Assembly: GCF_044647545.1 (NCBI RefSeq)
Contig: NZ_CP172818.1
Strand: one strand, 5' to 3'
Source of the DNA: Escherichia coli
GTDB taxonomy: Bacteria; Pseudomonadota; Gammaproteobacteria; Enterobacterales; Enterobacteriaceae
Length of the DNA: 64,000 nucleotides
In this document: in pieces, positions 1 to 64,000 of the stretch
Numbering within the stretch: position 1 is the stretch's first letter
Layout: each line of letters starts with the position of its first letter
The notes under the pieces: generated by a model
Database searches by the model: none
Told to the model about the DNA's origin: nothing
What the model saw: the letters and a program-made list of their open reading frames with translations, nothing else
Made by a program: the position numbers and the translations under genes

Positions 1-158
1 AAACCTTGTTCAGAGATACGCTCTGCTGCTGCCGTTTTCTGGGTTTGCTTAACTTGCTGAGTTTGCTGTTGTGCCGCTACCGGTGCATTATCAGCAGCCC
101 ATACAGTTGAAGATGCCAGAACTGCTGTGACCATCGTAGCCATAATTAAACGTTTCAT
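1..158 (-). CDS. yfdX: YfdX-family periplasmic protein, N-terminal portion only (gene runs off the window start)
   Basis: Reverse-strand ATG at 156-158 gives [31 protein letters not shown]..., a signal peptide followed by a Q-rich region; position upstream of ypdI/yfdY/lpxP matches K-12 order. Confidence 0.65.
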
Positions 159-453
159 ACTTACCTCATTCTTTAACAGTTTTAGAAAACACCGCCATCA
201 TATTGGGTGAGCATGAAATGAGAAATCAGAGAGCAACGGTCATTTTGAAAGGGTTATCTTACAGTTGTAGTTATTATCGCAAGAAGTATTTTAGTCTTAC
301 AATTGTAGGAATATGCTTCCTGTCACAGAGAACTATTCTTATATACCAAAAAGAGATGTCATTTATTATATCGATGTAAATACTGATTAATTATATGTAA
401 ATACAGCAATAACGTCGTAGGTTTTCAGTGAACCATTTTCAGGATAACTTTCT

Positions 454-729
454 ATGAAAGTAAACTTAATGCTTTTTAGCTTATTTTTATTGGTCTCTAT
501 TATGGCATGCAATGTTTTTGCATTTTCTATTTCTGGTGGTGGTAGTGAGGCGAGCTATAAAGAGACAGAAAAAACGTCAGCGATGACGACAACTCACTCT
601 ACAAAATTTCAGCCATCACAGGCGATTTTGTTAAAAATGAGAGAAGATGCGCCACCATTAAACCTCACAGAAGAAATTCCGCCCCCTTTTCCGACAAAGG
701 CGAATTATCTTATCCATCCTGTGCGATAG
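454..729 (+). CDS. ypdI: small predicted lipoprotein (91 aa)
   Basis: ORF track 91 aa; N-terminal hydrophobic signal with Cys (SIMACNVFA); synteny with yfdY and lpxP. Confidence 0.75.
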   Translation: MKVNLMLFSLFLLVSIMACNVFAFSISGGGSEASYKETEKTSAMTTTHSTKFQPSQAILLKMREDAPPLNLTEEIPPPFPTKANYLIHPVR

Positions 730-805
730 CGTCTGTCACACGGCAGGTGAACAATCATGTCTGATGCTGATGTGAACACCTGCCCAAATGATCCATCCTG
801 AACTA

Positions 806-1048
806 CTACCGCCTGCCATACCCCACCATAAAGCGAATCATCAAGCCACAAGCCGGGGCAAGAAACATAAATATCCCCGTCACTAGTTCATTACCGCCAG
901 TTAACCACATGGTGAAGTAGTAAATGAGTGCAGCGAGGATCACCATGCCGAAGAAAGAAGAGACCGCCGAGACCACGTTCAGTACCTGACCGATGTATCC
1001 GCTTACGCAGACAATACACAGGGCGAGAAACATCCATAAATAAATCAT
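806..1048 (-). CDS. yfdY: small inner-membrane protein (80 aa, DUF2545-like)
   Basis: ORF track 80 aa, two to three hydrophobic helices; recognised as YfdY; synteny. Confidence 0.75.
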   Translation of the reverse strand: MIYLWMFLALCIVCVSGYIGQVLNVVSAVSSFFGMVILAALIYYFTMWLTGGNELVTGIFMFLAPACGLMIRFMVGYGRR

Positions 1049-1400
1049 AGCTCAACCTCCTGCCGCGCTAAAAAACCTGTAACTTCAGTCACTTTAATAG
1101 TAAGACAATCCTTAACCTCTGGCAATTTTTGCTAAGCATCAATGAAAACAGCACGTTAAATGCAACGCTATTGCGTGCGGAAAACTTTTTACTTTGCACG
1201 ATTAATAATCAGTAGCTGAAAGCAGTCAGCCAGTGATAAAGTAGAGCCACCGCATTCATGCTCCTCGTGGTTATGTCCTGACTAGTCTTTACACTCTTTA
1301 CAGGAACCATTGTCGTACATGATGGCCCAACCAATTGAGTGTACCGCTGTCGACATGGAATCTTCTGCGATACAACAATTCGTATCTACAGAAGGTAACT

Positions 1401-2321
1401 ATGTTTCCACAATGCAAATTTTCCCGCGAGTTTCTGCATCCTCGCTACTGGCTCACGTGGTTTGGGCTTGGTGTACTCTGGCTTTGGGTACAGCTTCCTT
1501 ATCCTGTTCTCTGCTTTCTCGGCACGCGTATCGGCACAATGGCGCGACCATTCCTGAAACGTCGTGAATCTATCGCCCGTAAAAACCTGGAACTTTGCTT
1601 CCCACAGCATTCTGCGGAAGAACGCGAGAAGATGATTGCCGAAAACTTTCGTTCACTCGGCATGGCGCTGGTAGAAACCGGCATGGCATGGTTCTGGCCC
1701 GACAGTCGCGTACGTAAATGGTTTGATGTTGAAGGGTTGGATAACCTTAAACGCGCACAAATGCAAAATCGCGGCGTAATGGTTGTCGGCGTCCATTTTA
1801 TGTCGCTGGAACTGGGCGGCCGCGTGATGGGACTGTGCCAACCAATGATGGCCACCTATCGTCCACATAATAATCAGCTGATGGAATGGGTGCAGACCCG
1901 TGGTCGCATGCGCTCTAACAAAGCGATGATCGGCAGAAATAATCTGCGCGGCATTGTCGGTGCACTGAAGAAAGGTGAAGCGGTATGGTTTGCTCCCGAT
2001 CAGGATTATGGTCGTAAAGGCAGCTCCTTCGCGCCGTTCTTTGCGGTGGAAAATGTCGCCACAACCAATGGCACCTATGTCCTCTCTCGTCTCTCTGGCG
2101 CAGCCATGTTGACCGTAACGATGGTAAGAAAAGCGGATTACAGCGGATATCGTTTGTACATCACCCCAGAGATGGAAGGCTACCCGGCAGATGAAAATCA
2201 AGCCGCTGCCTATATGAACAAGATTATCGAAAAAGAGATCATGCGCGCACCGGAGCAGTACCTCTGGATCCACCGTCGCTTTAAAACGCGCCCGGTGGGA
2301 GAATCGTCGCTATACATTTAA
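1401..2321 (+). CDS. lpxP: lipid A biosynthesis palmitoleoyl acyltransferase (cold-induced LpxL paralog)
   Basis: ORF track frame 1335-2321; internal ATG at 1401 preceded by GAAGG gives 306 aa beginning MFPQCKFSREFLHPRYW, typical of the LpxL/LpxP family. Confidence 0.9.
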   Translation: MFPQCKFSREFLHPRYWLTWFGLGVLWLWVQLPYPVLCFLGTRIGTMARPFLKRRESIARKNLELCFPQHSAEEREKMIAENFRSLGMALVETGMAWFWPDSRVRKWFDVEGLDNLKRAQMQNRGVMVVGVHFMSLELGGRVMGLCQPMMATYRPHNNQLMEWVQTRGRMRSNKAMIGRNNLRGIVGALKKGEAVWFAPDQDYGRKGSSFAPFFAVENVATTNGTYVLSRLSGAAMLTVTMVRKADYSGYRLYITPEMEGYPADENQAAAYMNKIIEKEIMRAPEQYLWIHRRFKTRPVGESSLYI

Positions 2322-2676
2322 CAAACTGCTCTTACTCTTTCCCTCCTCAAATCAGCCATAATAACCTCATGGTTTTTATGGCTTTTTTCTTAAGGTTTTT
2401 TCCTTCGCTGAATCTCTAATTATTACCGTCAGAAATTAAACTGTCGCCGATATGAGACACCTGTAAGTTACTAAAAGTAAATAAGAAAATGCCTCTTGTC
2501 TCGTTTCAGTTTTAGGCGTACATTAGCGCCGTCTGGAGCAGTTTAGCTCAGAATTCTGGGGTGATGCCCACGGTAAAATACAGGACTTTTAAGGTCGTTT
2601 TGCCCGGTGTCAACTCACTGTATCAGGTGTAATGAAGTCATTCAGGCGTAACAGTAATTACGCGGAGAGATGTAAA

Positions 2677-2748
2677 GTGAAATATTTCTTTATGGGCATT
2701 TCTTTTATGGTCATCGTTTGGGCCGGTACTTTTGCCCTGATGATCTAA
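2677..2748 (+). CDS. ypdK: small membrane protein (23 aa), GTG start
   Basis: GTG at 2677 preceded by GGAGAG (2664-2669); translation (M)KYFFMGISFMVIVWAGTFALMI then TAA; followed by a hairpin terminator. Confidence 0.55.
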   Translation: MKYFFMGISFMVIVWAGTFALMI

Positions 2749-2764
2749 AAGCAAACTGTGCAAT

Positions 2765-2795
2765 GAAAAACAGGAGCCATCTGGCTCCTGTTTGC
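2765..2795. terminator. bidirectional intrinsic terminator between ypdK and alaC
   Basis: Hairpin caggagcc-atct-ggctcctg at 2771-2790, flanked by an A-run upstream and a T-rich tract downstream. Confidence 0.5.
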
Positions 2796-2812
2796 ATTTC
2801 TGTCGATGGTGT

Positions 2813-4051
2813 TTATTCCGCGTTTTCGTGAATATGTTTGCTGCTGGCGGGTAGTAAACCGTCGGCACGGAACATCGCTTTAATTCCACGAATCGCCTGG
2901 CGAATACGATCGCGGTTTTCAATCAGTGCAAAGCGAACATGGGTGTCGCCGTAGTCGCCAAAGCCAATCCCTGGAGAGACACAGACCTTCGCTTCGTTAA
3001 GCATTTTCTTGGCAAATTCCAGTGAACCCATGGCCGCATACGGTTCCGGGATTTTCGCCCAGACATACATCGAAGCCTTCGGCATTTCGACCATCCAGCC
3101 CGCTTCATGCAGCCCTTTTACCAGTACATCACGGCGGCGTTTGTACTGTTCGGCAATGTCGCGCACGCACTGTTGATCGCCCTCCAGCGCCGCAATCGCT
3201 GCCACCTGCAACGGCGTAAAGGTGCCGTAATCGTGATAGCTTTTAATACGTGCCAACGCGCTGACCAGCGTTTTGTTACCGACCATAAAGCCGATACGCC
3301 AGCCCGCCATGTTGTAGCTTTTCGACAGCGTAAAGAACTCGACTGCCACATCGCGTGCACCTGGCACCTGCATGATTGACGGCGCTTTCCAGCCATCGTA
3401 GACGATGTCCGCATAGGCCAGGTCATGGACCACCAGCACATCGTAGCGTTTCGCCAGCGCCACTACTTTTTCGAAGAACTCCAGCTCCACGCATTGCGCG
3501 GTTGGGTTCGACGGGAAGCCGAGGATCATCATCTTCGGTTTTGGATAACTTTCGCGAATGGCGCGTTCCAGTTCGTTGAAGAAATCGACACCTTCCACCA
3601 GCGGCACTGAGCGTACCTGCGCCCCGGCAATCACCGCGCCGTAAATATGAATCGGGTAGCTTGGATTAGGCACCAGTACAGTGTCACCATGATCCAGCGT
3701 CGCCAGCATCAGATGCGCCAGGCCCTCTTTCGAACCAATAGTGACGATGGCTTCTGATTCCGGGTCGATTTCAACGTCGTAGCGATCCTGATACCAGCGG
3801 GAAATGGCGCGACGTAGCCGCGGAATGCCGCGTGAAGTGGAGTAACCATGCGTGTCCGGGCGCTGGGCCACCGTACATAATTTTTCGACGATATGCGGCG
3901 GAGTCGCACCGTCCGGGTTACCCATACTGAAATCGATAATATCTTCGCCGCGCCGACGCGCAGCCATTTTCAGTTCAGCGGTAATGTTAAAAACGTAGGG
4001 CGGGAGACGATCAATACGCGTAAAGCGACGTTCAGGGCGAGTGTCAGCCAT
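2813..4051 (-). CDS. alaC: glutamate-pyruvate aminotransferase (class I PLP aminotransferase)
   Basis: 412 aa ORF; PLP-lysine region [10 protein letters not shown]; N-terminus [21 protein letters not shown] matches AlaC (YfdZ). Confidence 0.92.
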
Positions 4052-4427
4052 AATGTCCTCAGATTAACGTTAGCGCCCGGACCGTCCGAGCGACGCTGCC
4101 ACGATGGTGGCTGTTTTGAAAATAGCCTGATTAATTTCTGTCTGTCCAGCGTTTTAGAACATTTTTATCAATGGCTTTAAATGAGGAACTCCACTTCAAA
4201 AACAGGAAATTTATCTGCGCTAACAAGAAAATTACCACTCATTTTATTAACATTATAATTTCAATAAATTTACCAAGCAGATGTGCATTATCAAGAGATG
4301 CATTGCTAATACACCATTTATCCTTCAATCCCCTTTTAAAATTGTGGTTTTTCCTCAAAAACGGCCTGCTGGTCATCAGCCTTCAGGTTACCTATCATAG
4401 AGGTTTAATCCTTATTCAGAGTCACCC

Positions 4428-6125
4428 GTGCACGAAATATTCAACATGCTGCTGGCGGTCTTCGATCGGGCAGCGTTAATGCTTATCTGCCTGTTTTTTC
4501 TCATCCGTATCCGCCTGTTTCGCGAACTGTTGCACAAGTCGGCACACTCACCGAAAGAGCTGCTCGCCGTTACCGCCATTTTCTCGCTGTTCGCCCTGTT
4601 CAGCACCTGGTCCGGAGTTCCCGTAGAAGGCTCGCTGGTGAACGTACGTATTATCGCGGTGATGTCAGGCGGGATTCTGTTTGGCCCGTGGGTGGGCATC
4701 ATTACCGGCGTGATTGCGGGTATTCATCGTTATTTAATTGACATCGGCGGCGTGACGGCGATCCCCTGCTTTATCACCAGCATTCTGGCGGGTTGTATAT
4801 CGGGCTGGATCAACCTGAAAATCCCCAAAGCACAGCGCTGGCGCGTCGGTATTCTCGGCGGCATGTTATGTGAAACGTTGACCATGATTCTGGTGATTGT
4901 CTGGGCACCAACTACCGCGTTGGGGATCGATATCGTCTCTAAAATCGGCATTCCAATGATCCTCGGTAGCGTCTGTATCGGCTTTATTGTGCTGCTGGTG
5001 CAAAGCGTTGAGGGCGAAAAAGAGGCCAGCGCCGCGCGGCAGGCCAAGCTGGCGCTGGATATCGCCAACAAAACGCTGCCGCTGTTTCGCCATGTCAATA
5101 GCGAGTCATTACGCAAGGTCTGCGAAATTATCCGCGATGACATTCACGCCGATGCGGTGGCGATTACAAATACCGATCATGTGCTGGCCTATGTTGGCGT
5201 GGGTGAGCATAACTATCAGAATGGCGATGATTTCATTAGCCCGACTACCCGCCAGGCGATGAATTACGGAAAAATCATCATTAAAAACAATGATGAAGCC
5301 CACCGCACACCAGAGATTCATTCCATGCTGGTGATCCCATTGTGGGAGAAAGGCGTTGTGACCGGAACGCTGAAAATTTACTACTGCCACGCGCATCAGA
5401 TAACCTCGTCATTACAGGAAATGGCGGTCGGTCTGTCACAAATCATCTCCACGCAACTGGAGGTTTCGCGCGCTGAGCAGCTGCGTGAAATGGCAAATAA
5501 GGCAGAGCTTCGCGCCCTGCAAAGCAAAATTAATCCCCATTTCCTGTTTAACGCTTTGAACGCTATTTCATCGTCAATCCGCCTGAATCCGGATACTGCT
5601 CGCCAGCTGATCTTTAATTTGTCGCGCTATCTGCGCTATAACATTGAATTAAAAGATGATGAGCAAATCGATATCAAAAAAGAGCTGTATCAAATTAAAG
5701 ACTATATTGCCATTGAGCAGGCCCGCTTTGGCGACAAGCTGACGGTTATCTATGATATTGATGAAGAGGTGAATTGCTGCATTCCCAGCCTGCTGATCCA
5801 GCCGTTGGTGGAAAACGCCATTGTCCACGGTATCCAGCCTTGCAAAGGTAAAGGCGTTGTCACCATCAGCGTTGCAGAGTGCGGTAATCGGGTACGTATT
5901 GCGGTGCGAGATACCGGGCACGGCATCGATCCAAAGGTGATTGAGCGGGTCGAAGCGAATGAAATGCCGGGCAATAAAATTGGCCTGCTGAATGTCCATC
6001 ATCGCGTGAAGTTATTGTATGGCGAGGGGCTGCATATCCGCCGCCTGGAACCAGGAACGGAAATTGCGTTTTACATTCCTAACCAACGCACCCCAGTCGC
6101 CTCACAGGCTACCTTATTGCTTTGA
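4428..6125 (+). CDS. ypdA: LytS-type sensor histidine kinase of a pyruvate-responsive two-component system
   Basis: 565 aa; GTG start; N-terminal multi-TM 5TMR-LYT-like region, then GAF-like region and His-kinase/HATPase C-terminus. Confidence 0.88.
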
Positions 6126-6139
6126 GCCGGAGTGATATT

Positions 6140-6874
6140 GTGAAAGTCATCATTGTTGAAGACGAATTCCTGGCACAACAGGAACTGAGCTGGCTAATTA
6201 AAGAGCACAGCCAGATGGAGATTGTCGGCACCTTTGACGACGGTCTGGACGTGTTGAAGTTTTTGCAGCATAACCGCGTCGACGCCATTTTTCTGGATAT
6301 CAATATTCCGTCGCTGGATGGTGTGTTGCTGGCACAAAACATCAGCCAGTTCGCCCATAAACCGTTTATTGTGTTTATCACCGCGTGGAAAGAACATGCG
6401 GTAGAAGCGTTTGAACTGGAGGCGTTTGACTACATTCTCAAACCGTATCAGGAGTCACGCATTACCGGGATGCTGCAAAAACTGGAAGCAGCCTGGCAAC
6501 AACAGCAGACCAGCAGTACGCCTGCCGCGACGGTAACGCGTGAGAATGACACCATTAATCTGGTGAAAGATGAGCGAATCATCGTCACGCCCATTAACGA
6601 TATCTATTACGCCGAAGCGCATGAGAAAATGACCTTTGTCTATACGCGGCGTGAATCCTACGTAATGCCGATGAACATTACCGAGTTTTGCAGCAAGCTG
6701 CCGCCGTCGCATTTTTTCCGCTGCCATCGCTCATTTTGTGTCAATCTGAACAAAATCCGCGAGATCGAACCGTGGTTTAATAACACCTATATTCTGCGGC
6801 TGAAAGATCTGGATTTTGAAGTGCCGGTCAGCCGCAGCAAAGTTAAAGAATTCCGCCAGTTAATGCATCTTTAA
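6140..6874 (+). CDS. ypdB: LytTR-family response regulator
   Basis: GTG at 6140 gives 244 aa (M)KVIIVEDEFLAQQ...; receiver domain with conserved Asp (FLDINIP) and C-terminal LytTR DNA-binding domain. Confidence 0.88.
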   Translation: MKVIIVEDEFLAQQELSWLIKEHSQMEIVGTFDDGLDVLKFLQHNRVDAIFLDINIPSLDGVLLAQNISQFAHKPFIVFITAWKEHAVEAFELEAFDYILKPYQESRITGMLQKLEAAWQQQQTSSTPAATVTRENDTINLVKDERIIVTPINDIYYAEAHEKMTFVYTRRESYVMPMNITEFCSKLPPSHFFRCHRSFCVNLNKIREIEPWFNNTYILRLKDLDFEVPVSRSKVKEFRQLMHL

Positions 6875-6886
6875 TCGGGAACTTTC

Positions 6887-7744
6887 ATGAAAGCACCAGG
6901 CTTGCCCGCCGATCAACAATTTTTCGCCGATCTGTTCAGCGGCCTGGTGCTTAACCCGCAACTACTGGGGCGCGTCTGGTTTGCCAGCCAGCCTGCCTCA
7001 TTGCCAGTGGGCAGTTTATGTATTGATTTTCCCCGTCTGGATATCGTGCTACGCGGCGAATACGGCAACCTGCTGGAAGCAAAGCAGCAGCGAATGGTGG
7101 AAGGAGAAATGCTGTTTATTCCGGCGCGCGCGGCTAATTTACCGGTCAACAACAAACCGGTGATGCTGTTAAGCCTGGTGTTCGCACCGACCTGGCTTGG
7201 GTTATCGTTTTACGATAGCCGCACCACGTCGTTGTTGCATCCTGCCCGCCAGATCCAGCTTCCCAGCCTGCAACGCGGTGAAGGTGAAGCGATGCTTACC
7301 GCCCTCACCCATCTTAGCCGTTCGCCGCTGGAGCAGAATATCATTCAGCCACTGGTGTTAAGTTTGCTGCATCTTTGCCGTAACGTGGTGAATATGCCGC
7401 CGGGCAATTCGCAGCCGCGCGGCGATTTTCTCTATCACAGCATTTGTAACTGGGTTCAGGATAATTATGCCCAGCCGCTCACCCGCGAGAGCGTGGCGCA
7501 GTTTTTTAATATCACGCCCAATCATCTGTCAAAACTGTTTGCTCAGCATGGAACAATGCGTTTTATCGAGTATGTTCGCTGGGTACGAATGGCAAAGGCA
7601 AGGATGATTTTGCAGAAATATCATCTGTCGATTCATGATGTGGCACAGCGTTGCGGTTTTCCGGACAGCGACTATTTTTGTCGCGTTTTCCGGCGTCAGT
7701 TTGGCCTGACGCCGGGAGAGTACAGCGCCCGTTTTCAGGGCTAA
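6887..7744 (+). CDS. ypdC: AraC-family transcriptional regulator
   Basis: 285 aa; C-terminal AraC-type HTH (CGFPDSDYFCRVFRRQFGLTPGEY). Confidence 0.85.
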   Translation: MKAPGLPADQQFFADLFSGLVLNPQLLGRVWFASQPASLPVGSLCIDFPRLDIVLRGEYGNLLEAKQQRMVEGEMLFIPARAANLPVNNKPVMLLSLVFAPTWLGLSFYDSRTTSLLHPARQIQLPSLQRGEGEAMLTALTHLSRSPLEQNIIQPLVLSLLHLCRNVVNMPPGNSQPRGDFLYHSICNWVQDNYAQPLTRESVAQFFNITPNHLSKLFAQHGTMRFIEYVRWVRMAKARMILQKYHLSIHDVAQRCGFPDSDYFCRVFRRQFGLTPGEYSARFQG

Positions 7745-7746
7745 CG

Positions 7747-10242
7747 TCAGAAGGTTAATTCCGTTTCCAGCAGCGTCAGGATGCTTTGCGCATCTTGCGC
7801 GGCAAACAACGACTGGCGGAAGTTTTTATTCACCAGTTTGCGCGCCAGCTGCGAGAAGACTTTCACATGATTCATCCCTTCGTTAGCGCCCAGTGTCAGC
7901 ATGATCACCAGTTCGACTTCGCCCATTTCTGACTGCCAGTCAACCGGTTTCACCAGCCGGGCAATGCTGATACTGGAATGACGGATCCACTGAGATTTGG
8001 TGTGCGGGATCGCTACGCCAAAACCAACGCCGGTGGTAACAATCTCTTCCCGCTGCCAGACATCTTCTTCCAGCTCAAACGGATGTTCAGTACGCCCGTT
8101 AACACCAAGGTTGCCGCACAGGAACTGGATCGCCTGCTCTTTATTACTAAAGTCATGATCAACAAAGATATTCTCCAGCGCCAGCAGTGGGCGAACGTCT
8201 TCTTCCGGCGTAAAGGCGGTGAGTAACGCTTCAATCTCCTGCGCGCTGCGGCATTCACATGCCTGACGCGCCAGTTCCCGACACGCCTCGCTATCCAGTT
8301 GACGAAGCTGGCTTTTCACCGCCGGAATGCGCGGGCTACTCATACTCAGCTCGTCTAGGCCCAGCCCAAGCAGTAGCGGAAGATAACGGCTTTCACCGCC
8401 CAGTTCACCGCAAATACCTACCCATTTACCCCGCTGATGCGCAGTGGTAACAATCTGCTGCAACATGCGCAGGAACGATGGCGTAATCGGGTTATACAGC
8501 GGCGATACGCGCGGGTTATTACGATCGACCGCATACAGATACTGGGTCATATCGTTGGAGCCGATACTGAAGAAATCGACCTCATCGCAGAAGTGATCGA
8601 TGATGTAGCACACCGACGGCACTTCCACCATGATACCCAGCGTAATCGTCTCTGCATGACGCAGGCCATCGCGCTTAAGCTCAACGATCGCTTTTTGGAT
8701 CTCGCCCTTCACCCATAAGATCTGATCGAGGCTGTGAACCATCGGGATCATCAACTGGGCGTTGCCGAAACTGGCGGCGCGCAAAATGGCCCGCAGTTGA
8801 GTGCGAAACAGGCCAGCAAATTCCGGGTAAATACGTACCGCGCGATAGCCGAGGAACGGGTTCTCTTCCTGGGGAATATTCAGATAAGGAATGCTTTTAT
8901 CGCCGCCGATGTCCATCGTGCGGAAGATAATCGGCTTGTCGCCCGCCGCCAGTAGCACCTGCTGGTAGGCTTCAAATTGCTCCTGCTCGTCCGGCGCGCT
9001 GTCGCGATCCATATAGAGCATTTCGGTACGGAACAGCCCGACACCTTCCGCGCCGTTGGCAAACGCGCCTGGCGCTTCCAGAGCGGTGCCGATATTCGCC
9101 GCAATATCAATACGCTTGTTATCACGGGAATAGGCCAGCTGCGCGGCGGCCTGCGCCTGTTGTTTTTGGCGTTTATCCGCCAGCGTCTGCGCGACCTGAT
9201 AATAACCGCTCACCGCGTCATTCGGGTTAATCGCCAGCACGCCGCACTGGGCGTCAAGCACTGCCGGTTGCCCGGCATAGCGCGCGATCGCATCCAGCGG
9301 CAAGCCACTCAGTACCGGGATCGCCGAGGCACGGGCCAGAATCAGGGTATGCGAGGTGCGCCCGGTTTTCTCCAGAATCATGCCCGCAAGATTTTTTAAA
9401 TCGAGGCTCAAAAACTGGCTTGGGGTTAAATCTTCAGCCACCAGAATAGTCGGTTTTTCCAGCACCAGATTGTTGCGCGGTTTCAGTTCCGGCCAGGTGA
9501 TATGCAGCAACTGTTCGCTGATATCGCGAATGTCGCTGACCCGCTCGCGCAGATAATCACTGGCAGAAGCAGATAGTTTGGCGCAAACCTGCTCCATATT
9601 GCTGATGATCGCTGCACCCAGCCCCTGATGTTGTTCTGTCATCAGGCGACGGATATTGCCTGCAAATTCATCATCCTGAATCAGCGACAAATGGGCGCTG
9701 AGAATGGTTTTGCTTTCGCCGTCACGCTCGCGCAATTGCTGGTTCAGTTGCTCGGCAAGCGTTGCCAGGCTGTGCTCCAGCCGGGTGGAATCTTGCGCAC
9801 TGGCGGGGATCGCCCGGTAACTGTCGAGGCTGTCGCTCTGTAACAGGGTCAGCGTACCCACGCCAACGCCGCTTGCCAGCACGTTGCCGTACAGTAAATC
9901 CGGGTTCAGGCGGCTTAATGAACGCGGCAGCGGATGCGCCGTCAGTTCTGCCTGCGTTGGCTGGACGCTGTCGCTGTCGATAAAGCGCACCTGGATGTAC
10001 TCTTCCAGCACGCGCCGCGCCTGCTCTTCATCGCTGCCGCTAATGTTCAGGCTGCAACTGTCATTAAATAGGGTGCCGGTGCCAATCAGCGCCAGCGAGC
10101 TTTTGGCATCAGCCCTGGCGTTCTGGCGATGATTAATAAAGGTGACTTCACTTTGCCACTGGCTGCACTGCTCTTTAAGTTCCCACGCCGGACGAGCATG
10201 CAGACCGTTTGGCAAAGGACAGAGAAATTGAATCGTTAACAT
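7747..10242 (-). CDS. fryA: PTS multiphosphoryl transfer protein (HPr-EI-EIIA fusion) of the cryptic fructose-like PTS
   Basis: 831 aa; N-terminal HPr-like region, central enzyme I PEP-utilising domain, C-terminal EIIA-Fru/Ntr-type domain. Confidence 0.9.
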   Translation of the reverse strand: MLTIQFLCPLPNGLHARPAWELKEQCSQWQSEVTFINHRQNARADAKSSLALIGTGTLFNDSCSLNISGSDEEQARRVLEEYIQVRFIDSDSVQPTQAELTAHPLPRSLSRLNPDLLYGNVLASGVGVGTLTLLQSDSLDSYRAIPASAQDSTRLEHSLATLAEQLNQQLRERDGESKTILSAHLSLIQDDEFAGNIRRLMTEQHQGLGAAIISNMEQVCAKLSASASDYLRERVSDIRDISEQLLHITWPELKPRNNLVLEKPTILVAEDLTPSQFLSLDLKNLAGMILEKTGRTSHTLILARASAIPVLSGLPLDAIARYAGQPAVLDAQCGVLAINPNDAVSGYYQVAQTLADKRQKQQAQAAAQLAYSRDNKRIDIAANIGTALEAPGAFANGAEGVGLFRTEMLYMDRDSAPDEQEQFEAYQQVLLAAGDKPIIFRTMDIGGDKSIPYLNIPQEENPFLGYRAVRIYPEFAGLFRTQLRAILRAASFGNAQLMIPMVHSLDQILWVKGEIQKAIVELKRDGLRHAETITLGIMVEVPSVCYIIDHFCDEVDFFSIGSNDMTQYLYAVDRNNPRVSPLYNPITPSFLRMLQQIVTTAHQRGKWVGICGELGGESRYLPLLLGLGLDELSMSSPRIPAVKSQLRQLDSEACRELARQACECRSAQEIEALLTAFTPEEDVRPLLALENIFVDHDFSNKEQAIQFLCGNLGVNGRTEHPFELEEDVWQREEIVTTGVGFGVAIPHTKSQWIRHSSISIARLVKPVDWQSEMGEVELVIMLTLGANEGMNHVKVFSQLARKLVNKNFRQSLFAAQDAQSILTLLETELTF

Positions 10243-10266
10243 AACCGCTCCGGGTTAATCAGGAGA

Positions 10267-11304
10267 TCATCTGAAATCCGTCAGTTGAACAACCGTCTCA
10301 CGGGTAAGACGTTGAATAAGGGCAGATAAAAGCTGCTGCATCTGCAAAATGTCGCGGCAGTCGGCAATCGATGCGGCGCAATGTCCGTGGCGGGTTGCTG
10401 GCCCCATCACCACTGTGGGTACGCCAGTGCCGGTTAAATGCACCGCCCCGCCGTCCGTTCCGCCGTTGCTGAACATATCGGCCTGCAACGGCACGCCAAT
10501 TTCTGCCGCCACGGTTTCAATCCACGCGGTAAGTTTTGGCGGCGCAATCAGCGACTTGTCGCTTAACACCAGCATCGGCCCGTTACCAATCTGGCGATGG
10601 TTAGCCGCGCCATAATCAAAGTTTTTCGCCCAGCAGGCGGTATCAAGCACAATGGCGACATCCGGCGACACCGCGCGGGTGGCAGTTTGCCCGCCGCGTA
10701 ATCCCACCTCTTCGCTGGAACTTGCCACCAGCCACACTTCCGCAGGCAGTTCGGCGTCGTGCAGCTCACGCAGTAACGTCACCAGCAGATAGCAACCGAG
10801 GCGGTCATCAAAGGCTTTCCCCATTACCCGCTGGTGAGGGAGAACCTGAAAAGTGGTATCAAAGGTGACGCGATCGCCTGGACGAATTCCCGCCTGCATC
10901 ACTTCGTCACACGAGCGCGCGCCAATGTCCACGCGCATGGTGCTGACGTCATTCCCCTGCCGGTCGCCGTCAAGCAGGCCTGGAATTTTGCACTCTTCAC
11001 GGGTAGTGATACGCACCGACTGAAGCTGGCGGGCAGCCATGCGTACATTGCCAACCGGCAACACATCGATCGCCCCTTCGCGGGAGATGCTGCGCACCAT
11101 AAATCCCACTTCGTCCATATGCGCACAGATCATCACCTTCGGACCTGTCGATTCATTGAGGCGGATCAGCACCGATCCCAGGCCGTCAAATCGCACTTCT
11201 TTTTGCAGGCGATCCGCTTCTTCCAGCAGGATCTGCCGTACTTCCTGTTCCGAGGAGGCGATCGCATCTGCCTCGCTCAACGCTTTTAATAACGATAAAT
11301 CCAT
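10267..11304 (-). CDS. ypdE: M42-family aminopeptidase
   Basis: 345 aa; M42 (FrvX/YpdE-like) peptidase fold; embedded in the fry operon. Confidence 0.85.
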
Positions 11305-12389
11305 TATGCCTCTCCCGTGAGCAACACTGTTTTCGGCATGGCGTAGAGCACTTCTGCGCCTTGCGGGGTGACCAGCACAACATCTTCGATGCGCACGCCC
11401 CCTTGCCCTGGCAAATAAATCCCCGGCTCCACGGTCAGTAACATGCCTGGCTGTAGCGTCGTGGTGTCCCGCGGTGAAAAACGCGGATCTTCATGGACTT
11501 CAATGCCGATAGCATGACCGGTGTTATGACCGAAATAGTCGCCAAATCCAGCCTCGGTAATCACCCGGCGCGCGGCGTCGTCAACCTGCTGGCAGCGCAC
11601 GCCGGGGCGAATCGCGGAGATTGCCGCCAGCTGTGCCTGCAAAACAATCTGATAGACGTCAAACAGCGGGTGAGATTCGGCGCTCACCCCTTCGCCATTC
11701 ACCAGCAAGGTGCGTGTCATATCAGAGCAGTAGCCCTGATAGAGCGCACCGAAATCGAGAGTGACAAACTCGCCCGCTGCAACAATCTTGTCGCTGGCTT
11801 TGCCGTGCGGCAGCGCCCCACGCCAGCCGCTGGCGACAATGGTATCGAAAGAGGCTTTTTCTGCGCCCTGCTGGCGCATAAACCACTCCAGTTCAGCGGC
11901 TATCTCGCGCTCGCTCATCCCCGCCTGAATAAAGCGGCGAATATGCTCAGCACCGCGATCGGCAATCCCACAGGCGAGGCGGATTTTCTCCACCTCCTCT
12001 GGCGTTTTGATTTGCCGCAGCACATCCGGCGTGGCGCTAACCAGTTTCGCATTGAGTTCAGACTGCCAGCGGTGCGCGGTTTCCCAACTCACCTGCTGGC
12101 CCTCAAAACCGAGCGTTTGCAACTGCTCATCGGCAATGATTTGCCTGGCGATGGTGGTCAGCGTGTGCGTCGCATCAAGCAAATGCAGTTGGTAGCCTTG
12201 CGTGCGGGCTTCTACATCTACGTAATAGCGCGAGTCCACCAGAATGTGCGCACTTTCACGGCTAATCAGCACATAGCCTGATCCGGTGGAGATCCCCAGA
12301 TGCGGCTGTTTGTTCTGCCGTGAGGAGAGAAGCACCGCATCCAGTTGTTGCGCCTTAAGCCAGTCGCGCAGCGAGGCAAGTAATGTCAT
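11304..12389 (-). CDS. ypdF: M24-family Xaa-Pro aminopeptidase
   Basis: 361 aa; creatinase/prolidase N-terminal region plus M24 metal-binding C-terminus ([13 protein letters not shown]); stop overlaps the ypdE start. Confidence 0.85.
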
Positions 12390-12403
12390 CAGGATTGTCC
12401 TTC

Positions 12404-13651
12404 TTACAGGCTATCGATTAACAATTTGCCTTTGCGGAACATCATCAGACGCAGGAACACCACCATCAGCGCAGTTATGACTGCCCCCAGCGCGATCCCC
12501 GCCATGTAGACGCCGAGGTTAGTGACCAGCGGCCATGCCCAGATAGCGGACTCCGGGAACCATTGCACTGCGCCCAGCCAGACTGCAGCGGTTGAGCCGA
12601 CAATCGCGCCAACCATATAGGACGGAATGGCGGTGATGGGACTTTCCAGTGCAAACGGAATCGCACCTTCACTGATCCCCATAAACGCCAGGAACATGGC
12701 GGTTTTACCCTGCGGATAAAGCTGAGCACTGAACAGACGTTTGCCGGTTAAACGGCGGTCGATAATGGTCGCCAGACCCAGACCAATCGGCGGAATAACA
12801 ATAGCGATGGAACGCGCGGTAACCGGTAATACGTGGTCAGTGGTAAAGCTGAAGGCAACGAAACCAGCTGCTTTGTTGATCGGGCCACCAAGGTCGATTG
12901 CTGTCGCCGCGGCGATCCCCATCGCGTACATCAGCGCGCCCTTCTCACCTGCGGCAGTCAGCACGGTACGGATACCGCCGTTGATCCAGCCGCCAAAGGG
13001 GGTGATGACGTAGTACATCGCCAGCATGACAAAAATGGCGGAAAGAATCGGTAGCAAAAATGTGGTTTTGAACGCTAACAGGAAATCCGGTAACTGGATT
13101 TTCTGGTTCATCCACTTCACAAGGTAACCGGCAACGATAGATATAATCAGGGCACCAATGAAGGTGGACGGTACCGGCGAAGAGGTCGCCCATTGCATAG
13201 TGCTGGGATCGAAGTTCAGCAGTTGCGTCGGCTGGGTAGACATCAACCCGCCGATAAAACCAGCCGGGAACGCCAGTTTGCCACCGATAGAGTTCGCCAC
13301 AAATGCAGCAAACATCGGAATGGCAAAACCAAACAACACGCCGCCGAAGGACTGCGACAACCAGGCAAATTTCAGTAAGGAGAGGTCGAAACCGGAGAAT
13401 TTCCCGCTATTAAGAGCATCCATGATGCCGATATCAGCAGGAATTTTAAGCCAGCTATAAGCAATCAGCTGGCTGAAAGCGAGGATCACACCGCCCATAA
13501 TTAAGGTCGGCACCATGCGTGAAATCCCTGACATCACATGCTGCGGGAGTTCACCCCAGAAGCTGCTTTTAGAGGCCTGCGGATTCTTAACTGCCGCTGC
13601 CGCACCGGATGCGCCAGGCACAACGGTTGCACTGCGTTTTTTAATGGCCAT
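12404..13651 (-). CDS. fryC: PTS fructose-like EIIC permease
   Basis: 415 aa polytopic membrane protein of the PTS EIIC-Fru family. Confidence 0.88.
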
Positions 13652-13672
13652 AACAATTATCCCTGTCGAATA

Positions 13673-13999
13673 TTACTGTTGTTCAGAGGCAATCATCTCT
13701 TCGATTTCTTTGATGATGCCCGCAGCGTTTTTAATTGCGTCCTGCAAAGTGATTTCATAAACGTCGCGTGATTCGAAACGTTCGTTATCTTCCGGGGTAA
13801 CCGCCACGGAGTGGATGATGATGGTCGCTTCGGCGATATCCTGCGCGGTCAGGCGATTCTGGATACCGTCCGCGCCCTGAGTTTCAATTTTCACTTCATA
13901 GCCTGCTTCCACCGCCGCTTCTTCCAGCGCCTGGGCTGCCATAAAGGTGTGAGCCAGACCCATCGGGCAGGCACATAAAGCAATCAGTTTCTTACTCAT
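13673..13999 (-). CDS. fryB: PTS fructose-like EIIB component
   Basis: Internal ATG at 13997-13999 gives 108 aa MSKKLIALCACPMGLAHTFMAA; the CxxG phospho-Cys motif is typical of EIIB-Fru. Confidence 0.85.
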   Translation of the reverse strand: MSKKLIALCACPMGLAHTFMAAQALEEAAVEAGYEVKIETQGADGIQNRLTAQDIAEATIIIHSVAVTPEDNERFESRDVYEITLQDAIKNAAGIIKEIEEMIASEQQ

Positions 14000-14164
14000 C
14001 GTTAATTCCTCGTTCAGTGATAGTTGACGAGTGAAATTATGAACGTGCAAAACAAATCGCCGTTACCAGACAAATAATGCATTTACTGGAGAATTAATCC
14101 CGCTGTACGGAAGTGTGACGCAGGTCGGCCTTGTGAGGTGACACAAAGAAAAATTGAATTAACT

Positions 14165-14203
14165 GTATGATTTAAAAGATTATCGGGAGAGTTATCTCCC
14201 GAT
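14165..14203 (-). terminator. intrinsic terminator downstream of glk
   Basis: Hairpin atcgggaga-gtt-atctcccgat (14182-14203) followed on the minus strand by a T-rich tract. Confidence 0.5.
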
Positions 14204-14217
14204 TTGACAGGAAGGAT

Positions 14218-15183
14218 TTACAGAATGTGACCTAAGGTCTGGCGTAAATGTGCACCGGAACCGAGAAGACCCGGATTGTCATGGACGATGAGATATACCG
14301 GAATATCATGGACATATTCCTTAAAGCGCCCTTTATCTTCAAATGCGGCGCGGAAACCAGAGGCTTTGAAGAACTCAAGGAAGCGCGGCACGATACCACC
14401 CGCAATAAACACGCCGCCAAATGTCCCGAGATTGAGCGCCAGATTGCCGCCAAAACGGCCCATAATGACGCAAAACAGCGACAACGCGCGGCGGCAATCG
14501 GTGCAGCTGTCAGCCAGCGCGCGTTCGGTAATATCTTTTGGCTTGAGATTTTCTGGCAGGCGGTTGTCGGCTTTAACAATTGCGCGATACAAATTCACCA
14601 GCCCAGGGCCAGAAAGCACGCGCTCTGCCGAAACATGACCAATTTCTGCACGCAGTATTTCGAGGATAATGCCCTCTTCTTCACTATTCGGCGCAAAATC
14701 AACGTGACCGCCTTCGCCTGGCAAGCTTACCCAACGCTTATCGACATGGACCAGATGCGCAACCCCTAGCCCCGTTCCGGCACCGTAAACCGCAATAGGC
14801 TTACCTTCTACCGGTTCTGCGCCACCAAACTGAATCAGATGCTCTTTTTTCAGCATCGGGATCGCCATCGATACAGCAGTAAAATCGTTAATAATTTCCA
14901 GATGGCTAAAACCGAGATTCTTTTTCATTTCGGCAATTGAGAACGCCCAGGTATGGTTGGTCATTGCCACCCAGTCACCGGTAATTGGGCAAGCGATGGC
15001 AATACAGCCGTCTTTCACCTCGACCTTATGTTCTTCAAGATAAACGCGAATGACCGCTTCGAGGCTGGGGTAATCAAGCCCTGAATAGGTCTTAGCCTGC
15101 GAGATTTCACCACTGGCAATATCACACAGAGCAAGACGTGCGTTGGTGCCGCCCACATCACCGACTAATGCATACTTTGTCAT
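14218..15183 (-). CDS. glk: glucokinase
   Basis: 321 aa; N-terminus [20 protein letters not shown] (ROK/glucokinase ATP-binding motif). Confidence 0.95.
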
Positions 15184-15386
15184 TCTTCAACTGCTCCGCT
15201 AAAGTCAAAATAATTCTTTCTCACACTGTAAATACCTGGGGGCATAACAACAACGCCGGAAAGGCAGGCTCCCTGTAAATATCGATCTGGGTCACACAAT
15301 TACTTTATCGTTTCAGCACCAATTGCAGCGATGCCTTTTTGCAAGCTGGGCAAACTAAGTATCTGACCCCGCATAAGGAATAGAAC

Positions 15387-16643
15387 ATGCTCCATCCGCG
15401 AGCCAGAACCATGTTGTTATTATCGCTCCCCGCCGTGGCAATTGGGATTGCGTCCAGTCTTATTCTGATTGTGGTGATGAAAATCGCCTCGGTATTACAG
15501 AATTTGCTCTGGCTACGACTGCCGGGAACTCTGGGGATAGCCCAGGATTCACCTTTCTGGATCATCGCCATATTAACGCTAACAGGTATTGCGGTGGGGT
15601 TGGTTATCCGTTTCAGCCAGGGGCATGCTGGACCTGACCCCGCCTGTGAACCGCTGATCGGCGCACCAGTTCCGCCCTCTGCGCTACCAGGACTTATCGT
15701 AGCATTAATTCTCGGTCTTGCTGGCGGCGTCAGCCTGGGGCCGGAACATCCGATCATGACCGTCAATATCGCCCTTGCGGTTGCGATAGGTGCTCGTCTG
15801 TTACCGCGCGTCAACCGGATGGAGTGGACTATTTTAGCCTCTGCTGGAACTATCGGCGCGCTGTTTGGCACACCTGTTGCGGCGGCGTTGATATTTTCGC
15901 AAACCTTAAATGGCAGTAGTGAAGTCCCGCTATGGGATCGTCTCTTTGCGCCGTTAATGGCGGCGGCGGCTGGTGCGCTAACCACCGGATTGTTTTTCCA
16001 TCCTCATTTTTCACTGCCCATTGCGCATTATGGGCAGATGGAGATGACCGATATTCTCAGCGGTGCAATTGTGGCGGCGATTGCCATCGCAGCAGGGATG
16101 GTTGCCGTATGGTGTCTGCCACGGTTGCACGCGATGATGCATCAGATTAAAAATCCGGTGCTAATGCTGGGAGTGGGCGGATTTATTCTCGGTATTCTGG
16201 GGGTTATTGCTGGACCAGTTTCGCTATTTAAAGGGCTGGATGAGATGCAGCAGATGGTGGCAAATCAGGCTTTCAGCACCAGCGATTACTTTTTGCTGGC
16301 CGTGATTAAACTTGCCGCTCTCGTGGTTGCTGCCGCCAGTGGCTTTCGCGGTGGGCGAATCTTCCCGGCAGTGTTTGTCGGGGTGGCATTAGGGTTGATG
16401 CTGCATGAGCACGTTCCCGCCGTTCCAGCGGCAATAACCGTTTCCTGCGCTATTCTCGGCATCGTGCTGGTGGTAACACGCGATGGCTGGTTAAGTCTTT
16501 TTATGGCGGCAGTCGTTGTACCCAATACCACATTGCTACCGCTGCTCTGTATCGTCATGCTTCCGGCATGGCTGTTATTAGCAGGTAAGCCGATGATGAT
16601 GGTCAATCGTCCGAAGCAACAGCCACCCCACGATAACGTTTAG
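15387..16643 (+). CDS. yfeO: putative ClC-like ion channel / transporter
   Basis: 418 aa polytopic membrane protein, Gly/Ala-rich helices; recognised as YfeO. Confidence 0.82.
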
Positions 16644-16757
16644 CAAAAAATGCTCTCCTTTATGATTTAAGAGTTATGGCGATGATACGGGGCTTTACCT
16701 CCCCGTAATATTGCGTTAACAGGCCGCTGACGGCTTCGATCGTGAAGGAGAATAACA

Positions 16758-17084
16758 ATGTTCAGGTCACTGTTTCTGGCGGCCGCCCTGATGGCATTTA
16801 CCCCGCTTGCGGCAAACGCAGGTGAAATCACCCTACTGCCATCAATCAAATTACAAATTGGCGATCGCGATCATTACGGTAATTACTGGGACGGTGGTCA
16901 CTGGCGCGACCGTGACTACTGGCATCGCAATTATGAATGGCGTAAGAACCGCTGGTGGCGTCATGATAATGGCTACCACCGTGGCTGGGATAAGCGTAAA
17001 GCCTATGAGCGTGGCTATCGTGAAGGCTGGCGCGATCGTGATGATCATCGCGGAAAAGGCCGCGGACATGGGCATCGCCATTAA
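16758..17084 (+). CDS. ypeC: secreted low-complexity protein (DUF2502)
   Basis: 108 aa; signal peptide [21 protein letters not shown], then extremely R/D/W/Y/H/G-rich mature region. Confidence 0.78.
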
Positions 17085-17108
17085 ACACATTTGCCAATGG
17101 AGCACAAT

Positions 17109-17196
17109 GCCTGATGCGACGCTAGCGCGTCTTATCAGGCCTACAAACCAGCTCTTTAACGCGTAGGGCGGATAAAGCATTTACGCCGCATCCGCC
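17109..17196. repeat. pair of REP sequences in opposite orientation (BIME-like) between convergent ypeC and mntH
   Basis: gcctgatgcgacgctagcgcgtcttatcaggcctac at 17109-17144 and an inverted REP-like copy (ggcggataaagcatttacgccgcatccgcc) at about 17167-17196. Confidence 0.6.
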
Positions 17197-17224
17197 AATG
17201 GTGCCAAATGCGACGCTCATTCAA

Positions 17225-18472
<1,248 letters not shown>

Positions 18473-18475
18473 CTA

Positions 18476-18497
18476 AAACATAGCCTTTGCTATGTTT
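18476..18497. promoter_or_regulatory. MntR operator palindrome in the mntH promoter
   Basis: Perfect inverted repeat aaacatagc-cttt-gctatgttt immediately upstream of the mntH start codon. Confidence 0.6.
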
Positions 18498-18512
18498 CAT
18501 GCTATGTCAAAC

Positions 18513-18529
18513 GAGAATGATTATCAAAT
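18513..18529. promoter_or_regulatory. Fur-box-like sequence in the mntH/nupC intergenic region
   Basis: gagaatgattatcaaat resembles the GATAATGATAATCATTATC Fur consensus. Confidence 0.4.
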
Positions 18530-18798
18530 TCATTTAAGTGGATTGTGATGATTTCTTTGATAGACCAGAATTATGACGACGAAAAGATTGATGACTTGAA
18601 TGTTGTGATTATGTTTAATGTTAGCACATTTACATAACTTTCAGCTTCCATACACAACATAGCAGAAATGTATGACAGCTCACTATTTTTGAAGCTTGTC
18701 ACAGGACGTCATTATAGTGTGTGTCAGATCTCGTTTTCCTTAACCATGTTACATAGAATGTGCACGGAAATTTAACCTGCCTCATATTTGGAGCAAAT

Positions 18799-20001
18799 AT
18801 GGACCGCGTCCTTCATTTTGTACTGGCACTTGCCGTTGTTGCGATTCTCGCACTGCTGGTAAGCAGCGACCGCAAAAAAATTCGTATCCGTTATGTTATT
18901 CAACTGCTTGTTATCGAAGTGTTACTGGCGTGGTTCTTCCTGAACTCCGACGTTGGTTTGGGCTTCGTGAAAGGCTTCTCCGAAATGTTTGAGAAACTGC
19001 TCGGATTTGCCAACGAAGGGACTAACTTCGTCTTTGGTAGCATGAATGATCAAGGCCTGGCATTCTTCTTCCTGAAAGTGCTGTGCCCAATCGTCTTTAT
19101 CTCTGCGCTGATCGGTATTCTCCAGCACATTCGCGTGCTGCCAGTGATTATCCGCGCAATTGGTTTCCTGCTCTCCAAAGTCAACGGTATGGGCAAACTG
19201 GAATCCTTTAACGCCGTCAGCTCTCTGATTCTGGGTCAGTCTGAAAACTTTATTGCCTATAAAGATATCCTCGGCAAAATCTCCCGCAATCGTATGTACA
19301 CCATGGCAGCCACGGCGATGTCCACCGTGTCGATGTCCATCGTTGGTGCATACATGACCATGCTGGAGCCGAAATACGTCGTTGCGGCGCTGGTACTGAA
19401 CATGTTCAGCACCTTTATCGTGCTGTCGCTGATCAACCCTTACCGTGTTGATGCCAGTGAAGAAAATATTCAGATGTCCAACCTGCACGAAGGTCAGAGC
19501 TTCTTCGAAATGCTGGGTGAATACATTCTGGCAGGTTTCAAAGTTGCCATTATCGTTGCCGCAATGCTGATCGGCTTTATCGCCCTGATCGCCGCGCTGA
19601 ACGCACTGTTTGCCACCGTGACTGGCTGGTTTGGCTACAGCATCTCCTTCCAGGGCATCCTGGGCTACATCTTCTATCCGATTGCATGGGTGATGGGTGT
19701 TCCTTCCAGTGAAGCACTGCAAGTGGGCAGTATCATGGCGACCAAACTGGTTTCCAACGAGTTCGTTGCGATGATGGATCTGCAGAAAATTGCTTCCACG
19801 CTCTCTCCGCGTGCTGAAGGCATCATCTCTGTGTTCCTGGTTTCCTTCGCTAACTTCTCATCAATCGGGATTATCGCAGGTGCAGTTAAAGGCCTGAATG
19901 AAGAGCAAGGTAACGTGGTTTCTCGCTTCGGTCTGAAACTGGTTTACGGCTCTACCCTGGTGAGTGTGCTGTCTGCGTCAATCGCAGCACTGGTGCTGTA
20001 A
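18799..20001 (+). CDS. nupC: nucleoside:H+ symporter (CNT family)
   Basis: Internal ATG at 18799 with GGAG 5-9 nt upstream gives 400 aa [14 protein letters not shown]... Confidence 0.93.
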
Positions 20002-20038
20002 GACCATACAGGGATAATTCCCCGGTTTTTTACGCCTG

Positions 20039-22228
20039 TTAATCAGCTAATGGCTGCGGGCGACCAATCAAATACCCTTGCAGATATTGCACCCCGAGCT
20101 TATGCAATAGCGCCTGCTGCTGTTGCGTCTCGACAAACTCAGCGACCACACTCAATGACTTCGCTTTCGCCAGATCGGTAATTGATCTCACAATCATCGC
20201 ATCCAGCGTATTCGTGACGATATCTTTCACAAAGACGCCATCAATTTTGATGATATCAGCCTGCAAACGTTTTAACCGTTCGTAGTTGGCATAGCCGGTG
20301 CCAAAGTCATCAATCGCAATCCGGAAACCAAACTTATGCAGTTGCTCGATGTTGTACATGCTGCTTTCTGCGTTAGAAAACGCCTGCTCCTCGGTGATCT
20401 CAAGAATGACCGCCTGCGGGGAGATGTGATAACGCTTAAACAGACGAATAATCCGCCCGGCAATATTCTTTTGCAGCAGCGTGAGCGGCATTAAATTGAC
20501 TGAAAAGCGCGGGCCTTTTTTGTCGCAAGGATGTGTTGCCAGCCACTTCAACAGGGATTCCAGCACTTGCAAATCAAAACGCGCGCTAAGGTTAAACTGA
20601 GCAATAAGGGGCAGAAACTTATCCGGGGTCATAATGCCGCCGTCATATTTCAGTCGCGCGAGGATCTCATCATAACCTTCACCCTCTTTGTTGCGAATTG
20701 GCTGGGCGTAGAGCAGCAAATCACCCTGATCTAACGCCGTACGAATGGTATTCAGCAATAGCACCTGTTTAGTGGTCTGCCCGGAAACCATCTCCTCTCT
20801 GCTATCCAGCGCCAGCACATGGTGATGTGCGCAGGATTGCTCCGCCAGCCAGCTTAACTGCCCCAACAAGGGTTGCAGGGTTTCCTGATTTCCATCAAAA
20901 CGCCCCCAGGCAGCACCATAGCCCATATCCAGCCCGGTATTGTTCCAGTGAATTTGCCGACTATTCAGGATGTTAACCATATGCTGGAGTCGCCCTTCCG
21001 TTTCCGGCCCGCTCAGCACTAACAGCAGTTCACTACCCGGCAATTGATACAACTTTTCGTTTTCCTGCATCAACGGCAGCAGCGTACGGTAAATTGAGCG
21101 GATACAGTGAACGCGCATCATTAAGCCGTAATGACGACTCATAAACTCAAGATTATCAATGCGCAGGCAACAAAAACTCTTGCCCGCCTCTTGCTCCGGC
21201 GCTTGCTCCAACGCACGAAAGTTGGGTAGGAGCGTTAACGGATCGGTCAGCGCCTGCAAATGCCAGCGGCGGTTAAGCCATTCACTACGATGATAAATAC
21301 GCACCATATAGAGCAGGCAAACACTAAAGGAAATCAGTACTGCGAGAATAAATGCCAGCGAATATTCGGTTAGTACCCCTTGCAAAAAGTTCTGGTTATA
21401 ATTCAGAAGGCAAAGCGTTGAAACAGCCCAGGTGAGATTTAAAAACGGATAGCGAAGCTTACCGACACCGAGGGTAAAGATGATAAAGAAAACAGGTACC
21501 AGGTAACCGGCAATAAAGTCATTTTCATACGGTGTGCACATCAGAAGTAGCAGCACGCTAAGAGCTGCCAGCCAGCTTAAGGTAAATGCGCGTTTCTCTT
21601 TGCTCAACGACGGAGCGATATCCCTGCGCCACAATATCTGTGCAAAGTGGGGACTTACAATCATGCGGGTGAGATAGTAAAAAAGCATGTTGTAAATCAG
21701 CACTGCGGTGAAAAGGCTTAGCAAATCAACGACCGTGAAAATGGCATCCGCATCGCCGAAAAAGGTGGATATCTTTAGCGGGAAATCAAAAAAGCTCCCC
21801 ACAAGATACATGCTGCATTTGATGCCGATCGGCGTCACCAAACCAAGCCAGAAAAGACGTTGCCAGACATATCGGCTGGTCAATCCATATCGCCAACGCG
21901 TCCCCAGCTGCCAGCGTAATATTGCGCAGGCACACAACACAACAAACGTCTGGCTGCCGAGCATGACCGCGGTCTGTAAAAAAGAGAGATGAAAGTTCCA
22001 CAGATTGGTGCAAAACATCCCGCATAAAATGGGAACGACACCGCGCCAGCCAAAGATAAACAAGATTGACAGCATTACGCACAGTGGCATCCACGCCAGA
22101 AAGATATAACTGGAATGGATAACAGCAAGTGGCGAAATAAAACGGGATAGCTGAATAAGTACCACGGTGAGCGTAAACGCTAGTGTGAATATCTTGATAT
22201 TTTTTATCAGGTTATGCTCCACAAACAT
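20039..22228 (-). CDS. pdeA: c-di-GMP phosphodiesterase (MASE1 membrane domain, degenerate GGDEF, EAL)
   Basis: Start at reverse-strand ATG 22226-22228 gives 729 aa MFVEHNLIKNIKIF...; C-terminal EAL domain; the in-frame ORF extends 58 codons further upstream. Confidence 0.85.
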   Translation of the reverse strand: MFVEHNLIKNIKIFTLAFTLTVVLIQLSRFISPLAVIHSSYIFLAWMPLCVMLSILFIFGWRGVVPILCGMFCTNLWNFHLSFLQTAVMLGSQTFVVLCACAILRWQLGTRWRYGLTSRYVWQRLFWLGLVTPIGIKCSMYLVGSFFDFPLKISTFFGDADAIFTVVDLLSLFTAVLIYNMLFYYLTRMIVSPHFAQILWRRDIAPSLSKEKRAFTLSWLAALSVLLLLMCTPYENDFIAGYLVPVFFIIFTLGVGKLRYPFLNLTWAVSTLCLLNYNQNFLQGVLTEYSLAFILAVLISFSVCLLYMVRIYHRSEWLNRRWHLQALTDPLTLLPNFRALEQAPEQEAGKSFCCLRIDNLEFMSRHYGLMMRVHCIRSIYRTLLPLMQENEKLYQLPGSELLLVLSGPETEGRLQHMVNILNSRQIHWNNTGLDMGYGAAWGRFDGNQETLQPLLGQLSWLAEQSCAHHHVLALDSREEMVSGQTTKQVLLLNTIRTALDQGDLLLYAQPIRNKEGEGYDEILARLKYDGGIMTPDKFLPLIAQFNLSARFDLQVLESLLKWLATHPCDKKGPRFSVNLMPLTLLQKNIAGRIIRLFKRYHISPQAVILEITEEQAFSNAESSMYNIEQLHKFGFRIAIDDFGTGYANYERLKRLQADIIKIDGVFVKDIVTNTLDAMIVRSITDLAKAKSLSVVAEFVETQQQQALLHKLGVQYLQGYLIGRPQPLAD

Positions 22229-22435
22229 GAGTACACTACTCTCACTGATCGGGGTTTTCAGGCACACAAATAATAAGTTTATTCGCATCGCGAAGCAAAC
22301 AGGGGCCAGCCTGTTGCCGATTTTCCATCCAATGATGCTTTCACCAGGCGGCGCTAACCCGGACGTAGACTGTATTACAAAAGCGGCAAAAAGCAGAGAC
22401 AAAAAAACCCCGCTTTACAGCGAGGGTTTGAAATT

Positions 22436-22511
<76 letters not shown>

Positions 22512-22550
22512 ACGAGGCGTTTACGTACCAAATTTGCTGGGTGCAAAATT

Positions 22551-22626
<76 letters not shown>

Positions 22627-22846
22627 GTCACGTAAAGCTTGTCGAGTTGACGGGCGGCATCATATGAATTCCGCCCGAATGTGTCAACGGCAAATTGCAA
22701 CCTGTAGTTTCAATCGCTGAAAAATCAGGCAAATGAACAATTTTGGAAAACCGCTCGCATTCAGTAGTTATTCATGTCACGGTTTCCTGTAAAGTGGTGT
22801 TATAAAATGAACTACTAATAGACCCACATACATTCAGGGAATTGTT

Positions 22847-23206
22847 ATGTTCAAGGAGAGGATGACGCCAGATGAACTTGCCAGACTGACCGGCTATAGC
22901 CGCCAGACCATTAATAAATGGGTACGCAAGGAAGGCTGGACAACGTCACCAAAACCAGGCGTCCAGGGTGGCAAAGCTCGACTGGTTCACGTCAATGAAC
23001 AGGTTCGTGAATATATTCGCAATGCTGAACGTCCGGAAAGTCAGGGAGAAGCGCCAGCCCTTTCTGGTGATGCGCCGCTTGAAGTATTGCTGGTGACACT
23101 GGCGAAAGAGATGACGCCAGTTGAACAAAAACAGTTTACATCCTTGCTTCTGCGGGAAGGGATTATCGGATTGTTACAACGCTTAGGGATTCGCGATAGC
23201 AAATAA
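22847..23206 (+). CDS. yfeC: small putative DNA-binding protein (DUF1323); the start may instead be the ATG at 22862
   Basis: ORF track 119 aa; paralogous to the adjacent yfeD. Confidence 0.72.
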   Translation: MFKERMTPDELARLTGYSRQTINKWVRKEGWTTSPKPGVQGGKARLVHVNEQVREYIRNAERPESQGEAPALSGDAPLEVLLVTLAKEMTPVEQKQFTSLLLREGIIGLLQRLGIRDSK

Positions 23207-23207
23207 T

Positions 23208-23600
23208 ATGAAAAGATTACGCAATAAAATGACCACCGAAGAACTGGCTGAATGCCTCGGTGTGGCTAAACAAACTGTTAACCGTTGGATCAGAGAAAAA
23301 GGCTGGAAAACGGAAAAATTTCCCGGCGTGAAAGGAGGTCGTGCCAGACTTATTCTGGTCGATACGCAAGTTTGCGAGTTTATTCAGAACACGCCAGCCT
23401 TCCATAACACGCCGATGCTTCTGGAAGCCGAAGAACCCCTTGCCGAATACGCACCGGGGATTCGCACTCCTGCTTATCGGCAAATCATCAGCGCAATAGA
23501 CAACATGACTCACAGTGAGCAGGAAAAAGTTGCGCAATTTTTGTCACGCGAAGGAATTCGTAATTTCCTTGCTCGTCTCGATATTGACGAATCAGCATAA
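23208..23600 (+). CDS. yfeD: small putative DNA-binding protein (DUF1323), paralog of yfeC
   Basis: 130 aa; shares the xxELAxxxGxxxQTxNxWxRxxGW...GxKGGxARL...Q core with YfeC. Confidence 0.75.
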   Translation: MKRLRNKMTTEELAECLGVAKQTVNRWIREKGWKTEKFPGVKGGRARLILVDTQVCEFIQNTPAFHNTPMLLEAEEPLAEYAPGIRTPAYRQIISAIDNMTHSEQEKVAQFLSREGIRNFLARLDIDESA

Positions 23601-23601
23601 A

Positions 23602-23645
23602 TAAAAAAACGGCAGGATATTATCTCCTGCCGTTTATCTTTTTAT
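23602..23645. terminator. bidirectional intrinsic terminator between yfeD and gltX
   Basis: A-run, hairpin acggcagga-tattatc-tcctgccgt (23609-23633), then T-rich tract. Confidence 0.6.
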
Positions 23646-23652
23646 ACGCTAA

Positions 23653-25068
23653 TTACTGCTGGTTTTCGCGTTCAGCAATAAAGGCCAGCGCTTTGTTGAT
23701 ACGCTCAATGCTACGAGTCTTACCGATCGCGTGAACGGTAACATCCAGCGCTGGAGACTGCCCCGCACCGGTTACGGCGACACGCAGCGGCATACCAACT
23801 TTACCCATACCCACTTCCAGCTCATCCGCCGTCGCCTGAATAGCGTGATGAACGTTTTCAGCGGTCCAGTCAGTAATCGCAGTCAGTTTGTCACGAACCA
23901 CTTCCAGCGGCTGACGCGCTACCGGACGCAGATGTTTTTTCGCGGCGTCGGCATCGAACTCAGCAAAATCTTCGTAGAAATAACGGCAGCTCTGTGCCAT
24001 CTCTTTCAGCGTCTTGCAGCGTTCGCCCAGCAGTTTCACCAGATCAGCCAGCTGCGGGCCGTTACGGGTATCGATATTTTCCTGCTCAATGTGCCACTGT
24101 AAGTGAGTAGCAACATACTCCGGCGGCAGCGCGTTAATGTAGTGATGGTTCAGCCACAGCAGCTTGTCGGTGTTGAACGCACTGGCAGATTTGCTGACGG
24201 CATTCAGAGTGAAGTATTTGATCATCTCTTCACGAGTGAAGATTTCCTGATCGCCGTGGGACCAGCCCAGACGCACCAGATAGTTCAGCAGTGCTTCTGG
24301 CAGATAACCATCATCACGATACTGCATTACGCTGACCGCCCCGTGACGTTTGGACAGTTTTTTACCGTCATCGCCGTTGATCATAGAAACGTGCGCGTAA
24401 ACCGGTACCGGCGCTTTCAGGGCTTTAAGAATGTTGATCTGGCGCGGCGTGTTGTTGATATGGTCTTCGCCACGGATAACATGGGTGATTTCCATATCCC
24501 AGTCATCAACAACCACACAGAAGTTATAGGTTGGGGAACCATCGGTACGACGGATAATCAGATCATCCAGCTCCTGGTTGCTGAACTCAATCGGGCCACG
24601 GATCTGATCGTCAAAAACAACAGAACCTTCCTGCGGGTTAGCAAAACGTACAACGCACGGTTCATCATCAGCATGATGCTCATGGCTGTGGCGGCAGCGA
24701 CCGTCATAACGCGGCTTCTCACCTTTCGCCATTTGCTCTTCGCGCAGCGCTTCCAGGCGCTCTTTAGAGCAATAGCATTTATAAGCTGTGCCCTCTTCCA
24801 GCATCTGATCGATCACCGCGTTGTAGCGATCAAAACGTTTGGTCTGGTAGTACGGACCTTCATCCCACTCCAGGCTCAGCCAGTTCATGCCATCCATAAT
24901 GGCTTCGATAGCTTCCGGCGTGGAACGCTCAAGATCGGTGTCTTCAATACGCAGCACGAACTCACCGCCGTGGTTACGTGCAAAAAGCCAGGAGTAAAGA
25001 GCAGTACGCGCGCCGCCAACGTGCAGATAGCCTGTTGGGCTTGGCGCGAAGCGAGTTTTGATTTTCAT
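23653..25068 (-). CDS. gltX: glutamyl-tRNA synthetase
   Basis: 471 aa; class I HIGH-type motif ([12 protein letters not shown]) and KLSKR (KMSKS-type) motif. Confidence 0.96.
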
Positions 25069-25326
25069 GAAATGGCCTTACGTTTAGAAAGATGCCGACA
25101 ACCGGCAAATCCTGGAAAAATTGAGTGGGCGATATTCTATCACTCCCGCCTGATTCCTCAATGTAGTTCGGGTTGCAACCTTACGCATTATTGTTTTCGT
25201 TGACAAATTGCGCAACACGGTCTGTTTTGCGATCATCTTGCTTAAATTTACGACGAACGAACAATTTCTTTAGAAAATGCGTTGACTCATTTTGAACTCT
25301 CCCTATAATGCGACTCCACACAGCGG

Positions 25327-25402
25327 GGGTGATTAGCTCAGCTGGGAGAGCACCTCCCTTACAAGGAGGGGGTCGGCGGTTCGATCCCGTCATCACCCAC
25401 CA
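25327..25402 (+). tRNA. valU: tRNA-Val (UAC)
   Basis: 76 nt GGGTGATTAGCTCAGCTGGGAGAGCACCTCCCTTACAAGGAGGGGGTCGGCGGTTCGATCCCGTCATCACCCACCA. Confidence 0.95.
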
Positions 25403-25446
25403 ACTACTTTATGTAGTCTCCGCCGTGTAGCAAGAAATTGAGAAGT

Positions 25447-25522
25447 GGGTGATTAGCTCAGCTGGGAGAGCACCTCCCTTACAAGGAGGGGGTCGGCGGT
25501 TCGATCCCGTCATCACCCACCA
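25447..25522 (+). tRNA. valX: tRNA-Val (UAC)
   Basis: Identical 76-nt tRNA-Val sequence. Confidence 0.95.
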
Positions 25523-25568
25523 CTTTCTCGCCAGCTAGATTTCTTGTAAAAATGTGAAGTACCGAAGT

Positions 25569-25644
25569 GGGTGATTAGCTCAGCTGGGAGAGCACCTCCC
25601 TTACAAGGAGGGGGTCGGCGGTTCGATCCCGTCATCACCCACCA
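25569..25644 (+). tRNA. valY: tRNA-Val (UAC)
   Basis: Identical 76-nt tRNA-Val sequence. Confidence 0.95.
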
Positions 25645-25648
25645 CTTC

Positions 25649-25724
25649 GGGTCGTTAGCTCAGTTGGTAGAGCAGTTGACTTTTAATCAATTGGTCGCAG
25701 GTTCGAATCCTGCACGACCCACCA
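25649..25724 (+). tRNA. lysV: tRNA-Lys (UUU)
   Basis: 76 nt GGGTCGTTAGCTCAGTTGGTAGAGCAGTTGACTTTTAATCAATTGGTCGCAGGTTCGAATCCTGCACGACCCACCA. Confidence 0.95.
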
Positions 25725-25729
25725 ATGTA

Positions 25730-25756
25730 AAAAAGCGCCCTAAAGGCGCTTTTTTG
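25730..25756 (+). terminator. intrinsic terminator of the Val-Val-Val-Lys tRNA operon
   Basis: Hairpin agcgcc-ctaa-aggcgct followed by TTTTT. Confidence 0.65.
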
Positions 25757-25834
25757 CTATCTGCAATTTGCGAAATTGCCTGATGCGCTTCGCTTATCAG
25801 ACCAACTATGTCCGGCAGTTCCCGTGCCTCTCAT

Positions 25835-26719
25835 CTACTGCGCCAACGCCGCCAGCAGTTTAACCAGCGCGGGCGTCACCTGCTGCGTTTCATAAACAAT
25901 ATATAAGTCTGCCGGGATGCGTTCTTTGAGCGGACGGAATATGACACCGGGCCAGTTCATCTGCGCGTAGCTGTCCGCTATCAATGTGATACCAATACCC
26001 ATACTGACCATGGCGAGTACCGTTTGCGGTTCATTAACTTCGCGAATAACAACCGGTGAAAATCCCACCTGCTGGCAAACTCGCTGCAAAAAATCCCAGT
26101 CAGTGTACACGGGCGGCATTGTAACGAAATACTCGTCACGTAGCGCTTCCAGCGGGACGGTGGAAAATGATGAGAGATGATGCTCTTCAGGCATCGCCAC
26201 CAGAAACGCCGATTCATGCAACCGTAAGCTGGTAAAACCAGTCGGTGGTTCTGTCGCCATTCGCCAGATCCCGGCATCAAGTTCGCGGCGTTCCAGCAAG
26301 GCCATTTGCATCGCGGGCATCTTTTCGCGAAACAGAACTTCAACGTTAGGATTTTCTCTAAGGAATCGCCGCATAACCGGGCGCATCCGTCCCCACATTG
26401 CCGTTCCCACAACCCCGAGTTCAATCCGCCCTGCTTCTCCCCGACCTATTTGTTCAACCCGAGCCAATACATTATTTGCATTCACCAACAATCGACGCGA
26501 TTCTTCCATCAAGATTTTGCCCGCGTGTGTCAGTACGACGCTGCGTGAATGGCGAATAAAAAGCTGCGTGCCAAGTTGATTTTCCAGCTCTTTAATATGA
26601 ATACTGAGCGGAGGCTGAGACATATTTAAACGCGCTGCTGCGCGACCAAAATGCAACTCTTCCGCTACGGCAAGAAAATAACGGAGCAACTTAAGATCTG
26701 TTCTATATACGCGTTCCAT
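25835..26719 (-). CDS. xapR: LysR-family activator of the xanthosine operon
   Basis: Start at reverse-strand ATG 26717-26719 gives 294 aa MERVYRTDLKLLRYFLAVAEELHFGRAA (LysR HTH). Confidence 0.88.
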   Translation of the reverse strand: MERVYRTDLKLLRYFLAVAEELHFGRAAARLNMSQPPLSIHIKELENQLGTQLFIRHSRSVVLTHAGKILMEESRRLLVNANNVLARVEQIGRGEAGRIELGVVGTAMWGRMRPVMRRFLRENPNVEVLFREKMPAMQMALLERRELDAGIWRMATEPPTGFTSLRLHESAFLVAMPEEHHLSSFSTVPLEALRDEYFVTMPPVYTDWDFLQRVCQQVGFSPVVIREVNEPQTVLAMVSMGIGITLIADSYAQMNWPGVIFRPLKERIPADLYIVYETQQVTPALVKLLAALAQ

Positions 26720-26971
26720 AATTAAGTGCTCCATATAAAAAAATATATCGTATTAAATTATCATGGCATAAAGTATTTCACCACCAGATATCCGACATAC
26801 ATAAACACGATGGATAATATACCCGGCAATACATTTGGAACAGGAATAGGTAATCGCACGATTGTAAACAAAGCACCAATGCCAAAACCAACGCCAGAAG
26901 AAAATAAAATATCTTTCACTAATTAACCTTTATCATAAAAGCAGCCCCAAGGAACAGAGCTGCGAATCCTT

Positions 26972-28228
26972 TTAATGTGTAACTGAACGATGCGTTATCT
27001 TTTCAGGGTCATGGTTATATTTAAACCCAAAGAAAAATATCACTGCGAGGAAAAGAGCATACCCTGCAAACATCAGCCAAATGGTATGCCAATCTTTTAC
27101 GCCATCCACCGAGAAGTAATCCACTGCCATACCGCTCAGAATCGAGCCAACCCATGCGCCGACGCCATTTACCATCGTCATAAAAAGGCCCTGGGCGCTG
27201 GCACGAATGCTGGAATCAACTTCCTGTTCGACAAAGACCGAACCAGAAATATTGAAGAAATCGAATGCACAACCGTAAACAATCATCGACAGCAGCAACA
27301 AAATAAACCCGGTTGGTGATGGGTCGCCATAGGCAAAGAAGCCAAAGCGCAGCGTCCACGCCACCATACTCATCAGCATGACGGTTTTAATACCGAAACG
27401 CTTCAAAAAGAACGGTATCGTCAGAATGAAACCGACTTCAGCCATCTGTGAAACTGACAGTAAAATGGACGGGTATTTCACCACGAAGCTATCAGCAAAC
27501 TCAGGATTACGGGCGAAATCATGCAGGAACGGGTTGCCAAAAACGTTGGTAATTTGCAGCACCGCACCCAGCATCATGGCGAAGAGGAAAAAGATAGCCA
27601 TGCGTGGATTTTTAAACAGCACGAAGGCATCCAGGCCCAGCTTGCTGGCAAGCGATGTAGTCGCTTTTTTCTCCGCAACCGGAATCTTCGGCAAAGTCAG
27701 CGCATAAGCCGACAGCAGCAATGACGCACCGGACGCGATATACAGTTGCAGACTACTCAATTCCAGATGCAGCAGGCTTACTGCCCACATGGCGACAATG
27801 AACCCCACCGTACCAAAAACGCGAATGGGCGGGAAAGCGGTCACCGGGTCAAGCCCTGCCTGGGCAAGACAGGAATAAGAGACGCTGTTCGATAACGCAA
27901 TAGTCGGCATAAACGCCATCGCATTGACTAACATCACCCAAAACATCATATCCGGATCAGTTACGGATGCCGCATAAAAAAGTACGCCCGCACACACCAG
28001 GTGACACAGCATGTATGCACGTTCTGCACGCAGCCATTTGTCTGCGATGATCCCCATTATACCAGGCATAATAATCGCGGCGATCCCTTTGGAACTGTAA
28101 ACCATGCCAACATTAGCGCCGGTGAAATGAAGGGTATTAATCATGTAAGAACCGAGGGTAACCAGCCAGCTCCCCCAGATAAAATATTGCAAAAAGGACA
28201 TTACCTTTAAGCGCAAAGCGATGCTCAT
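26972..28228 (-). CDS. xapB: xanthosine/nucleoside:H+ symporter (MFS, NHS family)
   Basis: 418 aa, 12-TM MFS transporter; synteny with xapA and xapR. Confidence 0.9.
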   Translation of the reverse strand: MSIALRLKVMSFLQYFIWGSWLVTLGSYMINTLHFTGANVGMVYSSKGIAAIIMPGIMGIIADKWLRAERAYMLCHLVCAGVLFYAASVTDPDMMFWVMLVNAMAFMPTIALSNSVSYSCLAQAGLDPVTAFPPIRVFGTVGFIVAMWAVSLLHLELSSLQLYIASGASLLLSAYALTLPKIPVAEKKATTSLASKLGLDAFVLFKNPRMAIFFLFAMMLGAVLQITNVFGNPFLHDFARNPEFADSFVVKYPSILLSVSQMAEVGFILTIPFFLKRFGIKTVMLMSMVAWTLRFGFFAYGDPSPTGFILLLLSMIVYGCAFDFFNISGSVFVEQEVDSSIRASAQGLFMTMVNGVGAWVGSILSGMAVDYFSVDGVKDWHTIWLMFAGYALFLAVIFFFGFKYNHDPEKITHRSVTH

Positions 28229-28287
28229 AATCGTTTCCTTGTCGCATCATATGGCCTCACCCGCGAGGCCGTTTCTTATTGTTTTTC

Positions 28288-29121
28288 TCAGGCAATTTTG
28301 CGCAGAAAGCCACAAATAAGGTTGATGAAGTTCTGCTTAGAGAGCTCCGCAGCCGCCAGCGTTTGCGCATGTGACAATTTCACATCGCTTAAACCTTCCG
28401 CCATATTGGTAATCGCAGAGACCGCAACGACTTTAAGTTCGCAATGGCGAGCAGAAATAACCTCAGGCACCACAGACATACCAACAACATCCCCACCAAT
28501 AATTTGCATCATGCGAATTTCCGCCGCAGTCTCGAAATTCGGACCCGGATACGAGACGAACACGCCCTCCGTCAGAGGGAACCCCTCTTCTTTCGCCACT
28601 TTTTGTAACAGTGCGCGGTATTCCGCATCGTAGGCATTCGCCAGCGAGAAGAAGCGCTCACCAAAACGTTCATCATTAAGACCCACCATCGGCGTTCCCG
28701 GCATGGTGTTGATATGATCTTTCAATGCGACCAGACTGCCGGCCCCCACTTCAGGACGCAGTGAGCCAGCCGCATTGGTGCTGAACAGCAACTCGCAGCC
28801 CAGCAACTTAAAGGTACGGATTGCATCCGTCATGATGGTCATCCCACGACCTTCGTAGAAATGTCCGCGACCTTTCATGCACACCACTGGCACCCCCTGG
28901 AGATAACCCAGCACCAGCTCACCCGCATGGCCATGTACGGTACTTACCGGGAACCCAGGCAGCTTTTCGTAGGAAATTGCGACCGCGTTCTCAATCTGAT
29001 CGGCCAGCGCGCCCAGCCCGGAACCTAAAATAAAGGCCACTCGTGGCGTGAAATCAGGTTTATAAGTCTTGATAATATCTACGCAATACAGTGGGTTATG
29101 AGAAAACTGAGCCTGATACAT
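28288..29121 (-). CDS. xapA: purine nucleoside phosphorylase II (xanthosine phosphorylase)
   Basis: 277 aa PNP/MTAP-family protein. Confidence 0.92.
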   Translation of the reverse strand: MYQAQFSHNPLYCVDIIKTYKPDFTPRVAFILGSGLGALADQIENAVAISYEKLPGFPVSTVHGHAGELVLGYLQGVPVVCMKGRGHFYEGRGMTIMTDAIRTFKLLGCELLFSTNAAGSLRPEVGAGSLVALKDHINTMPGTPMVGLNDERFGERFFSLANAYDAEYRALLQKVAKEEGFPLTEGVFVSYPGPNFETAAEIRMMQIIGGDVVGMSVVPEVISARHCELKVVAVSAITNMAEGLSDVKLSHAQTLAAAELSKQNFINLICGFLRKIA

Positions 29122-29369
29122 ATATATCCTTTTTTTGTAGGGTGGAATCTAACGCCTTTTTATAACGAGATTGCCCTAACTCATACCAATACACTTTTTT
29201 CATGTATCCGATAGTTATTCGATATCGATATATTTATATTTTTTCACTATTAATAGACGGAAAAAACTGTATTGGTACTCTCCTTTCCATTGCATTAACA
29301 ATATGCCGCTTTTAATCAACCCTTTTATTAAGCAATCAACTAATAACGATCGGCATAGGGAATTATGCT

Positions 29370-30134
29370 ATGAAAAAACATCTTTTTACTCTGACACTCT
29401 CTTCTGTATTGGCGATACCAGCAGTATCCCATGCAGAATTTAAAGGCGGTTTTGCTGATATAGGTATTCATTATCTTGACTGGACTAGCAGAACCACTGA
29501 GAAATCGTCGACCAAATCACACAAAGATGATTTTGGATATCTGGAACTGGAAGGCGGCGCTAACTTTAGTTGGGGAGAAATGTACGGGTTCTTCGACTGG
29601 GAAAACTTTTATAATAATCGTCATGATAAACCGGGTAGCGAGCAGCGTTACACATTTAAAAATACCAACCGTATTTACCTGGGTGACACCGGATTTAATC
29701 TCTACTTGCATGCGTATGGCACCTACGGTTCTGCGAATCGTGTGAATTTCCATGACGATATGTTCCTTTACGGGATCGGCTACAATTTCACCGGCAGCGG
29801 TTGGTGGTTCAAACCGTTCTTTGCAAAACGCTATACAGACCAAACCTATTATACCGGCGATAACGGTTATGTCGCCGGTTGGGTTGCAGGTTACAGCTTT
29901 ATGCTGGGCAGTGAGAAATTCACCCTCACCAACTGGAACGAGTACGAGTTTGATCGTGATGCCACCTACGCGGCAGGTAATGGCGGCAAAGAAGGTCTGA
30001 ACGGTGCCGTCGCACTTTGGTGGAATGCAACTTCACACATCACCACAGGGATTCAGTATCGTTATGCGGATGACAAACTGGGCGAAGATTTTTACCAGGA
30101 TGCAATAATCTACTCCATCAAATTTAATTTCTGA
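29370..30134 (+). CDS. yfeN: putative outer-membrane beta-barrel protein
   Basis: 254 aa; signal peptide ending AVSHA; aromatic-rich alternating pattern; C-terminal ...YSIKFNF (terminal Phe). Confidence 0.8.
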   Translation: MKKHLFTLTLSSVLAIPAVSHAEFKGGFADIGIHYLDWTSRTTEKSSTKSHKDDFGYLELEGGANFSWGEMYGFFDWENFYNNRHDKPGSEQRYTFKNTNRIYLGDTGFNLYLHAYGTYGSANRVNFHDDMFLYGIGYNFTGSGWWFKPFFAKRYTDQTYYTGDNGYVAGWVAGYSFMLGSEKFTLTNWNEYEFDRDATYAAGNGGKEGLNGAVALWWNATSHITTGIQYRYADDKLGEDFYQDAIIYSIKFNF

Positions 30135-30171
30135 TTGATTACTGCCGGGGCTCCCGGCAGTATGAATAGCT

Positions 30172-31098
30172 CTATATCTGATACAGCGGATCCCCTTCCC
30201 GCCCAGCCATTAGCGCACGGCCCTGGCCTCGTACCACGTCCCATAACGCTTGTGCGGCGGTGGAAAGTGAACGGTTCTTCCTGCGCACCAGCATCAACTG
30301 GCGTTCCACCACCGGCGTAATGCGCTTTACCACCAGCGGGCTACCTTCAGGCAATGGTAGCGCCAGTGCGGGAAGAATACTGATGCCGATGCCTGCGGCT
30401 ACCATCGGGAACAGCGTCGCCGGATGTCCAATCTCCTGCACAATATTCGCCTGAATACCATTGCGCGCCAGAGCTGCGTCAATCAGCGGTCGGCTGCCTG
30501 ACGCGTAATCCTGCAACACCAATTTCGCCCCCTGTAATGCCTGCCAGGGTACATAATCTTCCGCGGCCAAAGCGCTATCGCGATGGCAAAGCAGAAAGAA
30601 AGGCTCGGAAAGAATCGCTTCACATTGCAGATCGCCCACTGGGCCTGGATCGATGACGATGCCAAAGTCGACATCTCCCTGGCGAATACTTTCCATCACC
30701 CACTGCTGCGGACGATCGTGCAGGATAAACTGAATATCTGGATAGCGGCGATGGCTTTCAGCAATGCATTGCGGAATAAGATGCGCGGAAATGGTCTGGC
30801 TGGCAGCGACCCGAACTTTTCCGCTCAGTTGTTGCCCCATACGCCCGGTATCGCGCAACGTGCTGTTAAGTTCATCCAGCAGTCGCTCAAGACGCAAAGC
30901 CAACTGCTGCCCTGCATCTGTAAGCACCACTTCACGCGTGGTTCTGTCCAGCAGGCGAACACCAGTATGATTTTCCAGCTCCTTCACACTGTGACTCACT
31001 GCCGACTGGCTCAGGCCGATACGCTCTCCTGCACGACTAAAACTTTTCTCCTGCGCTACTGTGACGAAAACCTTTAATTGTTTTAAAGAATAATTCAT
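30172..31098 (-). CDS. yfeR: LysR-family transcriptional regulator
   Basis: 308 aa; N-terminal LysR HTH ([42 protein letters not shown]). Confidence 0.85.
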
Positions 31099-31187
31099 CT
31101 GTTTTCTTCATGAATGGATGCAATAAATCAATTTTATTTCTCAAACTGGAAGAAGCACAATAGAACCATCGATCATCTGGAGTCTTT

Positions 31188-32186
31188 ATGAAACTTTTTC
31201 GTATCCTCGATCCTTTCACCTTAACCCTGATCACGGTGGTGTTGCTGGCCTCTTTCTTTCCGGCCAGGGGTGATTTCGTTCCCTTCTTTGAAAATCTGAC
31301 TACCGCAGCCATTGCTCTGCTGTTCTTTATGCACGGCGCGAAGTTATCGCGAGAGGCCATTATTGCAGGCGGTGGTCATTGGCGACTGCATTTGTGGGTA
31401 ATGTGCAGCACCTTCGTGCTGTTCCCAATTTTGGGCGTGCTGTTTGCCTGGTGGAAACCGGTAAATGTCGACCCGATGCTCTATTCCGGTTTTCTCTACT
31501 TGTGCATTCTTCCTGCTACCGTGCAGTCTGCAATCGCCTTCACGTCAATGGCGGGCGGTAACGTCGCGGCGGCGGTTTGTTCTGCGTCAGCATCCAGCCT
31601 GCTGGGGATTTTCCTTTCACCATTGCTGGTTGGTCTGGTGATGAATGTTCACGGTGCAGGGGGCAGCCTTGAGCAGGTCGGTAAAATTATGCTGCAACTG
31701 TTGCTGCCATTTGTGTTGGGGCATCTTTCCCGGCCGTGGATTGGTGACTGGGTGTCGCGCAATAAAAAATGGATTGCGAAAACTGACCAGACGTCCATTC
31801 TGTTGGTGGTTTATACAGCGTTCAGCGAAGCCGTCGTTAATGGTATCTGGCATAAAGTTGGCTGGGGATCATTGCTGTTTATCGTGGTGGTCAGCTGCGT
31901 TCTTCTGGCTATTGTGATTGTGATTAACGTCTTTATGGCACGCCGACTGGGCTTCAATAAGGCAGATGAAATTACTATCGTCTTTTGTGGTTCGAAAAAG
32001 AGTCTGGCAAATGGCATCCCGATGGCAAACATTCTGTTCCCCACATCGGTGATCGGTATGATGGTGCTGCCTCTGATGATTTTCCATCAGATCCAATTGA
32101 TGGTCTGTGCGGTGCTGGCGCGTCGATACAAACGCCAGACCGAACAGTTACAGGCGCAGCAGGAAAGCAGCGCCAATAAAGCTTAA
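31188..32186 (+). CDS. yfeH: BASS-family (bile acid:Na+ symporter-like) membrane transporter
   Basis: 332 aa polytopic membrane protein; divergent from yfeR. Confidence 0.82.
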   Translation: MKLFRILDPFTLTLITVVLLASFFPARGDFVPFFENLTTAAIALLFFMHGAKLSREAIIAGGGHWRLHLWVMCSTFVLFPILGVLFAWWKPVNVDPMLYSGFLYLCILPATVQSAIAFTSMAGGNVAAAVCSASASSLLGIFLSPLLVGLVMNVHGAGGSLEQVGKIMLQLLLPFVLGHLSRPWIGDWVSRNKKWIAKTDQTSILLVVYTAFSEAVVNGIWHKVGWGSLLFIVVVSCVLLAIVIVINVFMARRLGFNKADEITIVFCGSKKSLANGIPMANILFPTSVIGMMVLPLMIFHQIQLMVCAVLARRYKRQTEQLQAQQESSANKA

Positions 32187-32401
32187 AGCGGACGCTTCAG
32201 GGGCTGGACCAGTTGCGTCAGCCCCTCAGTTTTAATCAGCAGCGTGATTTGCATTAGCTCACCGAGCTTCCCTGCCGGGAACTCATCTTTGCGGGCAAAC
32301 CACAGCAGATACTCCTCCGGCAGGTCGATTAAGCGACGCCCTTTGTATTTGCCAAACGGCATTATCGTATTGGCTATTTCAATCAGCTGCTCTTTTTCCA
32401 T
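32183..32401 (-). CDS. ypeB: small conserved protein (DUF3820), 72 aa
   Basis: Reverse-strand ATG at 32399-32401 gives MEKEQLIEIANTIMPFGKYKGRRLIDLPEEYLLWF...; start lies just 3' of the ligA stop. Confidence 0.75.
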   Translation of the reverse strand: MEKEQLIEIANTIMPFGKYKGRRLIDLPEEYLLWFARKDEFPAGKLGELMQITLLIKTEGLTQLVQPLKRPL

Positions 32402-32402
32402 C

Positions 32403-34427
<2,025 letters not shown>

Positions 34428-34488
34428 TCAATGCTAAAAACCCCCGACAAGCGGGGGTTCGAAAAGGAGTTAATTTGCCTTAAGTGTA

Positions 34489-35487
34489 TCAGGCGTTGGC
34501 GTCTTTGACTTCGCGGATGATGTCCTGGTACTCGCGCAATTTCTGCGGAGTCATCATACGGCGCTGATCGTCAAGCACTACACCGCCCACTTCATCGGCA
34601 ATATGCTGCGCAGATTGCAGCATTAGCTTGAAGTTCTGCAGCTCGTCACCGTAAGACGGTACCTGCATAAAGATAGTGACACCCGGAGTAGTGAAATCCT
34701 TCATTTCAGGATCAAAGGTTCCCGGTTTCACCATATTCGCCAGGCTAAATAACGCCGGGCCGCTGCCATCCGGGCTAAGATGACGATGGTAAATATTCAT
34801 ATCGCCAAAAATGAAGCCCGCTTGTTGAATGCTGTTAAGAAGCAGTTCACCGTTTAGCTCGCTACCGTGATGCGCCGCGACGTTCATGATAATCACCGCT
34901 TCTTTGCGCTTCGGTTTATCCATAACTGGAGCCGGTTCCGCTACAGGCTCAGGCTGTGGTGCCGCTACAGGCTCTGCAGGCTGGAAAGCCTGTTGTGCCG
35001 GTTGCGGTGCTGAATGCACTGGCTGCGGCGCTGATGCGACCTGTGGCGAAACTGGCTGCTGCAACGGCTGTTCAGGCTGCGGCTGATAGGCAGGCTGCTG
35101 CACGGGTTGCTGCACCGGCTGCGCTGGACGCGGAGCATGTTGCGGCGGTACCTGAGCTTCAGGCGGCTGCTGGACCGGTTGACGCGGCTGCGCAGACGCA
35201 TAAGGCGGTTGGTACTGGTGTTGCGGCGACGGACGAGCAGCCTCATGCTCCTGGGCGTTAGCCGGGGCATGATTCACGCGGTGAACTCGAACCTCACCAA
35301 CGCCCTCATCATCTTCGACATCCTCGTCATAAGAATCGTCGTCACGTTTTGACTTCATTCGTTTTAATGGCCGATCGCGGAACATAGAAGATCGTTCTTT
35401 ACGGCTGGTCCAGAAACCATGTACCAGTAAAGCGATTATGGCGATCGCGCCAACAATGATTAATATCAGACGCAAATCCTGCATCAT
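34489..35487 (-). CDS. zipA: cell division protein ZipA (FtsZ membrane anchor)
   Basis: Start at reverse-strand ATG 35485-35487 ([28 protein letters not shown] anchor); long P/Q-rich linker; C-terminal FtsZ-binding domain; 332 aa. Confidence 0.92.
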
Positions 35488-35716
35488 TATATTCTCTGTT
35501 GTTCTAACACCTTGCCACCACGGCAAACATTTACTCACTAAGAGTATTTGCCGATTACCTCAAGTGCAAGTGCACTATTAACTTTCACAGCACAAAGATA
35601 GATGAAATCGTGCTTTTTGCTGTTTTTTCGAACATATCCTAACTGTCCATTGCGCAATTACCCGGTAAAATACGCAGAATTTTCCTGGGATTGGTCAAAA
35701 GGAGCTCATCCTGATT

Positions 35717-36478
35717 ATGGTTTCATCATTCACATCTGCCCCACGCAGCGGTTTTTACTATTTTGCGCAAGGCTGGAAGCTCGTCTCGCAACCTGGGATT
35801 CGGCGTTTCGTTATTTTACCGCTGCTGGTCAATATTTTGTTGATGGGGGGCGCATTCTGGTGGCTATTTACGCAGCTCGATGTCTGGATCCCGACGCTCA
35901 TGAGTTATGTTCCGGACTGGTTACAATGGCTGAGCTATCTGTTGTGGCCTCTGGCTGTCATCTCTGTGCTGTTAGTGTTTGGCTATTTCTTCTCAACGAT
36001 TGCTAACTGGATTGCCGCTCCGTTCAATGGTTTATTGGCTGAACAACTGGAAGCACGATTGACTGGCGCTACACCGCCAGATACCGGGATTTTCGGTATC
36101 ATGAAAGATGTGCCGCGAATCATGAAACGCGAATGGCAAAAATTTGCCTGGTATCTGCCGCGCGCAATTGTATTGCTAATTCTTTACTTCATCCCTGGTA
36201 TTGGGCAAACCGTCGCGCCGGTACTATGGTTCCTGTTTAGCGCCTGGATGTTAGCCATCCAGTATTGCGATTACCCCTTCGATAACCACAAAGTGCCGTT
36301 TAAAGAGATGCGCACCGCCCTGCGCACACGCAAAATCACCAATATGCAGTTTGGTGCTTTAACCAGCCTGTTTACGATGATCCCGTTGCTTAATCTGTTC
36401 ATCATGCCCGTTGCCGTTTGTGGTGCGACGGCGATGTGGGTCGATTGCTATCGCGATAAACACGCGATGTGGCGGTAA
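35717..36478 (+). CDS. cysZ: sulfate transporter CysZ
   Basis: 253 aa membrane protein; divergent from zipA, upstream of cysK. Confidence 0.9.
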
Positions 36479-36662
36479 CAATCTACCGGTTATTTTGTAA
36501 ACCGCTTGTGTGAAACAGGGGTGGCTTATGCCGCCCCTTATTCCATCTTGCATGTCATTATTTCCCTTCTGCATATAGATATGCTAAATCCTTACTTCCG
36601 CATATTCTCTGAGCGGGTATGCTACCTGTTGTATCCCAATTTCATACAGTTAAGGACAGGCC

Positions 36663-37634
36663 ATGAGTAAGATTTTTGAAGATAACTCGCTGACTATCGG
36701 TCACACGCCGCTGGTTCGCCTGAATCGCATCGGTAACGGACGCATTCTGGCGAAGGTGGAATCTCGTAACCCCAGCTTCAGCGTTAAGTGCCGTATCGGT
36801 GCCAACATGATTTGGGATGCCGAAAAGCGCGGCGTGCTGAAACCAGGCGTTGAACTGGTTGAACCAACCAGCGGTAATACCGGGATTGCACTGGCCTATG
36901 TCGCTGCCGCTCGCGGTTACAAACTTACCCTGACCATGCCAGAAACCATGAGTATTGAACGCCGCAAGCTGCTGAAAGCGTTAGGTGCAAACCTGGTGCT
37001 GACCGAAGGTGCTAAAGGCATGAAAGGCGCAATCCAAAAAGCAGAAGAAATTGTCGCCAGCAATCCAGAGAAATACCTGCTGCTGCAACAATTCAGCAAT
37101 CCGGCAAACCCTGAAATTCACGAAAAAACCACCGGTCCGGAGATCTGGGAAGATACCGACGGTCAGGTTGATGTATTTATTGCTGGCGTTGGGACTGGCG
37201 GTACGCTGACTGGCGTCAGCCGCTACATTAAAGGCACCAAAGGCAAGACCGATCTTATCTCTGTCGCCGTTGAGCCAACCGATTCTCCAGTTATCGCCCA
37301 GGCGCTGGCAGGTGAAGAGATTAAACCTGGCCCGCATAAAATTCAGGGTATTGGCGCTGGTTTTATCCCGGCTAACCTCGATCTCAAGCTGGTCGACAAA
37401 GTCATTGGCATCACCAATGAAGAAGCCATTTCTACCGCACGTCGTCTGATGGAAGAAGAAGGTATTCTTGCTGGTATCTCTTCTGGAGCAGCTGTTGCCG
37501 CGGCGTTGAAACTACAAGAAGATGAAAGCTTTACCAACAAGAATATTGTGGTTATTCTACCATCATCGGGTGAGCGTTATTTAAGCACCGCATTGTTTGC
37601 CGATCTCTTCACTGAGAAAGAACTGCAACAGTAA
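36663..37634 (+). CDS. cysK: cysteine synthase A (O-acetylserine sulfhydrylase A)
   Basis: 323 aa; PLP-lysine region [11 protein letters not shown]; TSGNTG motif. Confidence 0.96.
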
Positions 37635-37655
37635 TGCCAGCTTGTTAAAAATGCG

Positions 37656-37686
37656 TAAAAAAGCACCTTTTCAGGTGCTTTTTTGT
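37656..37686 (+). terminator. intrinsic terminator downstream of cysK
   Basis: Hairpin agcacc-ttttca-ggtgct (37662-37679) followed by TTTTT. Confidence 0.6.
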
Positions 37687-37754
37687 GGCCTGCTTCAAAC
37701 TTTCGCCCCTCCTGGCATTGATTCAGCCTGTCGGAACTGGTATTTAACCAGACT

Positions 37755-37780
37755 AATTATTTTGATGCGCGAAATTAATC
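37755..37780. promoter_or_regulatory. Mlc/NagC-type operator in the ptsH promoter region
   Basis: AT-rich dyad taattattttgatgcgcgaaattaatc about 240 bp upstream of ptsH, consistent with the known Mlc site at ptsH P0; not verified by search. Confidence 0.45.
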
Positions 37781-38017
37781 GTTACAGGAAAAGCCAAAGC
37801 TGAATCGATTTTATGATTTGGTTCAATTCTTCCTTTAGCGGCATAATGTTTAATGACGTACGAAACGTCAGCGGTCAACACCCGCCAGCAATGGACTGTA
37901 TTGCGCTCTTCGTGCGTCGCGTCTGTTAAAAACTGGCGCTAACAATACAGGCTAAAGTCGAACCGCCAGGCTAGACTTTAGTTCCACAACACTAAACCTA
38001 TAAGTTGGGGAAATACA

Positions 38018-38275
38018 ATGTTCCAGCAAGAAGTTACCATTACCGCTCCGAACGGTCTGCACACCCGCCCTGCTGCCCAGTTTGTAAAAGAAGCTAAGGG
38101 CTTCACTTCTGAAATTACTGTGACTTCCAACGGCAAAAGCGCCAGCGCGAAAAGCCTGTTTAAACTGCAGACTCTGGGCCTGACTCAAGGTACCGTTGTG
38201 ACTATCTCCGCAGAAGGCGAAGACGAGCAGAAAGCGGTTGAACATCTGGTTAAACTGATGGCGGAACTCGAGTAA
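38018..38275 (+). CDS. ptsH: phosphocarrier protein HPr
   Basis: 85 aa [29 protein letters not shown]..., with active-site His15. Confidence 0.97.
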
Positions 38276-38319
38276 TTTCCCGGGTTCTTTTAAAAATCAG
38301 TCACAAGTAAGGTAGGGTT

Positions 38320-40047
38320 ATGATTTCAGGCATTTTAGCATCCCCGGGTATCGCTTTCGGTAAAGCTCTGCTTCTGAAAGAAGACGAAATTGTCATTGAC
38401 CGGAAAAAAATTTCTGCCGACCAGGTTGATCAGGAAGTTGAACGTTTTCTGAGCGGTCGTGCCAAGGCATCAGCCCAGCTGGAAACGATCAAAACGAAAG
38501 CTGGTGAAACGTTCGGTGAAGAAAAAGAAGCCATCTTTGAAGGGCATATTATGCTGCTCGAAGATGAGGAGCTGGAGCAGGAAATCATAGCCCTGATTAA
38601 AGATAAGCACATGACAGCTGACGCAGCTGCTCATGAAGTTATCGAAGGTCAGGCTTCTGCCCTGGAAGAGCTGGATGATGAATACCTGAAAGAACGTGCG
38701 GCTGACGTACGTGATATCGGTAAGCGCCTGCTGCGCAACATCCTGGGCCTGAAGATTATCGACCTGAGCGCCATTCAGGATGAAGTCATTCTGGTTGCCG
38801 CTGACCTGACGCCGTCCGAAACCGCACAGCTGAACCTGAAGAAGGTGCTGGGTTTCATCACCGACGCGGGTGGCCGTACTTCCCACACCTCTATCATGGC
38901 GCGTTCTCTGGAACTGCCTGCTATCGTGGGTACCGGTAGCGTCACCTCTCAGGTGAAAAATGACGACTATCTGATTCTGGATGCCGTAAATAATCAGGTT
39001 TACGTCAATCCAACCAACGAAGTTATTGATAAAATGCGCGCTGTTCAGGAGCAAGTGGCTTCTGAAAAAGCAGAGCTTGCTAAACTGAAAGATCTGCCAG
39101 CTATTACGCTGGACGGTCACCAGGTAGAAGTGTGCGCTAACATTGGTACGGTTCGTGACGTTGAAGGTGCAGAGCGTAACGGCGCTGAAGGCGTTGGTCT
39201 GTATCGTACTGAGTTCCTGTTCATGGACCGCGACGCGCTGCCCACTGAAGAAGAACAGTTTGCTGCTTACAAAGCAGTGGCTGAAGCGTGTGGCTCGCAG
39301 GCGGTTATCGTTCGTACCATGGACATCGGCGGCGACAAAGAGCTGCCATACATGAACTTCCCGAAAGAAGAGAACCCGTTCCTCGGCTGGCGCGCTATCC
39401 GTATCGCAATGGATCGTAAAGAGATCCTGCGCGATCAGCTCCGCGCTATCCTGCGTGCCTCGGCTTTCGGTAAATTGCGCATTATGTTCCCGATGATCAT
39501 CTCTGTTGAAGAAGTGCGTGCACTGCGCAAAGAGATCGAAATCTACAAACAGGAACTGCGCGACGAAGGTAAAGCGTTTGACGAGTCAATTGAAATCGGC
39601 GTAATGGTGGAAACACCGGCTGCCGCAACAATTGCACGTCATTTAGCCAAAGAAGTTGATTTCTTTAGTATCGGCACCAATGATTTAACGCAGTACACTC
39701 TGGCAGTTGACCGTGGTAATGATATGATTTCACACCTTTACCAGCCAATGTCACCGTCCGTGCTGAACTTGATCAAGCAAGTTATTGATGCTTCTCATGC
39801 TGAAGGCAAATGGACTGGCATGTGTGGTGAGCTTGCTGGCGATGAACGTGCTACACTTCTGTTGCTGGGGATGGGTCTGGACGAATTCTCTATGAGCGCC
39901 ATTTCTATCCCGCGCATTAAGAAGATTATCCGTAACACGAACTTCGAAGATGCGAAGGTGTTAGCAGAGCAGGCTCTTGCTCAACCGACAACGGACGAGT
40001 TAATGACGCTGGTTAACAAGTTCATTGAAGAAAAAACAATCTGCTAA
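38320..40047 (+). CDS. ptsI: PTS enzyme I (PEP-protein phosphotransferase)
   Basis: 575 aa; phospho-His region [21 protein letters not shown]. Confidence 0.97.
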
Positions 40048-40087
40048 TCCACGAGATGCGGCCCAATTTACTGCTTAGGAGAAGATC

Positions 40088-40597
40088 ATGGGTTTGTTCG
40101 ATAAACTGAAATCTCTGGTTTCCGACGACAAGAAGGATACCGGAACTATTGAGATCATTGCTCCGCTCTCTGGCGAGATCGTCAATATCGAAGACGTGCC
40201 GGATGTCGTTTTTGCGGAAAAAATCGTTGGTGATGGCATTGCTATCAAACCAACGGGTAACAAAATGGTCGCGCCTGTAGACGGCACCATTGGTAAAATC
40301 TTTGAAACCAACCACGCGTTCTCTATCGAATCTGATAGCGGCGTTGAATTGTTCGTCCACTTCGGTATCGACACCGTTGAACTGAAAGGCGAAGGCTTCA
40401 AGCGTATTGCTGAAGAAGGTCAGCGCGTGAAAGTTGGCGATACCGTGATTGAATTCGATCTGCCGCTGCTGGAAGAGAAAGCCAAGTCTACCCTGACTCC
40501 GGTTGTTATCTCCAACATGGACGAAATCAAAGAACTGATCAAACTGTCCGGTAGCGTAACCGTGGGTGAAACCCCGGTTATCCGCATCAAGAAGTAA
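40088..40597 (+). CDS. crr: glucose-specific PTS EIIA (EIIA-Glc)
   Basis: 169 aa [45 protein letters not shown]... Confidence 0.97.
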
Positions 40598-40610
40598 TTC
40601 TTGCCGCAGT

Positions 40611-40641
40611 GAAAAATGGCGCCCATCGGCGCCATTTTTTT
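40611..40641. terminator. bidirectional intrinsic terminator between crr and pdxK
   Basis: aaaaa-ggcgcc-catc-ggcgcc-ttttttt. Confidence 0.65.
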
Positions 40642-41491
40642 ATGCTTCAGCCAGAGGCGGCAAAATCAATTCATCGCTCTCATGCTGCTGGGTATAGCGC
40701 ATCACTTCCAGTACGCGCAACCCCGCGCGGTGCACCGCATCGGTTAACGCCTCCCCTTTCAGCAAACCACTGATAAGCTGAGCACAAAACAGGTCGCCAG
40801 TCCCTTTCAGGTCAGTTTTAACCCGTGAATGGGAAATGACATTCACGCTGTCGGCACTGACCACCACCACCTGCATCTCCTGATTTTCTTCATTACCGGA
40901 GGCGCTGGTAATCACCACCCATTTTAATGTGTCTGAAAGCAGACTTTTTGCGGCAGCAATGGCACTGTCGAGATCGCGGCAATTTTTACCGGTCAGGATT
41001 TCCAGCTCAAAGATATTGGGGGTAATTCCCTGCGCCAGCGGCAGTAAATATTGTCGATACGCTTCGGGAAGGTCAGGTTTGACATAAATTCCGCTATCAA
41101 TATCGCCGATCACCGGATCGACCATAATCAATAAGTCAGGATGGTCTTTGCGTAGCGCAGTCAGCCACTCGGCAAGGATTTTGATTTGCGATGCCGTTCC
41201 CATATAGCCCGTGGTTACAGCACGAAGTTGGCGCAGCGCATCACGCTCCTGAAGCGCACGCAAATAACCGCTAAACCATTCATCCGGAATCGCACCACCG
41301 TAGAAAGTGTCATAATGCGGCGTATTGCTCAGCAATACCGTCGGCACGGCAAAGACATTCAGGCCGTTCTGTTTGATAGCAGGCACCGCAATGCTGTTGC
41401 CCACGCTGCCGTACACTACCTGCGACTGCACGGCGACGATATCCGCCTGCAGTGCCCTGCTCTTATCGTTAAACAACAACAAACTACTCAT
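40640..41491 (-). CDS. pdxK: pyridoxal/pyridoxine/pyridoxamine kinase
   Basis: 283 aa, ribokinase-superfamily PdxK. Confidence 0.9.
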
Positions 41492-41532
41492 TTAATTTTT
41501 TCTCCTTGCCGATGATCCTCATCGTATTCCAG

Positions 41533-41955
<423 letters not shown>

Positions 41956-41957
41956 TC

Positions 41958-42869
41958 TTAAATCCCCGCCCCCTGGCTAAAATGCTCTTCCCCAAACACC
42001 CCGGTAGAAAGGTAGCGATCGCCACGATCGCAGATGATCGCCACCACCACCGCGCCAGGGTTAGCTTTTGCCACTCGCAGTGCACCAGCAACCGCGCCGC
42101 CGGAGCTAACGCCACAGAATATTCCTTCCCGCACTGCCAGTTCGCGCATGGTGTTTTCCGCTTCTCGCTGATGAATATCCAGCACCTCATCCACCAGCGA
42201 AGCGTTGAAAATCCCCGGCAGATATTCCGCAGGCCAGCGGCGAATGCCGGGAATGCTGCTGCCCTCTTCCGGCTGTAAGCCGACAATGGTCACCGGTTTG
42301 AATTGTTCGCGCATAAAGCGCGACACGCCGGTAATGGTGCCGGTTGTTCCCATGCTGGAGACAAAATGGGTAATGCGCCCGCCGGTTTGCTGCCAGATTT
42401 CCGGCCCGGTGGTGGTGTAATGGGCGTAAGGGTTATCGGGATTATTGAACTGATCGAGCAGCTTTCCTTCACCACGATTAGCCATCTCCAGCGCCAGATC
42501 GCGCGCACCTTCCATGCCCTGCTCTTTGGTGACCAGAATCAGTTCCGCACCGTAGGCACGCATTGCCGCACGGCGTTCCTGGCTCATGTTGTCGGGCATC
42601 AGCAATTTCATGCGATAGCCTTTAAGCGCGGCAATCATCGCCAGCGCAATGCCGGTGTTACCACTGGTGGCTTCGATCAACACATCACCCGGTTTAATCT
42701 CGCCGCGCTTTTCCGCCTCGACAATCATCGAAAGCGCTGCACGGTCTTTTACCGATCCCGCCGGGTTATTACCTTCCAGTTTCAACCAGACTTCACTGCC
42801 GTTATTCGGCCCCATTCGCTGCAACTTCACCAGAGGCGTATTGCCAATTGTTTGTTCTAATGTACTCAC
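41958..42869 (-). CDS. cysM: cysteine synthase B (O-acetylserine sulfhydrylase B)
   Basis: GTG start at 42867-42869 gives 303 aa (M)STLEQTIGNTPLVKLQRMGP...; the ORF-track frame extends 26 codons further upstream. Confidence 0.92.
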   Translation of the reverse strand: MSTLEQTIGNTPLVKLQRMGPNNGSEVWLKLEGNNPAGSVKDRAALSMIVEAEKRGEIKPGDVLIEATSGNTGIALAMIAALKGYRMKLLMPDNMSQERRAAMRAYGAELILVTKEQGMEGARDLALEMANRGEGKLLDQFNNPDNPYAHYTTTGPEIWQQTGGRITHFVSSMGTTGTITGVSRFMREQFKPVTIVGLQPEEGSSIPGIRRWPAEYLPGIFNASLVDEVLDIHQREAENTMRELAVREGIFCGVSSGGAVAGALRVAKANPGAVVVAIICDRGDRYLSTGVFGEEHFSQGAGI

Positions 42870-42892
42870 GATCTCTGTCCATACGTGGTGTT

Positions 42893-42928
42893 GCCTGATG
42901 CGACGCTTGCGCGTCTTATCAGGCCTAC
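42893..42928. repeat. REP element between cysA and cysM
   Basis: gcctgatgcgacgcttgcgcgtcttatcaggcctac, near-identical to the REP copy at 17109-17144. Confidence 0.65.
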
Positions 42929-42945
42929 AGGTTACAAACCTTGCC

Positions 42946-42981
42946 ATTAAAAAGCCCGGATCGCGGGAAGCGCCTCCGGGC
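42946..42981 (-). terminator. putative intrinsic terminator just 3' of cysA, upstream of cysM
   Basis: Minus-strand hairpin gcccgga(gg)cgcttcccgcga-tccgggc (42954-42981) followed by TTTTTAATGG (complement of 42944-42953). Confidence 0.5.
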
Positions 42982-43002
42982 GTTTAACATTCACTCAACC
43001 TA

Positions 43003-44100
43003 TCAGGCGCTTTGTGCGAGAGCAAGTTCCTCATCGCGGGTTTCAATACGCTCGTCGCCGTTATACAGCCGCGCATGTTGCAGGCCGACGAACAGACGAT
43101 CGCCGCGCACTGGCGCATCATCCCCGCGCATCACCACCGTCAAGGGTTCGTCATACCATCCCAGCGGCTGCACCACTAATTGGGTGTAGTGACCTTTCGG
43201 GCTGGCTTCCAGTACCTGTACGGGTAGCGGCGAATCGAGGCTGGTACGGCGGCTGATATCCACTTCCCACGGACGCAGGAAGAGATCCACCGGCCCCTGA
43301 TACGCAGGTGTATAGCCCAGCGGCCAGCGATGTGCGCCAACATGGAACTGCCCGCCGCGAATGGTTCCCTGCAGGCGGTTCACTTCGCCCATAAATTCGA
43401 GTACAAAACGGGTCGCTGGTTCGCGCCATACCTGGTCCGGTGCATCAGCCTGCTCGATATTGCCCTGGCTCATCACCACTACACGATCGGCTACTTCGGT
43501 CGCTTCTTCCTGGTCATGGGTCACAAACACGCTGGTGAATTTCAGCTCTTCATGTAACTGACGCAGCCGGCGACGCAACTCTTTACGCACCTGCGCATCC
43601 AGCGCGCCAAACGGTTCATCAAGCAGCAGAATTTGCGGTTCTACGGCAAGCGCGCGCGCCAGCGCCACACGCTGTTTCTGGCCGCCGGAAAGCTGCGCAG
43701 GATAGCGGTCTGCCAGATGGGCAAGCTGCACCATCTCCAGCAATTTTGTCACTTTCGCTTTGATAGCTGCGGCATTCGGGCGCTCGCGACGCGGCAGCAC
43801 CGTCAGGCCGAAAGCGATATTGTCGAACACCGTCATATGGCGGAACAGCGCGTAATGCTGAAACACGAAACCGACTTTACGATCGCGCGCATGCAGGCGG
43901 CTAACGTCGGTGCCGTGGAAGCGAATATGCCCGCTGGTTTGATGCTCCAGCCCGGCGATAATGCGCAGCAGCGTGGTTTTCCCGGAACCGGACGGCCCCA
44001 GCAATGCGACCATCTGACCAGAAGGAATATCCAGTGAGATATCGTTCAGCACCTGGGTGCGACCAAAAGACTTCTTAATATTGGCAATCTCAATGCTCAT
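43003..44100 (-). CDS. cysA: sulfate/thiosulfate ABC transporter ATP-binding subunit
   Basis: 365 aa; Walker [10 protein letters not shown]; ABC signature LSGGQKQR; Walker B LLLDEP. Confidence 0.95.
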
Positions 44101-44965
44101 GATGTTCCTCCTGCTGCGCGCGTTTTTCCTGATTCTCCAGACGCCACTGCAACATACTCTTTAAAAACAGGGTGATAATCGCCATCAGCGTCAACAACGC
44201 GGCAGCGGTAAAGGAGCCGACGGTGTTGTAGTCCTGCTCCAGCAATTCAATCTGTAACGGCAGCGAAAGTGTTTCGCCGCGAATCGAGCCGGAAACTACC
44301 GACACCGCACCAAACTCGCCAATCGCGCGGGCGTTGGTCAGCACCACGCCATAAAGCAGCGCCCAGCGGATGTTCGGCAGCGTGACGCGACGGAACATCT
44401 GCCAGCCGGACGCGCCAAGCAAAATCGCCGCCTCGTCTTCCTGGCTGCCCTGACTTAACATTACCGGTACCAGTTCGCGCACCACAAACGGACACGTCAC
44501 GAAGATGGTGACCAGTACCATACCCGGCCAGGAGAACATAATTTGCAGATTATGTTCATCCAGCCAGCCACCGAGCGGGCCGTTAGAGCCGTAAAACAGC
44601 AGATACACCAGACCGGCAACCACCGGCGACACGGCAAACGGAATGTCCAGCAGCGTCAGCAGCAACTGGCGTCCGGGGAAGTTAAAGCGCGTCACCAGCC
44701 AGGCCAGCAGAATGCCGAACACCAGGTTCACCGGCACGGCAATCAGCGCAATCATCACCGTCAGCCAGATGGCGTGCAGCATGTCCGGATCGGCCAGATT
44801 CTGTAAAACCGGCATCAGCCCTTTGCTGAACGCCTGCACGAAGATGTAAATCATCGGCACCAGCAGGATGAACGCCGAAACCAGCATCCCGATGCCAATC
44901 AGAAACCATTTGTCCCAGTTAATCGGGCGCGCGTCATAACGCTTCAATTGTGTCACTTCCGCCAT
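44090..44965 (-). CDS. cysW: sulfate/thiosulfate ABC transporter permease
   Basis: 291 aa permease; start overlaps the cysA end. Confidence 0.93.
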
Positions 44966-45798
44966 TAATGACCTACCACACGCCGACCAAAGCGACTTTG
45001 CAGAGTGTTAATTGAGAACAGCAGCAACAGGGATGCCGCGAGGATCACCGAAGCAATCGCGCTCGCCGCCGGGTAATCAAACTCCTGTAAGCGAACAAAA
45101 ATCATCAGCGACGTCACTTCCGTCTTCCAGGCAATGTTCCCGGCGATGAAAATCACCGCGCCAAATTCACCAAGACTACGGGTAAACGACAGCGCCACGC
45201 CCGCCACCAGCGCCGGAGAAAGCTCCGGCAGCACCACTTTGCAGAAACTCTGCCAGCGCGTTGCGCCGAGCGTTTCTGCCGCTTCTTCATATTCCGGGCC
45301 TAACTCTTCCAGCACCGGCTGCACGGTACGCACCACAAACGGAATACTGGTAAAAGCCATCGCCACCGCAATCCCCAGCCAGGTATAGGTAACTTTGATA
45401 TCAAACTTCGCCAGCCATTCACCGTAAAAACCGTTTACAGAAAAGAGCGAGGCCAGCGTTAAACCGGCCACTGCCGTTGGCAGCGCAAAGGGTAAATCCA
45501 TCAGCGCATCGATCAGCGTGCGGCCCGGAAAGCGATAGCGGGTTAAGATCCACGCCATCAGCAGGCCGAAAACGCCGTTAAAAATCGATGCCACAAACGC
45601 CGACAGCAGCGTCACTTTGTAGGCCGCGACCACCTGCGGGTTGGTGATCACCTCCCAGTACTGTGCCCAGCTCATCTCAGAGAGCTGCATCACCAGCGCT
45701 GAGAGCGGCAGCAGCAAAATCAGGCACACAAACAGCAGACTGGTGCCGAGGCTTAAGGTAAAGCCCGGCAGCACGCGTCTTGATGAAACTGCAAACAT
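44965..45798 (-). CDS. cysU: sulfate/thiosulfate ABC transporter permease
   Basis: 277 aa permease; 1-nt overlaps with both neighbours (translational coupling). Confidence 0.93.
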   Translation of the reverse strand: MFAVSSRRVLPGFTLSLGTSLLFVCLILLLPLSALVMQLSEMSWAQYWEVITNPQVVAAYKVTLLSAFVASIFNGVFGLLMAWILTRYRFPGRTLIDALMDLPFALPTAVAGLTLASLFSVNGFYGEWLAKFDIKVTYTWLGIAVAMAFTSIPFVVRTVQPVLEELGPEYEEAAETLGATRWQSFCKVVLPELSPALVAGVALSFTRSLGEFGAVIFIAGNIAWKTEVTSLMIFVRLQEFDYPAASAIASVILAASLLLLFSINTLQSRFGRRVVGH

Positions 45799-46814
45799 TA
45801 ATTACGCCCCGCCGCTAACAGCTTGTCTAACTCGCCGCCGCTGGTGAAGTGGGTTTTCATCACTTCCGGCCAGGAGCCAAATTTGTCTTCCACGCGGAAC
45901 AGCTCGGTCTGCGGGAATTTGTTTTTCAGTTTGTCCATGACTTCCGGGTTATTTACGCGGTAGTAATAGTCGGTGATGATGGTCTGCGCCTGCGGGCTGT
46001 AGAGCCAGTTCAGGTAGGCTTTTGCTGCTTTTTCCGTACCGTTGGCCTGCACGTTTTTATCGACCCACGCCACCGGGAATTCCGCAAGAATGTTAGTTTT
46101 CGGAATAACTACTTCGAAGCCCTGCGCTTCATACTGTTTACGGATGTTGTTCACTTCCGATTCGAAGCTAATCAGTACATCGCCCAGCCCACGTTCGGCA
46201 AAAGTGGTGGTCGCGCCACGACCGCCAGTATCGAACACTTCAACGTTTTTCAGGAACTGAGTCATAAACTGTTCAGTTTTGGCTTTGTCGCCACCGTCGG
46301 CTTTGTCCGCTGCGCCCCATGCCGCAAGGTAGGTGTAACGCGCGTTACCTGACGTTTTCGGGTTCGGGAAAATCAGCTTCACGTCGGAGCGCACGAGGTC
46401 GTTCCAGTCGTGAATATTCTTCGGGTTGCCCTTACGCACCAGGAAGCCCATGGTGGAGTAGAACGGCGAGCTATTATTCGGCAGGCGCGACTGCCAGTCG
46501 GCCGGGATAAGCTTGCCTTTGTCATGCAGGATTTGTACGTCGGTCACCTGGTTATAAGTGACAACGTCTGCTTTTAAGCCCTGCAAAATCGCCAGCGCCT
46601 GTTTTGATGACCCGGCATGAGATTGTTTTATCGTCAGTTTGTCGCCGCCGTTATCTTTTGCCCATTGTTGCTCAAACGGCGGATTCAGGGCGGCAAACAG
46701 CTCGCGGGAGACATCATAAGAACTGTTCAGCAGTTCCGTTGCCTGTACATGGCCCGCCAGCAGCAGAGAAGCGACCAGCGCGAGTGAGTTCTTTTTCAGT
46801 AAGTTAACGGCCAT
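45798..46814 (-). CDS. cysP: thiosulfate-binding periplasmic protein
   Basis: 338 aa; signal peptide [25 protein letters not shown]. Confidence 0.93.
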
Positions 46815-46970
46815 TGCGCACCCTTATAAATTTAACGACTTTCTAATAGCCATCATATTTATAACGGACGTGAAAGGAGTAACGGTTTTATATACCGTTT
46901 GGTGATTTGGAAGTTGAAAAGGGAAAAGACGAAATCCTCCCCACAAATGCAGGGAGGAAACAGAGGTGAA

Positions 46971-47762
46971 TCAGATGCCGACGCTAACCGTCTCCGGTAG
47001 TGTGCTGCCGCCATCAATCACATTCTGTGTACCGGTTAAATAGCTGGATTCATCCGATGCGAGGAAGGCCGCCAGTTCGCCGACTTCCAGCGGATCGGCG
47101 AGGCGACGCATCGGGATTGCTTTCGCCATTTCAGTCAGCACCGATTCTGGATCTTCCGGGTTCGACTGGCGGGCAATGCTTTCCGCCATTGGCGTGCGAA
47201 CGTATCCAGGGCAGATGGCGTTAACGCGAATACCAGACTGCGCGTACTCCACCGCCAGCGATTTAGTCAGGCCAACAATCGCCGCTTTCGTTAAGGCGTA
47301 CGCCGTTTCGCCCGGGTCTGCCACCATATCGCCAGTGACTGAAGACATCATCACAATGCGGCCATCTTTGCGGGCAATCATCTCCGGCAGCACCGCCTTC
47401 GTGACGTTCCATACGCCTTTTATATTGATATCAATATGGAAATCGCGATCTTCATCGCTCATATCGAGGAAACTGCCCAGACGACAAACGCCTGCGTTAT
47501 TCACCAGAATATCAATGCGCCCTTCTTTTTCCTTAGCGCGCTTAATAGCTGCGGCTACCGACGCCGGGTCACGCACATCGGCGACAACCGCCGTACAGCG
47601 ATGACCACGGCCACACAGTTCGTCCGCCAGCTTTTCGATCTCAGGGGAGATATCCAGCAAGATTAGGTTTGCGCCATGACGCGCAAAAGTTCTGGCAATT
47701 CCTTCGCCAATTCCCTGCAATGCGCCCGTAATCAGTGCTGTCTTGCCCGTGAGTTTACCCAT
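46971..47762 (-). CDS. ucpA: short-chain dehydrogenase/reductase (SDR)
   Basis: Reverse-strand ATG at 47760-47762 with AGGAG upstream gives 263 aa MGKLTGKTALITGALQGIGEG (Rossmann TGxxxGxG). Confidence 0.88.
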   Translation of the reverse strand: MGKLTGKTALITGALQGIGEGIARTFARHGANLILLDISPEIEKLADELCGRGHRCTAVVADVRDPASVAAAIKRAKEKEGRIDILVNNAGVCRLGSFLDMSDEDRDFHIDINIKGVWNVTKAVLPEMIARKDGRIVMMSSVTGDMVADPGETAYALTKAAIVGLTKSLAVEYAQSGIRVNAICPGYVRTPMAESIARQSNPEDPESVLTEMAKAIPMRRLADPLEVGELAAFLASDESSYLTGTQNVIDGGSTLPETVSVGI

Positions 47763-47890
47763 TTTAATGCTCTCCTTGTTAATACAGAGCGTTACACTCC
47801 ATTCCCTCTGAAAATACAGGATAAACAAAATATTGCTGCGGATCAGCTCACTAATTCAGGAAAATCTCAATCCAGTCGCTGCTTTATGCA

Positions 47891-48748
47891 TCATTTCAGG
47901 CGTTGCGTTAGCTCACTGCTGCGCTCAATCATTTTCAATGACTCCACATCATTGAGTTGCACAAGGCCAACAAACAGTAAATCGGTAACAGAATTTTGCG
48001 CCGTGCGGGTGGACATCGACGAGCTGCGCCATTCGGTTTCGCCAGAAACGGTATCGAGGGTGTAATGCGCCAGCCGCCGCAGCGGGGAATCGGTTAATGA
48101 GGTAATGGCAATCACCGTCGCCCCCTGCTTTCGCGCTGCCTCGGCGCACAAGACAATCTCTTTTTTACTGCCACTGTAAGAGATAGCGATTTGTACATCG
48201 CCTTTTTTTAGCGCCTGAGAAACGGTGGCTTGTACGTGGGTGTCGGCCTCACAGGCCACGCGATAACCAATTTTCATCAGTTTGAACGACAGATCGCGCC
48301 CCACCAGCGCCGACCCGCCCAGGCCCGTTATCTGGATAAACGGTGCTTTACTGATGACCTCAATGATTTTTTGCAGCCGCGCGTAGTCAAACAACGCGCA
48401 GGTTTGCTCCAGCGCCTGCTCTTTTTCGCGATTCAGTTTACGGGCAATCACTTCCAGCGAATCATCACTGGTAATCGAACTGTGCAGGTGCAGCGCCGTG
48501 GCATTCGTTTTCTCCCGGCTGGCACTGTATTCGCCAATTAACGCCATACGCAATTCAGTAAATCCTTGCGCGCCGAGCTTCTGGGCAAACTTCACAATAC
48601 TCGACTGGCTGATGCCGAGCTGTTTCGCCATCTTGCGCGAAGAGACGGATTTCAGCTCACTCACGTTGGCCCGCAGAAAGTCAGCAATTTTTTGCTCGTT
48701 CCCGGTAAATTCACTTTCCGCATTGCGTATTTTCGTCAGGTACAACAT
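47891..48748 (-). CDS. murR: RpiR-family repressor of MurNAc catabolism
   Basis: Reverse-strand ATG at 48746-48748 gives 285 aa [25 protein letters not shown]; N-terminal HTH, C-terminal SIS domain. Confidence 0.88.
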
Positions 48749-48911
48749 CTTCCACTCTCCTGGGCTGGCAGCAAAAATTCCGCTTAAGTTCTTATGACGC
48801 TCTTCACACTCTGCGAGTGTAGACTCAATGATTCCTTTAAGTCTGTCAATTCGGGATATATGATTCCATACATCTGCAATTATTTGATCGTAAATAGTAA
48901 GGTCACCACCG

Positions 48912-49808
48912 ATGCAACTTGAAAAGATGATTACCGAAGGCTCGAACGCCGCCTCGGCTGAAATTGACCGCGTATCAACGCTGGAAATGTGCCGGATTAT
49001 CAACGATGAAGATAAAACCGTGCCGCTTGCCGTTGAGCGCGTACTGCCGGATATCGCCGCGGCGATCGATGTTATCCACGCCCAGGTAAGCGGCGGCGGG
49101 CGTCTGATTTACCTCGGTGCGGGAACATCCGGTCGTCTGGGGATTCTGGATGCCAGCGAATGTCCGCCCACCTACGGCGTGAAACCAGGCCTGGTAGTTG
49201 GATTAATTGCTGGCGGCGAATATGCCATTCAGCACGCGGTGGAAGGCGCGGAAGATAGCCGGGAAGGTGGTGTTAATGATCTGAAAAACATCGGATTAAC
49301 CGCGCAGGATGTGGTGGTTGGCATTGCGGCCAGTGGTCGCACGCCGTATGTGATTGCCGGGCTGGAATACGCACGCCAGCTCGGCTGCCGTACAGTGGGA
49401 ATTTCCTGTAATCCGGGGAGCGCTGTTTCCACCACCGCTGAGTTTGCTATTACGCCGGTGGTTGGGGCTGAAGTGGTCACCGGTTCTTCGCGGATGAAAG
49501 CAGGCACGGCGCAGAAACTGGTGCTCAATATGCTTTCCACCGGGCTGATGATTAAATCCGGCAAAGTGTTCGGCAACCTGATGGTCGATGTGGTCGCCAC
49601 CAACGAAAAACTGCATGTGCGCCAGGTCAATATCGTCAAAAACGCTACCGGATGTAGCGCAGAGCAAGCGGAAGCGGCATTGGTTGCCTGCGAGCGCAAC
49701 TGTAAAACGGCCATTGTGATGGTGCTGAAAAATCTCGATGCCGCAGAAGCAAAAAAACGCCTGGATCAACACGGCGGCTTTATTCGTCAGGTTTTAGACA
49801 AGGAATAA
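48912..49808 (+). CDS. murQ: N-acetylmuramic acid 6-phosphate etherase
   Basis: 298 aa SIS-domain protein; divergent from murR. Confidence 0.93.
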
Positions 49809-49811
49809 CCC

Positions 49812-51236
<1,425 letters not shown>

Positions 51237-51240
51237 TAAT

Positions 51241-52542
51241 ATGAAACGGACAATGCTCTGCCTTTCTCTGCTGGCTGTCAGCTGTAGCGTCAGCGCCGCA
51301 AAATACCCTGTTCTGACAGAAAGTTCGCCAGAGAAAGCAGGGTTTAACGTCGAACGGCTTAATCAGATGGATCGCTGGATAAGCCAGCAAGTTGATGATG
51401 GTTATCCCGGCGTAAACCTGCTGATTATAAAAGATAATCAGATTGTTTATCGCAAAGCCTGGGGCGCGGCGAAAAAGTATGATGGCAGCGCGTTAATGGC
51501 GCAGCCGTTAAAAGCCACCACCGGGACGCTGTATGATCTGGCCTCAAACACCAAGATGTACGCCACTAACTTCGCCCTGCAAAAGCTGATGAGCGAAGGC
51601 AAACTGCATCCTGACGATCGGATTGCGAAATATATTCCAGGGTTTGCCGACAGCCCGAACGATGCGATCAAAGGCAAAAACACGCTGCGGATTTCTGATC
51701 TGCTGCATCACAGCGGCGGTTTCCCGGCAGATCCGCAATACCCGAATAAAGCGGTCGCGGGCGCGTTATATTCCCAGGATAAAGGCCAGACGCTGGAGAT
51801 GATCAAGCGCACGCCGCTGGAGTATCAGCCCGGCAGCAAGCATATCTACAGCGATGTCGATTATATGCTGCTTGGATTTATCGTCGAGTCGGTTACCGGT
51901 CAGCCACTTGACCGCTATGTTGAAGAGTCGATTTATCGCCCGCTCGGCCTGACGCATACGGTGTTTAATCCGCTACTGAAAGGCTTTAAACCGCAACAAA
52001 TTGCCGCCACGGAACTCAACGGCAATACCCGCGATGGCGTGATTCACTTCCCGAATATCCGCACCTCCACTCTCTGGGGTCAGGTGCACGATGAAAAAGC
52101 CTTTTATTCGATGGGCGGTGTTTCCGGGCACGCAGGTTTGTTTTCCAATACCGGCGATATTGCGGTGTTAATGCAAACGATGCTGAACGGCGGTGGCTAT
52201 GGTGATGTGCAGCTGTTCAATGCAGAAACGGTGAAGATGTTCACCACCAGCTCTAAGGAAGATGCCACTTTTGGCCTTGGCTGGCGCGTGAATGGTAATG
52301 CCACCATGACGCCGACGTTTGGCACGCTGGCAAGCCCGCAAACCTACGGTCACACAGGTTGGACCGGGACGGTGACCGTTATCGATCCGGTGAATCATAT
52401 GGCGATTGTGATGTTAAGCAACAAGCCACATTCGCCAGTTGCCGATCCACAAAAAAATCCCAATATGTTCGAAAGCGGTCAGCTACCGATTGCAACTTAT
52501 GGTTGGGTAGTTGATCAGGTGTATGCGGCGTTAAAGCAGTAA
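51241..52542 (+). CDS. yfeW: penicillin-binding protein 4B (class C beta-lactamase fold)
   Basis: ATG at 51241 gives MKRTMLCLSLLAVSCSVSAA signal peptide; SxxK-type motif ASNTK; the ORF-track frame extends 29 codons upstream into murP. Confidence 0.88.
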   Translation: MKRTMLCLSLLAVSCSVSAAKYPVLTESSPEKAGFNVERLNQMDRWISQQVDDGYPGVNLLIIKDNQIVYRKAWGAAKKYDGSALMAQPLKATTGTLYDLASNTKMYATNFALQKLMSEGKLHPDDRIAKYIPGFADSPNDAIKGKNTLRISDLLHHSGGFPADPQYPNKAVAGALYSQDKGQTLEMIKRTPLEYQPGSKHIYSDVDYMLLGFIVESVTGQPLDRYVEESIYRPLGLTHTVFNPLLKGFKPQQIAATELNGNTRDGVIHFPNIRTSTLWGQVHDEKAFYSMGGVSGHAGLFSNTGDIAVLMQTMLNGGGYGDVQLFNAETVKMFTTSSKEDATFGLGWRVNGNATMTPTFGTLASPQTYGHTGWTGTVTVIDPVNHMAIVMLSNKPHSPVADPQKNPNMFESGQLPIATYGWVVDQVYAALKQ

Positions 52543-52548
52543 TAAAAA

Positions 52549-52575
52549 GGCCAGTCAGTGTGTTACTGGCTGGCC
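52549..52575. terminator. hairpin terminator between convergent yfeW and yfeX
   Basis: ggccagtcagtgtgttactggcc with a T-run on the minus strand (for yfeX) and a weaker T-tract on the plus strand. Confidence 0.55.
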
Positions 52576-52598
52576 TTTAATCAATGAATCAGAAACGC

Positions 52599-53582
<984 letters not shown>

Positions 53583-53593
53583 TCAGACGCAAA

Positions 53594-54169
53594 TTAACGC
53601 CGCCAGATAATTTTACTGACTTTCCAGTTTTTCAGGGTATCGTCCGAAGGCATTAACCCTTCAGGGCCACTCCATTCCCCGCTGAACTGGTAGCTAATAT
53701 GTTGACTGCCTTCGGCTTTACATTCGACGGCACGATTATCATCACTGTCGGCCTTTTGGCAATTGCCAAATGCTTTGCTGTAAAGGTCACTAAACGGTGT
53801 ACCGATTTTAACACCGGTGTCAGCAGGAATATCGCTATCCAGCACATCAATGCGGCTGATCGTGCCTTGATCACCGTTAATCACCATCGCCACGTTGTCG
53901 CCTTTCATCACTTCAAAAAAGCGCACCACGTTGCCGTTCGCGGTTTTCATTCCGCTGCGCAGGCGATAATCGCCATCAAGCGCATCAGCAATGGCTTGTT
54001 CTTGCAGTGGTGTGGACGCCGTTAATTCACCCACGCCCTGCTCGCTCACTTTGGTGGATGATCCAAACCAGTTCCACGGGTTAGCGGCCGACCAGTTAAC
54101 TGACGACATCGTGGAACAGCCGGTCAGCATCAACGGCATAGCGCATAACATTAAACGCAGCGATTTCAT
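53594..54169 (-). CDS. yfeY: predicted outer-membrane lipoprotein (DUF1131)
   Basis: 191 aa; lipobox LTGC in MKSLRLMLCAMPLMLTGCSTM. Confidence 0.85.
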   Translation of the reverse strand: MKSLRLMLCAMPLMLTGCSTMSSVNWSAANPWNWFGSSTKVSEQGVGELTASTPLQEQAIADALDGDYRLRSGMKTANGNVVRFFEVMKGDNVAMVINGDQGTISRIDVLDSDIPADTGVKIGTPFSDLYSKAFGNCQKADSDDNRAVECKAEGSQHISYQFSGEWSGPEGLMPSDDTLKNWKVSKIIWRR

Positions 54170-54229
54170 GTCACTTCCTTTGGTTATTCAATAACGTTGC
54201 TTGGAGTGCAAATTCACCAAAAAGTGCCG

Positions 54230-54685
54230 TTATTCTTTTTCTTCATTAAAACAAGCGCGTAAACGTCGATTGGTCAGCAGCCAGATTAACGCCACGATAT
54301 CCGCCACTACCAGCGCCAGACCGATACCGCTAACGGATTCACCGTTCAGCCACAGCCACGGTTGCCAACAAAGTAAAACCACCTGCGCCAACAGCAACAG
54401 AAAATAGAGCACATGCCAGATACGGGGAAATGAAGCCCGCCGACCACTCAGCAAAAATGCCAGCACCGCCGGAATACCGGGAATCAACCCCAGCCAGAAA
54501 TTATCGTGATCGGGATAAAACAGATTTAGCAGCGCAGTACCCTGCTCGCGCGACGCACCGGCAATGACAAACAGCACCCAGGTTCGCGCCTGAAGCAATA
54601 GCACAAGCCAGAAGAGCAAGGGTAAACGCAGGCGACCGTGCGCATCATAATGGACAGGATGAAACTCAGTACTCTTCATCTTCAA
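54230..54685 (-). CDS. yfeZ: inner-membrane protein of unknown function
   Basis: 151-aa frame (the true start may be 2 codons downstream); four hydrophobic helices. Confidence 0.78.
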
Positions 54686-55091
54686 TCAAACGCTTACCCA
54701 GACTCAGTACGTCGGCGTGTTCATATCCCAGGCGTTCATACATTCCGAGCACCATGTCGTTATCTTCCGGCACGTTGATCTGAATTTTCGGACAGCCGCG
54801 AGCAATCAGCTTTTTCTCCAACCGATTAAGCAACGCATTAGCAATCCCACGCCCACGAAACTCTGGATGCACGCCAAGATAATAAGCAGACCCGCGATGC
54901 CCGTCATAACCGCCCATCACCGTTCCGACCACTTCACCGTTTACCTCAGCGACCAGAAACAAACTGACGTCATGGTTCATCTTACGCTCGATGTCCATTT
55001 CCGGATCGTTCCACGGACGCAGCAAGTCGCAACGCTCCCAAAGGGTGATGACCTCTTCGAAATCTTCCTGGCGAAATACGCGTATCTCCAT
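54666..55091 (-). CDS. ypeA: GNAT-family N-acetyltransferase
   Basis: Reverse-strand ATG at 55089-55091 gives 141 aa [21 protein letters not shown]...; acetyl-CoA binding motif [10 protein letters not shown]. Confidence 0.85.
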
Positions 55092-55304
55092 GGTATTCGT
55101 TACCTTTTTGCGGGTTAAAAGGCTGATTATGGCGTGAACGGTCGAATTAGCCAATATCTGACGAAAATCGGTTGAAAAAGTGGCATAATGGGGAGTTGTC
55201 AACTATTGAAATGAAAAGTAAAACAATTCTCAACAGCAAACGGTCGTAACGGATTACGCGATACGATATAACATCTGGAACTTTATTATTACAACTCAGG
55301 CCGT

Positions 55305-56174
55305 ATGAGCACTTTTAAACCACTAAAAACACTCACTTCGCGCCGCCAGGTGCTGAAAGCCGGTTTGGCTGCCCTGACGTTGTCAGGAATGTCGCAAGCC
55401 ATCGCCAAAGACGAACCTTTAAAAACCAGCAACGGACACAGCAAGCCGAAAGCCAAAAAATCTGGCGGCAAACGTGTCGTTGTTCTCGATCCAGGCCACG
55501 GCGGGATTGATACCGGAGCGATCGGACGCAACGGTTCGAAAGAAAAACATGTGGTGCTGGCGATTGCTAAAAACGTCCGTTCCATTTTGCGTAATCATGG
55601 CATTGATGCGCGTTTAACGCGTTCTGGCGATACGTTTATCCCACTATACGATCGCGTTGAAATCGCCCATAAACATGGCGCAGATCTGTTTATGTCAATT
55701 CATGCCGATGGCTTTACCAACCCGAAAGCTGCCGGTGCTTCGGTATTTGCCCTCTCTAACCGCGGTGCTAGTAGCGCAATGGCGAAATACCTGTCTGAAC
55801 GCGAAAACCGTGCTGATGAAGTTGCCGGTAAAAAGGCGACTGACAAGGATCACCTATTGCAGCAAGTGCTGTTTGATCTGGTGCAAACCGATACTATTAA
55901 AAACAGCCTGACGCTCGGCTCGCATATTCTGAAAAAGATTAAGCCGGTGCATAAACTGCACAGCCGCAACACCGAACAAGCCGCGTTTGTGGTGTTGAAA
56001 TCGCCGTCGGTTCCGTCGGTGCTGGTGGAAACCTCGTTTATCACCAACCCGGAAGAAGAGCGGCTGTTAGGCACGGCGGCGTTTCGCCAGAAAATCGCCA
56101 CAGCGATTGCCGAAGGAGTGATCAGTTATTTCCACTGGTTTGACAACCAGAAAGCACACTCGAGAAAGCGGTAA
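55305..56174 (+). CDS. amiA: N-acetylmuramoyl-L-alanine amidase A (Tat-exported)
   Basis: 289 aa; twin-arginine signal SRRQVLKAGLAALTLSG; amidase_3 domain. Confidence 0.93.
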   Translation: MSTFKPLKTLTSRRQVLKAGLAALTLSGMSQAIAKDEPLKTSNGHSKPKAKKSGGKRVVVLDPGHGGIDTGAIGRNGSKEKHVVLAIAKNVRSILRNHGIDARLTRSGDTFIPLYDRVEIAHKHGADLFMSIHADGFTNPKAAGASVFALSNRGASSAMAKYLSERENRADEVAGKKATDKDHLLQQVLFDLVQTDTIKNSLTLGSHILKKIKPVHKLHSRNTEQAAFVVLKSPSVPSVLVETSFITNPEEERLLGTAAFRQKIATAIAEGVISYFHWFDNQKAHSRKR

Positions 56175-57077
<903 letters not shown>

Positions 57078-57082
57078 CTCCC

Positions 57083-58135
57083 TCACCCCCATTCCCGCAT
57101 CCGCTGATGCAGCGTCAGTGACGGCTTCTCGGCAAACAGTTGCTGATAATCCGTGGCGAATTGCCCCAGATGCCAGAATCCCCACTGCATGGCGGCGTCT
57201 TTTACCGTCATACTTTGCGACCACGGGCTTATCAGTTCGCGGCGCACGGCGTTCAGGCGAATGCGTTTCAGCCACGCGTTTGGGCCAATGCCTAAAATAG
57301 CGTGAAAAGCGTTTTGTAGCGTGCGGCGGCTGACATGTAGTTGATTACACAAGTCCAGCACCGTCACCGGTTCGGACATGTTTTCCAGCACATATTCACG
57401 GGCGCGGGAAAGCAATCGACGGTAACTCTGATGACTGATGCTTTCCGCCGTCACCATTGGCTGCGCTTCTTCCAGCATCGCCCCCATCGCCATTAGCAAG
57501 TTATCCCCCAGCACTTTTCGCACTGCAGGCTGATGGAGATTTTCCGGGTTCTCGCAAAACGTCGCCAGCGCCTGTTGGACAAAGCCCCACAGAGCGGCTT
57601 TATGCTGCTCTTTCACTTCCAGCGCCGACTGGCTACGCAGCATATGTAATACCCGATCCGGATTATGCAAAAAGTTAGCCTGACGAGTGATGACATCTTC
57701 AGAAAGCACTACGCCCAGGATCGTGTAATCGTCCGGCGTACTTAATTCAAACTCGGTTCCACCCGGGCGCGTCGCAATTTCTGCGCTTCCCAGACATTGC
57801 GAACCGATAAATCCCTGCTCACCGCGCGTCGCCGGAATGCCAAACCAGAACGAGTTCGGCCAGACCAGGCACGACTGACGCAGCGCCAGACCAGTGTATT
57901 CACGAAAAACCTGAATATCATCGAGTAGAATTTCCGTAAATTCACCATGAAACTTGCCCGGATGCAGCTGATCGTAAATCTGCTGCCAGGCGGTAATTGT
58001 CAAAGCATGTTCATAGACATCCGTTGTCTGTCGTTGATGAACATTATCCACTTCGACCTTCGGCGTGAGCTTCAGGTTTTCGGGTAAGGGTTCATGATAA
58101 AGATGGTGCAAATTGGCTGTACGGGTCTTTTTCAT
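57083..58135 (-). CDS. eutR: AraC-family activator of the eut operon
   Basis: 350 aa; C-terminal AraC HTH; last gene of the eut operon. Confidence 0.92.
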
Positions 58136-58180
58136 GATGTTAATGCCGGGTGTTGTAGGACACCCGGCACCTCCGACAGG

Positions 58181-58681
58181 TTAATGGGGCTTGAGACGAT
58201 AACGACTACTGCGTTTACGTAACGTCCCGGCAGAAAAGAGCTGTTCGAGCGCATTTCTGGCTTTTTCCAGCGGCCAGCCAAAGTGGGCTGCCACTTCTCC
58301 TGCCGTCATTCCCTGACGTACTGATGTTAACAGCGCCAACAACTCGTCAGCAGATTCCGCGACGATAACTGGCGCGTCGGGTTCCTTTACGGGTTGCTTC
58401 GGCTGGCGGTTAAAGCCAGTAACCAGCCACTGGGTGTCATCGTCTGGCCGACCGATCTCCTTACGGCTGATGACACGCCCGGTACGCATCGCGGCAGCAC
58501 AACCTGCGTCCAGCGCCGCACGACACGCCGCCAGATCGCCTTCCACCACCAGCGTTAGGCGACCAGGGTCAAGCACTTCATGGCTGAGCAGACGAACGTT
58601 AGCTGCTTTGAGCATGGCATCCGCTGCATCTATCGCGGCGACCATGCCGTCAACTTCCAGCAATCCCAGTGCATTGATCAT
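58181..58681 (-). CDS. eutK: ethanolamine microcompartment shell protein EutK (BMC domain plus C-terminal nucleic-acid-binding-like domain)
   Basis: Reverse-strand ATG at 58679-58681 gives MINALGLLEVDGMVAAIDAADAMLKAANV (BMC fold). Confidence 0.88.
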   Translation of the reverse strand: MINALGLLEVDGMVAAIDAADAMLKAANVRLLSHEVLDPGRLTLVVEGDLAACRAALDAGCAAAMRTGRVISRKEIGRPDDDTQWLVTGFNRQPKQPVKEPDAPVIVAESADELLALLTSVRQGMTAGEVAAHFGWPLEKARNALEQLFSAGTLRKRSSRYRLKPH

Positions 58682-58693
58682 CGGCAACCTCCG

Positions 58694-59353
58694 TTACGCA
58701 CGCTGGATTGGATTACGCGCGATTTCCAGCACTGCATCGGTAAAGGCGTTACAGGCTGCTTTACACGCGGCCTGGCTACCGGTTAAAAATGCTGCCGAGT
58801 AGTTGGTTTCAGACGGTGGCGGGACATAGGTCACCAGCTGCACGTCGGCAGATTTCAACGCTGCATCAATGCCGTAGGTCGCTTCCAGCGGCGGTGCCAC
58901 CAGATACGCCATCGGATCGCCAAGCGTGATCCCGGCGGTTGATGAGAGATAAGAACCGGTACGCGAAACGACATGTGCCAGGAAGGCTGTGTTTTCTGCG
59001 TCATTAGCCCACTGGAAAGCAGCGCCATTTTCAATATTTGCAACCATCGCATCCAGACCAGCACGCACTTCCGCCGGGTTTGGCCCACCCAGCATAATCA
59101 GCACCTCACCGGCAGTCGGTGACGGGCCGTGTGCAGCGCCCGCATACAGCGAGCGACCATATACCACTTCGACCATCGCCTGCTTGGTCGCTTCGTCAGC
59201 CGCAATGTAGGTGACGTCATCTGAATCAGCAGAAATCAGCCCGAGGCTACGAATATGCGGCGGCAATTTCAGTTCACGTGCAAATTCGGCGTTAACGGAG
59301 GCAATCACCCGCATGGCGGTTACCGACGGTCGAATCAAATCTAAAGCTGGCAT
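58694..59353 (-). CDS. eutL: ethanolamine microcompartment shell protein EutL (tandem BMC)
   Basis: 219 aa, [20 protein letters not shown]... Confidence 0.9.
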
Positions 59354-59362
59354 GATGCCTCC

Positions 59363-60250
59363 TTATCGGGTCATGTTGATGCCGGATGCTTTCTGCTCCA
59401 GCATACGTTTCGCCAAATCCACAATGACGGCTGCGGCTTCAACCGGCGGCGTGCCGCCCTGGTGAATGTTAGAGATACAGGTGCGATCGGCCTCAACGGT
59501 GGTCGCCATACGCGGCGAATAAACGGCGTAGCAGGAGAGGCTTTCTGACTGCCCCAACCCCGGACGTTCGCCCACCAGCAGGATCACTACTTTCGCGCCG
59601 AGGATCTCACCGATCTGATCTTCAATCTTCACGCGACCATAACGAACAAAGAATGGCGTGCCGACTTTCAGCCCGGCCTGTTTCAGGCCCGCCATCAGCG
59701 GCGGCAGGATCTCTTCGTAGTTCACGGTGATCGCATCAGTTGACAGGCCATCAGAAATAACGACCTGCACGTCCGGATTAGCAACACACTGTGCTTTCAG
59801 CGCTTCAACAGCTTCTGCACACAGGCGGCGGCCCATATCCGGGCGAGTCAGGTAGAGATTTTTGTCGCTGATTTCGGAGCGGACTTCCAGCAAGCCCTGC
59901 GCTTTCACCCACTCTTCCGGTACTTCTTTCAGAACGGTATCTTTCGAACGAGAGTGATCGGCCAGGAAACGCAGCAACGCCTGGGTACGCGGACGCGGAC
60001 CGGCACGACCGGTACAAACACGGGCCACGGTGCTGCGACGCAGTTCTGTTAATACGTCTGCGCGATGCGGGTTTTCAACACCAATCCACGCTTTTGCTTC
60101 CGCAGAACCTAAATCCAGCGCGCAGCTTTCCGAGGTCACCGGTGCCGCACAGGTGGTGGTGGCGCACTTTGCTTCTGACGGCGCGGGGGCCGCTTGTCCC
60201 ATTGACGCCATCACGCTGCGTACAATTTCTTCAATCTGTTTTTGATCCAT
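59363..60250 (-). CDS. eutC: ethanolamine ammonia-lyase small subunit
   Basis: 295 aa. Confidence 0.93.
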
Positions 60251-60270
60251 GATGTGTTATCTCCGCGTCA

Positions 60271-61575
60271 TCAGAAGAACAGTGACGGATCGCCCGCCCG
60301 TTTGGTCAGGCGACCGTTTGCCATAATGCCCATGCTTTCCAGCCAGCGTTCAAACTCCGGTGACGGGCGCAGATTCAGTAACTGACGCACAGTGGCAGTG
60401 TCGTGGAATGCGGTGGTCTGATAGTTGAGCATGATGTCATCACCCAGCGGCATCCCCATGATGTAGTTGCAGCCTGCGGTGGCGAGCAGGATCATCAGGT
60501 TTTCGTTGAGGTTCTGGTCAGCGTCAGCGTGGTTGGTGTAGCAGCAGTCACAGCCCATAGAGATGCCGCTCAGCTTGCCCATAAAGTGATCTTCTAAGCC
60601 CGCGCGGATAATCTGGCGGTCGTTGTAGAGATACTCCGGCCCAATAAAACCGACCACGGTGTTGACGATAAACGGATCGTAATGACGCGCCAGCCCATAG
60701 TTACGCGCTTCCATCGTCACCTGGTCAGCGCCGAAGTTAGCGCCAGCGGACAGCGCCGAACCTTGTCCGGTTTCGAAGTAGAGGCAGTTTTCCCCGGCGA
60801 TACGGTTAAACTCTGCACCCACTGCGCGCGCTTCGTCGAGCATCGCCAGCTCCACGCCAAACTCTTTCAGCCCTTTTTCGCTGCCGCAAATACTCTGGAA
60901 AATCAGCCCGCCCGGTGCGCCGCGACGAATCGCTTCGATCTGGGTGGTGACGTGCGCCAGTACGCAGCCCTGAGTTGGGATGTTGAATTTGTCGATCACG
61001 CCGTAGATGGTGTCCAGCACGCGGCTTAAGTTTTCCACGTCGTCCGTCACCGGGTTGACGCCGATCACCGCATCGCCCACCCCGAAGGAAAGCCCTTCGT
61101 AGATTTGCGCAGCGATACTTTGCACGTCGTCACGGGTGTCATTTGGCTGCAAACGGGCGCTGAAGGTGCCCGGAATACCAATAGTTGTATTGGCCTTTTT
61201 GATTACCGGCATTTTCTTCGCGCCGTAGATCAGGTCCGCGTTAGAACTGATCTTCGCCACCGCCGCGACCACTTCCGAGGTCAACCCTTTGCGAGTAAAG
61301 GCAATGTCGTCAACGCTGGTTTCGTCGCTCAGGACATACTCACGCAGTTCGCTGATGCTCCAGTTTTTAATCTGGTTGTAGGCCGTTTCGTTAACATCGT
61401 CCTGAATCAGCCGCGTCACGCAGTCATCTTCATAGGCAATCACCGGATTATTGCGGATGTCCGCTACGGTCATTTCCGACAACACCTGCTTTGCCGCCAC
61501 GCGCTCCTGTGAGCTTGCCGCAGCAACGCCCGCCAGCACATCCCCCGAACGCAGTTCGTTGGCTTTAGCCAGCAC
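60271..61575 (-). CDS. eutB: ethanolamine ammonia-lyase large subunit; start taken as the GTG at 61573-61575 (434 aa), N-terminal extent uncertain
   Basis: 434-aa frame with AAGGA 10 nt upstream of the GTG; the frame stays open upstream into the eutA 3' end with no ATG/GTG/TTG. Confidence 0.88.
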   Translation of the reverse strand: MLAKANELRSGDVLAGVAAASSQERVAAKQVLSEMTVADIRNNPVIAYEDDCVTRLIQDDVNETAYNQIKNWSISELREYVLSDETSVDDIAFTRKGLTSEVVAAVAKISSNADLIYGAKKMPVIKKANTTIGIPGTFSARLQPNDTRDDVQSIAAQIYEGLSFGVGDAVIGVNPVTDDVENLSRVLDTIYGVIDKFNIPTQGCVLAHVTTQIEAIRRGAPGGLIFQSICGSEKGLKEFGVELAMLDEARAVGAEFNRIAGENCLYFETGQGSALSAGANFGADQVTMEARNYGLARHYDPFIVNTVVGFIGPEYLYNDRQIIRAGLEDHFMGKLSGISMGCDCCYTNHADADQNLNENLMILLATAGCNYIMGMPLGDDIMLNYQTTAFHDTATVRQLLNLRPSPEFERWLESMGIMANGRLTKRAGDPSLFF

Positions 61576-61616
61576 CTCTTTTACATCCTTAAACTGATAT
61601 ACATTGCCGAAAGCCC

Positions 61617-63020
61617 TCAGGAAGGAAATGCGAGTGATTTCACCGTCACCGGCACAACCGATCCGCCAAAAAGAGGCGTACCAATGTCGATATAGTCCCC
61701 CGCGCGGACAATCACTTCGTCAATGACTGCCAACGGGAGTTGTTGTAGCTGTGGGCGCAACAACATGCCCAGAGCTTTACCAAAGTCCTGCCCGGCCACC
61801 ACCAGCAGGGGATGCGGATTCGGAAAACGCGCGACGAAATCGACCAACGCGTTGATGACCGTCAGTACCGCGGCGTAACGCACAGGCAGCGAGGCGGGAA
61901 GCGCCAGCACGTACGCATCAGTTTTGGGATCAAGATCCAGTTGAATCAGCGCCTGTTGCCAGGCACTCACCAGATCCTTTTCATCAATTGGGATCGCCAC
62001 CGGCAAGTTGCGCAGCGGCAGTTGTACGCCCTCCAGCCAGATTGTGCTGCCAGAGAGCGAAAGGGTATGTGCACCCGCGCCAATCACCGTGGCGCGCACG
62101 GTTTGCGCCGGAAACTGCACGTTCATCTCACGCAGGCGCGGATGGTCATGCAGCGCCGTTGCCAGAAGCGGGCCAATATCGGCAAAACAGAACGGGTCGG
62201 CGGGCTGGTGGCGATAACATTCGCCCACGCCGCCAGAAAGCGTAATGATTTCGGGCGTAACACCTGCGGGCAGCAAACCGGTTTGCATTAATGCCTGCGC
62301 GAGCGGCGAAAGCGTTCCGTCAATCACTTCGACAATCAGCTCTGCCATCCGCCGGGTAACCTGCACCAGCTGCGCGCCGGTCAGCGAACGGGCGTCGGTG
62401 CCTGCGCCGAAGCACTCATCCACAATCATCTGCCCCGGTTTATGAGCGTAAACCACGCGCCCCTGGCTGTCGGTTTCCAGCAGGCGACCGCCGACATTGA
62501 GGCAGGCGGTGCCGCTGATTTTTCCGGCATCGAACAGGGCGTAGTTCGCGGTACCACCGCCGATGTCGATATTCAGTACCCGACACAGCCGTTGTTCAGA
62601 AAGGGTTTGCGCCCCGGCACCGTGACCGGCGATCACGGATTCGAGATGCGGTCCAGCGCTGGCGACGACAAAATCGCCCAGCGACCGGGAGAGCGTCATC
62701 ACCGCCGGGCGAGCGTTGCGGTTTTTCGCGCTTTCACCGGTGATGATGATGGCACCAGAATCAACGCTTTCCGGCGCAATGCCCGCAGCCTGATATTGCT
62801 CGAGGATTAAGGTTTTCAGTTCCGCTTCTTTTAAACCACCCTGTTTATCGACAGGGGTAAAGAACACCGGGCTTTGCCAGCTAATTTCGCGTTTGATGAA
62901 TTCGTAGCGCGGCACCTGCGACACCGCCGCACGGTTAACCAGCTCCAGGTGGGAGAAAATCACCTGGGTGGTGGTGGTGCCGATATCGATACCGACGCTC
63001 AGTAGCTGGCGAGTGTTCAC
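61617..63020 (-). CDS. eutA: ethanolamine ammonia-lyase reactivating factor
   Basis: 467 aa, GTG start at 63018-63020 overlapping the eutH stop (GTGA); ASKHA-fold ATPase motifs (IDIGTTTT). Confidence 0.92.
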   Translation of the reverse strand: MNTRQLLSVGIDIGTTTTQVIFSHLELVNRAAVSQVPRYEFIKREISWQSPVFFTPVDKQGGLKEAELKTLILEQYQAAGIAPESVDSGAIIITGESAKNRNARPAVMTLSRSLGDFVVASAGPHLESVIAGHGAGAQTLSEQRLCRVLNIDIGGGTANYALFDAGKISGTACLNVGGRLLETDSQGRVVYAHKPGQMIVDECFGAGTDARSLTGAQLVQVTRRMAELIVEVIDGTLSPLAQALMQTGLLPAGVTPEIITLSGGVGECYRHQPADPFCFADIGPLLATALHDHPRLREMNVQFPAQTVRATVIGAGAHTLSLSGSTIWLEGVQLPLRNLPVAIPIDEKDLVSAWQQALIQLDLDPKTDAYVLALPASLPVRYAAVLTVINALVDFVARFPNPHPLLVVAGQDFGKALGMLLRPQLQQLPLAVIDEVIVRAGDYIDIGTPLFGGSVVPVTVKSLAFPS

Positions 63021-64000
63021 GATTGCGCCTCCGCTTCGGTTTTAGCCGCGCTCGCGTCTTCTTTAGGTACCAGCATCATCGCCACGCCAATCGCCGTTAC
63101 GCCGCCGATCAACTTGCCGACAATCATCGGGAAGATCATGGCGTTCATGTTGGCAGCGGCGAAGCCTAAGTGGTCGCCCAGGGCGAAAGCAGCGGAAACG
63201 GCGAAGGCACAGTTGATGACTTTGCCGCGGGTATCCATCTGCTTCATCATGCCAAACATCGGGATGTTGTTGGCAAGCGTTGCCACCATGCCGGCTGCCG
63301 CGATGTTGTTCATATTCAGCACCTTACCGACGCTCATCAGCGGTTTTTCAAACCAGCGAGTCAGCAGCAGCACCATCGGATACGCCCCCAGCAGCACGCA
63401 GGAGATAGAACCGATAACTTCAATGGCGCGCATCACTTCACCGGGTTTGTCGCCTGGAGCCATGAAGATCGGATCCAGACCGGGGATCAGTTCCCAACCG
63501 AGCAGGAATTTCACTACCGCAGCGGCAAGACCGAGGGTGATCAATGCAACGAGGAATTTGGCGAAGATCTGGAAGCCGTTGATCATTTTTTCCGGGATGA
63601 ATTTCAGCCCCAGCGCCACCAGCACCGCAACGATAAGTACCGGGATCATGTTCATCAGGATCAGCGCAAAGGTGAATTCCACCGGCTGACCGTTGATCTG
63701 CACACCGGAGTACATAGCAACCAGACCACCAGCAATACAGCCAATCGGAATGGTCACAATGCCCGCCAGCACGCCGAGCGCCAGATAACGACGGTCAGAA
63801 GGTTCGATAATGCCGAGCGCCACCGGAATGGAAAACACAATCGTTGGCCCCATCATCGACCCGAGAATTAACCCAGAGTATAGCCACGCTGCTACGTCGC
63901 CGCCCGCCAGCTCTTTGGCGAGGAAGAAGCCGCCCATATCGCACGCCAGCAGTGTTCCGGCGAACATTGACGGGTTTGCGCCGAGCATTTCGTAAACCGG
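63017..64000 (-). CDS. eutH: ethanolamine permease EutH, C-terminal ~325 codons (5' end lies beyond the window)
   Basis: Polytopic membrane protein frame ending at 63017; the ORF track shows 323 aa from an internal Met and the frame stays open to the window edge. Confidence 0.88.
   Translation of the reverse strand, partial: PVYEMLGANPSMFAGTLLACDMGGFFLAKELAGGDVAAWLYSGLILGSMMGPTIVFSIPVALGIIEPSDRRYLALGVLAGIVTIPIGCIAGGLVAMYSGVQINGQPVEFTFALILMNMIPVLIVAVLVALGLKFIPEKMINGFQIFAKFLVALITLGLAAAVVKFLLGWELIPGLDPIFMAPGDKPGEVMRAIEVIGSISCVLLGAYPMVLLLTRWFEKPLMSVGKVLNMNNIAAAGMVATLANNIPMFGMMKQMDTRGKVINCAFAVSAAFALGDHLGFAAANMNAMIFPMIVGKLIGGVTAIGVAMMLVPKEDASAAKTEAEAQS

Follow-up and report, generated by a model that had tools for sequence, protein, structure and literature searches.

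In-frame length alleles of the proline/glutamine-rich tether of ZipA in Escherichia coli

The low-complexity tract described here is very probably the P/Q tether of the division protein ZipA, in which in-frame length changes are tolerated and arise between short direct repeats; the window (the whole stretch of 64,000 nucleotides that was analyzed, from E. coli assembly GCF_044647545.1, contig NZ_CP172818.1) carries the common 332-aa allele. When linker length was tabulated across E. coli, we found two major alleles as well as five or more rare ones with in-frame deletions, all bounded by short direct repeats. Among 5,426 complete genomes the linker was not identical in all strains, and the length variation suspected from the window was therefore upheld. 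This variation is real and ordinary. Both major alleles are already catalogued in UniProt (ZIPA_ECOLI and ZIPA_ECO45), the role of the P/Q domain as a sequence-tolerant tether is established in the literature, and length polymorphism in zipA is a routine kind of variation that has little biological importance as it stands. A literature search on in-frame indels or repeat variation in zipA returned no relevant paper, and a 2021 mBio paper on ZipA contained nothing on the ZipA linker.

The zipA gene and its P/Q domain

The list of open reading frames (ORFs) placed the coding sequence of zipA, which has 999 nt with its stop codon and specifies 332 aa, on the minus strand at 34489..35487, and its start (MMQDLRL...) at 35487 lies inside a larger minus-strand ORF (34489..35538). 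The RefSeq zipA of FDAARGOS_497 is the same 999-nt sequence (100% identical), and the protein is exactly ZIPA_ECO45, which represents its UniProt cluster (from E. coli O45:K1 strain S88, 332 aa), without a single difference. The ZipA chain of PDB entry 9iue matched the window protein over its full length (E = 4e-213), the Pfam domain ZipA_C (PF04354) was detected on aa 198-321 (E = 3.2e-46; 156.8 bits versus a cut-off of 23), and aa 189-332 were matched by the C-domain chains 1F46, 1F47 and 1F7W. Downstream of zipA lies ligA (32403..34418, minus strand), while cysZ (35717..36478, plus strand) is divergent upstream and is followed by cysK; the order ligA-zipA-cysZ is the same as in annotated E. 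coli chromosomes. As read from the translation, a single N-terminal transmembrane helix (aa 7-28) is followed by a stretch rich in R, K, D and E, the same as in K-12. The identification of the gene as zipA was confirmed by the domain, the PDB matches, the RefSeq identity and the gene order; judged from its sequence, the window gene is ZipA, the membrane tether of FtsZ, by every testable criterion. Given its 99-100% identity to the characterised protein, the product would be expected to bind the C-terminal peptide of FtsZ and to be required for division. Entry 9iue comprises 18 chains of full-length 328-aa ZipA, older structures being of the C-terminal domain only, and it may reveal order in some part of the P/Q domain within a complex.

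The layout of K-12 ZipA consists of a transmembrane segment (aa 7-28), a charged domain (aa 29-85), a P/Q domain (aa 86-185) and a globular FtsZ-binding domain (aa 186-328) (PMC6904479). The passage of that article citing Ohashi et al. 2002 describes the P/Q domain as an unstructured 'flexible tether'. With the boundaries from PMC6904479, the N-terminal transmembrane anchor of the window protein (aa 7-28, a hydrophobic stretch in the translation) is encoded at 35404..35469 and the charged domain (aa 29-85), which did not vary among the aligned E. coli alleles, at 35233..35403, both on the minus strand. On the same strand, the P/Q domain or unstructured tether (aa 86-189, corresponding to K-12 aa 86-185 plus 4), placed by its composition as well as by these boundaries, occupies 34921..35232, and the C-terminal globular FtsZ-binding domain (aa 190-332), placed by PF04354 and the PDB matches, occupies 34492..34920. 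The P/Q domain falls within 34880-35260, the region that the original prediction had flagged as encoding a Pro/Gln-rich, low-complexity linker in GC-rich DNA. Both descriptions were accurate: 31 P and 26 Q account for 55% of the 104 residues, Pro, Gln, Ala, Val and Glu together make up 85%, and the quoted peptide was found in the translation. The GC content of the domain was 65%, compared with 50% in the remainder of zipA, and the local GC profile reached its maximum of 0.67 around 35000-35224.

The same tract had been described as imperfectly repeated, and this held against one null model and not against the other. Self-shared k-mers (6-10-mers) were in excess of dinucleotide shuffles, as none of 1000 shuffles reached the observed value at k = 6 or k = 8. 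However, when synonymous codons were shuffled and the protein was kept, the observed k-mer sharing was reached in 8-26% of trials. Tandem Repeats Finder, run on 34400-35600 with a minimum score of 30, reported no array, and a repeat search of the tract recovered short imperfect families only, with one pair of imperfect 12-nt units and a second pair spaced by 24 nt. The second pair consists of near-identical units encoding EPVAAPQP and EPVAEPAP at 34934..34974 on the minus strand (repeat family D2, 94% identity). The two motifs that had been named, ctgcggc and tgcaccg, proved weak, with 2 and 1 occurrences, respectively; the recurrent words of the coding strand were CAGCC (11 times) and CAGCAGCC (3 times). 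The tract is repetitive because the encoded protein is of low complexity, not because of a DNA-level repeat, and by DNA criteria it is not a tandem repeat or VNTR. Two ORFs of 101 aa each overlap the linker, one at 34956..35261 (plus strand) and one at 34965..35270 (minus strand, in a frame other than that of zipA). They encode Ala-rich or Arg/Ser-rich products and seem to be side effects of the periodicity of CAG/CCG/GCN codons and not genes.

The 332-aa and 328-aa alleles

Alignment agreed with the lengths given in the original prediction, 332 aa in the window and 328 aa in K-12 (zipA of 987 nt), and the gap lay at the PVQQPVQQP motif, where the difference had been placed. Across the protein and DNA alignments, the window allele and K-12 ZipA (ZIPA_ECOLI) differed by one 12-nt in-frame gap, corresponding to an extra PVQQ in the window, and by R120H and S152P (R120 and S152 being the window residues); the gene, its neighbours and the domain layout were the same, and the proteins were 99% identical outside the indel. 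The 12-nt unit missing from K-12, GTGCAGCAACCC, was located at 35104..35115 (minus strand) by DNA alignment and breakpoint analysis, with a placement ambiguous by 8 nt. The second copy of the unit, GTGCAGCAGCCT, lies at 35092..35103 (minus strand) and has 2 mismatches to the first over its 12 bases. The indel is bounded by an 8-nt direct repeat (microhomology), GTGCAGCA; the window reads CAG CCG GTG CAG CAA CCC GTG CAG CAG CCT and K-12 reads CAG CCG GTG CAG CAG CCT. In K-12-type and in B2/E-type strains, residue numbers past approximately aa 124 differ by 4, which affects the carrying over of mutant or structural coordinates from one type of ZipA to the other.

Allele frequencies were estimated in 5,426 complete E. 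coli genomes with a 120-nt query from the window that spans the indel; identity of at least 95% over 120 nt was scored as the long allele and identity of 80-90% with a 108-nt span as the short allele. This query returned 2,374 long and 3,043 short records, and the reciprocal 108-nt query from K-12 returned 3,078 records at 95% identity or more, with partial high-identity alignments blurring the long and short counts by a few dozen. The estimated share among the 5,426 genomes was ~43% for the 332-aa allele and ~56-57% for the 328-aa allele. In a large protein collection, the exact 332-aa and 328-aa proteins each occurred on more than 1,000 contigs. In approximately 180 sampled records, the O157:H7 strains were all long and the K-12 or B strains all short; sampled records also included O145 and ATCC 25922 among the long alleles and BL21, O104:H4 and O111:H8 among the short ones. 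We take the long allele to be that of phylogroups B2/E and the short allele that of A/B1. One of the 5,426 genomes had no zipA match, and all the others had one at 95% identity or more; two zipA matches were on plasmid-labelled records, and some genomes had zipA in two places. These odd placements could be due to mislabelled replicons, duplications or assembly problems.

That the 4 extra residues stem from a sequencing or assembly error in a GC-rich, low-complexity region is hardly credible. Draft assemblies do often break in the tract, and many partial ZipA proteins of 189-200 aa start in the central linker, but ~2,300 independent complete genomes carried the long allele and ~3,050 the short one, and the contig counts of the two exact proteins likewise speak against an artefact. 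Therefore, this explanation was rejected on the allele counts. The partial proteins in drafts are entered as 'cell division protein ZipA, partial' and begin with AYQPQPEQP..., QPQPEQ... or QPVSPQ...; as they start in the central linker, short-read contigs often end in this low-complexity stretch of 65-67% GC, and linker lengths from draft assemblies should therefore be treated with caution.

The long allele is probably ancestral, and the K-12 form would then be a 12-nt deletion. The K-12 copy is exactly the chimera made by deleting between the two window copies, and the outgroups E. albertii, SCPM-O-B-8794 and E1V33 have at least two copies, the first of which ends in CAA, as it does in the window. 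In addition, the short alleles were more uniform (3,012 of 3,078 at 99% identity or more) than the long alleles (1,178 of 2,374), which fits a younger, derived allele. Contrary to this polarity, the nearest outgroup, MOD1-EC7003 (Escherichia sp.), has one copy; however, that copy keeps CAA and differs in register from the K-12 copy, and it looks like an independent loss. The single copy of MOD1-EC7003 would also suit the opposite polarity, in which the window allele is derived and a tandem duplication of 12 nt (slippage gain) gave a second PVQQ to an ancestor that had one copy, like K-12. Slippage works both ways, and such a gain is possible, although we regard it as unlikely. A new duplication would yield identical copies, yet the copies are mismatched at 2 of 12 bases (CAA CCC versus CAG CCT), 2-3 copies with the CAA of copy 1 are present in more distant Escherichia, and the long alleles are more diverse than the short ones; the CAA and the register of the MOD1-EC7003 copy, again pointing to an independent loss, also argue against a gain. 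Under the preferred polarity, a deletion in the K-12 form, the 328-aa allele most likely goes back to one event, the loss of a PVQQ unit between the two GTGCAGCA repeats, a single origin being based on the strain names in the sampled records and on allele uniformity. The 12-nt indel seems to be an old polymorphism that is tied to lineage. The original prediction that the PVQQPVQQP duplication may be a length variant was correct as to the length variant, whereas a duplication as a new event was not favored, since the difference is probably a deletion in K-12.

Rare deletion alleles and variation between species

By following the weakest matches of each search, we found five rarer alleles (295, 300, 303, 318 and 324 aa) in at least 37 complete genomes, all of them in-frame deletions; their counts are given as complete genomes among the 5,426 and as contigs in the large protein collection. 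The 295-aa allele has a 111-nt deletion at the 8-nt repeat CAGCAGCC (1 genome, 23 contigs). The 300-aa and 303-aa alleles have deletions relative to the short allele, of 84 nt at the 7-nt exact repeat CGCAGCC (12/13 as an imperfect repeat; 30 genomes, 484 contigs) and of 75 nt at the 4-nt repeat CAGC (1 genome, 19 contigs), respectively. The 318-aa allele has a 42-nt deletion at the 6-nt repeat CCGCCT (4 genomes, 155 contigs), and the 324-aa allele of MS1685 lacks 24 nt at 34951..34974, which is one EPVAxPxP unit, with a 13-nt repeat or breakpoint ambiguity (1 genome, 10 contigs). Every rare-allele breakpoint in E. coli was flanked by direct repeats of 4-13 nt. Together, the rare variants occurred in ~1% of genomes. 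They already carry RefSeq WP_ accessions and are real circulating alleles, not assembly errors. The 300-aa allele, with a 28-aa linker deletion, was found in 30 similar genomes of 5.3-5.6 Mb, including an O103 strain.

Most length variation in E. coli was located in a central linker segment at 35050..35169 (minus strand), as assessed by alignment coverage of the query. With this segment as the query, 62 records covered less than 80% and 8 genomes had no match, compared with only 3-4 such records for the flanking linker segments. Approximately 30 further genomes gave partial alignments only in the central segment, some of which may be megablast seeding artefacts and not new alleles. To catch further rare alleles, 137 hypothetical junctions of repeat-mediated deletions and duplications were joined into one composite query; it was dropped because, in a local BLAST test, the common alleles gave spurious gapped alignments of up to 183 bits that ran across adjacent junction units.

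To compare species, we scanned species-representative genomes once with a degenerate pattern, which yielded 110 loci, 94 of which had a complete ZipA (Enterobacteriaceae). ZipA length among these 94 loci ranged from 298 to 358 aa, and the non-linker part was constant at 206-212 aa where anchors could be placed. Linker length spanned ~60 residues across Enterobacteriaceae, and P+Q was mostly 37-57% in the linkers of other Enterobacteriaceae. All length changes, both in E. coli and across Enterobacteriaceae, mapped to the P/Q domain. At the E. coli indel site, a QPVQQP-type unit was present in 1-3 copies within Escherichia: E. albertii has QPVQQPQPVPQS with 2 or more copies, SCPM-O-B-8794 has two QPVQQP copies, E1V33 has three, and MOD1-EC7003, which was 98% identical outside the linker and the nearest outgroup found, has a single QPGQQP. 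Because the number of units varies from 1 to 3, the indel site recurrently gains or loses units on evolutionary timescales. The record of SCPM-O-B-8794 (NZ_JAATUR010000016.1) is named 'Escherichia coli strain SCPM-O-B-8794'; outside the linker, its zipA DNA shared only 96.7% identity with the window but 98.5% with Escherichia sp. E1V33, and its linker was of the E1V33 type (320 aa). To judge from these features, this strain is probably a member of a cryptic Escherichia clade and not of E. coli proper.

Origin and possible consequences of linker length changes

We propose that tether function would rest on disorder, composition and approximate length, and not on exact sequence. In-frame indels would be tolerated in the essential, conserved zipA gene because the tether needs composition and approximate length only. 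The restricted codon set (CAG, CCG, CCT, GTG and GCG) strews many short direct repeats over the tract; occasional replication slippage or microhomology-mediated deletion between these repeats would remove or add whole codons, and purifying selection on the essential gene would purge frameshifts. The one observation that points to slippage is the presence of repeats at the breakpoints, and in a repeat-dense tract some microhomology would be expected by chance at any breakpoint. We infer the slippage mechanism, the polarity of the indel and the near-neutrality of the length changes, the last of which was assumed. The C-terminal linker of FtsZ and the Pro/Gln-rich linker of FtsK are also low-complexity disordered spacers in which composition and approximate length outweigh sequence, and both differ in length between species. 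These are different proteins, and we claim no homology.

The occurrence of several independent indels, all at direct repeats, and the variation of unit copy number between species might instead suggest a contingency (hypermutable) repeat with frequent switches of copy number that produce rapidly reversible ZipA lengths. We consider this highly improbable. No tandem array was detectable, the repeats are imperfect and only 4-13 nt long, and the rare variants account for ~1% of genomes. Furthermore, the alleles were lineage-consistent in the ~180 sampled records (O157:H7 long, K-12 and B short), the 300-aa allele was confined to its one set of similar genomes, and all changes were in frame, which permits no on/off switching. 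Rare, tolerated in-frame changes remain the preferred reading of the tract.

A further explanation is that linker length is under selection, with lineages tuning the distance from the membrane to the Z-ring or the dynamics of ZipA. The fixation of the 300-aa allele in a successful lineage (30 complete genomes, 484 contigs) and the ~60-residue range of linkers across Enterobacteriaceae are in line with such tuning. However, clonal hitch-hiking accounts equally well for lineage-fixed alleles, and the unstructured tether, as described in the relevant passage of PMC6904479, predicts tolerance and not tuning; selection on length is therefore improbable as compared with tolerance. It is quite improbable, too, that natural tether-length alleles measurably alter division, i.e., the spacing between Z-ring and membrane, cell size or stress tolerance. 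The most extreme tether alleles are the one that lacks 37 aa and the one that lacks 28 aa, which is fixed in an O103-like STEC lineage. If such an effect were true, the linker, rich in direct repeats, would be a 'length dial' by which evolution could adjust an essential protein of the divisome.

The naturally occurring proteins of 295, 300, 303, 318, 324, 328 and 332 aa form a series in which up to 37 of the ~104 linker residues are missing from viable circulating strains, and this series provides a ready set of alleles for testing tether length in Z-ring anchoring. The genomes with the 300-aa allele came from humans, cattle, meat and a fly pool, and this allele could serve as a lineage marker.

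Follow-up and report, generated by a model that had tools for sequence, protein, structure and literature searches.

The yfeK/cysM junction of an Escherichia coli strain lacks yfeS, which is the majority and probably the ancestral form

In the 64,000 nucleotides of Escherichia coli DNA that we analyzed (the window, from contig NZ_CP172818.1), the convergent genes yfeK and cysM end just 2 bp apart, and yfeS, which lies between them in K-12, is absent. It is very likely that this yfeS-less allele is the common and ancestral-type form of the junction and that yfeS was never present at this site, rather than having been lost recently. The original prediction, which was made from the sequence of the window, described yfeS as absent, strain-variable, and inserted at what is here an empty site. 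Our comparisons agree with this and refine it: the empty state is the majority and probably the ancestral form, and K-12 is the exception. This is an ordinary presence/absence polymorphism of an accessory gene, and it is already visible in standard annotation.

The features around the junction are as follows, in window coordinates:
40640-41491, minus strand: pdxK (pyridoxal kinase), a 283-amino-acid ORF that is the upstream neighbor of yfeK and divergent from it, with the same position and annotation as in strain FDAARGOS_497 and in K-12
41535-41562, plus strand: sigma-E-type promoter-like motif, GAAACTT-N16-TCAAA, upstream of yfeK and identical in the window and in K-12
41596-41955, plus strand: yfeK, 119 amino acids, GTG start, DUF5329, with the tail AQTDKTL
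41949-41953, no strand: private 9-bp change in the tail of yfeK, from the comparison with FDAARGOS_497
41956-41957, no strand: the 2-bp spacer, TC, at the position of the 955-bp yfeS segment of K-12
41958-42869, minus strand: cysM (cysteine synthase B), 303 amino acids, GTG start at 42869, the last gene of the sulfate/thiosulfate cluster cysPUWAM
42892-42924, plus strand: REP-type repeat in the cysA-cysM spacer, a partial match to Rfam naRNA4 (REP-derived) at 37.9 bits, below the gathering score of 59.5
43003-44100, minus strand: cysA, a 365-amino-acid ORF, upstream of cysM and co-directional with it, annotated as such in relatives

Read directly, positions 41940-41969 of the window are ggataaaacc ctgTAAtcTTAaatccccgc. 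According to the table of open reading frames, the stop codon of yfeK is the TAA at 41953-41955 on the plus strand, and the stop codon of cysM is the reverse complement of the TTA at 41958-41960. Only TC separates them, as the original prediction had it, and no ORF intervenes. (The listed ORF for cysM extends to an upstream ATG, but cysM proper starts at the GTG, as in K-12.) The tight junction is a fact about gene content and not a statistical signal, so the question of chance does not apply to it. The annotations of FDAARGOS_497, XDL, and ERL04-3476 also place the stops 2 bp apart, and RefSeq annotations of the common junction (FDAARGOS_497, Nissle 1917, O157:H7, and O104:H4) also show the genes converging with 2 bp between their stops.

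The identities of yfeK and cysM are secure. YfeK from the window matches PF17263 (DUF5329) over residues 24-115 with E = 1.7e-31 and 108.8 bits, against a cut-off of 27 bits. It is identical to YfeK from K-12 at 113/124 positions and to YfeK from FDAARGOS_497 at 118 of 122 aligned positions. From our reading of the N-terminus, a signal peptide is probable. CysM is identical to the K-12 protein at 298/303 positions and sits at the end of cysPUWAM. The sigma-E-like motif would be expected to act as a promoter for yfeK in the window strain as well.

The MG1655 record agrees with the gene order that the original prediction gave, and with its estimate of about 0.7 kb for the intervening gene. In MG1655, yfeK (b2419) is at 2537342-2537716, yfeS (b2420) is at 2537749-2538483, and cysM (b2421) is at 2538672-2539583 on the minus strand. 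Hence yfeS of K-12 lies between yfeK and cysM, and not elsewhere alongside a 2-bp junction. The stops of yfeK and cysM are 955 bp apart in K-12, which comprises a 32-bp spacer, the 735 bp of yfeS, and 188 bp with REP repeats. (Our copy of K-12 yfeS is locus L001, 4750-5484.) MG1655 and the window have the same flanking genes (ptsHI-crr, pdxK, yfeK, cysM, and cysAWUP) in the same order and orientation. They differ in the additional 955 bp of yfeS and REP sequence between the stops and in YfeK, which has 124 amino acids and ends with TVPAEGN in K-12, versus 119 amino acids ending with TL in the window.

An alignment locates the boundary between the two alleles. Collinearity between K-12 and the yfeS-less strains extends to ..GATAAAACGGTGCCTGCG. 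After this, the yfeS-less strains read CAATAATC-TTAAATCCCC, where the second part is the end of cysM, while K-12 reads GAAGGAAATTAATCCGC...yfeS...GCTATTAATCC-TTAAATCCCC. The K-12 segment rewrites the last codons of yfeK, so that the protein ends with TVPAEGN instead of the TVPAQ of the 122-amino-acid protein in the yfeS-less allele. Nearly all of the variant sites in yfeK are common to K-12 and the yfeS-less strain ERL04-3476 up to ..GGTGCCTGCG, where the two diverge sharply. In ERL04-3476 itself (locus L004, 1697-2064), yfeK is annotated as a frameshifted pseudogene, with a 1-bp deletion in a run of T.

The window differs slightly from the common yfeS-less allele. The common junction reads ..ACGGTGCCTGCGCAATAATCTTAAATCC.., so that the tail of YfeK is VPAQ, and it contains the inverted repeat TTGCGCAG-N16-CTGCGCAA. 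The window reads ..ACCCTGTAATCTTAAATCC.. instead and is 9 bp shorter. Apart from this 9-bp change, FDAARGOS_497 is base-for-base identical to the window around the site. As its flanks and spacer do not differ from those of the common allele, the junction in the window is a private variant of the yfeS-less allele and not another allele class.

The two alleles are both widespread in E. coli. We searched 5,426 complete E. coli genomes with a 251-nt query that spans the common yfeS-less junction, which had to be covered in one piece, and with the 955-bp segment of K-12, which had to be covered by at least 80%. We found the yfeS-less junction in 4,038 genomes (74%) and the yfeS segment in 1,381 (25%), so yfeS is indeed strain-variable, as originally predicted. 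Genomes with yfeS include K-12 derivatives, HS, and DSM 498; those without it include O157:H7, O55:H7, O104:H4, O111, Nissle 1917, and ATCC 11775. The empty junction is nearly invariant in length among the yfeS-less genomes that we sampled. In the O157:H7 strains sampled, the matches to the junction are 1 bp shorter than in other yfeS-less genomes. In a few yfeS-positive strains, yfeS is split by an insertion sequence: ISVsa5 in T2 (locus L005, 6604-8676) and IS1 in LR-03. In strain XDL (locus L003, 1-704), an IS4 transposase adjoins pdxK, where other strains have crr.

Could yfeS be located elsewhere in the genome of the window strain, outside of the window? We consider this very improbable. 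Within the 64 kb, tblastn with K-12 YfeS found no YfeS-like coding sequence (the best E value was 2.3). Empty and filled genomes together account for 5,419/5,426, so hardly any genome could have both arrangements. Also, genomes without the K-12 segment match the 955-bp query only via positions 794-940. These positions match 11-56 places in every genome and are a member of the REP/BIME repeat family.

Alternatively, E. coli may have had yfeS ancestrally, with deletions removing it from the window's lineage and from most other lineages. We examined related loci from other species, using one genome per species with YfeK (22 loci); the loci were mapped with tblastn and the junctions were read. This sample of outgroups is incomplete: the pattern scan that supplied the loci missed E. 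fergusonii, E. marmotae, and Salmonella. Escherichia sp. E1V33 lacks yfeS, and the ends of its yfeK and cysM overlap. The representative of a divergent E. coli species cluster also lacks yfeS and has a tight or short junction. In Pseudocitrobacter faecalis, the junction is GGTGCCTGCGCAATAAACTTAAATCC, with the same 2-bp spacing and almost the same sequence. In Enterobacteriaceae UBA5654, which has no yfeS, the junction is 1 bp; in Superficieibacter sp. and Citrobacter amalonaticus, also without yfeS, the spacer is about 35-40 bp. The only outgroup with yfeS is an uncultured Pseudocitrobacter MAG, whose YfeS is 94% identical to that of K-12 at the amino-acid level and whose left and right junctions are as in K-12. 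That a second genus has the segment with the same junctions would fit with a deletion, but the outgroups without yfeS argue against it.

The composition and distribution of yfeS also look foreign, which argues against its being ancestral. Its GC content is 39.2%, versus 46% for yfeK, 52% for pdxK, and 57-59% for cysM and cysA, and about 52% locally. Beyond E. coli, Shigella, and the one Pseudocitrobacter, the best homologs of YfeS are just 55-65% identical, and these are from Firmicutes and Bacteroidota, with Paenibacillus, Dysgonomonas, Lysinibacillus, and Clostridium among those named. In its atypical composition and patchy distribution, yfeS resembles the insertion of a mobile element or genomic island. 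The 955-bp segment of K-12 contains no integrase, transposase, or other mobility gene; it contains only yfeS and REP sequence, and its sole Pfam match is WGR.

A deletion could have been mediated by short repeats. The original prediction had suggested looking for direct repeats at the flanks of K-12 yfeS, and an 8-bp repeat, ATTAATCC, indeed sits precisely at each end of the K-12 segment; the Pseudocitrobacter MAG has kept it. As a signal, however, it is only weakly beyond chance: a match of this length was reached in 110 of 2,000 shuffles (5.5%) of the two junction regions, which is of marginal significance. Furthermore, a deletion mediated by these repeats would leave ..GCGGAAGGAAATTAATCCTTAAAT. 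We searched the 5,426 E. coli genomes with a synthetic 101-nt junction and found this excision product in none of them (the best match was 93%). The same search found no genome in which the K-12 tail of yfeK is joined directly to cysM. Instead, the empty junction has another yfeK tail, CAATAATC, and this junction is common to P. faecalis as well. On these grounds, we consider an ancestral yfeS that was later deleted to be quite unlikely.

Because all outgroups but one lack yfeS, its GC content is low, its homologs are patchily distributed, and none of the genomes has a K-12-type excision scar, we take yfeS to be a cassette that was gained. The window would then show the unoccupied site, of the ancestral type. 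The original prediction had likewise proposed an insertion. The direction of the event is our inference from sequence comparisons. The cassette may have spread by recombination through its conserved flanks. In the comparison of K-12 and the Pseudocitrobacter MAG, yfeS is 93-99% identical at the DNA level, versus 60-74% for the 5' half of yfeK, which suggests that the yfeS cassette was recently exchanged between genera via the conserved flanks. Pseudocitrobacter has the same polymorphism as E. coli, with E. coli-type junctions: the MAG is filled (locus L013, 4408-5139) and P. faecalis is empty (locus L012). The presence of both alleles in Pseudocitrobacter could also stem from a polymorphism that is old, or from repeated exchanges in one direction or the other.

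Other relatives have different cargo at the same point. E. albertii (locus L017, 4331-6149) has 1.8 kb with two ORFs on the minus strand, of 280 and 175 amino acids, and a GC content of 34.5%. Neither protein has a convincing match in Pfam. None of the 5,426 E. coli genomes cover at least 80% of this cargo, and what does match is one stretch of about 40 nt. C. sedlakii (locus L018, 4364-8185) has two ORFs, of 628 and 654 amino acids, in 3.8 kb; one of them has matches to TPR repeats that are weak and mostly below threshold. Superficieibacter electus (locus L020, 4473-4895) has a 140-amino-acid ORF whose stop codon overlaps that of cysM. The tail of YfeK beyond DKT changes with each cargo. We also considered a role for YfeS or the other cargoes in defense against phage, but neither YfeS nor the cargo proteins of E. 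albertii, C. sedlakii, and S. electus match any of the defense models in PADLOC.

The yfeK/cysM point behaves as a small hotspot for accessory cassettes, which is a familiar phenomenon. As in the integration hotspots of Enterobacteriaceae (regions of genome plasticity), unrelated cargo lies between conserved core genes. Unlike those hotspots, the cargoes lack an integrase, a transposase, or a tRNA target, and the cassettes are very small. A broader proposal is that this is a recurrent slot in Enterobacteriaceae that does not need a mobility gene, in which recombination via conserved flanking sequence swaps unrelated small low-GC cassettes (E. coli and Pseudocitrobacter have yfeS, and E. albertii, C. 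sedlakii, and S. electus have others), and that the adjoining 13 nt of the yfeK tail are perhaps a hotspot for indels. We put this forward only tentatively, as a rather doubtful generalization.

The window has several private mutations. Over 20 kb, it is 100.0% identical to FDAARGOS_497, IMT16316, MS6198, ECONIH1, and others. When all 64 kb are compared, the window and FDAARGOS_497 are set apart only by 2 substitutions and by 49 bases that the window lacks, at five sites:
20011: 11-bp deletion in the hairpin of the nupC/pdeA terminator
41949-41953: 9-bp deletion in the tail of yfeK
46926: 1-bp deletion
52559: 1-bp deletion in a hairpin between pbp4b and yfeX
61612: 27-bp deletion in the eutA-eutB spacer and the start of eutB

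Three of the five deletions fall in hairpins or inverted repeats. At the yfeK site, the common AAAAC-GGTGCCTGCGCAA-TAATC is AAAAC-CCTG-TAATC in the window. This change is in frame and retains the same TAA and the 2-bp spacing, and it converts the end of YfeK from DKTVPAQ to DKTL, which is C-terminal to the DUF5329 domain. Citrobacter and Superficieibacter likewise have a YfeK that ends with DKTL. The change takes away the inverted repeat's right arm, and with it the hairpin. The window's variant of the yfeK tail occurs in 0 of the 5,426 complete E. coli genomes, and the window's YfeK protein, with either V or M at its start, has no record in the gene-position collection.

The 11 bp that are missing at 20011 are kept in 12 of the 12 best matches. 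The 27-bp deletion at 61612 (within the region 61575-61620, minus strand) removes the spacer after the stop codon of eutA as well as the start codon and the first 7 codons of eutB, and this variant is found in 0/5,426 genomes. The longest remaining ORF for eutB, from the GTG at 61575, has 434 amino acids, versus 453, so ethanolamine ammonia-lyase may be impaired. As for the substitutions, the one at 43569 changes a tryptophan in CysA to arginine (in KELRRRLRQ), and this CysA variant has no record in the gene-position collection; the one at 50356 is in murP.

Similar changes in the tail of yfeK are seen in two assemblies of E. coli from chickens, in both of which yfeK reads through into cysM. 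The tail is AAAAC-CCC-TAATC in BS-04 (locus L006, 1530-1545) and AAAAC-AGCCTC-TAATC in BS-01 (locus L007, 1530-1548). Together with the window, this makes three independent variants in the same 13 nt, and all three destroy the same arm of the hairpin. These 13 nt could be a local hotspot for indels or a recurrent sequencing problem. Similarly, the private deletions of the window could be real mutations at hairpins, assembly artifacts, or edits. For users of this sequence, they are a flag about data quality or provenance; one of them removes the start codon of eutB.

The private deletions do not affect the conclusion about yfeS. As the window has five deletions that an otherwise identical genome lacks, one of them at this very site, one might ask if the tight junction is itself an artifact, with yfeS removed from a collapsed or edited region. 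But the private change is 9 bp within the tail of yfeK and cannot explain 955 bp, and 4,038 independent complete genomes, among them strains nearly identical to the window, have the yfeS-less junction as well. We consider the chance of such an artifact to be negligible.

What does the tight junction imply for transcription? We propose that yfeK, which converges on cysM, is regulated by sigma-E and encodes a small DUF5329 protein, probably with a signal peptide. No intrinsic-terminator-like site is predicted on either strand within 41400-43100. In most strains, the putative sigma-E-driven yfeK transcript would run head-on toward the cysPUWAM transcript, and neither a spacer nor a predicted terminator lies between them. 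The yfeK transcript would run antisense into cysM, the cysPUWAM transcript would run antisense into yfeK, and both may end by Rho-dependent or other means. In the minority of E. coli that includes K-12, the genes are separated by the low-GC segment with yfeS and REP sequence, and in K-12 yfeS is co-transcribed with yfeK.

We considered the inverted repeat of the common allele (locus L002, 2030-2062, equivalent to 41929-41953 of the window), at the end of yfeK, as an unusually stable hairpin or a terminator. Its folding energies are -14 and -18 kcal/mol for the two strands, but the z score is only about -1 relative to shuffled sequences, and no terminator-like site is predicted there, so we rejected this idea. 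An Rfam search found only the sub-threshold REP/naRNA4 match in the cysA-cysM spacer. By eye, the common junction (GGTGC..GCGCA.TAA..TTAAAT) also looks similar to a XerCD dif site, but we set this reading aside because several gaps would be needed and the TTAAAT is merely the C-terminal codons and stop codon of cysM.

There is little at stake functionally in the absence of yfeS, which has no known function and whose absence is the norm in E. coli. Because K-12 is the exception at this locus, its gene order should not be taken as the default for the species. In K-12, yfeK and yfeS are described as forming a sigma-E-dependent operon (PMC2685091; for the sigma-E regulon, see also PMC11502571). 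Over-expression of yfeK leads to growth arrest, while over-expression of yfeS has no effect (PMC2685091). The yfeS mutant from the Keio collection is sensitive to boric acid, and this phenotype was complemented only partly (PMC11502571). yfeS is still functionally unannotated (PMC12356324).

Residues 9-71 of K-12 YfeS match the WGR profile (PF05406; E = 6e-18). An AlphaFold model of YfeS, built with 45 homologs, is confident, with a pLDDT of 95.7, and comprises the N-terminal WGR domain and an all-helical C-terminal domain of about 150 residues. We found no solved structure that matches the C-terminal domain. The WGR part matches PDB 2ra8 and the WGR domains of PARP2. YfeS shares the WGR domain with PARP1/2 and with Q64V53 from B. 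fragilis (PDB 2ra8), but unlike the PARP proteins, it lacks the catalytic PARP domain. Several residues are invariant across the 45 homologs, such as H92, Y104, P113, G115, D117, D121, and K192.

Follow-up and report, generated by a model that had tools for sequence, protein, structure and literature searches.

A hairpin and U-tract between cysA and cysM as a probable leaky intrinsic terminator inside the cysPUWAM operon of Escherichia coli

Introduction

Databases and most papers describe cysPUWAM of Escherichia coli as a simple five-gene operon, and EcoCyc lists it as one operon. The membership of its last gene is disputed, since cysPUWAM is given as one unit by Stead et al., whereas cysPUWA and cysM are listed separately by Tseng et al. 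The cysM gene has been reported to be co-induced with the CysB regulon, and in an APEC lsrR mutant the expression of cysUWA was about 9-fold up while cysM was unchanged. Both the listing of Tseng et al. and the lsrR data are hints in the literature that cysM can be uncoupled from the genes upstream of it. The locus thus raises the question of whether the DNA between cysA and cysM holds a signal that sets the last gene apart from the transporter genes. The initial annotation of the window, i.e. the whole stretch of 64,000 nucleotides from E. coli (NZ_CP172818.1) analysed here, had noticed a REP sequence and a terminator-like hairpin in this spacer and proposed that they could adjust the expression of cysM relative to the transporter by partial termination or 3' end stabilisation.

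Results

The gene coordinates were taken from the RefSeq record NZ_CP033850.1 (strain FDAARGOS_497), which is 100% identical to the window over the region tested; window positions correspond to those of NC_000913.3 minus 2496714. The cysA gene (43003-44100, minus strand; RefSeq annotation of NZ_CP033850.1, Pfam ABC_tran) encodes the ATP-binding subunit of the sulfate/thiosulfate ABC transporter, and cysM (41958-42869, minus strand; RefSeq annotation) encodes cysteine synthase B. The sequence of cysA ends with the tandem in-frame stop codons TGA-TAG (43000-43005, minus strand), and a TGA followed by TAG or TAA is present at 73 of 75 related Enterobacteriaceae loci; the second stop may serve as a back-up that keeps ribosomes off the downstream hairpin. 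The ribosome-binding region of cysM, as read from the sequence (42867-42880, minus strand), comprises a weak Shine-Dalgarno-like stretch, GGACAGAG, and the GTG start codon (42869-42867), which matches the RefSeq annotation and is the start at 67 of 77 related loci. At its other end, the stop codon of cysM lies 2 bp from that of the convergent yfeK (41955-41960); yfeS and an inverted REP pair (BIME), which are located 3' of cysM in K-12, are both missing from the window strain. No intrinsic terminator was found 3' of cysM in the window strain or in K-12, so that in the window strain read-through transcripts run antisense into yfeK, and the hairpin between cysA and cysM is the only intrinsic-type stop signal that these checks found in the cysPUWAM unit.

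The 133-bp spacer (42870-43002) contains both elements named in the initial annotation, with the REP at 42893-42928 and, 3' of cysA on the coding strand, the GC-rich hairpin with its T-tract. On the transcript the hairpin (42981-42954, minus strand) reads GCCCGGA-GG-CGC-UUCCC-GCG-A-UCCGGGC and is directly followed by UUUUUAAU (42953-42946), which consists of UUUUU at 42953-42949 and a subsequent AAU. It is composed of a 7-bp basal stem (GCCCGGA/UCCGGGC, six G-C pairs), an internal loop, a 3-bp apical stem and a 5-nt loop, and its predicted fold of -18.9 kcal/mol (z = -3.3) is equalled in stability by only 1 of 200 shuffled sequences. The transcribed strand accordingly carries the GC-rich stem-loop and, immediately 3' of the stem, the U-tract that characterise intrinsic terminators. 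The hairpin starts 21 nt past the TGA of cysA, a distance that is about 19-22 nt in the short spacers of related species and that places it clear of the terminating ribosome. The 3' end of a terminated transcript is expected at about 42949-42951, equivalent to about 2539663-2539665 (minus strand) of K-12 NC_000913.3. Weak points of the structure are the internal loop, the effective 14-nt distal part and a U-tract of five U only. A simple consensus promoter/terminator scanner missed the hairpin on account of its loop limit of 3-8 nt and the internal loop in the stem. A bidirectional terminator was rejected, as the plus-strand version of the hairpin runs into GUUUAACAUU.

A ViennaRNA-based scan of both strands of the window (128 kb) for a single hairpin of -14 kcal/mol or less directly in front of a T-tract returned five sites, the most stable of which is the one between cysA and cysM. 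Two others are the terminators of alaC and gltX, immediately after their stop codons, and their recovery indicates that the scan criterion finds real terminators. In 25 Markov-simulated windows the mean number of sites was 1.4, and five of the 25 contained a site of this stability anywhere in 128 kb; the chance of meeting such a site in this 133-nt spacer and on this strand is, according to the simulation, roughly 2e-4. Apart from these sites, a 10-bp hairpin with a T-rich tail is located at 46935-46958 (minus strand) directly after the stop codon of ucpA. It is probably the ucpA terminator, insulating the cysP promoter region from upstream transcription; a role as an attenuator in the cysP leader (46958-46935) was discarded because of this position.

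Our scan for CysM in species-representative genomes yielded 80 Enterobacteriaceae loci, 77 of which have cysA directly upstream of cysM, and a hairpin abutting a T-rich tail next to cysM is present at 79 of the 80. The spacers fall into length classes of 63-71 bp and 80-134 bp, plus a small number of longer spacers (159 bp, about 200-207 bp). What lies between the cysA stop and the start of cysM in the short class is about 20 nt, one hairpin, the T-tract and a short Shine-Dalgarno region; one example is the 69-bp spacer of Citrobacter sp. Cu233, which ends in ...ATCGCCCGGAGGCGCATTCCGCGATCCGGGCTTTTTTATGGACAGTGCTC-GTG. At least five T within the first 6 nt past the stem are found for 71 of the 76 extracted hairpins, and the distance from the end of the stem to the start of cysM is 17-27 nt in 72 of the 76, the four exceptions (84-110 nt) being Escherichia-type loci. 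The tail is weakened in some species, e.g. to AAUUUUGUU in Salmonella arizonae, and the sole locus without the 5' arm of the terminator, that of C. amalonaticus AUH_CA_2023_1 (L035, ~2380-2500), has kept the T-tract. Within E. coli, the 102-bp segment with the hairpin (42929-43030) occurs in 5425 of 5426 genomes with at least 95% identity and is at least 99% identical in 4759 of 5427 records; in the variants that were inspected the stem is always intact, and one has UUUUC in place of UUUUU. The combination of hairpin, T-tract and ribosome-binding site forms a module that travels with cysM, even where cysA has been replaced.

Several loci show unusual arrangements. At two of them, from two species (L039; L065, ~2250-2500), a GH78 alpha-L-rhamnosidase gene replaces cysA directly upstream of cysM; it ends with the same TGATAG, and the spacer with its hairpin and T-tract is the same as well. 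The cysM gene of Enterobacter sp. ENT03 (L052) has a divergent yfeK in front of it, with a remnant of the cysA end and the hairpin retained. The C. amalonaticus locus has a cysA gene ending with TAA, and two inverted REP-like units (BIME-like) fill its spacer. In E. coli AST205 (L084, NZ_AP043614.1) the T-tract is followed without a gap by an inserted IS200C element (at about window position 42948), which parts cysM from cysA.

The comparison with K-12 MG1655 bears on the constraint on the spacer. Third codon positions across cysU, cysW, cysA and cysM differ at 13.7%, whereas the K-12 spacer, which is also 133 bp long, shows 2 substitutions in 133 bases (P = 7e-7 at the third-position rate). 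Outside the REP only 1 of 97 bases differs (P = 1e-5), which is about tenfold less divergence than at third positions. The product of cysM has accumulated 5 amino-acid changes against 44 third-position changes, a ratio that is indicative of purifying selection on a functional gene. The stretch from cysM to cysU (41958-45798) is unusually diverged for E. coli, with third positions 12-16% off K-12, and a 701-bp query is at least 99% identical in 87 of 5433 records and 90-95% identical in 5028. The cys operon of the window strain resembles a divergent allele that recombination may have brought in, within which the spacer stayed nearly identical.

Taken together, we consider the hairpin and U-tract (42981-42946, minus strand) to be a genuine but leaky Rho-independent terminator inside cysPUWAM, with a probability of roughly 0.6. 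In the curated Term-seq lists that Adams et al. 2021 give for LB and M63, there is no 3' end at 25396xx and no entry for cysA or cysM; this absence is weak evidence, because the lists are thresholded and assign a score of no more than 974 even to the terminator of cysK, a highly expressed gene. Neither gene is mentioned in the supplements of SMRT-Cappable-seq and TERMITe, and no 3'-end or expression-ratio data showing termination or differential expression between cysA and cysM were found in the literature searched. The partial termination proposed by the initial annotation has gained strong indirect support from the conservation at 79 of 80 loci despite the turnover of the sequence and from the lack of promoter space described below, and has found no counterpart in published 3'-end or ratio data. 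With respect to other termination events in the region, Adams et al. 2021 place a very strong Rho-termination region at 8 nt inside cysP (K-12 2543521, minus strand; about window position 46807; Rho score 17.2, p = 5.6e-46), which suggests that under their conditions Rho terminates transcription of the cys operon prematurely, right at its head. They also list a Rho-termination region antisense to yfeS, downstream of cysM.

The same structure might act after transcription only. The hairpin would then block 3'-to-5' exonucleases following an endonucleolytic cleavage of the full-length cysPUWAM mRNA and stabilise the cysPUWA part, as does the REP of malE-malF. The stability of the hairpin, the REP-family hairpins at the same position in many genera and the lack of a mapped 3' end with a terminator signature in the lists of Adams et al. 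2021 and the SMRT-Cappable-seq supplement all agree with such a barrier, and protective structures are common in E. coli operons (Dar & Sorek 2018). The latter are, however, characteristically devoid of a U-tract, whereas here a T-tract abuts the stem (at least five T in six positions, 71 of 76) and has been kept through complete replacement of the stem. Moreover, the table of differentially decaying gene pairs in Dar & Sorek 2018 does not include cysA-cysM, but pairs with a terminator-type Term-seq site were left out of this table by design. The appearance of cysPUWAM in their Table S2 was discarded as evidence against a terminator, since S2 is the EcoCyc operon list and the filtering was performed per gene pair. 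We regard a purely post-transcriptional role as unlikely, but the functions of exonuclease barrier and terminator are compatible and not mutually exclusive.

The stem itself has been exchanged repeatedly. Among the 76 hairpins, 32 are of the REP type with a GTAG tail (GTAGGCCGGGTAAGCG.AGCGCCACCCGGC) and 13 are REP-like with a degenerate tail; 15, including those of Escherichia, belong to a GCCCGG/GGCCGGG type without tail, and 16 have an unrelated GCGGCC-loop-GGCCGC stem (Buttiauxella, Cedecea, Siccibacter, Atlantibacter and others). When 45 distinct GCCNGG-type hairpins were aligned, pairing in the outer helix amounted to 99.6%, and one compensatory pair is C-G in 30, G-C in 15 and broken in none of them; the observed pairing score is not attained by any shuffle or slid register. 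Since many of these hairpins belong to the REP family, conservation could also be mimicked by REPs that inserted repeatedly at the site. The Klebsiella/Enterobacter-type hairpin recurs in identical form at two unrelated loci, on viral contigs, and neither of these copies is followed by a T-tract. This hairpin is consequently a dispersed REP, and the T-tract belongs to the cysA-cysM locus and not to the repeat. The REP units at the site always have their GTAG tail pointing away from the T-tract.

The single REP unit of the E. coli spacer (42893-42928; plus-strand letters GCCTGATGCGACGCTTGCGCGTCTTATCAGGCCTAC, transcript letters GUAGGCCUGAUAAGACGCGCAAGCGUCGCAUCAGGC) is 36 nt long, ends with CCTAC on the plus strand and folds with -23 kcal/mol (z = -5.5). 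It thus has the make-up of a REP palindrome, an imperfect palindrome of about 35 nt with GTAG/CTAC at one end, and we take it to be of the 'Z2' subtype. A search of the window with the core motif and blastn-short revealed a second copy at 17108-17145 (97% over 38 nt) between the convergent genes ypeC and mntH, and a 131-bp query containing the REP has 6 matches in the median E. coli genome, as is typical of a dispersed extragenic repeat. The sequences on either side of the 80 loci are almost entirely coding, and counts of REP-like motifs in them were uninformative for this reason. The spacer comparison delimits a 65-nt segment (42879-42943, minus strand) that carries the REP, is bounded by ATGG on both sides and lies after the T-tract and before the ribosome-binding site of cysM. 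It is missing from the short, ancestral-type spacers, e.g. that of Citrobacter sp. Cu233, and is present in E. coli, where 5414 of 5426 complete genomes have it at full length, and in E. albertii. The single REP sets the site apart from a BIME, which comprises at least two alternating REPs; inverted REP pairs of the BIME-like kind occupy the same spacer in Enterobacter and Klebsiella. The spacer of a genome labelled Pseudocitrobacter faecalis DSM 27453 (L006, 1407-1565) contains two REPs, with the unit homologous to that of E. coli inverted, whereas the remaining spacer and the hairpin hardly differ from those of E. coli and CysM shares 97% identity. Either REP turnover at this site is rapid, or the species label or the origin of the gene deserves a check.

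The distribution among species thus points to two elements of different age, namely an ancestral hairpin with U-tract, and a mobile repeat that was inserted separately and later, in Escherichia-type loci only. The initial annotation had treated both as a single regulatory signal, a view that does not survive this comparison, and a regulatory role of the REP found no support. Due to its position downstream of the U-tract, terminated transcripts do not contain the REP. It is probably a passenger, or else a minor stabiliser, and at most it adds a secondary stem-loop to the 5' leader of cysM in the read-through RNA. A function as antiterminator was dismissed, because the REP is transcribed after the termination decision.

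These observations bear on the view that the site has no regulatory function and is a hot spot for REP palindromes, where the T-rich stretch acts as an A/U-rich translation enhancer for cysM and its adjacency to the hairpin is incidental. REP-type or REP-like sequences account for 45 of the 76 terminal hairpins, and the number and orientation of REPs vary, from one in E. coli to two with an inverted unit in L006 and inverted pairs in Enterobacter and Klebsiella. The IS200C insertion right after the T-tract of E. coli AST205 fits a hot spot as well, and the GTG start and weak Shine-Dalgarno sequence of cysM make a U-rich enhancer upstream of it plausible. On the other hand, 16 loci have a non-REP GCGGCC hairpin at the same position, abutting the T-tract, and every REP unit is oriented with its GTAG tail away from the T-tract. 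In E. coli the T-tract, which the 65-nt insertion has moved to a distance of 84 nt from cysM, remained attached to the hairpin and is conserved throughout the species, and the divergence of the non-REP part of the spacer is about one tenth of that at third codon positions. We therefore rate an incidental adjacency as improbable.

The leakiness of the proposed terminator follows from the position of cysM. The gap of 17-27 nt between stem and cysM in most species leaves no room for a promoter, and our consensus scanner detected no sigma-70-like site on the minus strand between 40000 and 48000; transcripts of cysM must accordingly start upstream and pass through the hairpin. Given a functional cysM that is reached by reading through the hairpin, the terminator, if it terminates at all, must be leaky. 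It is very improbable that the hairpin is instead the efficient end of a cysPUWA operon with cysM as an independent unit, for although Tseng et al. separate the two, the APEC lsrR mutant had raised levels of cysUWA but not of cysM, and the cysM of Enterobacter sp. ENT03, with a divergent yfeK in place of cysA, must have its own promoter, so that this arrangement may apply to such rearranged species, the short gap cannot hold a promoter plus leader, the sigma-70-like site is lacking, a promoter inside cysA would still require read-through of the hairpin, and cysM is co-induced with the CysB regulon and is part of one operon in EcoCyc.

Discussion

The establishment of a leaky terminator as the preferred reading leads to a simple scheme for the expression of cysM. 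RNA polymerase starting from the cysP promoter would complete cysA and then transcribe the hairpin, 21 nt past the stop codon and outside the footprint of the terminating ribosome. A fraction of the polymerases would be released at the U-tract, giving rise to a cysPUWA mRNA whose 3' end is structured and resists exonucleases, and the remaining ones would read through and provide the only transcript from which CysM can be translated. The weak Shine-Dalgarno sequence and the GTG start would lower the output of cysM further. We infer from this scheme that termination occurs in vivo with partial efficiency and affects the ratio of CysM to the transporter; the net effect would be a CysM level at a fixed lower ratio to the transporter that is still under CysB control.

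A more far-reaching version of the leaky terminator would make read-through conditional, depending on elongation factors, an RNA-binding protein at the U-tract or the growth state, and thus uncouple the thiosulfate-specific CysM from the transporter; a related idea is that REP palindromes have repeatedly been recruited as the stem of an attenuator. Both are hinted at by the lsrR data, the module travelling with cysM and the turnover of the stem beside an invariant T-tract, and we regard them as quite doubtful.

If the leaky terminator is real, it would explain how the minor cysteine synthase is kept below the level of the transporter and yet remains CysB-controlled, and it could explain the disagreement in the literature over the operon membership of cysM. 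It would be of practical relevance for cysteine- or methionine-producing strains in which a strong promoter is placed before cysPUWAM in the expectation that cysM will follow. The locus also offers a natural example of a putative terminator whose stem has repeatedly been replaced by REP-family palindromes while the U-tract remained fixed. It thereby provides a specific and testable prediction for an operon of a model organism, and presents REP palindromes as interchangeable stems of a conserved candidate terminator.

Partial terminators or attenuators within operons of E. coli are known from the rplL-rpoB spacer of rplKAJL-rpoBC and from T1 in rpsU-dnaG-rpoD. The site between cysA and cysM shares with them a GC-rich hairpin plus U-tract between cistrons of one unit and, as predicted, a distal gene that is expressed by read-through only and at a fixed lower ratio. 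It differs from both in the internal loop of its stem and in the REP-family palindromes that constitute this stem in many genera.

The REP/BIME of malE-malF is said to stabilise the upstream mRNA. Like malE-malF, the cysA-cysM spacer is part of an ABC-transporter operon and contains a REP, and the upstream segment is expected to be more abundant than the distal gene. The stabiliser model for malE-malF is summarised in PMC5927463. Unlike there, the REP of cysA-cysM is single, is located downstream of a terminator-like hairpin and absent from terminated transcripts, and is restricted to Escherichia-type loci, and the gene pair is not in the published list of differential decay.

Certain REP subfamilies have reportedly been implicated in termination, and BIMEs are said to be associated with attenuation. 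A parallel is provided by Klebsiella, Enterobacter, Kluyvera, Raoultella and others, where a dispersed REP type itself provides the hairpin abutting the T-tract. In E. coli, by contrast, the terminator stem is not an E. coli REP type, and the true REP is separated from the U-tract. Attenuation by BIMEs is reported to be Rho-dependent and needs paired REPs, whereas the cysA-cysM site has a single one. REPs close to stop codons reportedly stall ribosomes and reduce the expression of the upstream gene. The REP of cysA-cysM is likewise located downstream of a stop codon within an operon, but while stalling REPs lie within about 15 nt of the stop, this one is 74 nt past the TGA of cysA, which sets it apart from them. 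Finally, the REP matches model positions 44-76 of 77 of naRNA4/REP325 (Rfam RF02564) with 37.9 bits (E = 3.5e-4), below the gathering threshold of 59.5 and with one REP unit only; naRNA4 is built from REP units, and the match reflects the shared repeat and not a naRNA4 gene. The cysA-cysM site adds a new case to two kinds of element that are already known, and it involves no new principle.

Follow-up and report, generated by a model that had tools for sequence, protein, structure and literature searches.

Probable face-to-face promoters at the murR/murQ-murP-yfeW control region of an Escherichia coli chromosome, and natural deletions of murR and yfeW among E. coli genomes

The window (the whole 64,000-nucleotide stretch of Escherichia coli DNA analyzed here) very likely carries the E. 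coli divergon for MurNAc catabolism and recycling, in which the murR and murQ promoters face each other and murQ, murP, and yfeW are read as one mRNA. The control region between murR and murQ is already known: it is real, well annotated, and characterized in K-12. The locus governs the re-use of the cell wall sugar MurNAc and is well described, so its confirmation adds little. The K-12 literature covers the binding of MurR, induction, dependence on CAP, and the operon of three genes; the exact operator, CAP, and promoter positions given below are those that we infer for this window. The genes and the control spacer lie as follows.

46971-47762, minus strand: ucpA (RefSeq annotation)
47891-48748, minus strand: murR, repressor of the RpiR/AlsR family (HTH plus SIS), 285 aa (RefSeq; NF012026 equivalog)
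48749-48911: murR-murQ control spacer, 163 bp, 42.3% G+C
48912-49808, plus strand: murQ, MurNAc-6-phosphate etherase, 298 aa (RefSeq; TIGR00274)
49812-51236, plus strand: murP, MurNAc-specific PTS EIIBC, 474 aa (RefSeq; NF007152)
51241-52542, plus strand: yfeW (pbp4B), secreted protein with the beta-lactamase fold, 433 aa (RefSeq; NF002968)
52599-53498, minus strand: yfeX, convergent with yfeW

The window segment from 47800 to 52700 showed ∼100% identity to many E. coli chromosomes (e.g., those of IMT16316 and of an ST648 strain) and was matched in 5,425 of 5,426 complete E. coli genomes. Gene coordinates were moved to the window from the RefSeq annotation of an E. coli chromosome that matches it at ∼100% identity with one 1-bp indel. 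Protein identities rest on the NCBIfam equivalog cutoffs, and all four proteins passed: MurR scored 636.7 bits against NF012026 (cutoff, 408), MurQ scored 512 bits against TIGR00274 (cutoff, 302), MurP scored 944 bits against NF007152 (cutoff, 516), and PBP4B scored 886 bits against NF002968 (cutoff, 385). Residues 91 to 285 of MurR, with the SIS domain, match the solved E. coli MurR structure (PDB 7EN5; E value, 1e-116). PBP4B carries the motifs SNTK, YSD, and HTG and a signal peptide. It has no solved structure of its own; its nearest relatives in PDB, matched at E values of 1e-23 or weaker, are Flp, esterases, and ClbP, that is, esterases and peptidases sharing its fold. The gene identities and divergent layout proposed in an earlier note on this DNA agree with the literature, RefSeq, and these equivalogs, and the coordinates it gave for a 163-bp spacer between murR and murQ, 48749 to 48911, are exact. 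Its description of the spacer as AT-rich is moderately true, the G+C content being 42.3% compared to 51.9% for the window, which falls within the lowest 7.5% of 163-bp windows. An Rfam scan of positions 46500 to 54000 found no RNA family. The E. coli genome search placed one copy of the murR-yfeW region on a record that is classed as plasmid and found the region at two places in a single genome.

The closest known system is the K-12 murR/murQ-murP-yfeW divergon (Jaeger and Mayer, 2008, J Bacteriol 190:6598; Zhang et al., 2022, NAR 50:5948), whose genes, gene order, spacing, and 163-bp spacer are all the same as those of the window. The K-12 spacer used in EMSA (PMC9177960) is nearly identical to the window spacer. 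Compared to the K-12-like spacer, the window differs at 2 of 163 positions (161 identical), and neither position is in the CAP site, the two operator-like sites O1 and O2, or the −10 element described below. Because the differences spare these elements, experiments on K-12 carry over to the window. The differences from K-12-like strains in the rest of the locus are allelic only: identity is 95% overall and 95.1% in murQ, the MurR proteins are 96% identical (about 94% for murR DNA), and PBP4B has 433 aa in the window versus 434 aa in the K-12-like strains.

In K-12, the spacer between murR and murQ has two neighboring repeats to which MurR binds; it represses murQP as well as its own gene, and MurNAc-6-phosphate, which releases MurR, is the inducer (PMC9177960). 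For the anatomy of the spacer, 29 loci encoding MurQ relatives were fetched, and MurR, MurP, YfeW, and UcpA were located in each. Invariant blocks were defined from the alignment of the spacers of Escherichia species and Citrobacter, in which four parts are invariant: T[T/A]TGA-N6-TCACA, AGACTCAATGATTC, ATATATGATTCCA, and TAAGG. The elements recognized in the window are as follows.

48767-48781: third MurR-box-like site, decayed and adjoining murR, GGCAGCAAAAATTCC, with 2 mismatches to GGAAT-N5-ATTCC
48793-48808 (center, 48800.5): putative cAMP-CAP site TATGA-CGCTCT-TCACA, placed by sequence evidence
48821-48835: O1, operator-like 15-mer AGACTCAATGATTCC, with the invariant block AGACTCAATGATTC
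48853-48867: O2, operator-like 15-mer GGGATATATGATTCC, inverted repeat GGGAT/ATTCC, with the invariant block ATATATGATTCCA
48898-48902, plus strand: murQ ribosome-binding site TAAGG, 9 nt before the ATG, invariant in the Escherichia and Citrobacter alignment

Several features suggest that O1 and O2 are the two published MurR repeats. Both are 15-mers of the GGAAT-N5-ATTCC type and lie 32 bp apart, which is three helical turns, and both of their invariant blocks contain ATGATTC. The octamer ATGATTCC occurs only twice in the 64 kb, both times in the spacer, once in O1 and once in O2 with the same 32-bp distance. Sites resembling GGAAT-N5-ATTCC number three in the 163-bp spacer versus 36 in the 64 kb. 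Both the octamer pair and this density go beyond chance, as does the CAP match described below. Paired boxes 32 bp apart are also found in the murR-adjacent spacers of Citrobacter, Salmonella enterica subsp. arizonae (S. arizonae), and Rahnella. As the counterpart of O2, S. arizonae has the perfect palindrome GGAATATATGATTCC, and Vibrio/Vibrionaceae have TGGAATATTTTATTCCA. In E. coli, the left arm of O1 fits the box consensus at 3 of 5 positions. An automated search for inverted repeats found none in the spacer; it misses palindromes as imperfect as the operator-like ones, which become visible only when genera are compared. At the position of the third box (E. coli 48767 to 48781), Citrobacter and S. 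arizonae have perfect boxes, GGAATCAAAAATTCC and GGAATCATTAATTCC, respectively, and in E. coli this box may likewise be bound by MurR.

On sequence evidence, a cAMP-CAP site is present in the window upstream of the predicted murQ promoter. The sequence at 48793 to 48808 agrees with the consensus at 9 of 10 positions; the 64 kb contain just one other sequence with no more than one mismatch. In the cross-genus comparison, its half-sites, T[T/A]TGA-N6-TCACA, are kept in Escherichia spp., Citrobacter, S. arizonae, and Rahnella. Regulation by both proteins is also listed for murP, for which a published table has the entry “CRP, MurR” (PMC3141248).

Promoters were sought with a simple weight matrix scan, the results of which are consistent with a consensus scan. 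Promoter-like sites were found on both strands of the spacer and, alone, are not beyond chance. Because such scores are common (a score of ≥7 was found ∼1.7 times per kb per strand), the promoter positions are treated as hypotheses. The candidates are as follows.

48803-48832, plus strand: alternative murQ promoter candidate TTCACA-18-AATGAT, score 7.2, predicted start at ∼48839
48836-48864, plus strand: best murQ promoter candidate TTTAAG-17-TATGAT, score 8.4 (top on the plus strand), predicted start at ∼48871
48906-48879, minus strand: best murR promoter candidate GTGACC-16-AATAAT, score 7.7, predicted start at ∼48872
48923-48894, minus strand: alternative murR promoter candidate TTCAAG-18-TACTAT, score 6.4, predicted start at ∼48887

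Three observations favor TATGAT as the main murQ −10 element. First, this candidate places CAP at about −70.5, which is a class I geometry. Second, its position is conserved: in B2-type E. coli, E. albertii, and Citrobacter alike, no candidate scores above a TATGAT −10 element that ends 48 to 49 nt before the ATG. Third, it is retained in a natural deletion of murR, described below, whereas the −35 element of the AATGAT candidate, which overlaps the CAP site, is removed. O2 overlaps the −10 element of the TATGAT candidate, and this assignment means that O2 would cover the −10 element and O1 the −35/upstream region.

The published K-12 promoters are reportedly “nonoverlapping face-to-face (convergent) promoters” with transcripts that are complementary at their 5′ ends; the CAP site is said to be of class I, with CAP acting as a roadblock for murR transcription. 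The complementary ends are a point in favor of TTCACA-18-AATGAT (start at ∼48839) as the main murQ promoter, since murQ and murR transcripts would then overlap by ∼33 nt. CAP would act there in a class II-like manner, and O1 would lie over the −10 element. This candidate is also matched in the consensus scan, has a weight matrix score of 7.2, and has its AATGAT within the invariant O1 block. However, it scores below the TATGAT candidate, and it puts the center of the CAP site at about −38.5, which misses the class II optimum by three bp and conflicts with the class I site reported for K-12. Moreover, its −35 element is absent from the murR deletion allele of 1,047 genomes, and murQP must still be expressed in these genomes. 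We therefore regard it as unlikely that AATGAT marks the main promoter. Since multiple promoters have been reported for murQ (PMC3141248), the AATGAT promoter may coexist with the TATGAT one.

The murQ and murR promoters probably face each other, as judged from the arrangement of the candidates on the two strands. The plus-strand candidates all fall within 48803 to 48864, and those on the minus strand that have a valid −10 element fall within 48879 to 48923; it is because every valid minus-strand candidate lies to the right that the promoters are read as face-to-face. At this consensus level, the arrangement does not support the “overlapping divergent promoters” of the earlier note. In favor of back-to-back overlapping promoters, in which the murR promoter would lie upstream of that of murQ or be interleaved with it and neither polymerase would cross the promoter of the other, are the divergent genes and the short AT-rich spacer, and a perfect minus-strand TTGACA at 48849 to 48844 might seem to supply the −35 element of such a murR promoter. 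This TTGACA was rejected, as the −10 element that goes with it, GAGTCT, is not usable and lacks the essential A2 and T6. With every valid minus-strand candidate to the right of the plus-strand ones, and with the reported “face-to-face (convergent) promoters” of K-12 to the contrary, the back-to-back arrangement is very improbable. Within the face-to-face arrangement, the best-scoring starts, ∼48871 for murQ and ∼48872 for murR, leave almost no 5′ complementarity. One of these two start assignments may be wrong, the alternatives being ∼48839 for murQ or ∼48887 for murR.

The switch would then work as follows. MurR, the product of the minus-strand gene, would bind the repeats placed at 48821 to 48835 and 48853 to 48867, where it would cover the −35/−10 region of the murQ promoter and stand in the way of murR transcription. 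MurNAc-6-phosphate would free the operators of MurR, and cAMP-CAP bound at 48793 to 48808, ∼70 bp upstream of the murQ start, would activate the murQ promoter. The murR promoter, to the right of that of murQ, would fire leftwards, and a murR transcript from the predicted start at ∼48872 would run across O2, then O1, and then the CAP site. Because the promoters face each other, the RNA polymerase transcribing murR would have to pass the operators and the CAP site. This means that the repressor and CAP would also act on the transcript of the regulator itself. For annotators, it means that divergent gene pairs need not have back-to-back promoters. On the other side, a single mRNA would carry murQ, murP, and yfeW and end at a hairpin at 52546 to 52578. 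Two further features of this transcript are as follows.

49800-49804, plus strand: murP ribosome-binding site AAGGA, inside the end of murQ
52546-52578: predicted two-way terminator hairpin between yfeW and convergent yfeX, 15-bp stem, −24.1 kcal/mol, z score of −5.06

The gaps of 3 to 4 bp noted earlier between the genes were confirmed: CCC (49809 to 49811) separates murQ from murP, and TAAT (51237 to 51240) separates murP from yfeW. Sequence scans found no convincing terminator or promoter between murQ, murP, and yfeW, and the terminator-like matches inside murP are weak, the scanned region having 6 compared to 7.2 in shuffled sequences. A 2016 mBio paper (PMC5061867), citing Jaeger and Mayer (2008), describes the K-12 murQ operon as murQ, murP, and the PBP4B gene, with murR divergent, and gives two promoters, Pq and PR, together with a terminator. 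In addition, of 39 cell wall genes, just four had a common expression pattern: yfeW, murR, murP, and murQ (PMC8813938). The SMRT-Cappable-seq supplements had no entry for murR, murQ, murP, or yfeW. Cotranscription of yfeW with murQP thus fits the published three-gene operon and rests on the literature and the 4-bp gap.

A different reading is that yfeW is transcribed mainly from a promoter of its own in the end of murP, outside MurR control, and that the tight spacing is incidental. There is indeed a lone plus-strand promoter-like site, TTCACC-17-TAACGT, at 51195 to 51223, just 5′ of yfeW, and yfeW is dispensable and variably found beside murQP in E. coli and in other genera, as would be the case for a loosely attached gene. 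Yet the site has a background-level score, sites like it occur at background density, and its predicted start is only ∼11 nt before the ATG. The 4-bp gap without a terminator, the three-gene operon of K-12 (PMC5061867), and the expression pattern common to yfeW, murQ, murP, and murR (PMC8813938) also speak against an independent yfeW, which we consider highly unlikely. The earlier note had taken the single murQ-murP-yfeW transcript to link MurNAc recycling to a penicillin-binding protein. The transcript stands on the literature operon and the tight gaps, but the functional link is weak, as yfeW is missing in ∼23% of complete E. coli genomes and at the murQP loci of several other genera.

By its sequence, the hairpin at 52546 to 52578 can serve both yfeW and yfeX: the T run is short on the plus strand (TTTAAT) and good on the minus strand (TTTTTATTA). 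The window differs here from the K-12-like strains, which have ∼186 bp of additional REP/BIME-type sequence between two copies of the yfeW-yfeX hairpin (locus L004, 6247 to 6485), whereas the window has a short 56-bp yfeW-yfeX spacer with one hairpin (52543 to 52598). This spacer also contains the 1-bp indel relative to the otherwise identical strain IMT16316, and the coordinates of yfeX are hence 52599 to 53498.

Comparison with other genera showed the same arrangement with different passengers. In S. arizonae, Citrobacter sp. Res13, and Rahnella, murR is divergent from a murQ-murP operon, and the spacer has the same CAP site and paired boxes as the window. Unlike Escherichia, however, these bacteria have a porin-like gene (361 aa) and a DUF2057 gene between the control region and murQ. 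The porin-like gene belongs to Pfam Porin_4 in Rahnella (loci L011, 3286 to 4987; L016, 3233 to 4958; and L020). This version with the porin-like and DUF2057 genes may represent an earlier and more complete state of the operon. Downstream of murP, S. arizonae and Citrobacter Res13 have yfeW, which is absent from Rahnella, Citrobacter Awk4 and NCU1, and Vibrionaceae. Because it is variably present both in E. coli and beyond Escherichia, yfeW travels with the operon as an optional passenger rather than as a conserved partner, judging from these gene neighborhoods.

The murQP region of Vibrio is like that of the window in that murR is divergent from murQ-murP and the spacer has a CRP site and boxes of the GGAAT-N5-ATTCC type, and it is unlike the window in lacking yfeW. 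By our own reading, V. metoecus and V. mimicus have a near-perfect CRP site, TGTGA-N6-TCAC, directly upstream of the box and of a TAGAAT −10 element, with a class II-like spacing. Control of murQP by CRP/HapR has been described, in the case of HapR for V. cholerae only (eLife 2023, PMC10328515).

Within E. coli, the divergon is not always complete. Among 5,426 complete genomes, the body of murR is present in 4,378 and that of yfeW in 4,152. The murR deletion removes 872 bp, corresponding to window positions 47950 to 48821 (deleted at 2641 to 2652 of locus L002 and at 4899 to 4910 of locus L009); it takes murR and the CAP site and begins exactly at the left edge of O1. Its junction was found in 1,047 of the 5,426 genomes, and the names of these genomes (among them O25b:H4-ST131, E2348/69, NRG 857C, and APEC O1:K1:H7) are typical of phylogroup B2, an assignment that rests on strain names. 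E. albertii NBRC 107761 has the same deletion junction with a homologous 12-bp filler. Compared to the window, which is the complete form, the allele of B2-type E. coli and E. albertii is without murR, the CAP site, and yfeW; murQ and murP remain, as do the two operator-like boxes, the TATGAT candidate, and the terminator hairpin. Despite the common deletion, the B2-type murQ is no closer to that of E. albertii (89.9%) than other E. coli murQ sequences are.

The yfeW deletion removes 1.18 kb, corresponding to window positions 51325 to 52505 (L002, ∼5153; L003, ∼6025), and leaves the first ∼84 nt and last ∼37 nt of the gene and the terminator hairpin. About 1,274 complete E. coli genomes are without yfeW, and the coverage classes suggest that these comprise the murR-deleted strains and about 230 others. 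The junction is identical in strains with and without murR. Another route of loss is seen in a genome labeled E. coli SCPM-O-B-8794, the representative of its GTDB species, in which a REP-like sequence replaces yfeW (L010, 7322 to 7470). The murP gene of this strain has an apparent frameshift, as it was matched by tblastn in two segments.

One tentative and, in our estimate, rather unlikely reading of these alleles is that the deletion common to B2-type strains and E. albertii is ancient and has made murQP constitutive and cAMP independent, and that PBP4B serves MurNAc scavenging, not wall synthesis. If this were true, constitutive murQP expression in the main lineage of extraintestinal pathogens would be new biology at a textbook locus, and the loss of PBP4B alongside murR would point to a role in MurNAc scavenging. 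The murR-deleted strains, including those of the ST131 type, are without the repressor, the CAP site, and PBP4B and are thus natural mutants for studies of MurR control and of PBP4B function. No paper on population-level murR or yfeW deletions was found in a literature search that was not systematic, and these deletions may be the only part of the present results that is undocumented. Finally, murQ is unusually diverged between E. coli lineages, with 93 to 95% identity among the window, K-12-like, and B2-type sequences compared to 97 to 99.6% for ucpA.

Follow-up and report, generated by a model that had tools for sequence, protein, structure and literature searches.

In the window (the whole stretch of 64,000 nucleotides of E. 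coli DNA analyzed here), the eutA-eutB junction is free of prophage but is not an intact ancestral sequence, since it carries a private 27-bp lesion. We regard it, with considerable confidence, as an ordinary unoccupied ST648-type junction that lost the eutB ATG together with these 27 bp, most likely as a scar of reference-guided reconstruction. The sequence comparisons show that EutB natively starts at the ATG located 11 nt past the eutA stop and that the start used in K-12 is native and not prophage derived.

On the minus strand, eutA ends with a TGA at 61619-61617, and the first canonical start remaining in the eutB frame is a GTG at 61575-61573, 41 nt past that stop, with a product of 434 aa (Table 1). 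The two genes are not separated by any integrase or phage DNA, and the eutA stop is separated from eutB-homologous sequence by 5 nt. The same coordinates, and the same lack of phage DNA, had been given in the preliminary description of this DNA. Upstream of the GTG, the eutB frame is open (...ISFLRAFGNVYQFKDVKE) and contains no ATG, GTG, or TTG in the window; the sole noncanonical start that would keep residues F8 to E19 is an in-frame CTG, with a product of 449 aa. The crossover core overlaps the eutA stop and is unoccupied. The distance from the retained Shine-Dalgarno (SD) motif to the eutB ATG is 8 nt in the canonical junction; in the window, an ATG that is out of frame follows the motif at 9 nt. 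This ATG opens a mini-ORF of 7 codons that is a product of the lesion and stops 5 nt ahead of the GTG, near which an SD-like AAGGA is found at 61590-61586. Any functioning of this mini-ORF would be putative. No further differences from the genomes of IMT16316 or MS6198 were detected in eutB residues 20 to 453, and eutL, eutK, and eutR, downstream of eutC, are all intact.

TABLE 1 Coordinates of features at and around the eutA-eutB junction in the window
Feature	Position	Strand	Basis
eutA (467 aa), intact	61617-63020	minus	ORF list; identical to eutA of IMT16316 and MS6198
CTTCCTGA, 8-bp crossover core (target duplication) of CPZ-55 and related IntZ-type prophages	61617-61624	minus	att-site alignment
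In-frame CTG overlapping the eutA stop (CTGA)	61618-61620	minus	Duplex +1.9 kcal/mol, without SD
GAGGG, native eutB Shine-Dalgarno motif, retained	61614-61618	minus	Duplex with 16S 3' end, -6.1 kcal/mol
Lesion junction, dinucleotide CT replacing 29 nt (AACGACTTATGAAACTAAAGACCACATTG)	61612-61613	minus	Sequence comparison with canonical junctions
Mini-ORF ATG TAT ATC AGT TTA AGG ATG TAA (MYISLRM*)	61581-61604	minus	Read from sequence
GTG, Val20 codon of native EutB	61573-61575	minus	ORF list; Val20 internal in all homologues
eutB coding sequence, residues 20-453	60271-61575	minus	Pfam PF06751; otherwise identical to clade-mates
eutC, intact	59363-60250	minus	ORF list

Among 5,426 complete E. coli genomes, the junction is uninterrupted in about 4,964 (~91%), with which the window, as an unoccupied CPZ-55 attachment site, shares both the core and the gene order eutH-eutA-eutB-eutC-eutL-eutK-eutR. 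In the canonical junction, the eutB ATG comes 11 nt after eutA ends, and the region spans 428 nt compared to 401 nt in the window; all uninterrupted genomes retain the bases that the window is missing. The window junction reads CCTGAGGGCTTTCGGC. Where the canonical sequence is CCTGAGGG-AACGACTTATGAAACTAAAGACCACATTG-TTCGGC, the window has CCTGAGGG-CT-TTCGGC, a net loss of 27 bp by which the spacer, the eutB ATG, codons 1 to 6, and part of codon 7 are removed. Of the conserved spacer AGGGAACGACTTA, 13 nt long when counting starts at the A of the TGA stop, the window keeps AGGG only, and the host bases on the right-hand side of the core (GGGAACGACTTATGAAACT...) are noncanonical: GGG remains, and the following 29 nt are replaced by CT. 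This junction was absent from all 5,426 complete genomes, and exact 30-mer junction scans of metagenome contigs and genome contigs returned 0 matches. The earlier view of the window as the ancestral, uninterrupted operon thus held with respect to the missing prophage, but not with respect to the sequence itself.

The junction is occupied by a prophage in about 8% of genomes. In K-12 MG1655, CPZ-55 (2558691-2565480; 6,790 bp; intZ to yffS) is inserted precisely between eutB (b2441) and eutA (b2451), as the preliminary description had stated; it was also correct in that K-12 EutB has 453 aa, starting with MKLKTTLFGNVYQ, and that its first codons are not encoded in the window. From this it had proposed that the window is ancestral, that the first seven K-12 codons were drawn from phage-junction DNA, and that the GTG (434 aa) or a noncanonical codon is the native start. 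The only point in favor of this proposal is the lack of a canonical start upstream of the GTG in the window itself, and we consider the proposal practically certain to be wrong. Alignment of the junctions placed the first codons on the host side of the core: the bases to the right of CTTCCTGA (GGGAACGACTTATGAAACTAAAGACCACATTGTTC...) were identical in three empty sites (IMT16316, 2013C-3277, and MS6198) and three occupied sites (MG1655, with both attL and attR, PCP06171, and HMDUC-17). The 8-bp duplication of CPZ-55 has been given as TCAGGAAG, with the same finding to the right of the core (PMC6379469). Moreover, ATGAAACTAAAGACCACATTG is encoded 11 nt after eutA in thousands of genomes that lack the prophage.

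The GTG corresponds to Val20, which is preceded by residues conserved in 453-aa homologues. An N terminus of the form MKLKT.LFG..YQF was found in all 13 homologues inspected and in Listeria 2QEZ; the 453-aa EutB proteins compared were from Salmonella, Citrobacter, Klebsiella, Serratia, Photorhabdus, Pseudomonas, and beta- and alphaproteobacteria. Neither this N terminus nor its ATG about 11 nt after eutA is encoded in the window. Accordingly, eutB of the window matched Pfam PF06751 (E = 3.9e-201) at profile positions 9-434, with positions 1-8 missing, whereas full-length EutB matches positions 1-434, with the domain starting from residue 12. To judge what residues 1-19 do in the structure, EutB was modeled with AlphaFold from its single sequence, but the model was unusable (pLDDT 34.5), and no usable description of the 3ABO structure was found in the literature. 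Since prophage-free and occupied sites keep the same bases and the N terminus is conserved across phyla, these comparisons show that the K-12 EutB start is native. For Rac at ttcA and Qin at ydfJ, prophage integration rewrites the 5' end of the host gene, with att-site DNA supplying a new N terminus (PMC6379469); the preliminary description had implicitly followed this model for eutB. CPZ-55, in contrast, inserts ahead of the ribosome-binding site of eutB, and the 453 codons of EutB stay unchanged.

The eutB lesion is one of several in the window. Two ST648-type genomes, MS6198 and IMT16316, are mutually 100% identical over 49.5 kb, and the window matches them exactly over this distance save for 1 SNP and 5 small deletions, by which it differs from both identically. 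All 5 deletions are located exactly at large insertions of K-12 MG1655, namely, CPZ-55, IS186C, yfeS, and two intergenic inserts, with breaks in the window/K-12 alignment at 20010/20011 (IS186C), 41948/41953 (yfeS), 46929/46926, 52576/52548, and 61611/61617 (CPZ-55). Hence, 5 of 5 lesions fall at 5 of the 6 large K-12 MG1655 insertions; at the sixth (lysV-xapR, window 25707-25767), no lesion was observed. By our own arithmetic, taking breakpoint zones of ~116 bp in 64 kb, the chance of such a 5/5 coincidence is ~1e-14. No common context explaining the 5 lesions was recognized when they were inspected by eye for homopolymers, Dam/Dcm motifs, hairpins, and flanking microhomology. No leakage of K-12 alleles into the window was detected: all 13 small indels and roughly 2,000 substitutions between this lineage and K-12 agree with ST648, and at the sole private SNP (cysA W178R, at 43569), the window does not have the K-12 base. 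Neither the YfeK nor the CysA variant of the window is on record, while the CysA allele of the clade was found in 5,390 blocks.

Lesions of the same class are present at some of these sites in an unrelated assembly. We compared the RefSeq assemblies of E. coli BS-04 and BS-01 (NZ_CP172819.1 and NZ_CP172816.1). BS-04 differs from the window in lineage, with 98-99.5% identity to K-12 versus 95-97% for the window, and has small complex deletions at three shared K-12 insertion breakpoints (eutA-eutB, yfeK-cysM, and cysP-ucpA). A further site, nupC-pdeA (IS186), shows an asymmetric terminator, possibly a fourth lesion or an allele. At eutA-eutB, BS-04 reads CCTGAG-ACAA-ACCACATTG, and the eutB ATG is removed here as well. 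The boundaries at this site differ, with a loss of 18 bp in BS-04 versus 27 bp in the window, whereas BS-04 and the window share an identical one-base loss at cysP-ucpA. Around the latter site, 81 nt of the window match BS-01 100%. In RefSeq, the damaged BS-04 eutB is started at the CTG equivalent to window 61618-61620. Natural allelic variation as the source of the BS-04 differences was dropped, given the eutA-eutB lesion and the K-12 breakpoints.

Because the private deletions each coincide with a large K-12 MG1655 insertion, we infer a technical origin of the eutB lesion, that is, a reference-guided scar. The sequence would have been rebuilt against a K-12-type reference, and the extra DNA of that reference, including the 6.8-kb prophage, would then have been removed imprecisely, leaving small scars behind. 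A simple zero-coverage trim, in which uncovered reference positions are dropped, was rejected, as the lost 27 bp match K-12 perfectly, and we could name no specific pipeline that yields these lesion boundaries. The unscarred sixth insertion (lysV-xapR) and the lack of leaked K-12 alleles also speak against such an origin. With sequence construction as the best explanation of the 27-bp loss, the accepted EutB start needs no revision.

Alternatively, the 27-bp loss could be a real, strain-private start-loss allele of eutB, in which the retained SD drives the mini-ORF, some ribosomes reinitiate at the GTG (61575) to yield EutB devoid of residues 1-19, and ethanolamine use is absent or poor. We consider this unlikely, even though the lesion is present in the sequence as given and the geometry of SD, mini-ORF, and GTG is compatible with termination-reinitiation. 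Natural eutB lesions do exist, including nonsense and frameshift mutations in codons 1-19, 424-aa internal-deletion variants, and Shigella eutG-eutB fusions. An exact look-up of the 434-aa EutB returned 7 contigs, and all 6 that were inspected had a full-length junction with a nonsense or frameshift mutation in codons 1-19. Natural decay by such early mutations or by the Shigella fusions likewise loses the authentic EutB N terminus, and gene callers then fall back on the Val20 GTG and a 434-aa product, as in the window. However, this decay proceeds by point mutations or kilobase deletions and occurs in several samples, whereas the window has a 27-bp replacement that is found in one sequence and nowhere else. 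A real allele would also leave unexplained why 5 of 5 private deletions sit at K-12 insertion breakpoints and why similar lesions recur in BS-04 at three, possibly four, shared sites, and the ratio of 5 deletions to 1 SNP, in a clade without diversity over 49.5 kb, would be an abnormal mutation spectrum. If the lesion were nevertheless real, EutB could be made only from the Val20 GTG or the CTG, without the conserved N-terminal residues, and the eutB allele would have lost its function or be strongly weakened. That the loss is real and the enzyme still works, by translation of the mini-ORF (61604-61581) followed by reinitiation at the Val20 GTG or the CTG, seems very improbable to us; if so, the strain would offer a natural case in which termination-reinitiation rescues the loss of a start codon, and EutB residues 1-19 would be dispensable.

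We likewise give little credence to a scar left by imprecise excision of a CPZ-55-like element in the ancestry of the strain, although the eut operon site is a recognized hot spot of prophage insertion (PMC6652756), occupied in the minority of genomes noted above, and the lesion starts 3 nt to the right of the 8-bp core. This proximity is uninformative, because a deletion that takes out the eutB start but not eutA can only begin within 11 nt of the core. The window junction contains no element-derived bases or CPZ-55 end sequence, the sites of the clade-mates are empty, clean, and canonical, and the four other lesions are at nonprophage sites.

What was already established about the empty eutA-eutB site, the location of CPZ-55, and the start of 453-aa EutB is confirmed here. 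In the RefSeq "complete" genome of BS-04, scars of this class gave rise to unique EutB and YfeK protein records and to an annotation with a CTG start. The biology is little changed by the junction found here, but caution is indicated: a small scar at a structural-variant breakpoint can mimic start-codon loss and prompt a wrong reannotation of a well-studied gene.

On the minus strand, the eutA-eutB junction of the window reads ...GCATTTCCTTCCTGAGGGCTTTCGGCAATGTATATCAGTTTAAGGATGTAAAAGAGGTGCTGGCT..., and the ORF list opens the longest eutB ORF at a GTG. The eutB frame stays open 5' of this codon, encoding ISFLRAFGNVYQFKDVKE, with no ATG, GTG or TTG in it, and no phage genes were found between eutA and eutB. 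The preliminary description was correct on these points, the empty prophage site among them, and also in the position it gave for CPZ-55, the cryptic prophage (intZ to yffS) of K-12: the MG1655 annotation places it at 2558691-2565480, flanked by eutB (b2441) and eutA (b2451). The empty site, the CPZ-55 position and a 453-aa EutB were already known and are confirmed here.

Two further proposals, that the GTG is the native EutB start and that the K-12 start is drawn from prophage DNA, are refuted. GTG 61575 is the codon for Val20, and an MKLK N terminus was present in 13/13 inspected EutB sequences (Salmonella Typhimurium, Citrobacter, Klebsiella, Serratia, Photorhabdus, Pluralibacter, Pseudomonas, Silvimonas, Paludibacterium, Accumulibacter, Telmatospirillum, Ignatzschineria and a 424-aa E. 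coli variant). Among the 120 homologues listed when 5.8 billion proteins were searched, a length of exactly 453 aa predominated, as is the E. coli crystal-structure sequence 3ABO; the alignment with Listeria EutB (2QEZ) starts at residue 2, with LKT.LFG..YQFK common to both. The first residue of the Pfam EutB domain is 12, and profile positions 1-8 are missing from the 434-aa form. Comparison of MG1655 attL and attR, the occupied sites of PCP06171 and HMDUC-17 (where an IntZ-type integrase or its remnant adjoins eutB) and empty sites gave CTTCCTGA as the crossover core, overlapping the eutA stop. Right of the core, GGGAACGACTTATGAAACTAAAG included, host DNA was identical with or without the prophage. 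This agrees with Ramisetty and Sudhakari, who reported that 8 bp (TCAGGAAG) are duplicated, that a spacer of 13 nt is conserved and that EutB is unchanged at 453 codons (PMC6379469); in Dadswell et al. the site is termed a hot spot for prophage insertion (PMC6652756).

The homologues also included Shigella proteins of 512-540 aa (P0038-P0049; such EutG-EutB-type proteins occurred in up to 360 contigs) with an EutG-like iron-alcohol-dehydrogenase domain joined to the EutB domain, an architecture implying a deletion that fused eutG to eutB and removed eutH and eutA. The 424-aa E. coli EutB (P0009, P0011-P0013) lacks 29 residues in frame between two DDV motifs (NDTRDDV/ENLSRV), a pattern that resembles deletion mediated by direct repeats.

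The ambiguous start is a local lesion, private to the window sequence. A 401-nt junction query matched 5,423/5,426 complete E. coli genomes; 4,964 had the match at a single place, which spanned 428 nt versus 401 in the query. Alignment of the canonical (CCTGAGGGAACGACTTATGAAACTAAAGACCACATTGTTCGGC) and window (CCTGAGGGCTTTCGGC) junctions revealed that CT stands for 29 canonical nt, and therefore 27 bp net are lost; the loss takes with it the spacer and, from eutB, the ATG, codons 1-6 and some of codon 7. The window's version, used as a centered 86-nt query, was found in none of the complete genomes, all top matches being split into two pieces spanning 113 nt, and exact scans of metagenome and species-representative genome collections returned 0 matches. 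Other 434-aa EutB calls, from public read assemblies, had a full-length junction and an early nonsense or frameshift change. Among them are six read-derived contigs (L005-L010) in which gene callers default to the 434-aa GTG start, owing to TTG-to-TAG, TAT-to-TAA or a one-base change in the codon-18 A-run; several of these may be assembly errors.

The window is an ST648-type sequence. Its clade-mates IMT16316, from a wild bird in Germany, and MS6198, from human urine in the UK, show 100% identity to each other across 49.5 kb of the region. Over the full 64 kb, the window differed from IMT16316 by only six changes, 1 SNP and 5 deletions, and the same six separated it from MS6198 within its 49.5-kb coverage. 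The deletions at 20010, 41950, 52559 and 61612 were present in none of the complete genomes, and the 81 window nt surrounding the 46925 loss had one 100% match, BS-01 (NZ_CP172816.1), which was seen to match at the cysP-ucpA site only. Privacy of the cysA SNP, whose base differs from the ST648 and K-12 alleles alike, was assessed by exact-protein look-up only: the variant YfeK and CysA proteins were absent from a large public protein collection that has the clade CysA allele in 5,390 blocks.

Features of the window at the eutA-eutB junction, private changes relative to ST648 clade-mates, and breaks in the MG1655 alignment
Feature	Position	Strand	Remarks
eutA stop, TGA	61619-61617	minus	467 aa, ORF list
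Native eutB SD, GAGGG	61618-61614	minus	kept
Out-of-frame ATG	61604-61602	minus	now 9 nt 3' of native SD
7-codon ORF, MYISLRM-stop	ATG 61604-61602 to TAA 61583-61581	minus	ends 5 nt before GTG
eutB, longest ORF, GTG start	61575-61573	minus	434 aa, ORF list
Deletion, 11 bp	20010/20011		nupC-pdeA terminator; half of bidirectional terminator gone
Deletion, 13 nt to CCTG	41949-41952		yfeK 3' end; YfeK C terminus TVPAQ-stop to TL-stop
Deletion, 1 bp	46925/46926		ucpA-cysP intergenic
Deletion, 1 bp	52559		yfeX-pbp4b intergenic
Deletion, eutB lesion	61612-61613		eutA-eutB junction
SNP	43569	minus	cysA, TGG to CGG, CysA W178R; sole private substitution in 64 kb
Break, IS186C in K-12	20010/20011
Break, lysV-xapR duplication in K-12	25767/25707
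Break, yfeS in K-12	41948/41953
Break, ~145 bp in K-12	46929/46926		cysP-ucpA
Break, ~150-210 bp in K-12	52576/52548		pbp4b-yfeX
Break, CPZ-55 in K-12	61611/61617

The window aligned to MG1655 in seven blocks, and the six breaks are the six sites of large K-12 insertion relative to the window lineage. All 5/5 window deletions fall on these breakpoints, occupying five of six, a coincidence with a chance of order 1e-14 by our arithmetic, with zone widths taken from the MG1655 alignment. The only large K-12 insertion site without a lesion is 25707-25767, a terminator-like sequence 3' of lysV (CAATGTAAAAAAGCGCCCTAAAGGCGCTTTTTTGCTATCTGC) present in one copy in the window and two in K-12. BS-04 (NZ_CP172819.1; L011/L021), a genome of another lineage that is only 4.5 Mb in size and "complete" in RefSeq, carries similar small complex deletions at three of the breakpoints: eutA-eutB (CCTGAG-ACAA-ACCACATTG), where the ATG is lost too and RefSeq annotates a 452-aa eutB from a CTG overlapping the eutA stop; yfeK-cysM (gataaaac-CCC-taatc); and cysP-ucpA, with a one-base loss identical to the window's. 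These lesions gave rise to unique EutB and YfeK protein records. At the IS186 site, its nupC-pdeA terminator is asymmetric and shorter by 3 bp, a difference that could be either natural allelic variation or a fourth lesion. The BS-04 pattern suggests a reference-guided assembly problem within public data.

The eutB lesion is thus most likely a reconstruction scar: a K-12-type genome would have guided the reconstruction of the window, as of BS-04, and the extra DNA of the reference would have been taken out imprecisely, leaving lesions. This origin is one that we infer, because no K-12 allele was found to have leaked into the window (which has the ST648 state at 13/13 small indels and all ~2,000 substitutions that distinguish K-12 from ST648), because one K-12 insertion left no scar, and because the simple model tried for the lesion boundaries did not reproduce them exactly. 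A private start-loss allele, the other reading of the same 27-bp loss, we consider improbable. If the lesion were real, ethanolamine ammonia-lyase would be expected to be lost or strongly reduced, given that conservation of the missing residues extends from Listeria to E. coli. Judging from the sequence, termination-reinitiation at the 7-codon ORF could then yield some EutB without residues 1-19, with AAGGA 10 nt 5' of GTG 61575, and initiation at CTG 61620-61618 might in principle produce a 449-aa protein, yet this codon has no SD. The main value of the finding is as a quality-control warning.
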